Shown here: positions 1-64,000 of the stretch, in pieces
Layout: every line of letters begins with the position of its first letter
How positions within the stretch are numbered: the stretch's first letter is position 1
NCBI GenBank assembly: GCA_964016885.1
Contig: OZ024740.1
Coordinates: 75,020,001 to 75,084,000 of the forward strand
DNA length: 64,000 nt
Origin: Eledone cirrhosa
Taxonomy: Eukaryota
Direction: 5' to 3'
Position numbers and translations under genes: made by a program
Notes under the pieces: model-generated
The model's input: the letters and a program-made list of their open reading frames with translations, nothing else
Database searches by the model: none
What the model was told of the DNA's origin: nothing

Positions 1-115
1 TGAAGGAGTAGCGTCCGAAACGTTAAGACCCTCTTCCTGCTATATCAAGCGTTAACCTAATATATACCTTTCATATACTGTACCGATTGTGTTGTTATTT
101 TTGTTTACCTTTTAC
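1..115 (+). mobile_element. 3' end of HHR-bearing PLE-type repeat, family B (truncated by window edge)
   Basis: Starts TGAAGGAGTAGCGTCCGAAACGTTAAGA (HHR stem II and GAAAC) and ends at a (TA)n tract. Reverse-complement copies at ~13039-13195, ~45382-45540, ~56268-56420. Confidence 0.75.
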
Positions 116-396
<281 letters not shown>

Positions 397-414
397 ATAT
401 ATATATATATATAT

Positions 415-745
415 AACCAAAGATTAGTATGGTTCGTTGATTACTCAATGAATACAATTTTACAATAGATTAGAAGCACTCAACCGTGAAGTTTTCCTGG
501 AGTTTTTAATATTATTCAAAATATTAACAAATAAAAATATTCTCATAATCAAAATATATACTTTATTATTGGTATTACTACCAATACTGGAATTTAATAA
601 TCAAGACCGTAGCGGTATGTCATATACCAAATCATATATTTTGTCTGATGAGGACGTACTGAAAAAACAACACAGTACCTCTGAAATATTTATAATAAAG
701 TATATATTTTGATTATGAGAATATTTTTCATTTGTTAATATTTTG

Positions 746-752
<7 letters not shown>
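415..752. mobile_element. Fold-back HHR element, family D
   Basis: ~510-570 is the reverse complement of ~692-752; (TA)n on both sides. Diverged relative at ~13261-13550. Confidence 0.75.
636..703 (+). ncRNA. Type I hammerhead ribozyme (family D)
   Basis: TATTTTGT-CTGATGA(645)-GGACGTACTG...CAGTACCTCT-GAAAT-ATTT-ATA-ATAAAGTA. Stems I and II pair; predicted cleavage after AUA. Confidence 0.7.
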
Positions 753-776
<24 letters not shown>

Positions 777-1405
777 AACAAATTAAAAGACTGAGAAATG
801 AGAAAGTAATGTGATGTGTTGGAATATATGATAAATCAAATGTAATGAAACGAATGGAAAATGATAAAAAACAAACAGGACAATACAGAACGGGAAGATA
901 AAACTGGAAACATTAACAACGAAACATTTCAGTCTCCAGCCGAGCACGTAAACTCACGATTTTTGGTCAGGAAACCATAGCTTAGCGTCCTATTTTTTGC
1001 CAGGAAACCATAGCTTAACGTCCTATCATGACGATAGTTCTAAATTAAAGCTGCCGTTTGGTAGAGATGAACAGTACGAAGGAAAGATAACTATTATAGG
1101 TGCGTTCAATTTATAGACATAAAACAAGTAAATTTGACGAACATAAAAATTGTGAAGAAACACCTGGAGTAAAATCAATCATGGACAGGTAGAAACAAAA
1201 GGGGTCTATACCGATTTATTACACACACACGCGCGCGCGCGCACACACAACACATATTTACACGTACAGCCACAAAGATACACATACACCCTCACTCTCA
1301 AACGCACACACATAAACACACGCACACTCATATAGGATTATATGTGTGTATATGTATGTATGCATGTATGTATGCATGGATATATATATATATATTTATA
1401 TATAT

Positions 1406-1603
1406 GAAAGGAGTCAGGACCTCGACGGCTGAGCTCCGGCCGTTTCTACAGCTAGATCCGAACTGTTCGGAGCTAGCTGTCGAAACGGCCGGAGCTCAGC
1501 TGTCGAGGTCCTGACTCTTTTCCTATTACCCACTCTACAACCCTACGTATTGAGTACTCTGGTGCGTTATGGTCCACCTGGTATCTTACCACACTCTCTT
1601 TGT
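1406..1603 (+). mobile_element. Family C fold-back copy
   Basis: Near-perfect palindrome ~1406-1524 centred on TCCGAACTGTTCGGA, followed by a tail with TTGAGTACT (1550) and (TA)n. Confidence 0.75.
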
Positions 1604-1639
<36 letters not shown>

Positions 1640-1642
<3 letters not shown>

Positions 1643-2046
1643 GGTTTGTTGGTTCACCAATGGATAGAACTGGTCATTCCGTATGGTCAACCTCGATGTA
1701 GTATTAGGGAGAGCACTCGACGTAATGCAACTCACCCGTCTTCGTTTGTATTGTTGGTGGTGCGAGTACGGAGTTAATTATTATAAAATAATAGGAGGTT
1801 GGACTGGTGTAATTCCTTAAAAGGTTTATTATACTAGGCCGGCTGACCGGGCTAGAAGCTGCTAAATGTTCGGCCGCTCTCGTGTCTCTGCTTTTCAGCC
1901 TCATGGATTTTGTCTATTATATTCCTTTGTTATATTTTGAATACCTGATGATGTCACCGGATTCATACTGAACCGGGTCACTGAAATGATCATAGTATAA
2001 TAAACCTTTTAAGGAATTACACCAGTCCAGCCTCCTGTTATTTTAT

Positions 2047-2050
<4 letters not shown>
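1640..2050. mobile_element. Fold-back HHR element
   Basis: ~1779-1836 is the inverse of ~1993-2050; (TA)n on both sides. Confidence 0.7.
1941..1998 (+). ncRNA. Type I hammerhead ribozyme
   Basis: ATAC-CTGATGA(1945)-...CCGG...CCGG...-GAAAT-GATC-ATA-GTAT. Palindromic stem III ATGATCAT; AATAAA follows. Confidence 0.7.
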
Positions 2051-2115
<65 letters not shown>

Positions 2116-2773
2116 GGGAAGAACAAAAATGAAAGACTGCATAATTTGTTGTCGAGGCATGAAGGTAATAGTGATGTAAGAATATTTAATATGACTCAAA
2201 CATAACCCAGCTGGTGGATGTATGTGGGCTACAAGGAAGGCCGTGGGGGTGAGTTCCAGTGGCTGGTGCTTCTGGGATTGGGAGATGGGCGAAGACGTTG
2301 TACACTGATGAGGAGAAAAGGCGAGGCTGACGAATTGAGAGGGCTTGGTTTGATGTGGGAAACAATTTGTTAGTTGAGAAGATCTTTTATTGTTGTTGTT
2401 TTAGATGTTTTTGTTGCTGTCTTTGTTACTTTTTCTTGTTGTTCTGTAGCACCCAAGCCATCACTGGCGGAGACATATGATCAAAGTTATTATTCAAACC
2501 CTGACAATTCTGTTCTCTTGTAAAGAATTATGTCACTATGGTTAATATGGAGTTATCAGTGAGTCATAAACATTGTGAGGTGACTCCCTACAGATAGTAT
2601 AGCTTTTTGCCTAGGATTACACATAATAAAAGGACTGCACACACACACACTCACACATATATATACATATATCTATATGTGATTGAGTCTCACGTGTGAA
2701 ATGTAGGGAGTAGAATATTGTCAATTAACTGAGATAATCCAATAATGTTCTACTCGTTTTAGGGCTTTCCCTA

Positions 2774-2840
<67 letters not shown>

Positions 2841-2905
2841 TTTTCTATCTGTTTACCTCTCTCTCTGCCCCTGTCTCTACCCCCTCTCTCTCTCTCGCTC
2901 TCTCT

Positions 2906-2951
<46 letters not shown>

Positions 2952-3049
2952 CTACTAAATGTTTATATAAAATATATCTACACCTCTGCCTCTCTCTCTC
3001 TCCCTTTCTTCATCACCTCCCTCTCCCTTACTCTTTCTCTACTTACTTA

Positions 3050-3260
3050 TACAGGGTGTATCAAAATGAAACACTCGATTTAATTTACAATTTTTACAAA
3101 TACTCAATTTGTAAATAACTTTATAAAAATTTATAAAAGTTATAAAAAAAGAATAAAACTTTATATTCAGACATGTATTGTACAAGTTACCACATGATTA
3201 AATGGACATTTGTTTAAAAAATATAGCCTTTTGAAATATAGCCTTTTTGATACACCCTGT
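3050..3260. mobile_element. Tc1/mariner-type MITE
   Basis: TA-CAGGGTGTATCAAAA ... TTTTGATACACCCTG terminal inverted repeats with an AT-rich non-coding interior. Confidence 0.65.
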
Positions 3261-3315
3261 GTACGTAAAGGTTTCCTATTTTCATACGAGCCCCTAGCAA
3301 TTCGTTTGGAACAAT

Positions 3316-3495
3316 AATTGTTTCTACTTTTGCAATTATCCCAGTGAATTACTGGTACTTTATTTTATCGACTCCGTAAGGATGAAAGGCAAAGTTAACC
3401 TCGGCGGGATTTGAACTCAGAATGGCAAGGGCCGTAACTTTATGTGTCAAAACATGGCGTCCGACCCTCTACCGATACTGCCAATCCACCGCCCG
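3316..3495 (-). mobile_element. tRNA-derived Meta-domain SINE with target-site duplication (TSD)
   Basis: A box TGGCAGTATCGG, B box GAGTTCAAATCC, central TTTGCCTTTCATCCTTACGGRGTCGATAAAATAAAGTACCAGT. TSD TCGTTTGGAACAATAAT at 3302 and 3497. Confidence 0.85.
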
Positions 3496-3585
3496 TCGTT
3501 TGGAACAATAATGTTGCTTAACCATCATACACTGGGATAATTGCTGGCCTTGTGCCTAAAGTAGAAACAATTAATGTTTGAATTA

Positions 3586-3778
3586 ACAGTATTGGTAGAG
3601 GGTCGGACGCCATGCTTTGCAGCATAGAGTTACGGCCCTTTATGATCTGATTTCAAATCCTGCCGAGGTTAACTTTGCCTTTCATCGTTATGGGTTCGAT
3701 AAAATAAAGTACCAGTCACGCACTGGGATCGATTTAATCAACTTTCCCCTCCCCCAAAATTGCTGGCCTTGTGCCTAT
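3586..3778 (+). mobile_element. Meta-domain SINE copy
   Basis: Same consensus. Other full or partial copies near 14200, 14878, 16140, 17085, 18175, 23114, 26073, 26195, 31029, 31320, 34185, 34740, 36372, 43196, 51560, 51940, 61549. Confidence 0.8.
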
Positions 3779-3993
3779 TAATGTTTTTAGACATTCATAA
3801 TCTCATCTTCAGGATGAGAAACCTTGTTGTCTTCTGTAATTATCTTTTGTATTGAAGGCATATATGAATTGTGTAGACTTTGGCGCCAAAATTGGAATGT
3901 TATATATATTATAGTTTAGATATATATATAATCAGTCACTGGTTATTTTGTTTATGACGTGTGCATGTTCTCAGTGTTTATTTCAGTGTTATG

Positions 3994-4385
3994 AGCAATC
4001 GGTCGCTCTCCGACAGGTTTGCGGTCGCGCCCTTGACAGTGGAGACTTCTGGTGTCCTTGGCCCTAGGGCTACCTCCCTACTCACCACCATAGGCGCTGA
4101 GATGGCCAGCCGCAGGTGTGAGCCTCACGAGTTGGAATGGCTCTTCCAGCGAATCCCTTACCATCCTCCGGGGAAACGCCTTCATTCTGTCCGCCGGAGC
4201 TGTGGGGAGACCAGCACGTGGGACCCCATTTGCTTACCATACAGAGGGCGAGACGGGGAGGGCGAGAGAGATGGAGGTGATGACAGTGGGAGTTCGGCTC
4301 TTCCACGTTCGGGCCATATCCTTGTGGTTGTGTTCATTATCTATAGAGTTCATTATATTATTTAGTTGTCCTCTCAAGATTAAAT
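3994..4385 (+). mobile_element. 3' fragment of CRE-like non-LTR retrotransposon (restriction-like endonuclease C-terminus)
   Basis: SDRFAVAPLTVETSGVLGPRATSLL...LEWLFQRI / SLTILRGNA matches the P-x-A-V-E-T-x-G...QR-x-S-x3-RGNA motif; frameshifted. Confidence 0.7.
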
Positions 4386-4852
4386 CCTATTAATTAATCG
4401 TTTAGTTTTGTGGAGAGTTCTATAGATTATGGTTGTACCGTCCACTAATATGTTTCTATCTAGCTTTGTTTTGTGGTGTGCCATTTAATGTGTTGCAAAT
4501 GCGCCTTGGTGGTGGACCTACGGAAGAATTCTGTATTTATATTGCTAGTGCTGGAGTAATGAACTTCCCAACTTTCACTTTTATAATCAAATTTATAAAT
4601 CACTTTACTCATTTGTAGCTTGCTCTTGTCATACCTCGGTGTTAACAAGATGGTTGTTTTGATTTTAGTCATGTTTTTTTAAATAGTATATTAATGTTAT
4701 TTTATGGTTTGGTATTGGCATTTTATATTTCATTTTATGAGAATTTTGATCCTGTGTTTGTCAGCATTTGTGATTGTGTATTTCCATGGGTGTAATGACT
4801 TGTGTACTTGTTACATTGTATATGCGCCATTATATATATATATAGAAACAAT

Positions 4853-4946
<94 letters not shown>

Positions 4947-5061
4947 AAATTATATATATTGTTATACTTGGGGAGGGTCATATTTGTGAAATATTGCCAG
5001 AATTAATAACAGAACACACTCACTGTTTGGTTGTATATAAAATTATATATATATATAAAAT

Positions 5062-5137
<76 letters not shown>

Positions 5138-5141
<4 letters not shown>

Positions 5142-5778
5142 TAAACGGAATAGAAAATGCTGATAAATTGTTCACAGTTGAAAAATGGTTTAATTAGGAA
5201 TAAAAGAGTATTAGTGATTGTATGGGTTAGTATTCAGTTGTGGTTTTAAGTTTTTAAGTTTTTACCGGTTGCGCATTTCTAAATGCTTTTCAAAAATAAT
5301 TTTGAGATAGAGTGTCCTTGTTGTTTGCTCTGATCTGATTAGTTTTGGGAATTCTACCTGTTTTTATGTTAAAAAAGTGGCTCCAGCGCTACTTTGGTGT
5401 TGCAAAAATTCTTGTGGTCAAAACAATTTTGATTGGTCGGTAGAGGTCATGTGAATGTAAAAAATTGATTTTGCGCCAAGACTGTTTTTATGTTAAAAAA
5501 GTGGCTCCAGCGCTACTTGGTGTTGCAAAAATTCTTGTGGTCAAAATAATGTACACCATTTTACCAGGGGAAAAAAATACTGGTCCCCCCCCCCCCCCAC
5601 ACACATATATACACACACACACATAAACACGCGTACATTAGCATACAAAGAGACTTATACACACACACACTTCTCCGTATAAGACAAAAGCTGAAAAATA
5701 TCTTTTGACATGCAAAAATAGCCCCCACTGTTTACAGACACATTCCTACTGACCATCCCGCTACCATGAATTACTCTG

Positions 5779-5840
<62 letters not shown>

Positions 5841-5912
5841 ATCTTAATAGCCATTTGACACACATCCCTGCTAACCATTATCACAACATCGAACACCTTA
5901 CTACTACTACTA

Positions 5913-5948
<36 letters not shown>

Positions 5949-6345
5949 TTGTTGTGAAAGAGTCATTTCTCAGTCTTGGCGCAAAATCAATTTTTTACAT
6001 TCACATGACCTCTACCGACCAATCAAAATTGTTTTGACCACAAGAATTTTTGCAACATCAAGTAGCGCTGGAGCCACTTTTTTAACATAAAAACAGGTAG
6101 AATTCCCAAAACTAATCAGATCAGAGCAAACAGCACGGACACTCTATCTCAAAATTATTTTTGAAAAGCATTTAGAAATGCGCAACCGGTAAAAACTTAA
6201 AAACTTAAAACCACAACTGAATACTAACCCATACAATCACTAATACTCTTTTATTCCTAATTAAACCATTTTTCAACTGTGAACAATTTGTCAGCATTTT
6301 CTATTCCGTTTACCAATATATAATAACTTGTGTGTTACACCTCTA
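5138..6345. repeat. Large inverted repeat between (TA)n tracts
   Basis: ~5138-5484 is the near-identical reverse complement of ~5971-6318 (~345-bp arms); microsatellite-rich spacer. Confidence 0.85.
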
Positions 6346-6351
6346 TTCTTT

Positions 6352-6411
<60 letters not shown>

Positions 6412-6961
6412 TATAAGATTTTGACGGATATGAAATGAGTACTCAATACCGTGGTAGGATTTAAATACTCTTTATTATGGCTAAGTGTTTAGTCTTGTTT
6501 CTCAGGAGTTTCACCTGTGTAATCACATGATCATCGGACATTTCTGAATATTCAGTGCCAGAAACAGTATAAATAGGAGAAGATCTGGGGGTGGGAGAAA
6601 CATGGGTGTTTTTGAATGGGGCGGGTATGTGGGAGATTTGAACAGTTTGTTTATAAACGAAGGTGCATGTATGCTCTTATGTATGCGTGTACGGGTGGAC
6701 ATGTATGTGTGTATGTATGTAAGATATTCTATATAAACGAGACTATACACTCTTAGCATAATTTTACCCTGGACTTTCTCTAAATTGCCCTTTCCTTTTA
6801 TGATTCACACCATAATTCTTCAGCTGTTATTCTCTAAACATTATCTATTTTATTTTTTAGTTCTTCAGCTAGTTAGAAATATTGGGTTTTCAACGTGCTG
6901 GACAATTTTCTCATTTACTTAACTTTTTTGTTGCTGTATGTTTCAATAAATATTTCTTTGC

Positions 6962-7040
<79 letters not shown>

Positions 7041-7732
7041 CGCGTGTGTTTGTGTGTATGTATCCGTATTAAGTTTTGTGTGTGTATGTGTGTGTGCGTG
7101 TGAATATGTGTGAATGTAACTTTAATTGATGAATCAAAACTTTAATGGTAAGTGATCTACTCAACATATCTTTCAATACAGCAAGCTTGATCCTTTCATT
7201 ACCATATTTCTAATGAATGGCCTTGGCTATGATTTCAAATAATTAAGAATGTGTAGGAATTTAGTAATATAACAAGCTTTCGCTTTATTTAGCTGGTGTT
7301 TGGAACATAAACATGACATAATTATTATTTCTTTTTTGGTCACAAGGACTGAAAAAAACATAACATAATTATGGCGGAAGATTATAGATAAATATAAATA
7401 CTTTAAAACAAACAGCCTGGTATCGTAGAATCAGGGGTTATTTCAGGCAGTTAGGTATCAAAAGGCTTAAAATAGATAGTTGAGCTGAGATTTTAAAGAG
7501 AGAAGCGTTTCCATGCGACTTTTAAAAATTTCCTCAGGGGGCAGTAATTAATTTGCTGACATCTGTAGATAAAGCAATGTCACAGAGACAATTATATTGT
7601 AGTATATTGTAATTATCTGATTGTCAAATGATGTGACAATTGATAGGCAATACTCTCTTTCTGTTTTGGAGCTGTCATTGTTGTTGTGTAAGGCCAGGTA
7701 AGCCTCCATTGAACAGATATACAGTACGAAGG

Positions 7733-8207
7733 TAGACTGCCAAATAATGATTTCTACTATAGGCAAAAGGTCAGCAATTTTGGAGAAGGGAAAGTAGATA
7801 AAATCGACCCCAGTGCGTGACTGGTACTTTATTTTATCAACTCCGTAAGGATGAAAAACAAAACTAACCTTGGTGGCATTTGAACACAGAACGTAAAGGG
7901 CTGTAGCTCTAAGCCGCAAATTATGTTTTTCGACGCTCTACCGATACTGCCAAGCCACCGCATTTAGACTGCCAAATAATGGTTTCTGATTTAGGCACAA
8001 GGCCAGCAATTTTGGGGAGGGGAAAATGGATTAAATCAACACCAGTGCTTAACTGGTAGTTTGTTTATCGATCCTGTAAGGATGAAAGACAAAGCTAACG
8101 TCGACGGAATTTGAACTTAGAGCGTAAAGGGCTGTAACTCTATGCCGCAAAGCATTTTGTTCGACTCTACCGATCCTGTCAATTCACCGCCCTTAGACTG
8201 CCAAATA
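7733..8207 (-). mobile_element. Two tandem Meta-domain SINEs with a triplicated target site
   Basis: TAGACTGCCAAATA occurs at 7733, 7965 and 8194, separating two SINE copies. Confidence 0.75.
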
Positions 8208-8689
8208 CTAAGAGTTAATACACAGTTAAACAAATATGAATATGCATAACTTCATTTTGGTGTGGACTATACTGCACGTTCTAATTTAGTCGGCTACATA
8301 TTTTTAATGAATTAGTCAGAGGAAAAGGGACAGCAACAACTAGCCTGTTCAGTGAGCCCCTGTCTATTGAAAGGTTTATGGAATTATAACAGTTAATGCA
8401 AATTTTTTCCGACAAGAATAGCTTACCTGTAAGTGCTCTGGTGACCTCAGCTTCAGAGAAGTTAGTCACGGCTCTCAGATGCACCACATATACACCAGAT
8501 GTTGTGATCGGGTTAAGGGGGTCAGCAAATTATTCTCTTCACCTTACGATGAAACTCTCTTTAAAGAGAAGAACCCTAGGCGAGTTCCCGATAAAACGCG
8601 TAGTACGATGGGGGGGGGGGGTCTTATTATGAAGTCGGTGAATGGTCTGCCAGAATACTTTATTTGCTGACCTAAAGTCAGGAATAAGG

Positions 8690-8690
8690 G

Positions 8691-8722
<32 letters not shown>

Positions 8723-8813
8723 AGAAGAAGAAGAAGAAGAAGAAGAAGAAGAAGAAGAAGAAGAAGAAGAAGAAGAAGAAGAAGAAGAAGAAGAAGAAGA
8801 AGAAGAAGAAGAA
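8690..8813. repeat. (GAC)n-(GAA)n compound trinucleotide repeat
   Basis: Direct reading. Confidence 0.95.
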
Positions 8814-9033
8814 ATTTCTGAGAATAGTAGTGTGTAGTGGTTCAAATTCTCCTTCATATAAAATATTCTTTCTGTAAGTTTTCAATATAATTTAAGTCAA
8901 AGTAATCGATATCCACGTCATAAGCTAGACTGAAAATTTGAGAGATTTTAATTCGTAATATAATTTACTAAATAACTTTATAAGATCTTTTCCTAAAAAA
9001 TGACACACGGAGGTACTATCGTGCTTGTAATCG

Positions 9034-9067
<34 letters not shown>

Positions 9068-9082
9068 CATAGATACATACAT

Positions 9083-9680
9083 GGTGGCTGCCAACTCGTT
9101 TTCGAGTACGGCCACTACTTTATATCCATGTAGGAGAACCCCTACCGATGCGCTGAACGAGTGTGACATTTTAGTCCAGCCAGCGACTTGAAAACTCTGG
9201 TACAAACACTACACCTGTGATAATTATTGACGCATAGTGCTGGGCCCATGGTACCATGTGACGACAAGTGCAGAGAGATCTCCAGATATAAAGCAATGCC
9301 TGTGCCGTGAAGCTTTTATAGTGAGCAAAGGCACTGCACAAAGCCAGTCCCACTCTCTTAACCAAGATGATATTTACCAAAAAGAAGAACAAGTCAACAT
9401 CATTGGATACCATCAGGGTTGCAGGTGTTATATCAGAGTTTTCCTTCTCCTAGAATTCTGCCTTGACAAAGGCTAAGGGGTCATCTCTCCCGGTGATTTT
9501 GAATGGTCATTGACTTTTAAGAGCTCCTTTGCCCTTTGACAGGTTTTGTTTTTAGTCCTGCAGGATGTCCAAAGTCACCCTCCTCACCAAGAAACCTTGG
9601 TGGGGTTGCCAGTTTAGTCGCCCGACCATGGGGCAGGTTGTACTGGGATACATGTTACCAGTAGCACCAACTGGTGACCT
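9083..9680 (-). mobile_element. ~600-bp non-autonomous RTE-like element
   Basis: Close reverse complement of 23938-24540. The 3' part encodes a C-x2-C...F.S.xGL.xH zinc-finger-like LINE C-terminus; ends GCAGCCACC followed by an (ATGT)n tail. Confidence 0.65.
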
Positions 9681-9787
9681 GACACACATACATACATACA
9701 TACATACATACATACATACATACATACATACATGTATATATATATTCATATATATATTTTTTTACATATATATATATATATTTACAT

Positions 9788-10570
9788 AAATGGAAAAAAT
9801 GAAATTTCATTTCTCACTCTTAGTACGGCTGATACTTAAATATAAGTATGTATACGTACGTACATATATGTATACAGACGTACAGTAGTATGTATATACA
9901 TACATACATGCATACATATATATATATGTACGTATGGATTTACCGAACATTTATTATAATGCTCGGTTTGTTTGTAAACAAACATCCCGAATTAAGCCGT
10001 ACAGTGTTCGGCAACCATCTTTGCCATCTTGTTCAACACTGACAAAGGAACGATGAACTAGTTTCTAGCTTATTAGCTGTCATCAGCACTGTATACCTTC
10101 CTGTCAGTTGATTCAACGGTTGAAAGTATATACTTTCCTTATGCATATTAACCGCTGTATGTACATATACATACTTATATTTAAGTAACAGCCGTACTAA
10201 GAGTGAGAAATTAAATTTCATTTTTTCCATTTATCGTTTTCGGTACCCCGGCCGACTAACTCACGCGATATGCAAATTAGGCTGCTCAGCCGTTAATATG
10301 CATAAGGAAAGTATATACTTTCAAACGTTCAATCAACTGACAGGAAGGTATACGGTGCTGATGACAGCTAATAAGCTAGAAACTAGTTCATCGTTCCTTT
10401 GTCAGTATTGAACAAAACGGCTTAATTTGGGCTGTTTGTTTACAAACAAACCGAACATTATAATAAATGTTCGGTAAACCCATACGTACATATGTATATG
10501 TGTGTACATGTATGTATATATACATACTACTGTACGTCTGTATACATATATGTATGTACTTATACATACT
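9788..10570. mobile_element. Family A HHR repeat, inverted multi-part insertion
   Basis: ~430-bp unit present in both orientations; HHR on the + strand at 10352-10394. Confidence 0.85.
10352..10394 (+). ncRNA. Minimal type I hammerhead ribozyme (family A)
   Basis: ACGGTG-CTGATGA-CAGCT-AATA-AGCTA-GAAAC-TA-GTT-CATCGT. Confidence 0.75.
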
Positions 10571-11002
10571 TATATATTTACAGATATACATATATCTGTA
10601 CACACACATATATATATATATATACTTATATGAATACGTTTAAACGGATGTACATACACAGAAACACACACACAGGCACATAAATATACATATATACATA
10701 TATATATATATAAATATATATATTTACATGCATATATACATACACACGTACATATACACATACATACATATACACATACATGCACACACACAGAGACAAA
10801 AACACAGCCACTCACACACACACACGTATATATATATATATAATACGTGTAATGTATGTGTATCTGCATGTGTATGCAATAAGATGTGAACATCACAGGA
10901 ATGAGTCATGAAGAAATGACACAATCTATTCAGTGGAAGTTTGAGGGGGTGTCTTGAACACAATAGAAGCTCTACACCATTATTGTCGTTTGTCCTATTG
11001 TT

Positions 11003-11132
11003 TACCACCACCACCGCCACCACGACCACGACGACCACCACCGCCACCACGACCGCCACCACGACCACTACCACCAACACCACCACCGCCACCACCGCCA
11101 CCACACCACCGCCACCACCACCACTACTACTA
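11003..11132. repeat. Imperfect (ACC)n repeat
   Basis: Direct reading; source of the poly-T, poly-P and poly-V ORFs. Confidence 0.9.
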
Positions 11133-11333
11133 CTTATATTCTAATAGATATAAACACACTCACATACAGTTTTGTATGCAAGAATACACATACATACAGC
11201 ATTGAAATACTTATACATATAGGTAGATACGACTGCTCATTCATTTCTGAACACACGCAAAACCATACACACACATACTACACTCTACGTATCTATATAC
11301 CATTTACAAATATCTATACGTGTGTGTTCAGAA

Positions 11334-11395
<62 letters not shown>

Positions 11396-11429
11396 TGTGT
11401 ATATATTGATCTCGAGTAGAATCGAGGTA

Positions 11430-11947
11430 ACCATACATGCACACATATATATATGTACGTATGGATTGAACGTATGGATTGAACGTCTGAAAGTATATAC
11501 TTTCCTTATGCATATTAACGGCTGAGTAGCCCAATTTGCATATCGAGTGGGTTACTCAGCCGTTAATATGCATAAGGAAAGTATATACTTTCAGACGTTC
11601 AATCATCTGGCAGGAAGGTATACGTTGCTGACGATAGCTAAGAAGCTTGAAACTAGTACAGCGTTCCTTTGTCAGTGTTGAACAAACGAGCAACGATGGT
11701 TGCTAGACACTACGGCTTAATACGGGATGTTTGTTTACAAACACACCGAGTATTATAATAAGTGTTCGGTGAATCCATACGTACATATATATATGTGTGC
11801 ATGTATGTATATATATATATATACATACTACTGTACGTCTGTATACATATATGTATGTACGTATACATACTTATATGTATATACATATTTATATTTAAGT
11901 AACAGCCGTACTAAGAGTGGGAAATAAAATTTCGTTTCATTTTTTCC

Positions 11948-11951
<4 letters not shown>
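11430..11951. mobile_element. Family A fold-back; HHR at 11622-11664 (+)
   Basis: ACGTTG-CTGACGA-TAGCTAAGAAGCTT-GAAAC-TA-GTA-CAGCGT; inversion centre near 11545. Confidence 0.85.
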
Positions 11952-12020
<69 letters not shown>

Positions 12021-12428
12021 AATGAAAATAGAGAAATTAATGTGAACAAGAAGCCAACAGTATTTCATAATATATAAGTGACTATAACGTCAAGATGGAA
12101 AATATTTAACGTAAGATATGGGAAAATAATTCAATCTCAATTAAAAAAAAGTCAAGAACAGAAATTTTATCCACAGATTTTGTGAAATCCAGGGAAAAAA
12201 CCCAATAGAGACTTAACTCAGAATAAAATTAAGGTTAAATACTTATCCTTCAATTTTGAAAAAACTACAAATGCTCTATATAGTCATAAAAAGACTATTT
12301 CACGAAACTTTTCAGTGGGGTTAGTCACGGTTGGAGTCGTTCATCAGTAGAACTCAAACACGATAACCCAATATCCACTGCTAAAATATGCTAGAAAGGG
12401 AATATATATATATATATAAATAAATATA

Positions 12429-12839
12429 TATGAGGGCAATCCCAAAAGTAAGTTCTCCTTGCGATATTGCAACTTCCAATATTGAAACTTTTCCGTTAAA
12501 ATCCTGTGGATGGTGCTTCGGGAAACCCCAGGAACCAAAATGCAGAGAGCATCCAGAGTGATCCGCCGATCTTTACGCATGTTTTCCTCGGAAGGAGACC
12601 TTACTTTCGGGATTGCCTCTATAAAATAACTGCGCGAAATTCGCACTTAGCGGTAGCGTTCAACGGGAGCTCCATTCCCAATGGCTTCCAAGCCAAGATT
12701 GAGCATCCCAGCGAAGCGTGCGCATGCTTGTTTGGGAGTGAAAGAAGCACCAATCACAACAGTGTTTCCAACAGCCTTACGAACAGTTTCTCTGCGTCCC
12801 CATCGCTTTGGAGACCTTACTTTTGGGATTAACCTCGTA
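12429..12839 (-). mobile_element. Internally deleted mariner element
   Basis: TIRs GAGGGCAATCCCAAAAGTAAG / CTTACTTTTGGGATTAACCTCG-TA; helix-turn-helix relic DRRITLDAL...VSRSTIHRILTEK. Confidence 0.75.
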
Positions 12840-12990
12840 TATATATAAGTTTATCCCGCGTTCAATCGGGGGTAACTGCAGTAAGTAAGGTACTCAATAC
12901 ATAGCAGAGTATAAATATTTGATATAGAAATGGCTTCCACAGGACTAGCACTGTTTCATTCGGGAGAAATCATCACGAAGTCCTGATGAT

Positions 12991-13042
<52 letters not shown>

Positions 13043-13126
13043 AAAGGTAAACAGAAATAACAACACAATCAGTACAGTATATGGAAGGGATATATTAGGT
13101 TAACGCTTGATATAGCAGGAAGAGGG

Positions 13127-13162
13127 TCTTAACGTTTCGGACGCCAGTCTTTCATCAGAAGA
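13127..13162 (-). ncRNA. Minimal hammerhead ribozyme (family B)
   Basis: TCTT-CTGATGA-AAGACTGGCGTCC-GAAAC-GTT-AAGA. Confidence 0.65.
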
Positions 13163-13192
13163 AAGAATGAGAAATAAGATTGAGGGGACGGG

Positions 13193-13260
<68 letters not shown>

Positions 13261-13265
<5 letters not shown>

Positions 13266-13549
13266 AGTTAAACGAGATTCAATGAGTACATCAAATAATG
13301 AGTTTTACAGTAGATTGGAAGCACTCTACAAGAGATATTTTCCAGAGTTATTAATATTAATTCAAATAGAGACAAAATAGATATTCTTGTGATCAATTAA
13401 ATTTTATTATACATATTTCAGAGGTACTGAATTAAGTTCAACAGTACGTCCTCATCAGATAAAATAAAATGATACATGACATACCCTGACATGTATAATA
13501 AAATTTAATTGATCACAAGAATATCTATTTTTGTCAATATTTGAATTAA

Positions 13550-13550
<1 letters not shown>
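13261..13550 (-). mobile_element. Family D fold-back; HHR at 13401-13465 (-)
   Basis: ATTTTAT-CTGATGA-GGACGTACTG...CAGTACCTCT-GAAAT-ATGT-ATA-ATAAAAT; inverted arms ~13358-13414 and ~13491-13549. Confidence 0.75.
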
Positions 13551-14177
<627 letters not shown>

Positions 14178-14549
14178 GAGTAGAAGTAGAGTTTTAAGTT
14201 TCATATCGGACGCCATGCTTTGAAGCATAGAGTTACCTCCCTGTATGATGTGAGTTCAAATCCGGCCGAGGTTAACTTTGCCTTTCATCCTTACGGAGTC
14301 GATAAAATAAAGTACCAGTAATGCACTGGTGAATTGCTGGCCTTGTGCTAAAAAGTAGAAACAATTATTTAAAGGCTAAATAGTGAGTCTTGTTACTCTG
14401 GAGTTTCATCTGTTTATCAAAGGCATCTTGTATAATGACCCTGTGATTAACCGGCGATACTGCAGAGTAACAATACTTACTATTCGGCCGTAATAAAATG
14501 AACATACATACATACATACATACATACATACATGCATACATACATACAT

Positions 14550-14596
<47 letters not shown>

Positions 14597-14600
<4 letters not shown>

Positions 14601-14844
14601 GGAGGTGAGTTTTATTGTAGCACAATAAAGCAATGCAAATATCGGATAAGTAGCACTCAACGGTTTATAGGACTGGAGTATAAATAATATAAAATCAAAA
14701 GATGGTTAAAAGAGTTCCATGTATTTTATTATGCGCATTTTCAAAAACAATATCTGATGAGAGCGCAGATATCATCCCATGATGATATTTGTTTTTGAAA
14801 TGCGCATAATAAAATACATGGAACTCTTTTATCCATCTTTTGAT

Positions 14845-14848
<4 letters not shown>
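14597..14848. mobile_element. Fold-back HHR element; HHR at 14751-14811 (+)
   Basis: TAT-CTGATGA-stem II-GAAAT-GCGC-ATA-ATA; arms ~14686-14754 and ~14784-14848. Confidence 0.7.
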
Positions 14849-14875
<27 letters not shown>

Positions 14876-15157
14876 ATAATGGTTTCTTATATAGGCACAA
14901 GGCCACCAATGACTGGTACTTTATTTTATCGACCCCATAAGGATGAAAGGCAAAGTTAACCTGGGGCGGGATTTGATAGTATTAATAATAACAAAAAGGA
15001 CTATTTATGTCTTCATTATGTTTATTGAGTAGTGACTCGGGTTTCGCTATTGATCAGCTCATGGTTCGATCTGTATCGATCTAGCCTGACTCTGGAATCA
15101 AAAGTTCGTCGGACTTCTGTTGTGGTAATGAACCTACAGTAACTGGACGTTACAATC

Positions 15158-15235
<78 letters not shown>

Positions 15236-15253
15236 TATATATATATATATATA

Positions 15254-15320
15254 TTGGTGTAATGGTAGCACAGTGGTCTGGATAACCCAAGATGTAGGTT
15301 CGACTCCCATGTACGTCAAT
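15254..15320 (+). other. tRNA-derived head of a repeat (not a functional tRNA)
   Basis: A box TGGTGTAATGG and B box GGTTCGACTCC; acceptor stem incomplete. Downstream sequence recurs rearranged at 16922-17232. Confidence 0.45.
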
Positions 15321-15709
15321 ACTCATCTTTTTTCATTTACCTGAGGGTTCTAAACCCCATTATCAGACTAAAATTTCTTTAGTCAAAATACGGTGAAAGC
15401 TATTCTATTTTCTAATTTCAAAACCTGCTCACTGTTTCAAAACATACTTACATATAGAGCTCCGGCCTAACTAAGCCACCAGTATAGAGGTAGTCCTGAC
15501 TCTTTTACTATATATATATATATAACGAAGGAGTTGTGGTAAGGGACCAGATGGACCATAACGCATCAGAGTACTCAATACTTAGGGTAGTAGAGTGGGT
15601 AATAGGAAAATGTATGACCCCCGACGGCAGAGTTCAAGCCGTTTCGACGGCTATTTCTGGAAATAGCCGTCGAAACGACTTGAGCTCTGCCGTCGGGGTC
15701 ATACAGTTT

Positions 15710-15793
<84 letters not shown>

Positions 15794-16049
15794 TGACGGT
15801 GTGTGATCTTTCTTTTACTCTCTATATCTTCCCCTATTTTTATACACGCATACACACACACATACACACACAGACACACGCTCTCACATACACACATATA
15901 TACATATTTGTAGTTTCAGTGACTTCCATAGATATTACCCGGAATATATATATCTTGGTCCTCAACATGGGGTGGCGGAGACGGTGGGTCTTGGGTATTT
16001 TGAACCCGGTGGAATGTATCTCTTTCAGAATGTATCTCTTTCTGTCACG

Positions 16050-16141
<92 letters not shown>

Positions 16142-16335
16142 CGATATCCCAGTACTCAACTAGTACTCTATTTATCGATCTCGAAAGAATTAAAGGCAAA
16201 ATGAACCTTGGTGGGATTTGAACTCAGAACGAACGCAACCGGAACTAGCAGCGAGGAATTTTAAAGCCGACGGTCGATAGTCTCTGCCAATTTGCCGCCT
16301 TATAAACACACAGACGCAGACACAGACGCACAAAT

Positions 16336-16415
<80 letters not shown>

Positions 16416-16747
16416 AAGTGAGTCCTTCATCAGTGACCCTCCAACCGTCCTGGGCATTTCATCGCTTTAAGGGCCATATGCCTCGGGTTGGTGCGAACAA
16501 CGGCTAAAAAAAGTCGTTGGGACACGTAAATAAAGGGGGACGCCAGAGTAACAACAAAAAAGTTTTAGCAACGGAAAGTGAGTAGAAATAGACAAGTCCC
16601 AGATCTCTATGAATATAAACTCTGTGAAATCGTGAACAAGAGACAAAAGACCATCAAACCTGGTTGAAATGTGAGCATACACTCACACATATACATAATA
16701 CATATATATATATATATATATACATATATATATACATATATATATAC

Positions 16748-16881
<134 letters not shown>

Positions 16882-17237
16882 ATACATATATATACATATG
16901 TATACATATATGACAAGTAAGTATGTTTTGAAACTGAGCAGGTTTGAAATTAGAAAATATAATAGTTTTCACCGTATTTTTTGACTAAAGAAAATTTAGT
17001 CTGATAATTGGGTTTAGAACCTCCCATGTACGTCAAAACTCATCTTTTTCCATTTATCTGAGGGTTCTAAACCCTATTATTAGACTAACTTTGCCTTTCA
17101 TCCTTACGGGGTCGATAAAAAAAGCACCAGTAATGTACTGAGTAATTGCTGGCCTTGTGCCAAAAGTTGAAACAATTATTAGACTAAAATTTCTTTAGTC
17201 AAAAAATACGGTGAAAGCTATTCTATTTTCTAATATA

Positions 17238-17358
<121 letters not shown>

Positions 17359-17834
17359 GGAGAGAGAGAGAGAACGAGAGAGAGAGAGAGGGAGGGAGAG
17401 AGAGAGTGACAGAGAGAGAGAGTGAGAGAGAGGGGGCGCAGTAAGCGTGACGTGTGCATAAGCGGGCAACATGTGTGACACTAGGAGTGAACCCCGTTGA
17501 GAAAGAAATATTGCAGGAAACCCCAATAAAAGAAGTGTTTCCTGAAAAACAGAGAATCAGCGGAGAATGAGGAAGAGTAGAAAGATAAGCAGGAGGCTGT
17601 AAGACGTCAGATAAAGTGCGTATAAGACAGTGAATTGCAGCTGTTGTTGATGTGATCCAGTGTCATATGTGATGAGGTCAAGGAAGCAAATGCTTTCAGA
17701 AATCGGTATTGTATATATATATTATCAAAGATAAGCAGTGACACTCACACAATCACGTACACACGTTTACGTAAAAGCCCGCATACAGAATACACATTTG
17801 CATAACATATGAGTGAATGTGTGAAAATATATGC

Positions 17835-17865
<31 letters not shown>

Positions 17866-17903
17866 CACACTATATATATATATATATACACACAGACACA
17901 CCC

Positions 17904-18003
<100 letters not shown>

Positions 18004-18107
18004 TACACACTATATATATATATATTATACATGCATATATATATGCATGTATATATATATATATATGCATATATACCTATATATGTATATATATATATTT
18101 ACATATA

Positions 18108-18177
<70 letters not shown>

Positions 18178-18347
18178 AATTGTTTCTACATTTGGCACAA
18201 GGCTAGCAATAATTCCAGTGCATTACTGGTACTTTATTTTATCGACCCCGTAAGGATGAAAGGCAAAGTTAACCTCAGCAGGATTTGAACTCAGATCAGA
18301 AAGGGGAGTATGTCATATATATACATATATATATATAGAATATATAT

Positions 18348-18440
<93 letters not shown>

Positions 18441-18506
18441 TATATATATACATATATATACACATATATACACATATATATACATATGTGTATATAGAAT
18501 ATATAT

Positions 18507-18635
<129 letters not shown>

Positions 18636-18640
18636 CATAC

Positions 18641-18700
<60 letters not shown>

Positions 18701-18706
<6 letters not shown>

Positions 18707-19856
18707 AAGAACACAAGAGCGTCTACAACATCAAAAGATTTTTATTGGCTAACAATGTTTCTTCCTTACGTAACCGTAGGATTCATCAGAGCTATAAAAG
18801 GGGTTTGATTGGTGTTATGGACTCTACCAACCATACACCCAAGAACAAAGAGTAAAGAGAGTAAAGAGCAAAAGTAGGGGACGATAAGTCTAATTTTGGT
18901 GCGGGAGGGTGGGGTGTTGGTCCTTGTTTACTAGCTGCGGTCATATTCATTCCCGGGAGTCGGGTGGTTAGCTGAACCATAGATGGGGTGGCGTCGATAG
19001 TATGGTGCAGAGGGTGCGCAGAGGCTACACAAACACAAAGGGCGTAGAATACATATATACATATATCGGAGGAGAAGGTACATGAGGTAATTAGAAATGG
19101 AAAAAGAGTAATAATAATAATCTATAATTAATAGTGTATAATAAGGCATGGGGAAGATTACACTATAATAAGGTATAAAGGTAAGAATAAGGTAAAATAT
19201 AAAGGAGGATAAAAGTGGAAATAATAATAAAGATAAAAAAATATATATATAGAGAATATATAAGGAAATATAAGCGAATATTTGGAGGGGAAAACACAAT
19301 GTAAAAAACCGATTTTTTTCAAACAATAATAAAAATATAATAATTATAGGGGGAGAAAACGGGATAGAGAAATATGATCAAGTGTGATTCGTTGAGAGAA
19401 TATAAGATGATAATAGTTATGGACATAACTAATATCATCTTATATTCTCTCAACGAATCACACTTGATCATATTTCTCTATCCTGTTTTCTCCCCCCATA
19501 ATTATTATATTTTTATTATTGTTTGAAAAAAATCGGTTTTTTACATTGTGTTTTCCCCTCCAAATATTCGCTTATATTTCCTTATATATTCTCTATATAT
19601 ATATTTTTTTATCTTTATTATTATTTCCACTTTTATCCTCCTTTATATTTTACCTTATTCTTTTATAGTTCTGATGAATCCTACGGTTACACGTAAGGAA
19701 GAAACGTTGTTAGCCAATAAAAATCTTTTGATGTTGTAGACGCTCTTGTGTTCTTTTTCATATATACGGCTCTGCTCCAAAGCATAGAGCTAATTATTAT
19801 GCTGCCAATACCTTAACGGGACACGGGTATATAATACCTAACTCCTACTAACCTAA

Positions 19857-19860
<4 letters not shown>
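18701..19860. mobile_element. Nested fold-back HHR element; HHR at 19667-19715 (+) and its inverse near 18745-18795
   Basis: 18701-18800 inverts 19660-19762; ~19182-19412 inverts ~19433-19662. Core CTGATGA-ATCCTACG...CGTAAGGAA-GAAAC-GTT-GTT-AGC, then AATAAA. Confidence 0.75.
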
Positions 19861-19901
<41 letters not shown>

Positions 19902-20206
19902 TATATATATATATATATGTGTGTGTATATCTATATATCTATATACATATATGTATATATATGACAAACGCCCCTTTCTGATCTGAGTTCAAATCCTGCC
20001 GAGTGTGTGTGTGTCACCCAGTAAGGGGGAAGGTGAGAGGGTGTGAGTCCGACCATATTTATAAACTAAAGTATATACATTTATACATATAATATATACA
20101 TGGTGGAAGTCAAATCCTGTCCAGATTGCCTACGGCACTTCTTAAAGAGCAGCAGTAAATGAGAATAATAAATGAGAGCATGACTATTGCGAAGACAGGA
20201 TTGACG

Positions 20207-22835
20207 TGAGAACAGCAACGATAGGAGTAATACAAACACTGCAATAATAGGAGTAACTCGAATGTTGCAACAATCGGAGTAACACAATCAGTGCAACGAT
20301 AGGATATCAGAAACACTGCAAGGATAGGAGTAACACAAACACTGCAACGATAGGAGTATCAGAAACACTGAAACGATAGGAGTAACACAAACACTGGAAC
20401 GATAGGAGTATCAGAAACACTGAAACGATAGGAGTAACACACACACTGCAACGATAGGAGTATCAGAAACACTGCAACGATAGGAGTATCAGAAACACTG
20501 CAACGATAGGAGTAACACAAACACTGCAACGATAGGAGTATCACAAACACTGCAACTATAGGAGTAACACAAACACTGCAACGATAGGAGTATCAGAAAC
20601 ACTGCAACGATAGGAGTAACACAAACACTGCAACTATAGGAGTATCAGAAACACTGCAACTATAGGAGTATGAGAAACACTGCAACGGTAGGAGTATCAG
20701 AAACACTGCAACTATAGGAGTATCACAAACACTGCAACGATAGGAGTATCAGAAACACTGCAACGATAGGAGTAACACAAACACTGCAACGATAGGAGTA
20801 TCACAAACACTGCAACTATAGGAGTAACACAAACACTGCAACGATAGGAGTATCAGAAACACTGCAACGATAGGAGTAATACAAACACTGCAACTATAGG
20901 AGTATCAGAAACACTGCAACGATAGGAGTATGAGAAACACTGCAACGATAGGAGTATCAGAAACACTGCAACTATAGGAGTATCACAAACTCTGCAACGA
21001 TAGGAGTAACAGAAACACTGCAACTATAGGAGTAATACAAACACTGCAACTATAGGAGTAATACAAACCCTACAACGATAGGAGTAATACAAACACTGCA
21101 ACTATAGGAGTAATACAAACACTGCAACTATAGGAGTATCAGAAACACTGCAACTATAGGAGTAATACAAATACTGCAACGATAGGAGTAATACAAACAC
21201 TGCAACTATAGGAGTAACACAAACAATGCAACTATAGGAGTAATACAAACACTACAACTATAGGAGTAATACAAACACTGCAACTATAGGAGTAATACAA
21301 ACACTACAACTATAGGAGTAATACAAACACTGCAACGATAGGAGTAATATAAACACTGCAAATATAGGAGTAACACAAACACTGCAACGATAGGAGTAAT
21401 ACAAACACTGCAACTATAGGAGTAATACAAACACTGCAACTATAGCAATAATACAAACACTGCAACTATAGGAGTAATACAAACACTGCAACTATAGCAA
21501 TAATACAAACACTGCAACTATAGGAGTAATACAAACACTGCAACTATAGCAATAATACAAACACTGCAACTATAGGAGTAATACAAACACTGCAACTATA
21601 GCAATAATACAAACACTGCAACTATAGGAGTAATACAAACACTGCAACGATAGGAGTAATACAAACACTGCAAATATAGGAGTAACACAAACACTGCAAC
21701 TATAGGAGTAATACAAACACTGCAACTATAGGAGTAATACAAACACTGCAAATATAGGAGTAATACAAACACTGCAACTATAGGAGTAATACAAACACTG
21801 CAACTATAGGAGTAATACAAACACTGCAAATATAGGAGTAATACAAACACTGCAACTATAGGAGTAATACAAACACTGCAACGATAGGAGTAATACAAAC
21901 ACTGCAACTATAGGAGTAATACAAACACTGCAACTATAGGAGTAATACAAACACTGCAACTATAGGAGTAATACAAACACTGCAACTATAGGAGTAATAC
22001 AAACACTGCAAATATAGGAGTAATACAAACACTGCAACTATAGGAGTAATACAAACACTGCAAGTATAGGAGTAATACAAACACTGCAACTATAGGAGTA
22101 ATACAAACACTGCAAATATAGGAGTAATACAAACACTGCAACTATAGGAGTAATACAAACACTGCAACTATAGGAGTAATACAAACACTGCAACGATAGG
22201 AGTAATACAAACACTGCAACGATAGGAGTAATACAAACACTGCAACTATAGGAGTAATACAAACACTGCAACTATAGGAGTAATACAAACACTGCAACTA
22301 TAGGAGTAATACAAACACTGCAACTATAGGAGTAATACAAACACTGCAACTATAGGAGTAATACAAACACTGCAACTATAGGAGTAATACAAACACTGCA
22401 ACTATAGGAGTAATACAAACACTGCAACTATAGGAGTAATACAAACACTGCAACTATAGGAGTAATACAAACACTGCAACTATAGGAGTAATACAAACAC
22501 TGCAACTATAGGAGTAATACAAACACTGCAAATATAGGAGTAATACAAACACTGCAACTATAGGAGTAATACAAACACTGCAACTATAGGAGTAATACAA
22601 ACACTGCAACTATAGGAGTAATACAAACACTGCAACGATAGGAGTAATACAAACACTGCAACTATAGGAGTAATACAAACACTGCAACTATAGGAGTAAT
22701 ACAAACACTGCAAATATAGGAGTAATACAAACACTGCAACTATAGGAGTAATACAAACACTGCAACGATAGGAGTAATACAAACACTGCAAATATAGGAG
22801 TAATACAAACACTGCAACGATAGGAGTAATACAAA
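20207..22835. repeat. Satellite with 26-bp unit ACTGCAACTATAGGAGTAATACAAAC, about 100 copies
   Basis: Direct tandem periodicity with no unique spacers. Confidence 0.95.
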
Positions 22836-23709
22836 TGCCGTTTTTATATTAAACTTAGTAGATTAAGGATGTCACTTTTTACAAACAAACATCAGTTGGT
22901 TTCCCAATATTTTTAGGAACAATTTTAATTTCTTTAAGAAAATGTTCCCATTTTTTCCATAAAGAATTCCAGTCTTCTGATTTGGAATTCACTTTCTAAC
23001 TTGATCGTCACAGCAATTAATGGGCTTATTTTGTCTATCAGGTAATAAATAGTGACTTGCATTCATTCCATTTTAATTTGAGACGTATTAACTTTGTTCA
23101 AATGATCAATCATAATTGTTTCTACTTTAGGCACAAGACCAGCAATTATCTCAGTACATTACTGGTGCTTTATTTTATCGACCCCGTAAGGATGAAAGGT
23201 AAAGCTAACCTCAACAGGATTTGAACTGGGGACGTAAAGGGTCATAACTCTATGCTGCAAAGCATGGTGTCTGACGCTCTACCGATACTGCCAATCCACC
23301 AACAAACAACAAACGTGACGCTGCTCGACCAAAGTTGTTGTTGTTTTTGCTGCTGTTCATGAATGATGAATGCAAATGCAAAAAATAAAGAAATTCACTT
23401 GACCCTTCTCTAAAATATCAGACACATGGAAGGAACAGTATTGCTATTCCGAACGTATACGTTTCTTTATCAGTGAGATGATTTGAGAAGGGATGCTTTG
23501 AGAAGAAATCTACATCGTCATCAAAAGAGTAGTTATAAAACCACACACATGCACACGCAAACACAAACACACTCAAACATGTCAACGCATACACCCCTAT
23601 ATACACACATACATAGACATACGAACATACGACAAAGTACATATCCATCGATCTATCTGTATATTTGTCTGTCGTCGTATCTCTCTCTCTCCCTCTCTCT
23701 CTCCCCATC

Positions 23710-23786
<77 letters not shown>

Positions 23787-23799
23787 ATATATATATATA

Positions 23800-25456
23800 T
23801 AAACGAAATAAATGAAACGAAATTTCATTTCTCACTCTTAGTACGGCTGTTACTTAGATATAAGTATGTATACGTACATACATATATGTATACAGACGTA
23901 CAGTAGTATGTATATATATATATATACATACTACTGTAGGTCACCAGTTGGTGCTACTGGTAACATGTATCCCAGTACAACCTGTCTCATGGTCGGGTCG
24001 TTGGCGACTAAACTGGCAAGCCCACCAAGGTTTCTTGATGAAGAGGGTGACTTTGGACATCCTGCAGGACTAAAAACAAAACCTGTCAAAGGGCAAAAGG
24101 GCTCTTAAGAGTCAATGGCCATCCAAAATCACCGGGAGAGATGACCCCTTAGCCTTTGTCAAAGCAGAATTCTAAGAGAAGGAAAACTCTGATATAACAC
24201 CTGCAACCCTGATGGTATCCAATGATGTTGACTTGTTCTTCTTTTTGGTAAATATCATCTTGGTTAAGAGAGTGAGACTGGCTTTGTGCAGTGCCTTTGC
24301 TCACTATAAAAGCTTCACGGTACAGGCATTGCTTCATATCTGGAGATCTCTCTGCACTTGTCGTCACATGGTACCATGGGCCCAGCACTGTGTCAATAAT
24401 TGTCACAAGTGTAGTGTTTGTACCAGAGTTTTCAAGTCGCTGTCTGGACTAAAAAGTCACACTCGTTCAGCGCATCGGTAGGGGTTCTCCTACATGGATA
24501 TAAAGTAGTGGCCATACTTGAAAACGAGTTGGCAGCCACCATATATATACATACATGCACACATATATATATATATGTACGTATGGATTCACGGACCATT
24601 TATTATAATGCCCGGTGTGTTTGTAAACAAACATCCCAAATTAAGCCGTACAGTGTCTAGCAACCATCGTTGCTCATTTGTTCAACACTGACAAAGGAAC
24701 GGTGTATTAGTTTCAAGCTTATTAGCTATCGTCAGCAACGTATACCTTCCTGCCAGATAGTTGAACGTCTGAAAGTATATACTTTCCTTATGCATATTAA
24801 CGGCTGAGCAGCCTAATTTGCATATCGAGTGTTGAACAAATGAGCAACGATGGTTGCTAGACACTGTACGGCTTAATTCGGGATGTTTGTTTACAAACAC
24901 ACCGGGCATTATAATAAATGTTCGGTGAATCCATACGTACATATATATATGTGTGCATGTATGTATATATATATACATATTACTGTACGTCTGTATACAT
25001 ATATGTATGTACGTATACATACTTATATTTAAGTAACAGCCGTACTAATAGTGAGAAATGAAATTTCGTTTCATTTTTTCCGTTTATCGTTTTCTGTACC
25101 CCGGCCGATTAACTCACTCGATATGCAAATTAGGCTGCTCAGCCGTTAATATGCATAAGGAAAGTATATACTTTCAGACGTTCAACTATCGGGCAGGAAG
25201 GTATACGTTGCTGACGATAGCTAATAAGTTTGAAACTAGTACAGCGTTCCTTTGTCAGTGTTGAACAAATGAGGAACGATGGTTGCTAGACACTGTACGG
25301 CTTAATTCGGGCTGTTTGTTTACAAACACACCGGGCATTATAATAAATGTTCGGTGAATCCATACGTACATATATATATATATGTGTGCATGTATGTATA
25401 TATATATATACATACTACTGTACGTCTGTATACATATATGTATGTACGTATACATA

Positions 25457-25460
<4 letters not shown>
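23800..25460. mobile_element. Family A complex (direct, inverted and tandem units) interrupted by an RTE-like insert
   Basis: Sense switch near 24830; head-to-tail unit junction near 25080; HHR motifs near 24698-24742 (-) and 25205-25247 (+). Confidence 0.85.
23938..24540 (+). mobile_element. ~600-bp non-autonomous RTE-like element
   Basis: Encodes CHKCSVCTRVFKSLSGLKSHTRSAHR*; second copy at 9083-9680; ATATATATACATAC on both sides may be a TSD. Confidence 0.65.
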
Positions 25461-25493
<33 letters not shown>

Positions 25494-26932
25494 CTATATT
25501 TTTAACTGTTGTTCAGTCAATGATAAACATTAATTGCCAGCTAAATTAACTATAGGGATATAAAATATACGGAAGCGAAAACCAACCAAATCAAACAGTG
25601 AATGCGTTTTATTATATATTTCTCGAAATATTATAACAACATGACCCTCCACGAATATAACAATATATATATTATATATGAGAAGGTATATATATCTCTG
25701 TACGGGTATAGATACACGTATAAATACATACATACAGGGTGTCCATCTTATACTGAGTTTGGTTCAATGAGATAGTTAATTATATTAACAGATTCAGAGC
25801 CTAATAATATGATATATGGAAAAACCAAACAAGTTAAGACAAAAATCTTTACCTACTCACTTTAATGTCCCTACTGCAGTTTCATTAGGAAAATAATGGT
25901 ATTCTGAATGGAATATCGGGAGAAATCCTAAATCATCAGGAGAGTTTCTCAGTCCAGATATAAAATTCAAGAGAGGAATTCACAACCGTTCGCTGTCAGT
26001 GAAAATTTCGAATGAAAGAATTATCACGTGACAAGTGACAGGAGGGTAGCATAGTGGACTATGGCAGCATGCTACTCGCCGAGATTAACTTTGCCTTTCA
26101 TCTTTACGGGGGCGATAAAATAAAGTACCAGTAATGTACTGCGTAATTGCTGGTCTTGTGCCAAAAGTAGAAACAATTATTACTCTACCAAAGGAGTGAA
26201 TTGGCAGTATCGGAAGAGGATCGGACATGATTTCCAGCGTAGTTACGTCCCTTTACGATCTGAGTTCAAATCCCGCCGAGGTTAACTTTGCCTTTCATCC
26301 TTACGGGGTCGATAAAATAAAGTACCTGTAATACACTAGGATAATTGCTGGCCTTGTGCCAAAAGTAGAAACAATTATATACTGAGCTATATATATATAT
26401 CTATATATATCTATACGCGTACAGATATATATATTGTTATATTTGGGTAGGGTCATGTTATATGAGTATATAAAAGTGAATATGAATACTAATATATTTT
26501 AAATACGTTTCCTTGAAATTGATGGAATGATATACAAGCCTTTAATGATGGCACAATTAGGTCCGAAAATCGATTAAAGGTGTTTATCATATTTTCAATT
26601 TACGGGCAAATTTGTAATTTTCTAGCATGTTTACAAGCCTACATATTAGATATGTGTATATTTACATATACACTGGTGCAGTTTCTGTTAACTATATATA
26701 TATATATATATATATAAAATATTAAAAAAATAATGAATAAAACAATATTGTTTTATTCATTATTTTTTTAATATTTTATCTTGACTCTGTATTCCGTTTA
26801 TCTTTCACCGAAAGTGATTTTTCATTGCATCTCTTCTTTCCATGATATCCGGATTACATTGAGTTCTTCATACGGATTGGACACTACCGTAAACTCTTGG
26901 TAGATTTATCTACATATCTATATATATATATA

Positions 26933-27161
26933 TATTTATCATCCAATTATCCACAAGAAAACATGTATTTCATGGGGTATAAATGCATACACACACGCGC
27001 GCACGCACGCACACAGACACACACACAGACACACACACACACACACACACACACAGATATATATATATATGTGTGTGTGTGCGCGCGTGCGCGCGCGCGT
27101 GTGTGTATGCATTTATACCCCATGAAATACATGTTTTCTTGTGGATAATTGGATGATAAAT
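26933..27161. repeat. Palindrome with microsatellite centre
   Basis: ATTTATCATCCAATTATCC...GCGCGC arms are perfectly inverted around (CA)n(TA)n(TG)n. Confidence 0.9.
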
Positions 27162-27433
27162 ACGTTTTCTGATAAGGGAACAATAGGATCTGAAAATCGA
27201 TTAAAATCTATCTTTTTTTTCAATATACTGGAGCATTCGTATTTTCTGATATGTTTACATGCCTACACATGAGATATGTGTATATATTTTTACACGTTAG
27301 TGCAATCTCGGTTATACACTCTGTATATAACTTTATCATGCACTTCGGCTGCTGCCGCACTTCTTACTATATGTATATATATATATATATATGTGTATAT
27401 ATATATATATATACATATAGTAACCCCCCCCCC

Positions 27434-27493
<60 letters not shown>

Positions 27494-27497
<4 letters not shown>

Positions 27498-27907
27498 GGT
27501 GTTGGATGCTTAAAGCGTCCGTATGCGGTAGGCCGCATGAGCACTCGATGCTCTCATAGAGCAGAGTATGATATCACAGAAAAAAGGGAATCAGTGTTGC
27601 GACGAATGAAATTTATTGGACATATTACAATCGTTTCTCTGGCGACCAGTTTGAAGCACGTTCGATGTGATGATCGAACCTGATTCTGAAAATCGCAAGG
27701 TCCTCAGATACGTCTTGATTCTACGAAGCAGATTTTCCTAAGATAGAAAAATCTGCTTCGTAGAATCAAGACGTATCTGAGGACCTTGCGATTTTCAAAG
27801 TCAGGTTCGAATATCACATCGATCGTGCCTCGAGCTGGTCGCCAGAGAAACGATTGTAATATGTCCAATAAATTCCATTCGTCGCAACACTGATTCCCTT
27901 TTTTTCT

Positions 27908-27912
<5 letters not shown>
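27494..27912. mobile_element. Family F fold-back; HHR-like motif at 27770-27865 (+) with enlarged stem II
   Basis: ~165-bp inverted arms. GACGTAT-CTGAGGA-(~63 nt)-GAAAC-GATT-GTA-ATATGTC, then AATAAA. Confidence 0.75.
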
Positions 27913-27947
<35 letters not shown>

Positions 27948-29175
27948 CATACAGTAAACCTCCCCCCATATATATATATGTATATACATATAGTAACCCT
28001 CCCCCCATATATATATATATATATACATATAGTAAACCCACCCCCATATATATATATATATATATATAGTGATATATATAGAGAGAGAATGAATATAAAT
28101 ATATGTACCCAGATGCCTATATATTATTAATTCTGACAGTTTCATGGGACGACTTTAGAAAGACACTTTTGAATCTACAGTAGGAGGCAGAGATAATTCT
28201 GTTTAATGCACACACACACATGTACATGCGCACACATTCATCCACACATGCATACATGCGTTCATACATATATACGTACATCTATATAAACCCACATACA
28301 TAATACGTACACATTTCCATCCATACGAACATTCACATACATACATACATACATACATGCACACATGTATAGATACGTACATACTTACATGCATACATAC
28401 ATGCGTACATACATACGTACATACATACATATATACATACATACTTGCATGCATGCTTACATACATACATACACACACACATATATATATATATACATAC
28501 ATACGTTCATACGTACATATATATATACATACATGCATACATACATATATATATATATATATACATGCATAATACTGCTGTAACTGAGACAAACATTTAC
28601 ATACACACACATCAATTCATGCATGCATAGATATCTCCATACATACGTACGTATATATACACCTACACATATAATAAATACACACATCCGTCTATATATA
28701 TATATACGGCCACGCACATACATCCGTCCATGCATACATACATAGATATATATATACTTAGATGCATACACGCATAAAAATATACATACATACACTTACC
28801 CCCCCCCCCCCCCACATAATACATATATGCATACATAGTTGCACACATAAACACATACGCACATACACAGTCATTGCCCACATTTTTAGGTTTAAAAGGA
28901 AAACAGCTAAAATCTCGAAGAACGAAGCAGTACGTTTCCTACGCAGCACTGCTGAATATATCTTTGTCACTCTGCTGTCATTAAAATGTCAAGGCAGAAG
29001 AACTGAACCCTGGCCTCTCTCGGTAGTCTTGGTATTTATATTATCCAGCAACGCTTCCCTAAAACACCCACACACAAGCTCACATACACGCTTCCCACGT
29101 CTCTCTCTCTATATATATATACACACACATATATGTATATATATACATATATGATATATACATAGACACTCACAC

Positions 29176-29242
<67 letters not shown>

Positions 29243-29246
<4 letters not shown>

Positions 29247-30068
29247 AGAAAGTATGACCCCGACGGCAGAGCTCAAGCCGTTACGACGGCTATTTCTGGA
29301 CTAAAGTAAGAGTTTTTTTAGTCTGGTAAATAAATAGCCGAACTTTTCAAGGGGTACTTCCTTATATGGGAAGATTGTAGTTGTCAAGAGGATTGGTCAA
29401 AATTTGTAGCAGACACAGAAAAGTCTATCATGGCAGTGGGTGCAAGGTGGGGATGGCTGAACTTGCCTGTAGAACGATAGGTAGAGCCGGTCAAGCGTAG
29501 AAGGTGAAATCTACACGTCAAATTCTTAGTTTTTGCTTTATTTCACTTCTCACTTTCCAATCTTACATTCTGATACTTCTTTCTCTCATTTTTTATTATA
29601 TTCTTTTTTATTATATTTTTTCATTGTCCCCTAATCGCATTTGATTTACTATTTCTATAACGTCCCTCCTCCACTTTCTATAGAAACCTTTTTTCGCCAA
29701 CCTCCTCTGGCCTACTTTCATACACATTCCTTAGAATTTGCCGTGTAGATTTCACCTTCTACGCTTGACCGGCTCTACCCACTTCCCTATCGTTCTACAG
29801 GAAAGTTCAGCCACTCCCACTCCGCCACTCACTGCCATGATAGACTTTTCTGTGTCTGCTACAAATTTTGACCAATCCCCTCGACAACTACAATCTTCCC
29901 ATATAAAGAAGTACCCTTGAAAAGTTCGGCTATTTATTTACCAGACTAAAAAAACTCTTACTTTAGTCCAGAATAGCCGTCGAAATGGCTTGAGCTCTGC
30001 CGTCGAGGTCATACTTTCTCCTATTACCCACTCTACTACCATTAGGTTCCTTACCACAACTCCTTAGT
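29243..30068. mobile_element. Long family C fold-back
   Basis: ~29243-29525 inverts ~29735-30022; degenerate HHR core TTGAAAA...CGGCTATT...AATAGCCGTC-GAAA. Confidence 0.75.
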
Positions 30069-30090
30069 TATATATATATATAATATTTAG

Positions 30091-30943
30091 TACATTAACC
30101 GAGAAAGCTTTAAGCAATACTGCGACCGGCTTCCGTCTCACTCAACACACATTAGGATATACCTTAGTATAATCCCAATTATACGTTTGGGGTGCTAACT
30201 ATACGTATTTTGCGGATAGCCAGTTGTATTATTTTATATGAGACATAATTAAATACATCCCTCTTTCCAGACGATCGTTTCATTATAAGTTTTCTACAAA
30301 TTGGGAAAATAATGTCCAGGTTATGTAGAAGCCTACACATAGTCCATAGGAATATATGCAGGTGGGCACTTATAAATCATCAGTGGATGCCCGACAATAT
30401 CGATATAAAAAAAACCTTACCGATATTAATATTCAGCGATGGTACCCATCTCTGCTAGAGTGACCACCAAATTTGAAATTCCAGCAGTCTCACAAAGAGA
30501 AATCTCACACCGTCACCAAGCGGGAAGGGGAGGTCATCGCAAAACATAAAATAATAAAATAATATGCACGCAGGTCAATTAATTCTTTCAATAATTTTAA
30601 CCATGCGTGAAGAACTCAATTGGATATAAAAAAATAAATATATGCATGTATTATTTATACACGCATATAGGTATTTTCTTAGGCTAAAAACAGAGACAAG
30701 ATACCGGAAAAAACAATCAATATTTCATACAAAGAATAAATACAGAAAGTCATACCTAAAAAGTATCTGGAAATATTCATCTCTGGCCAAATCAAGAGTA
30801 TAATATTTAATACATTAACAGAGAAAGCTTTAAGCAATACTCCGTCGGCTTCCGTCTCACGCAACAAACATTAGGATATACCTTAGTATAATCCCAATTA
30901 TACGTTTGGGGTGCTAACTATACGTATTTTTCGGATAGCCAGT
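30091..30943. repeat. ~135-bp direct repeats bracketing ~585 bp
   Basis: 30091-30225 matches 30811-30943; (TA)n outside both. Confidence 0.75.
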
Positions 30944-31221
30944 TATATATATATATATATATATACACACACATGTGCAGATACACACACACACGCGCAC
31001 ACACATATACGTATATATATATATATATAATTGTTTCTACTTTTGGCATAAGCCCAGCAATTATCCCAGTGTATTACTGGTACTTTATTTTATTGACCCC
31101 GTAAGGATAAAAGGCAAAGTTAACCTCGGAGGGATTTGAACTCAGACCATAAAGGGCCGTAACTCTTTGCTGCAAAGCAAGGCGTCCGACCCTCTACCGA
31201 TACTGCCAATCCACCGCCCTG

Positions 31222-31266
<45 letters not shown>

Positions 31267-31769
31267 CTCTTTCTCTTAATTTCGATTTCAATTTTGACTG
31301 GCCACCTTCCTGGTGGCAAGGCTTTGCAGCCTAGAGTTATGGCCTTTTACGGTCTGAGTTCAAATCCCGCCGAGGCTAACTTTACCTTTCATCCTTACGG
31401 AGTCGATAAAATAAAGCACCAGTAATGCACTGGGATTATTGCTGGCCTTGTGCCAAAAGTAGAAACAATTATTTCATAGAGAGAGCCGGTTTCTAACATA
31501 GACACAACACAATTTCACTGGAACTTAGACATCAATTAGGTAAATGTGTATGTATGTCTGCATGCCTGAGTGAGTGTGTGTGTGCAGGTATAGAAGTTAT
31601 AGTATGTGGGGATCTGTAGGTTTTGTGTTGTCTGTGTACATATATGTTTTGAATCTATACATGTGTATATACAGTTATTGCATGCAGATTTTTTTGGAAT
31701 GTCTACTTACTTTTACAGTTCCATCAATGGATTGTACTTGTAATTGTAATTTCCTAACTAGTCGTGCTC

Positions 31770-32010
31770 TTTTTAGTTTTTAGTTCTGTAGAGCCCAGTT
31801 TCTCAAGATTTGTATTGAGGCAGTTAGTAACATATCCCAGAACCCCAATGCTCACAGGTATAAATTTGAAGGCATAGTCAGGGTGGAGTGTCTGCAGATT
31901 CTTCATTAGTTCTGCATAGATGTTCTCCTTTTCGTTAATCTTTAATATTATGTTTGTATCTGCTTGGCAACTAAGTTCCACTACTGTACATGTCTTCTTT
32001 TCTTCTCTTT
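31770..32010 (-). pseudogene. Restriction-like endonuclease relic of an R4/Dong/NeSL-type LINE
   Basis: KTCTVVELSCQADTNI...EKENIYAEL...FIPVSIGVLG. Confidence 0.65.
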
Positions 32011-32599
32011 CATACTTCTCTTTTATATTGTGTGTGTGCATGTCTTCCACATATACTCTCTTTTTCTCTCTCACAGAAGGAACTTGTTCGCACGATTTCT
32101 CAGGCTGACAAAGTTGCCATTATGAATAACTTCAATGCTATAATTTGCAAAGATTAGGAAACTTGGGATGTGTTCGGAAAACTTGGAATCGGAATGTTCA
32201 ATAGTAATGGATTGCTGCTGCCATAAATATGTCAGGAGCTGGATCTGTTCATAGTAAGCACCCTGTTTCAGCAGAAAGGTAAATACAGAACAACCTGGAT
32301 GCACCCATGCTCAAAGCAGTGGCACATCATTAATCTTGTTCTTGTGATGTTCGTGGTGTGTGCAGTGTCCGGGTGATGCGAGGAGTTGAATGTTGGACTA
32401 GTCATCGTCTAGTTCGTTCAAAGGTGAAGTTTGCTGTGAAAGCGAAGTGTAAGGAGTAGCGTAGGCTTCGTAGCATGCAAGATAAGTGGTAGAGGAATAA
32501 AGCAGAGAATATTCAGTCGGCCTCTGATCCAACAATACAAAATTACTGTATAGGAACAAGTCTTGGAATAGATTAGATAGGATGAAAATAGACAAAGTC

Positions 32600-33065
32600 A
32601 CCTAACAACAATTTCCAAAGGTGAATTAAAGTATAGATTCAGAAAAACTTTAGCCATCATAAAATTCAGAATTAAGGTGGTAGAAAAGCCCAAGAGATCG
32701 GTCAAATCCCTAACCAGTAGGGTGTACTCCTTTAAGAAAATTTCCTGTGCCGATATTAATTGCAGAGTGTGCAACGTAAGCCAACAAATAAATAGTAAAA
32801 CTACAAATGTAGTACAGCGTATGCACATAGAGAATGTAGAGACACAAGCACAAGTTACATAGGAGAAACGGCCTGTAGCATACGAAACAGGATAAAAGAA
32901 CACTGGCGAGAATTCGAAGACAATGAAATCTACATCAACGATCTATCAACATGCCAAACATGAACATGGCCGCAAACTAAGGAGCATCAAGGTGAAAATC
33001 TTACCTATACATCGGGGCAAACTAACTTTGAGACAGCTTAGCGGGATATTCTATATTAAATAGAA
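32600..33065 (+). pseudogene. PLE GIY-YIG endonuclease relic
   Basis: IKVVEKP...SCADINCRVC...NVV, then STIYQHAKHEH...IKVKIL...TLRQL; frameshifts and stops. Confidence 0.6.
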
Positions 33066-33527
33066 AATATGAATGGAACAGCAACAGTCCCACCAGTACC
33101 GCTACAGCAATCTTGTGATTGATGTTAGACCTTGATACATAAGTATATATCCATATGTGTCTGTGTGTACATAGCTCATTATTTTACGAGCGTAAATAAC
33201 TAATAAGGGAATACGCAAAATCTTTCAGAAAAAATCTGTTGTTGTTGATGTTGGGCAATCCAAGGTCAACTGTAATTGAATTGTCCTATAGTAAGCATGT
33301 AGTTAACCTGACCAATAGGCGTGATTTACAGATACATCTTTCTCGTTTATTACTGTCTAGATGAGGATCATGTTCAACAATCCGACATGCAGTGGTACTT
33401 CGTCTGAGGTGCAGCATAGCCATCTGGACATTTGACACATTCTCCACTGTTTAATCTATTTCTGTGCGCCCGAGGATTTTCGTGATGATTAGCGGGGCAA
33501 GGTGGCGGCCATTATTAAGGAGGACAT

Positions 33528-33720
33528 AGGGCGGTAGATTGGCAATATCAGTAGAGGGTCGGACGCCATTCTTTGCAGCATAGAGTTACGGCTCTTTATG
33601 ATCTAAGTTCAAATTCCGCCGAGGTTAACTTTGCCTTTCAACCTTACGGGGTCGATAAAATAAAGCTCCAGTAATGCACTGGGATAATTGCTGGCCTTGT
33701 GCCAAAAGTAGAAACAATTG
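33528..33720 (+). mobile_element. Full-length Meta-domain SINE
   Basis: Complete consensus; TSD AAGGAGGACAT on both sides. Confidence 0.85.
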
Positions 33721-35504
33721 TCAAGGAGGACATGTATTGCAATCCTACACAAGAGATATATATGCAGTTACATTCTTTCTGATTCGTTGTTCCATTCTCT
33801 GCGGATAAAATAAGCACCAATCAAGAACCTATAACAACCCAATGGAATACACCAAGCATGACCAACATTCTGTGATTTGGACGCATGCAGCTCTATAAAG
33901 TTATATAAACACGATAATATTTTACTAAAATTTTGTCACATAAACAATACCTTACAATTTCATTTCTTTCACCCATACACTCATGTTTTCTCCGGTTCAA
34001 GTTTTTTAATGGTTTCCTTTGTGTAATATATGGTGTTTTCTGTCCTACATAAGCAGGTCGTAAATTATTCTTTTATTCTCGCTGATAGAAAAAGACTTCA
34101 AAGACCTCGACTACACTCTTCTCATGAAATGTATGAACCACTACCACCAAGATTTGAAATAATTGTTATTACGACAGTTGAGGAAGATGAATTGGCAGTA
34201 TCGGTAGAATGTTGTTTAAAACCTTTTGTTGTTTTTAGATATGACTTTCTACGTTCTGACTTCAAATCCCACCGAGGACCACACTGCTTTTCATTCTTCT
34301 GGGGTCGATAAAATAAAATACCAGTTACATACTGTGGTCCAAATAATCGACTTTCTCCTTCCCTCAAATTGCTTGCATTTTGGTAATGTTAGAAAGAGTT
34401 ATTATGGCAGTAGATAGCCGATCATGAGAGCTTAAAATAGTGTTATGTTGTTTAGACATATCCCTTTACGTTCAGATTCAAACTATTATACTGTCAATAA
34501 AAGGACAAGGCAAATACTCACGATTCGATATAATTAAATCAGTATACCTGGTTTAATAATAATCGCTTAGTGATAATGGATCTAAATACAAATTTACAGT
34601 GAACAATTAAAGTGGGTGAGCTGTTGTAGAAGAAAAGGTAATGACGCTTGAAACTGTATCTCAGCCAATCGATCTATAGTGAAATTGTATTAACAAAGAT
34701 ATAACTTTTACTTCAGTTCAATGTATTTAAATAATACTGATTTTTAATTTAGGAACAGGGTCAGCAAATTTGGGCAAAGGACAAAGTTGAGTAAATCAAC
34801 CCCAATACTTGACTGGTACTTTAATTTATCGACTGCGAAAGGATGACAGGTAAAGTTGACCTTGGCAGGATTTGAACTCAGAATGTAAAGAGTCAGAACA
34901 AATACCAGATTGGTATTTTATTCGACGCGCTACCAATTCTGCCAATCAATCACCCTCTGTATGCCTAATAATATTAATTAGCTTATACGTGCAGTAATAG
35001 TAATAGTTAAAATCTATAGATTTATAGTATAGTACACTATATCATCGATATGTTTAAATATATCTTTCCCCAAATATGTGTCATTGTGATTATGTTAGAA
35101 ATTATAGATAACAAAATAATTATCAAGTAGTTGAAAACATTTTTGATATAACAATTTGAAAAAAGTGTCCCACGTCGTTAAGATCATACAAAATGAATAA
35201 AAGTAGTGGTCGACCGCTGAAAGTCCTCGTGGTTTTGGTGATTTAAAGTCGATACTACTAGGCACATGGGACAGTAACAAATGGACACAATTTATTTACA
35301 AATGAAATAAGATACAATTCGTTACAAATCAATGTGCTTTAAGTGGAATGAAGAGATAGAAACACAACCCAACATATTAGCCAAGAAGATAAAGTATGCA
35401 CAGAAGGCGAAGTGAAAAGAGAAGGTGGATGAGACAGAGATTATACAAACATAAACAAAAAAATATTCGTTTGGACGTAAGACCTATGTAGACAGACACA
35501 ACAA

Positions 35505-35578
<74 letters not shown>

Positions 35579-35579
35579 C

Positions 35580-35659
<80 letters not shown>

Positions 35660-36185
35660 ATCAACTCTTGTTCTTGGTTGGTACTTTATTTATCGAAGTA
35701 TGTATGTTTGGTTGACTAATTAGCAGTAAGTTATATCTAACACGTAAAATACTAGTTTCGACTTGAGATTTTAGTAGTAAGTTTCATATTTTGCGATTCC
35801 TCTCATTGGATCGCTCGCTGATGAAAATTTGTTGATTGTTGGTTTACAATTAATCGATGATTAACAGATTTCCTATTTAGCTCGAATCAGTACAGTAGAA
35901 GTTTTTCGAAAAATATATGTATTCTACCAGCTTTCTATGTTTAATAACGGAGATACTGAGTACTTGGAATTGTGAGTACGTTAACGTTTTCCAATGTTTA
36001 GCTTCTGAATCATTCTTTTTTTCTCTGCTTTCCTGCAAGAGTTTTGGGACTGTTGCCTTGCAACAATTTAACGTATGTATCTGCTGTGGAATGGTCCAGT
36101 GAGCATGTTGTAAGCAACGAGATTGAAATTATCGTATATCGATCTAAAACCTTATATACATACATACATACATACCTACATACCT

Positions 36186-36220
<35 letters not shown>

Positions 36221-36227
36221 CACACAC

Positions 36228-36282
<55 letters not shown>

Positions 36283-36314
36283 ACACACACACATATATAT
36301 ACATACACATACAC

Positions 36315-36346
<32 letters not shown>

Positions 36347-37484
36347 GCGTGTGTGTGTGTGTGTTCACTAGACTTTGCAAAGCAAAGAGTTACGGCCCTT
36401 TATGATCTGAGTTCAAATCCCACCGAGGTTAACTTTGCCTTTCATCCTTACGGGGTCGATAAAATAAAGTACCAGTAATACACTGGGATAATTGCTGGCC
36501 TTGTGCCAAAAGTAGAAACAATTATTATGTTAACAATCTGATGATGGCTCAGCGGTGCCGGTTGCTGTTTTAGTGGTTGCATAACAGCTCCACGTCGGTC
36601 TCACTGAAATCTTAACTATAATAAAGAAAGGTGTGCGAGATTGCGTCCAGAATATGTTTTTTTTACCCCGTTTGTAAAATAAGTTGGATTACTTTGAATA
36701 AATAATGAATGAATATTACATAATTTATGTGCTAAATTTTGTGGCTGTTGATTAAATATATTTTATAGCTTAATATTTAAAATTCAATTCTTTAAAATTA
36801 TCAAATGTCAACACTTCCGGTTAGCGGCCGTTATATTATAACACTTATAATCGCATATATTTCCGTCGCTAATTTTCTCCTAATGCAGTTTATATATAAT
36901 GTCGTCTTTTTTTAAATATATCATGGATTACTGATTACAGAAGACAGTGTAACATAGGCTTTGTTCAATTTCTGTGTATATTGTCAATTACGATTTTATT
37001 TGATGTATCATATTTACATGTATATATATTTGTGTATAATATTAATATACACGCTACACATGCTAGCAGGGGGGTTTTTAGGCTAGTACCTATAATCCAA
37101 TAAATACAATTACGTAACATCGGTCTTTGTTTATTTCATTCACACACACATGCATAGGGGAGGGACATCAATAAGGGAGGCACACAACTCGTGTATCCAG
37201 TTGTCCATAGCCTGTATTGCATAAGCAATGTTACATAACAACTTTATTACATAAGATGCTGCCTAATGACGTAGTGTTGGTGGTTGCGTGATTACAGTAT
37301 CACGTAACCACCATCGCCACAGAAATATGTATTACCGGTGATTATGAATAAAGGAATTATCTGGCTTTCATACTATCATTATGGTACACACACACACACA
37401 CAGAAATATATATATATAGTAAATTAAAAAAAAGGTATTTTAAGTGCCCATCTCCTATTCTCCATCTCTTTCACTTCTTATTTC

Positions 37485-37942
37485 AGGATACAGACAGACA
37501 AGAAATTAGAACACAATAGGCCTGACCTGGTGGGTTTTGACACGGAAAGAAAGATCGTGCCTGACTGTAGATGTAGCCTGCGCCTTTGATACAAGGGTGC
37601 AAGAAAAGGAGAAGGAGAAAATTAACCGATACCAGGATTTAAAGTGGGAGTTAAAAAGGATTTGGGACTGTCATGAGATCAAGGTCATCCCGATTGTCAT
37701 AGGAGCACTAGGTACTATCTCAAAGGGTTTTCAAGGATGGTTAAAGAACATTAGTCCAGCCCCTTTTTGGAACACTTCAAAAGGCATGCTTGCTGGGAAC
37801 AGCAAGAACCCTCCGATACATCCTGAATATCTGAATATCTGCAGGTAGTGGCTTGATATTCATTTCAACAAACTTTCCAGTTAAATAACATCAATGACTG
37901 AGACTCAAAGAACAATAATAATAATAAAAATAATAATAATAA
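37485..37942 (+). mobile_element. 3' end of R4/Dong-like non-LTR element
   Basis: HNRPDLV / CLTVDVACAFD...EKEKINRYQDLKWELKRIW...VIPIVIGALG / LQKACLLGTAR; ends in (TAA)n. Confidence 0.8.
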
Positions 37943-38036
37943 TATATATATATATGCAGATATGCAAATCAGGCCGATCAGTCACTGTGTATTTTTAAAA
38001 ATAGCATATATTTTCACTAGCTCTGACAGTTGGCAG

Positions 38037-38102
38037 GTGAACAGTGAGCTGTACTGATGAAGTGTGATACCCAGAAACATTAGTGTCTGCAGTTCTGTTC
38101 GC
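38037..38102 (+). ncRNA. Type I hammerhead ribozyme with extended, bulged stem I
   Basis: GTGAACA-GT-GAGCTGTA-CTGATGA-AGTGTGATACCCA-GAAAC-ATTAGT-GTC-TGCAGTTC-TGTTCGC; one mismatch in stem II. Confidence 0.7.
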
Positions 38103-38729
38103 ATGCCAACATAAGAGCAAGAATGAAGTGTTCATTCTATTGACATGGCTATAAAATTGAGGCTTGTTTGCATAATTGCAAACGAATCGAATGTTATTAT
38201 TAATATTCTAAAAACTCAGATTACATTTATTGTATTCAGCTATGTAGAGCGAAATTTTCTTTTTTATTTTCTTTTATATATTTATATTGTCCCTCCAATT
38301 TGGCATAGGCTTCAAATTTCCTTCTCGAACGCAGCTCTCAGTATTAATGACCACTGCCCCAGGAACATGCACTGCTGAATACATCTCTCTCTATATATAT
38401 ACACCCATATTAACAAACGCACATGAAGAAATACAAATTGTTTACTTTAACATATACATTAACTGTATGGCAAAATTCATTGTCGCACCGGTATGGACAG
38501 AGAAATAAGTGTATCAGTTTTAAAGTTTTAGAAATTTAATCTGGCAATTAAATGTTAATGTGCTTTCCATATGTCATATACGGGAAGAGGGGAAGCAAAG
38601 GAAGGTGAAGGGTAAACTATGTTTCCGGAAGTTGAATACCAACTTTGCTTAAGATTTTCATTTGAGGTTTCAATGCCATGTTCATACGGTGGGTAACTTA
38701 ACAATTTGGTGTATTTATATGCACACACT

Positions 38730-38804
<75 letters not shown>

Positions 38805-38817
<13 letters not shown>

Positions 38818-39061
38818 GTACGTATGGGTTTACGGAACATTTATTATAATGCTCGGTTTGTTTGTAAACAAACATCCTGTATTATTAGCCGTACAGTGTT
38901 CGGAAACCATCTTTGCCCTTTTGTTCAACACTGACAAAGGAACGATGAACTAGTTTCTAGCTTATTAGCTGTCATCAGCACCGTATACCTTCCTGTCAGT
39001 CGATTGAACGTTTGAAAGTATATACTTTCCTTATGCATATTAACGGCTGAGCAGCTTAATT

Positions 39062-39126
<65 letters not shown>

Positions 39127-39150
39127 GTAAACTAGGCTGCTCAGCCGATA
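38805..39150 (-). mobile_element. Family A partial copy
   Basis: HHR near 38942-38984 (-); short inverted piece at 39133-39155. Confidence 0.8.
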
Positions 39151-39202
39151 ATATGGTTCAATTGAACCATCAAGACAGTTGAGGTATGTCATACATCAAT
39201 TC

Positions 39203-39353
<151 letters not shown>

Positions 39354-39360
39354 TATATAA

Positions 39361-39403
<43 letters not shown>

Positions 39404-39540
39404 TATATAAATATATATAAATACCCACGCGTTCAGCCGCCCCCCTGTATCACGAAAAGAAAATCTTTTTCGATGAAATAATTGGATTTTTACCAATTTA
39501 AACATTTATTAGGAACTTTCAATGTTTATTTTAGGTTTTG

Positions 39541-39598
39541 CCGTCTGAAGAGCTCAGGCTATCTAAACTAATAGTCCTCAGTGAAATATGTATAATGG
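39541..39598 (+). ncRNA. Type I hammerhead-like motif
   Basis: CCGT-CTGAAGA-...GGCTAT...ATAGTC...-GAAAT-ATGT-ATA-ATGG, then AATAAA. Confidence 0.6.
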
Positions 39599-40179
39599 AG
39601 TTTTAAATAAACCGGAATTAACTGAATATGGCCTCCGATCTGATATATAAAATTTATTTTAAAACTTTTTCTCTATTTGCTAAAATCTTGATTTTATATG
39701 TTCTGGCTCGTTAATTTATTAACCCGCCATAGAACCACATTGGCATACGGTTGGATAATACTTGTATCCCTATATGTATTTTTTACACGTAGGAACACAT
39801 AATTTATTATTATTAATCTCCCCTAAGGTTGAGATAACATTTTGGTCGTTTGAACTGCTGCTATTTCTAGTGGAAGGACATTGATCTGTCCGCCCTTGCC
39901 TTCTGTCTTTACACACGGCACTAGACAAAATTGGTCCCTTCCTCATTCACTCTCATCCGGGAACAGTTTTGTATGGCGCCAGTTTGTGATTTGAACTCGC
40001 GATTTTTATATTCTCCGAGCGAGAAGAACATTCTAACGAGAGTCCCCTTCTCAATGGAAGTCCGCCTGGATTATCCATTTATTTTTGGATTTGAAACCGC
40101 ACGGTAAAGGTACATATAGTAAGTACAGAGAACTTTTTAAAATTTATTTTAAAACATTTTCTCTATTTGCTAAACCTTG

Positions 40180-40298
<119 letters not shown>

Positions 40299-40475
40299 GC
40301 GTTTATATATGTGTGTGTATATATATAACAAAGAGAGGACAAACCAACGAACAAAAAGAATGTTTTTAAGAGGAAACCTTAAAAAATTACTTTTTAGAAA
40401 TAAAAAAAATACAAACGAAGGTCACAAAACTACAGGGTCATCAGCCGATGAGGTGGGCTCTGGCAGTTTCGAGAT

Positions 40476-40543
<68 letters not shown>

Positions 40544-40721
40544 ATAATAATAAATTTGATAACTAAAATCCAAAGAGGGCTCGATAAGGGTAAATATATA
40601 TCAAATATATAAGAATGGTAGAGCAAATAACAGATTAAAGTTTAAGCAAAGAATCGGTGAGTTTCAGAAGACCCCGTTGGGGGTGAAAGCAGCGATTCTT
40701 TGCTTAAACTTTAATCTGTTA

Positions 40722-40796
<75 letters not shown>

Positions 40797-40945
40797 TTAG
40801 TTAAGCAAAGCAAGACCACAAATTTCACAAAGAAGATATTATTAAAAGATTGTCAACATATTTTAGTTTGATTTAACTAATTCACCAATCTATCCTCTCA
40901 TATCTCTCCTATCTCCATCTCTCTCTTTAAGATTGGTTACTCTTG

Positions 40946-40975
<30 letters not shown>

Positions 40976-40976
<1 letters not shown>

Positions 40977-41359
40977 CTTAGGGTAAACATTGATGCAATT
41001 CAAATCAAGCACTCAACGTCTCAACGTACTTATTCCACATAGGAGTGACGGAGTAAATATCGAATAAGGAAAAGCGAAGTAGTTTCAGATGTTCAAGTCC
41101 TTTAATAATAATGCTGTGATATATATTTCAATGGCGAAAGTGGCCACACTGTTCTGTGGGCCAGTCTCGCGACATCGTCAGACAGCTTGTTACATAATAA
41201 GGTTATGTTTCCGAGGCAATCCAAATTGAATCGACATGAGAACGGACGAAGTATGTGCTTTTGGGTTCTTCATCCGTTCCCCTGTGAGTACCAATTTACC
41301 CCCACTGGTCTGCGCAGGCGCAGGTCCAGGGGGAAGTTGACCATTAGCTACCGCAGATT
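40976..41359 (-). mobile_element. HHR element, family G; HHR at 41113-41186 (-)
   Basis: GCTGT-CTGACGA-long stem II-GAAAT-ATAT-ATC-ACAGC; TTGAGTGCT at 41008-41016, then (TA)n. Confidence 0.7.
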
Positions 41360-41705
41360 TACTAGTTTCAAGCTTATTAGCTATCGTCAGCATCGTATAC
41401 CTTTCTGTCAGATGGTTGAACGTGTGAAAGTATATACTTTCCTTATGCATATTAACGGCTGAGCAGCCTAATTTGCATATCGAGTGAGTTAGTCGGCGGG
41501 GCGCACCGAAAACGATAAATGGAAAAGAATGAAACGAAATTTCATTTCTCACTCTTAGTACGGCTGATACTTAAATATAAGTATGTATACGTACATACAT
41601 ATATGTGTACAGCCATACAGTAGTATGTATATATATACATACATGCACATATATATATATATGTGTACGTATGGGTTTACCGAACATTTATTATAATGTT
41701 CGGTT
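41360..41705 (-). mobile_element. Permuted family A unit ending at the HHR cleavage site
   Basis: Homology stops after GAAACTAGTA; spans the head-to-tail unit junction near 41520. Confidence 0.8.
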
Positions 41706-41924
41706 ATATATATATATATGGGAGTGCGTGTATATGTGTATGTATATATATTGATTTATATATATATGTATACATAAGATATTTTCAACTTGTACAAAAG
41801 TCCCTAGGGATATAATTGATATTGTATATATATATTTATTTATTTATATATATATGTCTGTGTGTGTGTGTATATATATACATATATATGTATACATATG
41901 TACATGTATGTATGTATATATACA

Positions 41925-41967
<43 letters not shown>

Positions 41968-41972
<5 letters not shown>

Positions 41973-42400
41973 GATATATGCAAATGGAAACTATATTTAT
42001 AAAACCATATTTATTTCATTATACATATTTCAAGGACACCAAGTTAAATTATGGTGTGCTTTCATCAGATAAAATATAATATAGAGCAGTTTTATAAATA
42101 AATATTGACATACCCTTAAAGAATGCGACCATTTCTGTTGGAAGCTCCCGGATAGTCGTATTCTTTAAGGGTATGTCAATATTTATTTATAAAACTGCTC
42201 TATATTATATTTTATCTGATGAAAGCACACCATAATTTAACTTGGTGTCCTTGAATATGTATAATGAAATAAATATGGTTTTATAAATATAGTTTCCATT
42301 TGTTAATATATCGTATTTTTACTCCAATAATTTGTTGAGTGCTTTATATCAGTTATAAAAATATTTTCTTGTTGTATCCCAACAATTTAAATAGAACTTC

Positions 42401-42402
<2 letters not shown>
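41968..42402. mobile_element. Fold-back HHR element; HHR at 42013-42075 (-) and mirror copy from 42209 (+)
   Basis: ~160-bp near-perfect arms; CTGATGA-AAGCACACCA...TGGTGTCCTT-GAAAT-ATGT-ATA. Confidence 0.8.
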
Positions 42403-42487
<85 letters not shown>

Positions 42488-43322
42488 GGTTGACGGAACT
42501 AGCATGGGTATCACTGCTAGGACCGGTTGCATCTCAGCGTACTCAATAGGTAATGTTAAATAAACCCCCAGAGTAAACACATAGTTATTCGCTTCGATAC
42601 ACCGCAAGTAAACGGGTACATTCAATTGTTCCCGAACTCAGCTCGAGTTTCGGCAACACTTAATGCAGCAATAAAGTGCACAGCACCCTCTGCCCGCATA
42701 TATATTATGCAACAATGCACAATCGGCGCATGTAGCTCCATCAGCGGGTTTCGCCTAATCAATAACTAATCGATCGACAGAATTCGACTCCAGTCCGTGC
42801 CGGTTATGACTATACGTGACGACCAACACAGTAAAATGTTAGTAACTGGAATCTCTACGCGTCACAATGCTGTCTCCTGATTGGCTTCCGATTCAGAAAT
42901 TTACGTGATGGCAGGAGACGGAATTCAAATAGTTCCGTTCCCGCCATACGCACTCAGCCAACGTATCTCAAACACAAATTAATAAGTTAGTGAAAAATTG
43001 GTTATTAGAAAAATTCAGTCTCCAATCGCTGTACAATAGAATGGTAGCATTCGGCTCTAGTCTCCAAGTCCCATGGCGAAAGAATAGTGTGACAGTAACG
43101 ACCTTTCCGGACATATATATCTATATCTATATACACCACCTTCATCTCTAATTGATTTGACAGATGTCTTTAACACATTGGTACCAAACATTATTTGGTC
43201 AACTTTGCCTTTCATCCTTACGGGGTCGATAAAATAAAGTACCAGTAATGCACTATGTAATTGCTGACCTTGTGCTAAAAGTAGAAACAATTATTTGGTC
43301 AGTAGTTCGGGTGTATGTGTAA

Positions 43323-43405
<83 letters not shown>

Positions 43406-44100
43406 AGACGTAAAATAAGAAAATTATAAAATTAACTTACTTACTAATGAACCACACTGTTATTAAGACAAAACCTATATATTTGCTAGCATTGATATGC
43501 ATCTGTATGTATATATATGTTACTAGATATGAATTCTTTATTATTATCTCCAAATTATTTGTCGAGCAATATTGGCCATGACTGCTGCTATGGTAGTAGG
43601 CAGGCCGCTGTCTTATTAGCAAACCACTTTCCACTGATTGACCTCGATGTCACGTGTTCGATTCTTTTTGAATTTGCCACAGACGTAGAGGCAGTGATTT
43701 TCTCAATGGCTTGGAATTCAGTCCACGCTTCGCTATTTCCTATCCACTGAATTATTTTTTAATAAGATTCCAGTGTCCTCGCTTTGCCTGGAAACTTACA
43801 TGAGAATAGACTTTCCTGACGACGGAATGCTTCTCGATATTATTCTTCGGAAAATATATTTACTCCATTCCAGAAACTAATTAGATGGAAGTGATATTTT
43901 AGTAAGTAAGTTAATTTTATAATTTTCTTATTTTACGTCTCTTATATTATTGTTCTGCAACCCCATGCATTGAACCACACTGTTATTAAGACAAAACCTA
44001 TATATTTGCTAGCATTGATATGCATCTGTATGTATATATATGTTACTAGATATGAATTCTTTATTATATATATATATATATATATAAATGTCATTCTTTT

Positions 44101-44642
<542 letters not shown>

Positions 44643-45604
44643 TTAATATTTTTTTAAGGCAACGCTTGTAATAACTCTAGTTAAACATGATATACATTAA
44701 TAATAAATTATCGTTGTAATGTAATTAGATTATATAGTTGTTATTTTATAAATGATCTTATAAATATTATTGTAAGATGTATAAAAATATTTTCAGACTT
44801 TAATATAAACAACTACAAAAAACAATCAATATTAAATAAATATATTTTACATAATAATTGTTATAGTTGAATTAATAAAAATTAAATATTACATACAAAT
44901 AATCTAACATAATAATAATAAAATAATCTAACATAAAACGAACAATAATATGGACAAATATACAAGTAAATATGATACAACCAATATTATAAGCATGTTA
45001 TAACGAACTGAAAAAAAAAATAGTTAATATAAATTAAAAAAATCATATATAAATTAACAATATAACTTAGCAAAACGAGAAAAATATTTTGATGTTAAAC
45101 GACGAAATACAGGAGGAAGATTTGAAAGCGAAACGATAAATAAACGTGCAAACAAAGTGGCGGATGCTTTTGAGCAAAAATTACTCTCATTGGTTGATTA
45201 GCCATTAAGACGATGAAATTAGCCAATAAGACGATACATTACAAAAGATGTTTGGCAGGGATCGCCACAGCCAGCGAAACTCCTTGAATTTTTTTTATTC
45301 ACAAGCTACGCATATATGTCAGACATGCAGACTTAAAACACTCTGTTGTTAGTCACTGCGTGTCTAACATATATATATATATAAAAGGTAAACAGAAATA
45401 ACAACACCATCGGTACAGTATATGGAAGGTATATATTAGGTTAACGCTTGATATAGCAGGAAGAGGGCCTTACAGTTTCGGACGCTAGTCCTTCATCAGA
45501 AGAAACAACGAGAAATAAAATAGATTGAGGGGATGGGAAGGATGGAATTGGAAAAAATTCTTTAGATAAAAATAACAGGTCCATTCATGTTGACATCGCT
45601 TGCA

Positions 45605-47055
45605 AAACACACATAGGAATAATCAGGTTGTTATCAAAGTGCCAGAAGATTGACAACTCGATCCTAAATATGACTAATAGTTCTAGGAAAGCCATGAATG
45701 ACACCACAACTTTTTAACTTTGATTTTGAAAGTAGGTTTATAAGTATTCATTTTTATCATACTTTTGTATCTGATTCGGCGGCCTAGTTAGATGAATCAT
45801 AGACGGTGGTGATTTTTGTCTGAAGTTCGATTCTGGTCGGGAGTAGGGTTTCCGGTAAATCTTTTGAGTTTTTTCTAAGGGATGTAAAATATAAACTGAA
45901 AAACACTACATGTACCTCTAGACCAGGATTGAAGCCAAGAACTGGATCTCCACCGTCTCTAGTACCTACCACTAGACCACGACGAAAATCTGTTAAAAAT
46001 TCATACTTATAGACCAACTTTGAACATTTTCAAAACAAAATGATGTGGTGTCGTTCATGCCTTTCTTACTGTTATTGCTTCTACTTAAGGTCAATCTCTA
46101 AATAATTTGGGTGTTCCATGAACTACATCCTTGTTTTGTTTCTCTTCTATATAGACTATATTGTAACCTGTAATGCATGTTTCATTTCTGTTGCACCTTT
46201 TCTCACCCCCTCTCTTTTTCTCTCTGTAACATTTGAATCTACTATGATTTGGACTTACCTTATTCATATATATAAGTTTTTGCATGTCAGATTGAAACTT
46301 ACAATGATTGGCATTATATATATGTTCTTTGTTTGTTAAAATAATCAAATTAAATTAATTCAATAGTTAAACACACATAGGAATTATCAGGTTGTTACCA
46401 AAGAGCCAGAAGATTGACAAGTCGAACTTAAATATGACTAATAGCTCTAGCAAAGCCATGAATGACACCACAACGTTTTAACTTTGATTTTGAAAGTTGG
46501 TTTATAAGTATTAATTTTTATCACACTTTTGTAGCTGTTTCGGTGGCCTAGTTGGATGAATCATAGACGGTGGTGATTCTGGTCGGGAGTTGGGTTCCCG
46601 GTAAAACCTTTCACTTTTTTTAAGGGATGTAAAACAAAAACTGAAAAAAGATTACATGTACCTCTCGACCAGGATTGAACCCAAGACCAGGATGTCCACC
46701 GTCTCTAGTACCTGCCGCTAGTCCACATGTTATGAAAATTCATACTTATAAACCTACTTTCAACATTTTCAAAACAAAAAGAAGTGGTGTCGTTCATATC
46801 TTTCTTAATGTTTAAGGTTGACTTCTAAATCATTTGGGTGTTCCAGAAACTACATCCTTGTTTTGCTTCTCTTCTAGCTAGACTATATTTTAACCTTTAA
46901 TGCATGTTTCATTTCTGTTGCACCTCATTTCTCACCCCACTCTCTTTCTCTCTGTGATATTTGAATCTACTATGATTTGGGTTTACCTTATTCATATATA
47001 TATATATGATTTTGAATGACACTTAGATTCAAACGTACAATGATTGGCAATATAT
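45605..47055. repeat. Diverged tandem duplication of a ~760-bp unit
   Basis: 45605-46345 aligns with 46369-47055; each unit has internal imperfect inverted repeats. Confidence 0.85.
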
Positions 47056-47184
47056 ATATTTACACACATATATATATGGGAGTGCGTGTATATGTGTGCA
47101 AGTACATGTATATATGTATAGATTTATATATATATACATAGCATGTGTTAAGACTTGTACAAAATTCCCTAGGGATCTAATTGA

Positions 47185-47239
<55 letters not shown>

Positions 47240-47435
47240 GATGCGAGAAAAACCACAAACCCTGCATCTCAATTCTACCTTTGAAAAGCACAAGAACTGC
47301 GAAACCGGTAAAGAACCAAATAAATATATTTAAATGAAAAAAGACTCCAGTAGCATTTTCGATTTCATCCTTTTTCCTTATACTTTCACTCGTGTAGGAC
47401 ACCTTCTTTTTTTTCATTTTGTAAAAAAACCTCAC

Positions 47436-48045
<610 letters not shown>

Positions 48046-49922
48046 TTGGCTCGCGAGTTTCGTGGATGAAGGTCTGTCCGGGTGCGTAAAGGTCGACCGG
48101 TGGTTCAGGAAGCGTTCCTTAAATCGGCCCTCCGCCATACCCACATAGAATTTGACCTCCTGTGGTTGATTTGGTCGGTTGGAAGTGACCACAGCTTCAT
48201 AAACTACAGCGGGTAAGTTGCATTGCTGTTGAAGGGGACAAGCTTCGGGCTTACGGAAAGAGTACCCTGGTGGGGTGTTGCTCTTAGGGCTGTTGGTGAT
48301 GTGGGCCTTCATGTTTTAGCGCAGGAGTATCCTAGTTTTACTTTGCGTCGGTTAAAGATGGAGCGGTATTTATGACCTATGGGAAAGTGTTTATCTAAGA
48401 GGGCTAGAAATCTTTTGCCTACATTGGTTTTAACGTTGAGTGAGAAGGGAGGAGAGAACTAGATAGTTTGTCTATTGTTACGCTTTCTTTTCTTGTTGCT
48501 GTTGTTGCTAGTGGGCGAGTAAGTGATAGGTTGCGAGAAGCCGCTGTTAGTTAACGCCGTGTTATAGTAGGGTGCCGCCCTGTCAAAGATAGCCTTTTTA
48601 GAGGAGAGGTTTGAGATTCTAGTACTGATATTATTTACGAAGTTTCTAAAAACAGTGGGAGGGTGGCATGAGTCCTTGTGAATGTAATTGAGTTTTTCGT
48701 TTAGCTTATGGAAGGGTCTGTAGGTGCGTGTGCGAAGGTCTAAATTAATGTCTAAGAAATCTACGCTAGAGAGGTTGGTAGCTACTGTTATCCTAAGTCC
48801 TAACTCATTGAAGGTAGAAGCTAAGTCTTTTTTAAACCGGTCGAGGTCGTGACCACTTTTGTGGCTCGATAAGGTCAGTCCATCGTCTCGGTATATTCCC
48901 GTGTGGAAGTCCGGGAATCTAACACGTAATATGTCTAAAATAAATAGGCCAACCAAGTCGCATACGTCAGCACTGTCAAACGATCCCATGGAGACATCGA
49001 ATAGGTCTGAAGTTGTATACTTCTTTGCCCAGGCCACTCCGTCGTTGAAGAGGAGGCTTTTCCGGCAGTGAGCAATGATTTCCCTGTCTAAACCATCGAT
49101 GGTAGTGTAAGTGGTAGCAAAGTCCAACGCTTTGTTTAACAGGGTCTCTGAGATCGACGGGTAAAAATCAACTATGTAAAACTGTGTGAACTTCGCTTTT
49201 TTGGATTTGAAGGAGTTAAACCACTTAATTACGGAGTCGCTGTTCTCCCACTGGGGCAGGTTGGACTTGGTCCTAATGGTCTTAACTATGTTTCTAAGTA
49301 TGGCCTTACTGACTAGTCCCATATCTGTGCGTGCCGGGTTTATTAGTCTACATGTGAGGTTAGAAGTAAAGTCTACCTTGTGATCTTTCAGGGCGAGGAA
49401 CGCCTCCCGCGTAGCTAGAGATTGTAGTTTCTTATCTACCTTAAGGGCGGTGGCAAGTTCCTTGGCTTCTGTATTAATGTCGTGGTAGGCCATAGGGTTA
49501 GCTTTCTTATATTTGGAAGTAATAGCGTTATGGGCCAGGTGGCGGAAAGTGGTATTGTCCACTTCGTAAATATTATTAGTTTTGTCGGAAAGAACGGAAG
49601 TGTTATTAGAAGACCTAAATTTCTTAATATCATTTCTAAGTTTAGTTTGAAAGGTGTTAGGGTGTTTGCGAAAGGAAATGTTAGCGAATAAGTCAAGAAG
49701 GTCCGCCTCGAAAGGAGCAAGTTGAGTTACCTTATGAAGGCAGGCTCTCGATTTCAGGTTGAATGTGTTATTGGTGCCTGTAATTTTGCCGTCAAAAGCT
49801 AGGGCTCGCCAGCTTAAGCGTCTGACGACATCTTCCGCTTTTAGTAGGAGAAGCTTTTGGTAAACATGGTTGGAGGAAGTGGGAATGTTCTTCAGGGAGT
49901 AATCCAGTTCGTATAAATCCAT
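48046..49922 (-). pseudogene. Penelope-like retroelement ORF: RT plus C-terminal GIY-YIG endonuclease (probably Hydra-clade), decayed
   Basis: YSLKNIP, CRLINPA, IVDFYPSI, FDVSMGSFD, YRDDGL, VDFLDI, then I*FSPPFS...NVGKRFL...HFP...[13 protein letters not shown] and CPLQQQC...VVYEA...KFYVG...FKERFLNH. Premature TAG at 48459-48461, frameshift near 48315, endonuclease end truncated. Confidence 0.9.
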
Positions 49923-50282
49923 ACTGACGTTGATGAGACACAAAATTGTGTAGGGATATAGAGACCGCTCTCAGGGTAGGAAGCCAAACTTGCACGTGGT
50001 GAAGAATCTGCTAAAAGCCAAACTTCTACGTAGTGAAGAGAATCTGCTGACCGTTGCTGGAGACGTATATAGTGGTAGAACACTGGAAGGTAATATCCGT
50101 AGTGGTAGAGCACTCAGTTCATGGGACGAGTTAGGTAGAAGTAGTTACACAACAGTTAGTTCACCATACCGAGAACAATTGTTTCACCTTAGCGGATCCT
50201 CAGCTCGTAATGGAGATGGTTATACGGAACAGGAAGGACAACCGTACGAACGCGCATGCGTACCATGATATATATATATATA

Positions 50283-50897
50283 TGGAATAAATGAAACGAA
50301 ATTTCATTTCTCACTCTTAGTACGGCTGTTACTTGAATATAAGTATCTACACGTACATACATATATGTATACAGACGTACAGTAGTATGTATATATATAT
50401 ACATACATGCACACACACATATATATATATGTACGTATGGGTTTACCGAACATTTATTATAATGCTCGGTTTGATTGTAAACAAACAGCCCGAATTACGC
50501 CGTACAGTGTTTAGCAACCATCGTTGCCCTTTTGATCAACACTGACAAAGGAACGATGTACTAGTTTCAAGCTTATTAGCTATCGTCAGCATCGTATACC
50601 TTCCTGCCAGATGATTGAACGTCTGAAAGTATATACTTTCCTTATGCATATTAACGGCTGAGCAGCCTAATTTGCATATCGAGTGAGTTAGTCGGCCGGG
50701 CGCACCGAAAACGATAAATGGAATAAATGAAACGAAATTTCATTTCTCATTCTTAGTACGGCTGTTACTTAAATATAAGTATGTACACGTACATACATAT
50801 ATGTATACAGATGTAGAGTAGTATGTATATATATACAAACATGCACACATATATATATGTATATATATATGTAGCCGTTAATATGCATAAGGAAAGA
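50283..50897 (-). mobile_element. Family A, ~1.3 tandem units upstream of the PLE ORF; HHR at 50553-50595 (-)
   Basis: 50283-50716 is repeated from 50717. ACGATG-CTGACGA-TAGCTAATAAGCTT-GAAAC-TA-GTA-CATCGT. Confidence 0.85.
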
Positions 50898-50898
50898 T

Positions 50899-50952
<54 letters not shown>

Positions 50953-53019
50953 GTGTGTGTATTGGGTATATAATTGTCATATAATTGTCTGTGTAAATGC
51001 ATGTATTATGCCTACATATATTTCATTAACAAATTTGCTTATATATTAATGGAGTTGTAACCGCGATCGCAAGTAAAATGGCCCCTTAGTCGTATGATTT
51101 ACATCTTCGATCACGTGATCTGCCTTAACCAATAAGAACCGACCTCACTAACAAAGATGAGCTTTTACCAGCGACTCTCTCTATATAAACATATATGTGT
51201 TTGAATCTATTCATGAATCCTATCTGAAATTTAAATGATGTACAATACTTGTGTGAACATTTTAGTTATCCAGTAATGATTCCTAAACTATTTAATTATA
51301 CATTCACACTTACATACATAAGCAAGCATACATGGTCCCTAAATTCACGAGGGACTTGTAGGGGCGCCGTATTGACATATTGTCTTTCTAGAGCATTTTA
51401 AAACCTGCCCGAGCTGATCTGTCTAGGTATGAATACACTCGATTTCTTCCAGAGAAAAGAGAGAAGAGTAGGGAGTGAGAAAGAAATATAGACAACGAAT
51501 TGACACCATTACTAGACTGGTACATTTGTTAGAATGATAGAGAGTGAGAAAATTGAAGGGAGAAAGTGATATAGAGAAAAAATCGATTCCTATACTAGAC
51601 TGGTACATTTCTTAATTGATCAGCAATGGTTAAAAGGTAAAGTTGATTTCTGAGAGAGCAGAGAGTTGAAGCAAATACCACAAAGCATTATATTCAAGAT
51701 TCTGCCAATTAGCCTCCCTATACATGCATATATAAATTATATATTTCATACACACACACACTTATATATATGGTCCCGTAACTTCTGAGGGAGTTTTAGG
51801 GGCGCCGTAGAACATACGGCGTCTCGGGCATTTTAAAATTTGGCAGAGCCCATCTCCTCTCCATGTCTGAAATACATCAGATCCTTCCCAGAGAAGGATA
51901 GCGAATGGGAGAATGGAAGAGAGAAAGTTACATAGAAGAAGAATCGACTCCGGTATTAGACTGATACATCTTTTTATCGACCTCGAATGGTTGAAAGGCA
52001 AAGTGACCTCGGCAGTATTTAAACTGTGAGAGCAGAGAGCCGCCGGAACGAATATCGCAAAGCATTCTATCTGATGTTCTAACGGCTTTGCCAATTTGCC
52101 GCCTTGCACACACACACACACACACGCACACACACATATAAACAAAATTAACTCGGATATCAAGTTTTAAGACGCGAGTGAATTAGAATTCGTAGGAAAA
52201 TAGAAGAACTCGGCGTAAGGAAGTTGTTAAAACAGCAAAATGCCGTCGAAACGGCGTTGGGTGAAGGAGATATCTATTTATCTGTTGCTACGAACCACCT
52301 ATTCTGCGCAGTAATTCCAGATAAATCGTTGAAACTGCAGGTAGTCTGAAATCTGATGAGCGTATTTTTATGTTTGCGATCTCTTCTCATTCTATTTCTT
52401 CCTTCCTCTAATTTTTTCGAGTCAACTCACATCGAACTATTAATTTCTGTCCTTCGACGTCATTTCTAGCCTTCTATCGCGGATTGATACCATGCTTAAG
52501 GTGAGTTGTCTTTTCTTCCCTCTTCTTCTGTTCTTCGTTCTTTCTTTCTCTTCCTTCTCTCTTACTGCTCCTTTTCTTTCCCTCCCTCCCTTTACCTTCT
52601 TTCTTCCTCTCTCCTTTCTACAGGCCAGTTCCGCTTACAGTGCTGTTCTTCCTTTCTCGCGACGACTTGAGGTAAATTGGACTTACTCCATTTTTCTCTC
52701 TCTCTCCGACCCGTCCCAACACAAACATTATACCAACGAAGATATTTATTTCTCCGTTGCTGTGAGCCACCTATTCTTCGCAGTAATTTCAGGTAAATCG
52801 TTGAAACTGCAGGTGGTCTGAAATCTGATGAGCATATTTTAATGTTTGTGATCTCTTCTCATCCACTCTATTTCTCCCTTCCTATCATTTCTTCGAGTCA
52901 ACTCACATCGAGCCGCTGATTTCGAGGTAATGTTTTACCCAATGCTACTCCGACGTCATTTTGCTGTTTTAACAGCTTCCTGGCGTCGACTTTTGCAATT
53001 TTCCTACGAATATATATAT

Positions 53020-53412
53020 ATACAGGGAGTGTAGGTTCACCGGGTGAGCACTCCATGTTTAGGTTCACTTCAGTGTCGAGGTGTAGAGCTAGACAGAGTG
53101 TATTATAGTGAAAAGATAACAAGGACGATTGGTTACTCCTTCATTACATTTATTGGTTGGTAACGTGCGTTTCGCCACTGATCAGCTCAAGGTTCGATCT
53201 GTATCGATCTTACCCGACTTTGTAATCCGCGGCTCGTCGGACCCCTTGTAATGTTAGTAGAATATTTTCTACTAACATTACAAGGGGTCCGACGAGCCGC
53301 GGATTACAAAGTCGGGTCAGATCGAACCTTGAGCTGATCAGTGGCGAAACGCGCGTCACCAACCAATAAATGTAATGAAGGAGTAACCAAACGTCCTTGT
53401 TATCTTTTCACT
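53020..53412. mobile_element. Fold-back element with variant HHR at 53286-53360 (+)
   Basis: Palindrome 53105-53412. GGT-CCGACGA-GCCGC...GTGGC-GAAAC-GCGC-GTC-ACC, then AATAAA. Diverged relative at ~14990-15125. Confidence 0.75.
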
Positions 53413-53436
53413 ATATATATATATATATATCTGTAG

Positions 53437-53511
<75 letters not shown>

Positions 53512-53821
53512 AAAAAACCACACACGTGAAAGTCGATTAAATCAAATGCCGCCTGTGCTTGAAGCTTTTTAAGTAAAGAAAGGCCTTGCGCTGGACTAAT
53601 CCCACTCGCTGAAAAACGGTGACAGGTATCCAATAATACAGGTGAATATCATTGACTGACATCGAGTTGCAGATTTTACATCAGCGTTTCCCTTCTACTA
53701 GAAGGAAGTCCTAACAAGAACTACAGGTCTCTCATTCCTGGTGGGCTAACCACGCGTTCGGGCACTTAACCAAGTATTTCATCGACCCCGTAAATATACA
53801 TACAGATAAACACATGAAAAA

Positions 53822-54011
53822 AATATGCGTGTGTGTGTATACATAGGCACTCACACATGTACAGATATATATAACACGCCTGGAAATATGCGTGTGTGTG
53901 TATACATAGGCACTCACACATGTACAGATATATATAACACGCCTGGAAATATGCGTGTGTGTGTATACATAGGCACTCACACATGTACAGATATATATAA
54001 CACGCCTGGAA
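53822..54011. repeat. 63-bp unit, three tandem copies
   Basis: Direct reading. Confidence 0.9.
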
Positions 54012-54719
54012 AGCTTGTTATAGAAAGCAAGAAATAATTAATCAGTGGAGTACATTTCTCACTATTTCATATAAGAGTACCCTAGTTTCAGCAACAAAGA
54101 ACCAGCCACACCACATCCCATTCCATTGGACATACTCGCCTCATTTAGCCACACGTAGTTTCTAATACATTCGCATACACACATACACGCACAAACACAC
54201 ACACATACAGAGAGGCACGCTCGCAAACAGATCACACATAAATATATCCGTGTATGTATACACCCATATCAAATTGCTTATATATATACATATAATATTT
54301 TTTCCTACTCCAGAAACTGATATATCCAATGTTTTACATCTGGATACAGAGAAATACCCCTCCCCCAGCACCACTGCTGCCCCCTCTCTCTCTCTCTTTA
54401 TCTCTCTCTCTCTTTCTCTATCTCTTTCTTCAAATTATCCACAGATTCACGTGCATACATAAGCACGCACACACATATATATGCATAGATACATATATAG
54501 ACACATATATATGCATATATATGTGTATATATTTATATATATATATACACACACAAGCATACATACACACACACACACACACGTATATATATATATGTAT
54601 ATGACTGATAAGAAAGTGTTACACTGTGGTAGATATATATAAAGGGCAAAGGATGACAAATAAAACAAAACAAATAATGTTTTTACCTAGTATATTTCAA
54701 CATAATATTTCAGGGCTAT

Positions 54720-55140
54720 AACTAGTTAGGGTAGTGTAATAGTAGTAGACAATAGAAAATAGTAACCTAAGTAAACGTGAAAGAACAGCCGAACTGCCAC
54801 TGTCATCGCCTCCATCTCTCCGTATGGTGAGCAAATGGAGTCCCATGTACTGGCCTCCCCACAGCCTCGGCGGACAGAATCGAGAAAGCGTTTCCCTGGA
54901 GGATGTTAAGGGAGATGCGCTGGAATAGCTATTCCAGCTCGCGAGGCTCACACCTGTGGCTAGTCAGCTCAGTGACTATGGTGGTGAGTAGGGAGGTAGC
55001 CCTAGGTCGAAGGACATCAGAAGTCTCCACTGCCAAGGGCACGACCGCCAACCTGTCGGAGATCGACCGGTACTTGGAGAGTTTCGCCTCCTCAGCCCGA
55101 CGTGCAGCAGAACCTGGGTTAGTCGCAGACTGCACCAGGT
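54720..55140 (-). mobile_element. CRE-like non-LTR 3' fragment
   Basis: GSAARRAEEAKLSKYRSISDRLAVVPLAVETS...LFQRISLNILQGNA; homologous to 3994-4385. Confidence 0.7.
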
Positions 55141-55198
55141 TGCGGCATTGTACAGCTTTTCAGAAACTTATTAATTTATTATATATCTCACAATGCTT

Positions 55199-55263
<65 letters not shown>

Positions 55264-55839
55264 TAGAATTGGTGCTCTGAAATAGCGATATATATATGAA
55301 TGTACATACAGTGTATTTTGCAATATACTGTATGCTTAATTAAAAGCATTTCGAAGACCTTACGAAAGAGAGCTCTGTCAGCTTTATCTCCCTTGTTTGC
55401 TGAAAATTTAAAATAAGTGAGACTGTCACTACTCTAAAACAATAGCGTAAGGTCTTCGAAATGCTTTTAATTAAGCATACAGTTTATTGCAAAATACACT
55501 GTATGTACATTCATATATATATCGCTATTTCAGAGCACCAATTCCAATTTTCAATTTCTGCTTGACCGGCAACCGCTCTGTATAATCAGTTCCTGATTAT
55601 TACTAGAATTCTATAAGAATCCAACATTCATGATTTTCAGCAAACAGGTGGAGTACTTAGCTTTGATAAGTACGAAAAAGTACGAAACAGAGCTCTGTCA
55701 GCTTTATCTCCCTTGTTTGCTGAAAATTTAAAGTAAGTGAGACTGTCACTACTCTAAAACAATAGCGTAAGGTCTTCGAAATGCTTTTAATTAAGCATAC
55801 AGTGTATTGCAAAATATACATTTATATATATATATATAT

Positions 55840-56247
55840 AATTGGTGGTGGATGTTTATAACGTCCGTATACGGTAGGCCGTTTTAGCACTCGATGCTCT
55901 CATAGAGCAGAGTATGCTATCACAGAAAAAAAGAGAATCAGTGTTGCGACGAATGGAATTTATTGGACATATTACAATCGTTCCTCTGGCGACCAGCTCG
56001 AGGCACGATTGATGTGATGATCGAACCTGACTCTGAAAATCGCAAGGTCCTCAGATACGTCTTGATTCTACGAAGCAGATTTTCCTAATGATTCGTAGAA
56101 TCAAGACGTATCTGAGAACCTTGCGATTTTCAAAGTCAGGTTCGAATATCACATCGATCGTGCCTCGAGCTGGTCGCCAGAGAAACGATTGTAATATGTC
56201 CAATAAATTCCATTCGTCGCAACACTGATTCTCTTTTTTTCTGTGAT
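55840..56247. mobile_element. Second family F fold-back
   Basis: Same arms, ends and inversion centre as 27494-27912. Confidence 0.8.
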
Positions 56248-56354
56248 ATATATATATATATATGTATGTAAAAGGTAAACAGAAATAACAACACAATCGG
56301 TACAGTATATGGAAGGTATATATTAGGTTAACGCTTGATATAGCAGGAAGAGGG

Positions 56355-56390
56355 TCTTAACGTTTCGGACGCTAGTCCTTCATCAGAAGA
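56355..56390 (-). ncRNA. Minimal hammerhead ribozyme (family B)
   Basis: TCTT-CTGATGA-AGGAC-TAGC-GTCC-GAAAC-GTT-AAGA. The copy at 45467-45503 has GAAAC-T-GTA. Confidence 0.7.
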
Positions 56391-56457
56391 AAGAACGAGA
56401 AATAAAATAGATCGAGGGGATATATATATATATGTATATATCCCCTCGATCTATTTT

Positions 56458-56496
<39 letters not shown>

Positions 56497-57004
56497 GCGC
56501 GTGTGTGTGGTAGAAGCTGAAGCTTTTTAGTTTGAAGCTCTGAGCTTTGTGTAAACTATATATAAACGCTTGAAGCAGTAGACTATATATAAACAAATAT
56601 ATTCGCGAAAATATCGAATAAGATTAGTCAGGATTTTATTACAATTTGATTGTTTTTCACTTCTCCACAAAAATAAAAATAAGAAAACATTATAAAATGT
56701 GCAGCGATTCAATTGTCATGCACATAACACATAATATTTTCCCATAGTCACGTGCAAAGTACATGATAAATTTATTTCATTAGTATGTTATGTGTAAAAC
56801 ACGGAAATAAGGGAACCGGACAATGGAAACTGAAATGTTAGTGTTGCTGAATGATATTTAAAATTATATGTCTAGTTTGATAAATCCTTTAGGAAATAAA
56901 ATATTTTGACCAGTTGGTAATCCTATTTATAATATATATATATATATACTAAAAAAATATTTTGACCAGTTGGTAATCCTATATATATATATATATACAC
57001 ACTA

Positions 57005-57130
57005 TGTGAAGGCGTGTGGCTGAGTGGTTAGAGAATTTCATTCGCAATCGTAAGGTTGTGAGTTCGATTCCTAGACCAGGCGATGCGTTATGTCCTTGAG
57101 TAAGACACTTTATTTTCACGTTGCTCCTTC
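57005..57130 (+). mobile_element. Second tRNA-derived SINE family, 5' part
   Basis: A box TGGCTGAGTGG, B box GAGTTCGATTCC, then TGTCCTTGAGTAAGACACTT. Confidence 0.65.
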
Positions 57131-57627
57131 TACCTGGAGTTGCGACCGATAGATAGTATTAGCAATTGGAAAGACCAACGGAAACATTGTTCCCTCGGTC
57201 CGATTTGACGAAAGTCGATCGTTCCTTTTATATATACTATTTTTCACTGGGAAAAATTTGTCACCATTTTCTTTTCCTTTTACAATTATATATATATATA
57301 TATATATATATAAGAGAGTATTGAAGTTTGCTTGAAGCATTGTGGAATAATAAAAAAAATTGGCCGTTTTGGAAGCCTCAACAATGCAGATGGGTAAATC
57401 TGACCTGTGCTATCACAAAAAAAATCTGGTCTGGGGATCAGGCAGATCTGGAATCTGGTCTGGAATATTAACCCGGATCATGAGCCGACTGTTTGTGAAA
57501 CAATTGTAATCAGGACTGATCAATAATTTCTTGATGTGACACCTCCACTTTATTCCAATATATATATATATTGAGGAACTATGACATTCTATTATAGTAT
57601 TTTTTCAATTGTGAATAAAAGAGCGAA

Positions 57628-57691
<64 letters not shown>

Positions 57692-58044
57692 TTCGCTTTT
57701 TTATTCACAATTGAAAAAATACTATAATAGAATGTCATAGTTCCTCAAGAGACTAAGAACACACTTATTGAAAACATTAGTGTAGGGAAAGATGTGTTCA
57801 ACAACAGACCAATTGATTGTATATTTACTAACATTCTTTGCTGAACACTTTAAAATCTGCCATATCTTTTCAGCTCTTTTAATCTCGTCCGTAGAAAGTC
57901 ATCTTGAATAATAATTCTGAGTTTCACGTCAATGAATATTGAAATGATTGAAACAAGGTTACAGTGAGAAAATATATAGGCAAAATATTTGCAGACGTCA
58001 ATGTTTTTTTTAAATATTAGTTTATCAACCTATATTATCTTTTA

Positions 58045-58234
58045 AGGCGGTGAATTGGCAGTATCGGTAGAGGGTTGGACGCCATGCTTTCTAGCATAGT
58101 TACGTCCCTTTACGGTCTGAGTTCAAATCCCGCCAAGGTTAACTTTGCCTTTCATCCTTACGGGGTCGATAAAATAAAGTACCAGTAATGTACTGGTTAA
58201 TTGATGGCCTTGTGCCTAAAGTAGAAACAATTAT
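58045..58234 (+). mobile_element. Full-length Meta-domain SINE
   Basis: Complete consensus; TSD ATTATCTTTT(T)AAG. Confidence 0.85.
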
Positions 58235-59379
58235 CTTTTAAGATAATAGTGAAATGGGAAGCTATATCGTGCTTACTAAAAATCCCTTTTAAAGTAATGT
58301 TATTCGTATTCATTCAGTTACTCAGAATTACTACGATTGATAGTAAAAAGATGTTTCGTGATGTTGATAGCTCACTGTACTTCATAACAGTTATGCGGGT
58401 TTGCATCATCCCGAATATGACATAGAAGCTTGTTCACGTCTTAAGCGAAACTTTATAAATGATTATGGCAATAGAAAACTTGTCTCATGTAGAACAGCCA
58501 GGGGATTGTTGGCAAGCACATCACTACGAGAAATGACACGGTTTAAAAGATAATAAAATATATATGATACAAAAGTATAAGATATATAAGATAAAGAAAG
58601 TATAAAAAAAAACGATATGTCAGAAAGTTATAATGATAAAGAAATATATTAAGAAAAAAAGGGTTAAGCGTCAAAAACGGGAATACAATAATTATTCAAA
58701 TGTATGAAGATGTGTATAAAATGTCAAAACAGTCAAAAATGTTCAAACACCGAATGTAAAGGAACGTGAGACTGCTGCCTCATTATTGGGCTAACTACAT
58801 TTGAATGGAGTGTTGTCTACTTAGACTCTAGTAAAACATTGTCGCTCACTGTCGATTGTCTACAGATGGAGGTTATTATGTCAAAGATTATATTGGCTTA
58901 ACTACTTCTATATTAGAAGAAAATCTATCTGGATCAAATGGATTTTTTTTTTTAAAGATTCGTCTATTTAAACGGTCGCTTTAATTTGATTGTGTCGATC
59001 AAAGTGATAAGACAGATACAATAGTATATAAGTATATAAAGAAACAAGGATCCCTGAGATTACAATATAATATAAAGGAATATAATATATATATATCTAA
59101 GTTTACGAGAGAGTGTGGTGTTATAAGTTAATAGTGGAGGAGAAAGTCAGAAGTGGCAGATAATCAGATGGTAAATTACTACAGGCGGATAGACCCTATC
59201 ACTGATTTGAAATGTTGAAAGGCTTAATTTATTGTGTAATATAGTTGAATTAAATCTATGGTTGTGGTTGTATTTCTCTTCTTATTCTTAAAATTAAAGT
59301 GTTTTTCTATTACAATAATTCTACTTTGGAGACTTTACCCTTATATATTGTTTAGTGCTACGTTAGTATAGGTAAACAC

Positions 59380-60115
59380 TAAAGGCTAAAGAGATTTCGC
59401 TTGCTGATTTATTAGGTAAGATTTTAGAGAAGGTCTGAAGAATTTTGTGGGGGCAAGAAAAAATAATATAATCCCGTTTCCGGTTAAGCAAAATGTTATC
59501 GGACAATGATATCGTTAAAGCTTCAACGGAGTATAGATTACATTTATATGCATCATCATTGTATGAGCTAGGTAAATTGACAATAGACCAACTTATATCT
59601 TACCCTACCTTCGAGTCCTTTGAACTCGAGATGAATTCTGCGAATGACGTACTATGTTTGTTGTTATCATTTCTTTATGAGTTCGTATGTTCTCAAAAGC
59701 GTTTTGAAGTGTTAAAAGTAACCCCTGTATAATATTTAGTGGTGTTACTAGTTGATATCTTACATTTATATACTGTAATTCCGTTAAAGCGATACCCTTG
59801 CAATGGCCAATTATCTGGATTCGTGTAGTTACACCTAGTTCTAGACGGCGTATTTCGTGTTATAACCATGGGTTCCGAGTTACCTTGCAGGGAGGACCTG
59901 GTGGAGGTGCAATGCAATGTGTCATTTGCTTTATGAGAGATTATTCTTGCTTTGCTTTATTTCTTACCTGATATGATTGTTTGACTTTTATCAGTATTAA
60001 AGTTAATTATATTTGTCTATATTTTCTTAAGGTTACTGTCAGCTAGGTTTGGTGTTAAATAGGACAGCTCAACTGTACTTTTGTTTAGGATACTATTCTA
60101 ATCAAACCAAATGGA
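59380..60115 (-). pseudogene. Second, older PLE endonuclease relic related to 48046-48460
   Basis: SILNKSTVELSY...RCNYTNPDNWPLQG...TVYKCKI...KYYTGVT...KRF*EHTNS...HSTSFA. Confidence 0.7.
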
Positions 60116-60214
60116 AAATACAATTGTCTGAAAAGACGTGTTTCGCACAGTTAAAGCGGAAGTATACTGAATTCTAAAATTCGACAAAACCTATCATTTT
60201 CCTATGGTCTATGC

Positions 60215-60366
<152 letters not shown>

Positions 60367-60763
60367 TGTTTTTTCCCCTTTGTCTTTGTCCTGTGCGCCC
60401 CCTATTTTGAATTTATATTCTAAAGACTTAGTCATGCGGGCTTTTTTTTGAAATTATCAGATAATAGATAACCCACCACCCAGCCTGTTTTTCTCTATTC
60501 TCCCTTGTTACCTTTTCTACGCCTCAGTGTCTTTCTTCTTTGTCTGCACCTTCAACTATAGTCCTTATTATTCTCTTCTGTTTTACTATTTCTCTTCTTT
60601 CTATGTTTTTTCCCCCTTGGCTAAGCCCTAGCGTACTCTACATTTGCGTAATTTGCTTGGAGGCATAACTTGTCTGTTTTGCTATGTCCTAATGTGCACT
60701 CGAATAAACGCTATCGACCTTAATGCACCGAAATCGGTATATAAATAGAGAGATAGATGTGAG

Positions 60764-60798
<35 letters not shown>

Positions 60799-60959
60799 TT
60801 GTGCGCATGTTTTGTGTGAGTATGTGTGGCGGGGGTCGTGTCTATGTGTGTGCACGTAATTATATCACTTCAAAGTTGATATTCCATTCAACATGCAAAA
60901 AATGTTTTCTTTCCTACGTGAAACAGTGATGTTGAACAGTGACACCTTCTCTCGCGATA

Positions 60960-61260
60960 ACCTAGTGTGGTCGGCAACCAGCTCAGGCTTCGCTGCTCGT
61001 CAGCTCGAAGAAGTTAAACTGTCAAAGTATCGGCCACTCTCCGACAGGCTGGTGGTTGAGCTTGTGGAAGTAATCACTTCCGACGTTCTTCGTCCCAGGA
61101 CCATATCCATGCTCACTGCTATCGGAACGTTGTTGGCTTCCCACAGGTGAGAGAGCCCCACGAGATGGAGTTGTTGTTCTAGGGCGTCTCCCTTGCCGTT
61201 CTCCGGGGCAATGTTTTCTCCATTCTGTCTGCCGGATCTACGAGGTGGACTGACCCTTAA
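60960..61260 (+). mobile_element. Diverged CRE-like 3' fragment
   Basis: GFAARQLEEVKLSKYRPLSDRL...VSLAVLRGN. Confidence 0.65.
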
Positions 61261-61784
61261 GTTTCATTTATGGTGGTAGCATTTATTACCATAAACATGA
61301 TTAGTAAGAAAGTGAAAACATTTAGTAGTAACTCTCTTCCCTTCACTCACTATATACTTAACTTATTTCTTCGCCCTCTCTTAATATATGTAACTTACTC
61401 TCTTCCCCCTCTCTTAATATATGTAACTTTCTCCCTTCCCCCTCTCTCAATGTAAGTAAGCAATTGCGTTTGACAATACATAAATAAATAGTGTTTTTGT
61501 TAGACGTTAGTGAAACGTCGTGACATATTTACTGGCATTAAAATGTTTCCGCCGAGGTTAACTTTGCCTTTCATCCTTACGAGGTCGATAAAATAAACTA
61601 CCAGTAATGCACATGTTAGGAAGATCAGCTCTAATTCATTTTTAGTTCAAAACAATGTATTTTGTAACAAATCCGCAGGGACATTACAACAACTTGTGCA
61701 AATTGTTGGTTTGCGTGTACGTATTGTAACAGAGAATGAAACAAGTTTAATAGGTTTTTCTTATCAAAACAGCAACATTAACAA

Positions 61785-61969
61785 TAATTGTTTCTACTTT
61801 TAGCACAAGGCCAGCAATTACCCAGTACATTACTGGTACTTTATTTTATCGACCCCGTAAGGATGAAAGGCAAAGTTAACCTCGGCGGGATTTGAACTCA
61901 GACCATAAAGGGCCGTAACTCTTTGCTGCAAAGCATGGTGTCCGACCCTCTACCGATACTGCCAATCCA
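61785..61969 (-). mobile_element. Meta-domain SINE
   Basis: Consensus match; TSD ATTAACAATAAT. Confidence 0.85.
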
Positions 61970-63079
61970 ATTAACAATAATAGCAACAAACCAGGTCTCT
62001 ACGTTGTTGTTTGACCTGTTAAATATTCTGGTCTTTACTTTTAGTTGGTCTTACATGCTTAAGTTGTGTCTCTTCATGAAACGATAATACCCAGATGCAT
62101 GATAGAGGTGGGTTCGCTATCATTAATACACCCGAGAAACCTCACATGAAATACAGCCTCATAGGAAGTCGATCAAACCTACATAGCTGCAAGCCGCAAC
62201 AACAACTACAATATGAATAATAACATCAAGATCATGATCATGATGATCATGACTATCATAAACAACGACAACTTTTAGACTACTTGTATATACTGAAGTC
62301 TATCATTCATAGAAGGGAAATAGGGTTGCCCAAAAGAAACTTTGTACTCCCTGATAAAATTCTCTTCAGTTGCCCTCACTAGGACTGAAGGGGCTCTCTT
62401 ACCATATGTATATTGGCTATATTAATAAAAAAAAAACATTGAATAGTAAAAAATAGAAAACAAGGCTGCTATGAAATAAAATAAATTGTTGGTTCACCTA
62501 GAACTGATCAACCAATATATATATATTTAGACGTTAATAAACGAACCGTTTCATATTTATCATCTTCTATTATCTTCACTAATATACTCAACATTTGGTG
62601 TTCGAACTGCTGGAATACTCGATTTGGAACTGACGGAGGACCAGCACATACCGGCACCAGGTTCGACCATTATTGTATGCTTCTTCTTCTTCTTCTTCTT
62701 CTTCTTCTTCTTCTAATGTCGTTGACCTACCGTTCTCATACACCCCTTCAAGAAGTTATCTACAACAACTTCCCTATAAAAGTCTGTGTTATTGTGATAT
62801 TTCTATTTTGGTGGGGGGATTGCTTTCGGTGATATGATTTTTTATTGTTTTCAATCAGATAATTTACAATTTAGTTTGAAGATGTTCTGTGAGTATGCGT
62901 GTTTGAATGATTGTGCTTGCATACGTGCGAGTGCCGTTGTGTGATATTTGTTGGATGAGGTCTCTCTGGAGGCCCGTGGAGGCCCGTGTTTTTATTTCAT
63001 AGGTGTGTATATATCTGTGTGTCTGTATGGATGTGTGTATTGGTGTTATGCAAGGAAAGTTTTAAATAATAGACATTTT

Positions 63080-63720
63080 TATTAATATGGTCTTGCTCAG
63101 TTCTTTGAGGATATTTGCATGAATTTAGTAAAAGATGCATAAGTCATAAAAGAAGGGCATGAATAATCTTGACACTTTCTTGAGGCCTCTTCTCAATTAA
63201 TTCACCGTTAACATCGATGACTGCTTCAATACTAGGTCTGGCATGCTGAATTAGTGTTATGGAGGCGTAGTAGACCAACGCTGGAGAGCTAGGAGGCCAT
63301 ATGTTTAAAGTTACGTGATCGTGGAATTTGCAACTCATCCTCTGATGGGTCGTCTTGGCCTTATGAGACGACACAGAGTTATGCTGGTATGTGTACGGTC
63401 TTCCGTCGTTCAGACTTTCTATCCAAGACCTCACAAGCCCCTTATTGTCAGCAGCATAGATCCTTAAGCTCTGACGAAAGAAATGATGAGGCATGACATC
63501 TCCCTCGCTGCTCCATCACATTTGCCGAAAACCTTGTGGTTTCTGCATAACTATCCGTCATTCCTTTGATCGACCTTTTGACCATGATCAAAGTTTTTTT
63601 CTTATCAGAGAAAAAAAGCAAAGCATTTTAGGCTCTTGATGTTTCATTCACTCAAGAAGCACTCTGTGTAGATCAGACGGTTATCTTTTGTCTTTGCAGA
63701 CATGAATTGTCCTTTCTGTT
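63080..63720 (-). pseudogene. Tc1/mariner-superfamily transposase relic
   Basis: MPHHFF...GRPYTYQHNSVSSHKAKTT...IWPPSSP, corresponding to the QQD.AP.H...WPP.SPDL region. Confidence 0.75.
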
Positions 63721-64000
63721 TCACATATGACTTTCATTACAGAACAACCAAAGGCATTCTTAAAAGACAAATAGGAGCAATTGACATACTGCATGCTATA
63801 TTACATTTCTGTAAATTTGGTATATTGCTCCATCGCATCTCCCTAAAATTAGAAAAAAATCATCCTAATTATCTTTTGCTAAAGAAAGTTTTTTTTTCAT
63901 TTTGTCAGGCAGTGTAATCTATTAGCTATATAGTTATATTATTGTTGTTATTTGGATCATAATCGCCAAATCCAGTTTCATTTCAATATCAAAACATGTC

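Follow-up and report, generated by a model that had tools for sequence, protein, structure and literature searches.

A fusion between two hammerhead-bearing repeats, which switches from family A to family G at 41360/41359 on the minus strand, raises the question of whether this locus keeps a trace of ribozyme cleavage in vivo. The window, i.e., the whole stretch of 64,000 nucleotides analysed here, is G000:C1:75020001-75084000 in a (TA)n-rich genome of 3.0 Gb. An earlier note had read the junction as a genomic fossil of self-cleavage, in which a reverse transcriptase (RT) that started on family G RNA at a (TA)n tract jumped onto the 3' end of a ribozyme-processed family A monomer, and in which both families used that RT. 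As described below, the junction is real and its coincidence with the cut site probably a matter of chance, and by itself it is too ambiguous for a claim of in vivo cleavage.

The junction and the two repeat families

The minus strand at the fusion reads cgatg CTGACGA TAGCTAATAAGCTT GAAA CTAGTA and then switches to AATCTGCGG; that is, the A piece terminates as CTGACGA-stem II-GAAACTAGTA and family G follows directly (Table 1), as the earlier note had described. The maximal match to family A stops exactly at GUA, the predicted cut site (41360). However, at the join point TTTA|AATC is found in the majority of the 29 nearest G copies and TGA|AATC in a minority, so that the break may coincide with the cut site or precede it by 1 or 2 nt, and the claimed position right after GUA holds for the maximal A match while the TA overlap permits an earlier one. 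In the fused motif the 3' strand of stem I is missing and stem I cannot form, and the fold energy was -7.4 kcal/mol compared with -14.1 kcal/mol for an intact copy. This strand is intact in the other nine A hammerheads of the window, which continue CATCG or CAGCG, as had been noted, or CACCG.

The A piece (41705-41360) begins at unit position ~87 after a cut site, runs to the predicted cut site that follows and fits within a single cut-to-cut monomer; it also crosses the head-to-tail point at 41516/41515, and the G piece reaches a (TA)14 tract at 40976-40949, both in agreement with the earlier description. The join point lies 242 nt upstream of family G's own predicted cut site. Relative to the commonest letters of the nearest copies, the A piece differed at 3/221 and 10/344 positions (1.4-2.9%) and the G piece at 3/375 (0.8%), suggesting that both pieces are young, and no age gap between them was evident on this measure. 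The A-G join was the single case of its kind both in 28 genome-wide matches for A breaks at the cut site and in 30 matches for G breaks near the join point, and in these matches and the nearest G copies we found no other G copies that naturally carry A sequence upstream, a situation that the earlier note had named as incompatible with its reading. Both flanks of the insert are other repeats or microsatellite, from which the empty site is not recoverable.

Table 1. Features at and around the fusion, in window coordinates
Feature	Position	Strand	Remarks
A/G junction	41359..41361	-	TA overlap of 2 nt; break on the predicted cut or 1-2 nt short of it
Family A piece, non-coding hammerhead repeat	41360..41705	-	345 nt
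Usual family A 3' end = head-to-tail point CCATTTA|TCGTTTT	41515..41516	-	read through here
Family A hammerhead, 5' part	41360..41395	-	stem I 5' strand, CUGACGA, stem II, GAAA, palindromic stem III, GUA
5'-truncated family G copy with usual 3' end	40977..41359	-	private 8-nt duplication
Type I hammerhead of family G, intact (long stem II)	41113..41186	-	predicted cut after 41118; fold z-score -4.2
(TA)14 target tract at G 3' end	40949..40976	.	putative priming site; most G copies end likewise
Short (TA)n tract at 5' end of A piece	41706..41720	.	

Family A is a non-coding unit of 420-430 nt (~425) that occurs singly, in tandem and in inverted pairs. A 23-nt core of the unit, with GTA as its last letters, is present 12,642 times without mismatch in the genome, and no ordinary open reading frame (ORF) of at least 170 aa was found in the unit. 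Copies commonly terminate ~275 nt past the motif at (TA)n; among 15 A pieces in 84 kb, this usual 3' end was found in 5 and other ends in 10, and the pieces are heavily rearranged. The hammerhead core (CUGANGA, GAAA and UH) was invariant in 10/10 A copies of the window except at N7 and H17. Pairing was observed in 94.9% of 99 cells of the motif versus 22-34% when the alignment was slid, and stem III is the palindrome ACTAGT. Covariation of the stems was weak, with one pair changed on both sides and 20/500 shuffles reaching the covariation score, and a search of Rfam gave no hammerhead family match even at E<=10. Judging from its sequence, the motif appears to be a type I minimal hammerhead of the PLE type, with predicted cleavage after GUA or GUU. 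Family A has tandem non-coding units with one hammerhead per unit at 420-430-nt spacing, as in non-LTR retrozymes, and also the features of PLE derivatives, namely a fixed internal 3' end past the hammerhead, a microsatellite target and inverted 5' copies. A and G both appear to be Penelope-type hammerhead repeats.

Head-to-head inverted A pairs whose 5' ends meet centrally were observed in the window at 9786-10575, 24541-25466 and 47545-48044, a layout that priming of both target strands would produce. An array at G000:C2:383001052-383038264, in which at least 19 family A copies with one common stem-adjacent variant are spread over 37 kb, is a local expansion of the family. Several copies elsewhere carry small changes. 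In an inverted pair (L342/L343, G000:C2:365192754-365193299), an A hammerhead that is intact in all other respects is interrupted by 19 nt of foreign sequence precisely between GTA and CAGCG; in another copy (L317), a duplication of 19 nt is inserted at this position. Short A-internal deletions start at the cut site with zero overlap in three copies (L315, L318 and L319), and an identical 6-nt loss in stem III was observed in three unlinked copies (L333, L349 and L351), where a direct AC repeat is present and slippage could be the cause.

Family G is also a high-copy repeat, with 2,717 candidates genome-wide (40 scored), and no second copy was found within the window. Its unit is ~1.34 kb (L055) and its longest stop-free frame is 97 aa. 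In the loci examined, neither an RT/GIY-YIG ORF attached to A or G nor an ORF flanked by A or G as pLTRs was found, and four ORFs tested against Pfam gave zero matches. A 503-aa stop-free frame at 48462-49970 (minus strand) of the window, which was Pfam negative, had ESM Atlas neighbours at 0.96-0.98, part of whose members carry PF26215 and RVT_1, and is likely a fragment of a PLE ORF; a further hammerhead motif lies just upstream of it at 50203-50182. The window contains in total ~29 CTGANGA...GAAA motifs from at least 8 different repeat families, and more hammerhead families were observed at other loci examined. By eye, a TTTTCC run lies a few bases before the end at (TA)n in families A, G (shorter end) and Z (see below) and in the partner at L080, and is possibly a common RT start signal. 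The window also holds a 26-nt minisatellite of ~101 copies with strong strand asymmetry at 20215-22835.

Breakpoints around the family A cut site

We collected breakpoints with two pattern scans designed to catch A copies whose register is lost somewhere from -10 to +5 relative to the cut site. The GUA scan gave 126 matches, the first 100 of which were taken; 19 tandem duplicates were reduced to one, so that 82 were examined, including 29 in-register point variants and 1 chance match that was dropped. The GUU scan gave 25 matches, all examined, with 10 in register. Among the matches examined, 67 breaks were found, of which 57 were within -10..+5. The cut site was the commonest break position overall, with 11/57 breaks versus 3.3 per other position (p=0.001, binomial test against a uniform null). 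On the other hand, A breaks were found at nearly every position around the motif, and neighbours of the cut site were not low (6 at -2, 5 at +2, 5 at +3, 7 at +4 and 4 at +5). Note that breaks were placed by maximal extension, which favours positions ending in TA, and that the automatic categories contain some errors: the script classed a few A-derived rearrangements as foreign, and two of its entries may be copies with point mutations.

When three fusions that join one cut site to another (described in the last section) were removed, 8/54 breaks were on the cut site (p=0.026), and when (TA)n joins were removed as well, 5/45 were on it versus 2.9 per other position (p=0.18). Of the breaks with a foreign partner that remained, 3/25 were on the cut site (p=0.23); these counts are small, and an excess of up to about half is still compatible with them for joins like A-G. 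The peak at the cut site is carried by the three cut-site-to-cut-site fusions and the (TA)n joins. The breakpoint peak at GUA that the earlier note had predicted was thus found at a modest height overall, but not in the class to which its own example belongs.

Overlaps of at least 2 nt were found in 9/33 background breaks with a known partner, versus 7% expected by chance from A/G position pairs. Zero-overlap joins were not enriched at the cut site (7/15 versus 14/33 elsewhere, p=0.51). If linear cleaved monomers were the templates, A 5' ends should pile up at the cut. In a scan for A 5' starts, in which 100 of 210 matches were examined, 10 of the (TA)n-joined starts were in the class compatible with the cut site, as compared with 9 each at -5 and +2, and no run-off peak of A 5' ends was present at the cut site. 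The A 5' ends follow TA/AT overlap, suggesting that most templates were not linear cleaved monomers.

Origin of the A-G join

We favour, with fair though not high confidence, an ordinary microhomology switch or deletion through TA that happens to coincide with the predicted cut of family A. In this explanation, target-primed reverse transcription would start at (TA)n from G's internal start site, and the incomplete G cDNA would pair through TA with uncleaved A RNA, i.e., an internal template switch. Alternatively, the cDNA might pair through TA with an A copy situated next to it in the (TA)n nest, in which case the last ~275 nt of that copy would be lost. The same product would arise if a deletion at the DNA level later fused A and G copies that lay side by side. 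Because TA is common to A and the nearest G copies, an ordinary switch is sufficient, and neither ribozyme cleavage nor a shared RT would be needed at this locus. The 2-nt overlap, the entry into G far upstream of its own cut site, the spread of A breaks over nearly every position around the motif, the loss of a significant peak once (TA)n and double-cut joins are removed, the frequent overlaps at background breaks, the tracking of TA/AT overlap by (TA)n-joined A 5' ends and the much rearranged state of A pieces all support it. The available text on a reconstituted PLE (PMC11167929) likewise describes an RT that in vitro initiates internally on a mainly unprocessed RNA substrate, with cleavage dispensable and no RNA reads that start or end at the cut site, and the absence of a 5'-end peak in family A agrees with this.

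Several observations stand against the microhomology explanation. The cut site is the commonest break position, also when the double-cut fusions are removed; those fusions make it likely that cleaved A ends are formed and joined; the A piece does not extend beyond a single cut-to-cut monomer; and the A and G pieces are similarly young, as a single event predicts. Moreover, homology between A and G around the join is unremarkable, with symmetric windows of 5-15 nt per side ranking in the top 10-27% and those of 20 nt in the top 2.6%. Extended A/G homology as a driver was considered separately and is weak; the top 1.2% was reached only with a window picked post hoc.

Apart from the homology values, these same observations, together with the exact end of the maximal A match at GUA, are what the model of the earlier note has in its favour. 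According to this model, G's RT runs off a 5'-broken G RNA, is held by a TA clamp, jumps to the hammerhead-cleaved 3' end of A RNA and copies 345 nt. End-to-end jumping of this kind is carried out by R2 and other non-LTR RTs. However, joins of this class show no significant excess at the cut site, A 5' ends lack a run-off peak, and G 5' breaks were not clustered at the join point, where no truncation hot spot was found in 30 matches; in addition, no demonstration of such a jump for a PLE RT was found in the texts consulted. We therefore regard a jump onto a cleaved A end as unlikely at this locus, although the cut site is indeed where A copies break most often. The further claim of a shared RT was rejected, as it does not follow from any mechanism considered: an end jump, RNA ligation and DNA deletion would all proceed without recognition of A by G's RT.

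RNA ligation is less probable still. Here, cleaved A RNA would be ligated through its cyclic-phosphate end to a G RNA fragment with a 5'-OH by an RtcB-type enzyme, and the RT of G would copy the chimera in one pass. As far as the available text of each paper goes, RtcB ligates U6 RNA with a cyclic-phosphate end to L1 RNA truncated at variable points, prior to retrotransposition (PMC6789731, with further precedent in PMC13247085), and it circularises retrozyme monomers, with minor dimers, in vitro (PMC7229834); the chemistry also fits two zero-overlap fusions described in the next section. Ligation, however, needs no overlap, whereas the A-G join has one of a length that arises by chance in the 7% of position pairs given above, and cut-site breaks are not enriched in zero-overlap joins. 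An assembly artefact, in which two repeats were misjoined, is very improbable, given that a misjoin requires long common sequence where only 2 nt are present and that both pieces have private variants and normal (TA)n ends; among the matches listed (~30 of 900), no run contig bridged the junction and none contained an empty-site joint, which is neutral because repeats fragment these contigs. Note that the weights given to the four explanations are judgements rather than computed posteriors, and that the prior for a cleaved-end origin was set between about three tenths and somewhat under a half.

Fusions at both predicted cut sites and known systems

In a wider census, 28 matches for A breaks at the cut site were obtained and classified by hand; we estimate that the census pattern catches roughly half of random partners. 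Eight matches were foreign joins, 6 were (TA)n-like, 10 were A-internal, 3 were point changes or small indels, and 1 was really at -2. In 3/8 foreign joins the partner was entered exactly at its own predicted cut site, while no foreign partner with known context at other break positions was entered at a cut site. Two of the three, L218 (G000:C1:64633311-64633345, minus strand) and L239 (G000:C7:90896450-90896484, minus strand), join GUU-form A to family Z at both predicted cut sites with zero overlap, since position -1 is A-specific and +1 is Z-specific. The third, L094 (G000:C2:83248852-83248886, minus strand), joins A to family Y, a hammerhead with a U3-A8 core, at both predicted cut sites; GTA is common to the two families, and a homologous switch within the common motif letters could account for this case.

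Family Z (L242-L261) has a degenerate hammerhead-like motif with more than 2,400 copies, in which U3-A8, GCAA for GAAA, C13 and a weak 3-bp A-U stem I were found; one listed copy has GAAA. In its native context the motif ends GCAACCGGTA|AAAAC (2,408 pattern matches). The U3-A8 core variant is present in both Y and Z, and is a natural hammerhead variant already described in the consulted part of PMC4209133. Apart from the two A|Z fusions, no other family was found fused to the Z start (7 matches). Reciprocal fusions, with a foreign hammerhead 5' half on an A 3' half, were absent from 26 matches; these comprised 23 A copies in which stem III is altered and 3 cases with other upstream sequence that lacks a hammerhead.

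The chance of at least 3/8 cut-to-cut joins was <=1.3e-4, and that of at least 2/7, with the two A|Z fusions counted as one event, was <=3.6e-3 (both post hoc, for a unit of at least 300 nt with four positions allowed). L218 and L239 differ at 4/100 Z and 1/40 A positions and may go back to a single event. Together they are the best candidate fossils of in vivo cleavage and end joining, and all three double-cut fusions likely reflect cleavage in vivo, after which the ends were joined by an RtcB-type ligase or by an RT that jumped from end to end. From these three loci alone, we consider it likely that PLE-type minimal hammerheads cut in vivo and that products of different families are joined end to end and retrotransposed. 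It is rather doubtful that the A-G join of the window belongs to the same cleave-and-join class as one event. The general idea of a genomic fossil of self-cleavage put forward in the earlier note is thus supported by these fusions, but not by the locus for which it was proposed.

The double-cut fusions bear on the question of whether Penelope-type minimal hammerheads cleave in cells; such hammerheads cleave poorly in vitro according to the accessible text of PMC4209133. Interfamily fusions of this type would provide a purely genomic read-out of in vivo cleavage in any hammerhead-rich animal genome. If this is true, genomes keep a readable fossil record of ribozyme activity, and families have a route by which to swap ribozyme halves. 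No interfamily fusions at hammerhead cut sites were described in the literature that we searched (titles and abstract openings, outside subscription papers).

The comparisons below follow the available text of each source. Like the minimal hammerheads in PLE pLTRs (PMC4209133; PMC11167929; architecture compared in PMC8557442), those described here have a short palindromic stem III and (TA)n targeting, and the repeats share with PLEs a fixed 3' end downstream of the hammerhead and inverted 5' pieces; they differ in that no RT/GIY-YIG ORF was found attached to A or G at the loci examined. Non-LTR retrozymes, or non-autonomous PLEs (PMC7229834; bioRxiv 10.64898/2026.07.22.740005), likewise have non-coding units, tandem and dispersed, with one type I hammerhead each, as in the ~425-nt units of A, whereas G is longer at ~1.34 kb; the available parts of these accounts do not mention interfamily fusions. 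In R2 (PMC3774820), a ribozyme cut site is likewise readable from genomic junctions, but there an HDV-like ribozyme shapes all 5' junctions, in contrast to the 5' ends of family A. The RtcB chimeras of U6 and LINE-1 (PMC6789731) likewise combine a processed RNA 3' end with a 5'-truncated retroelement whose 3' end drove insertion. Nearly all U6/L1 joins are at the U6 end, whereas only a minority of family A breaks are at the cut site; moreover, the A end would be made by a hammerhead, and the A-G join has a 2-nt overlap. The double-cut fusions, in turn, would extend the formation of RtcB-type chimeras beyond U6 and L1.
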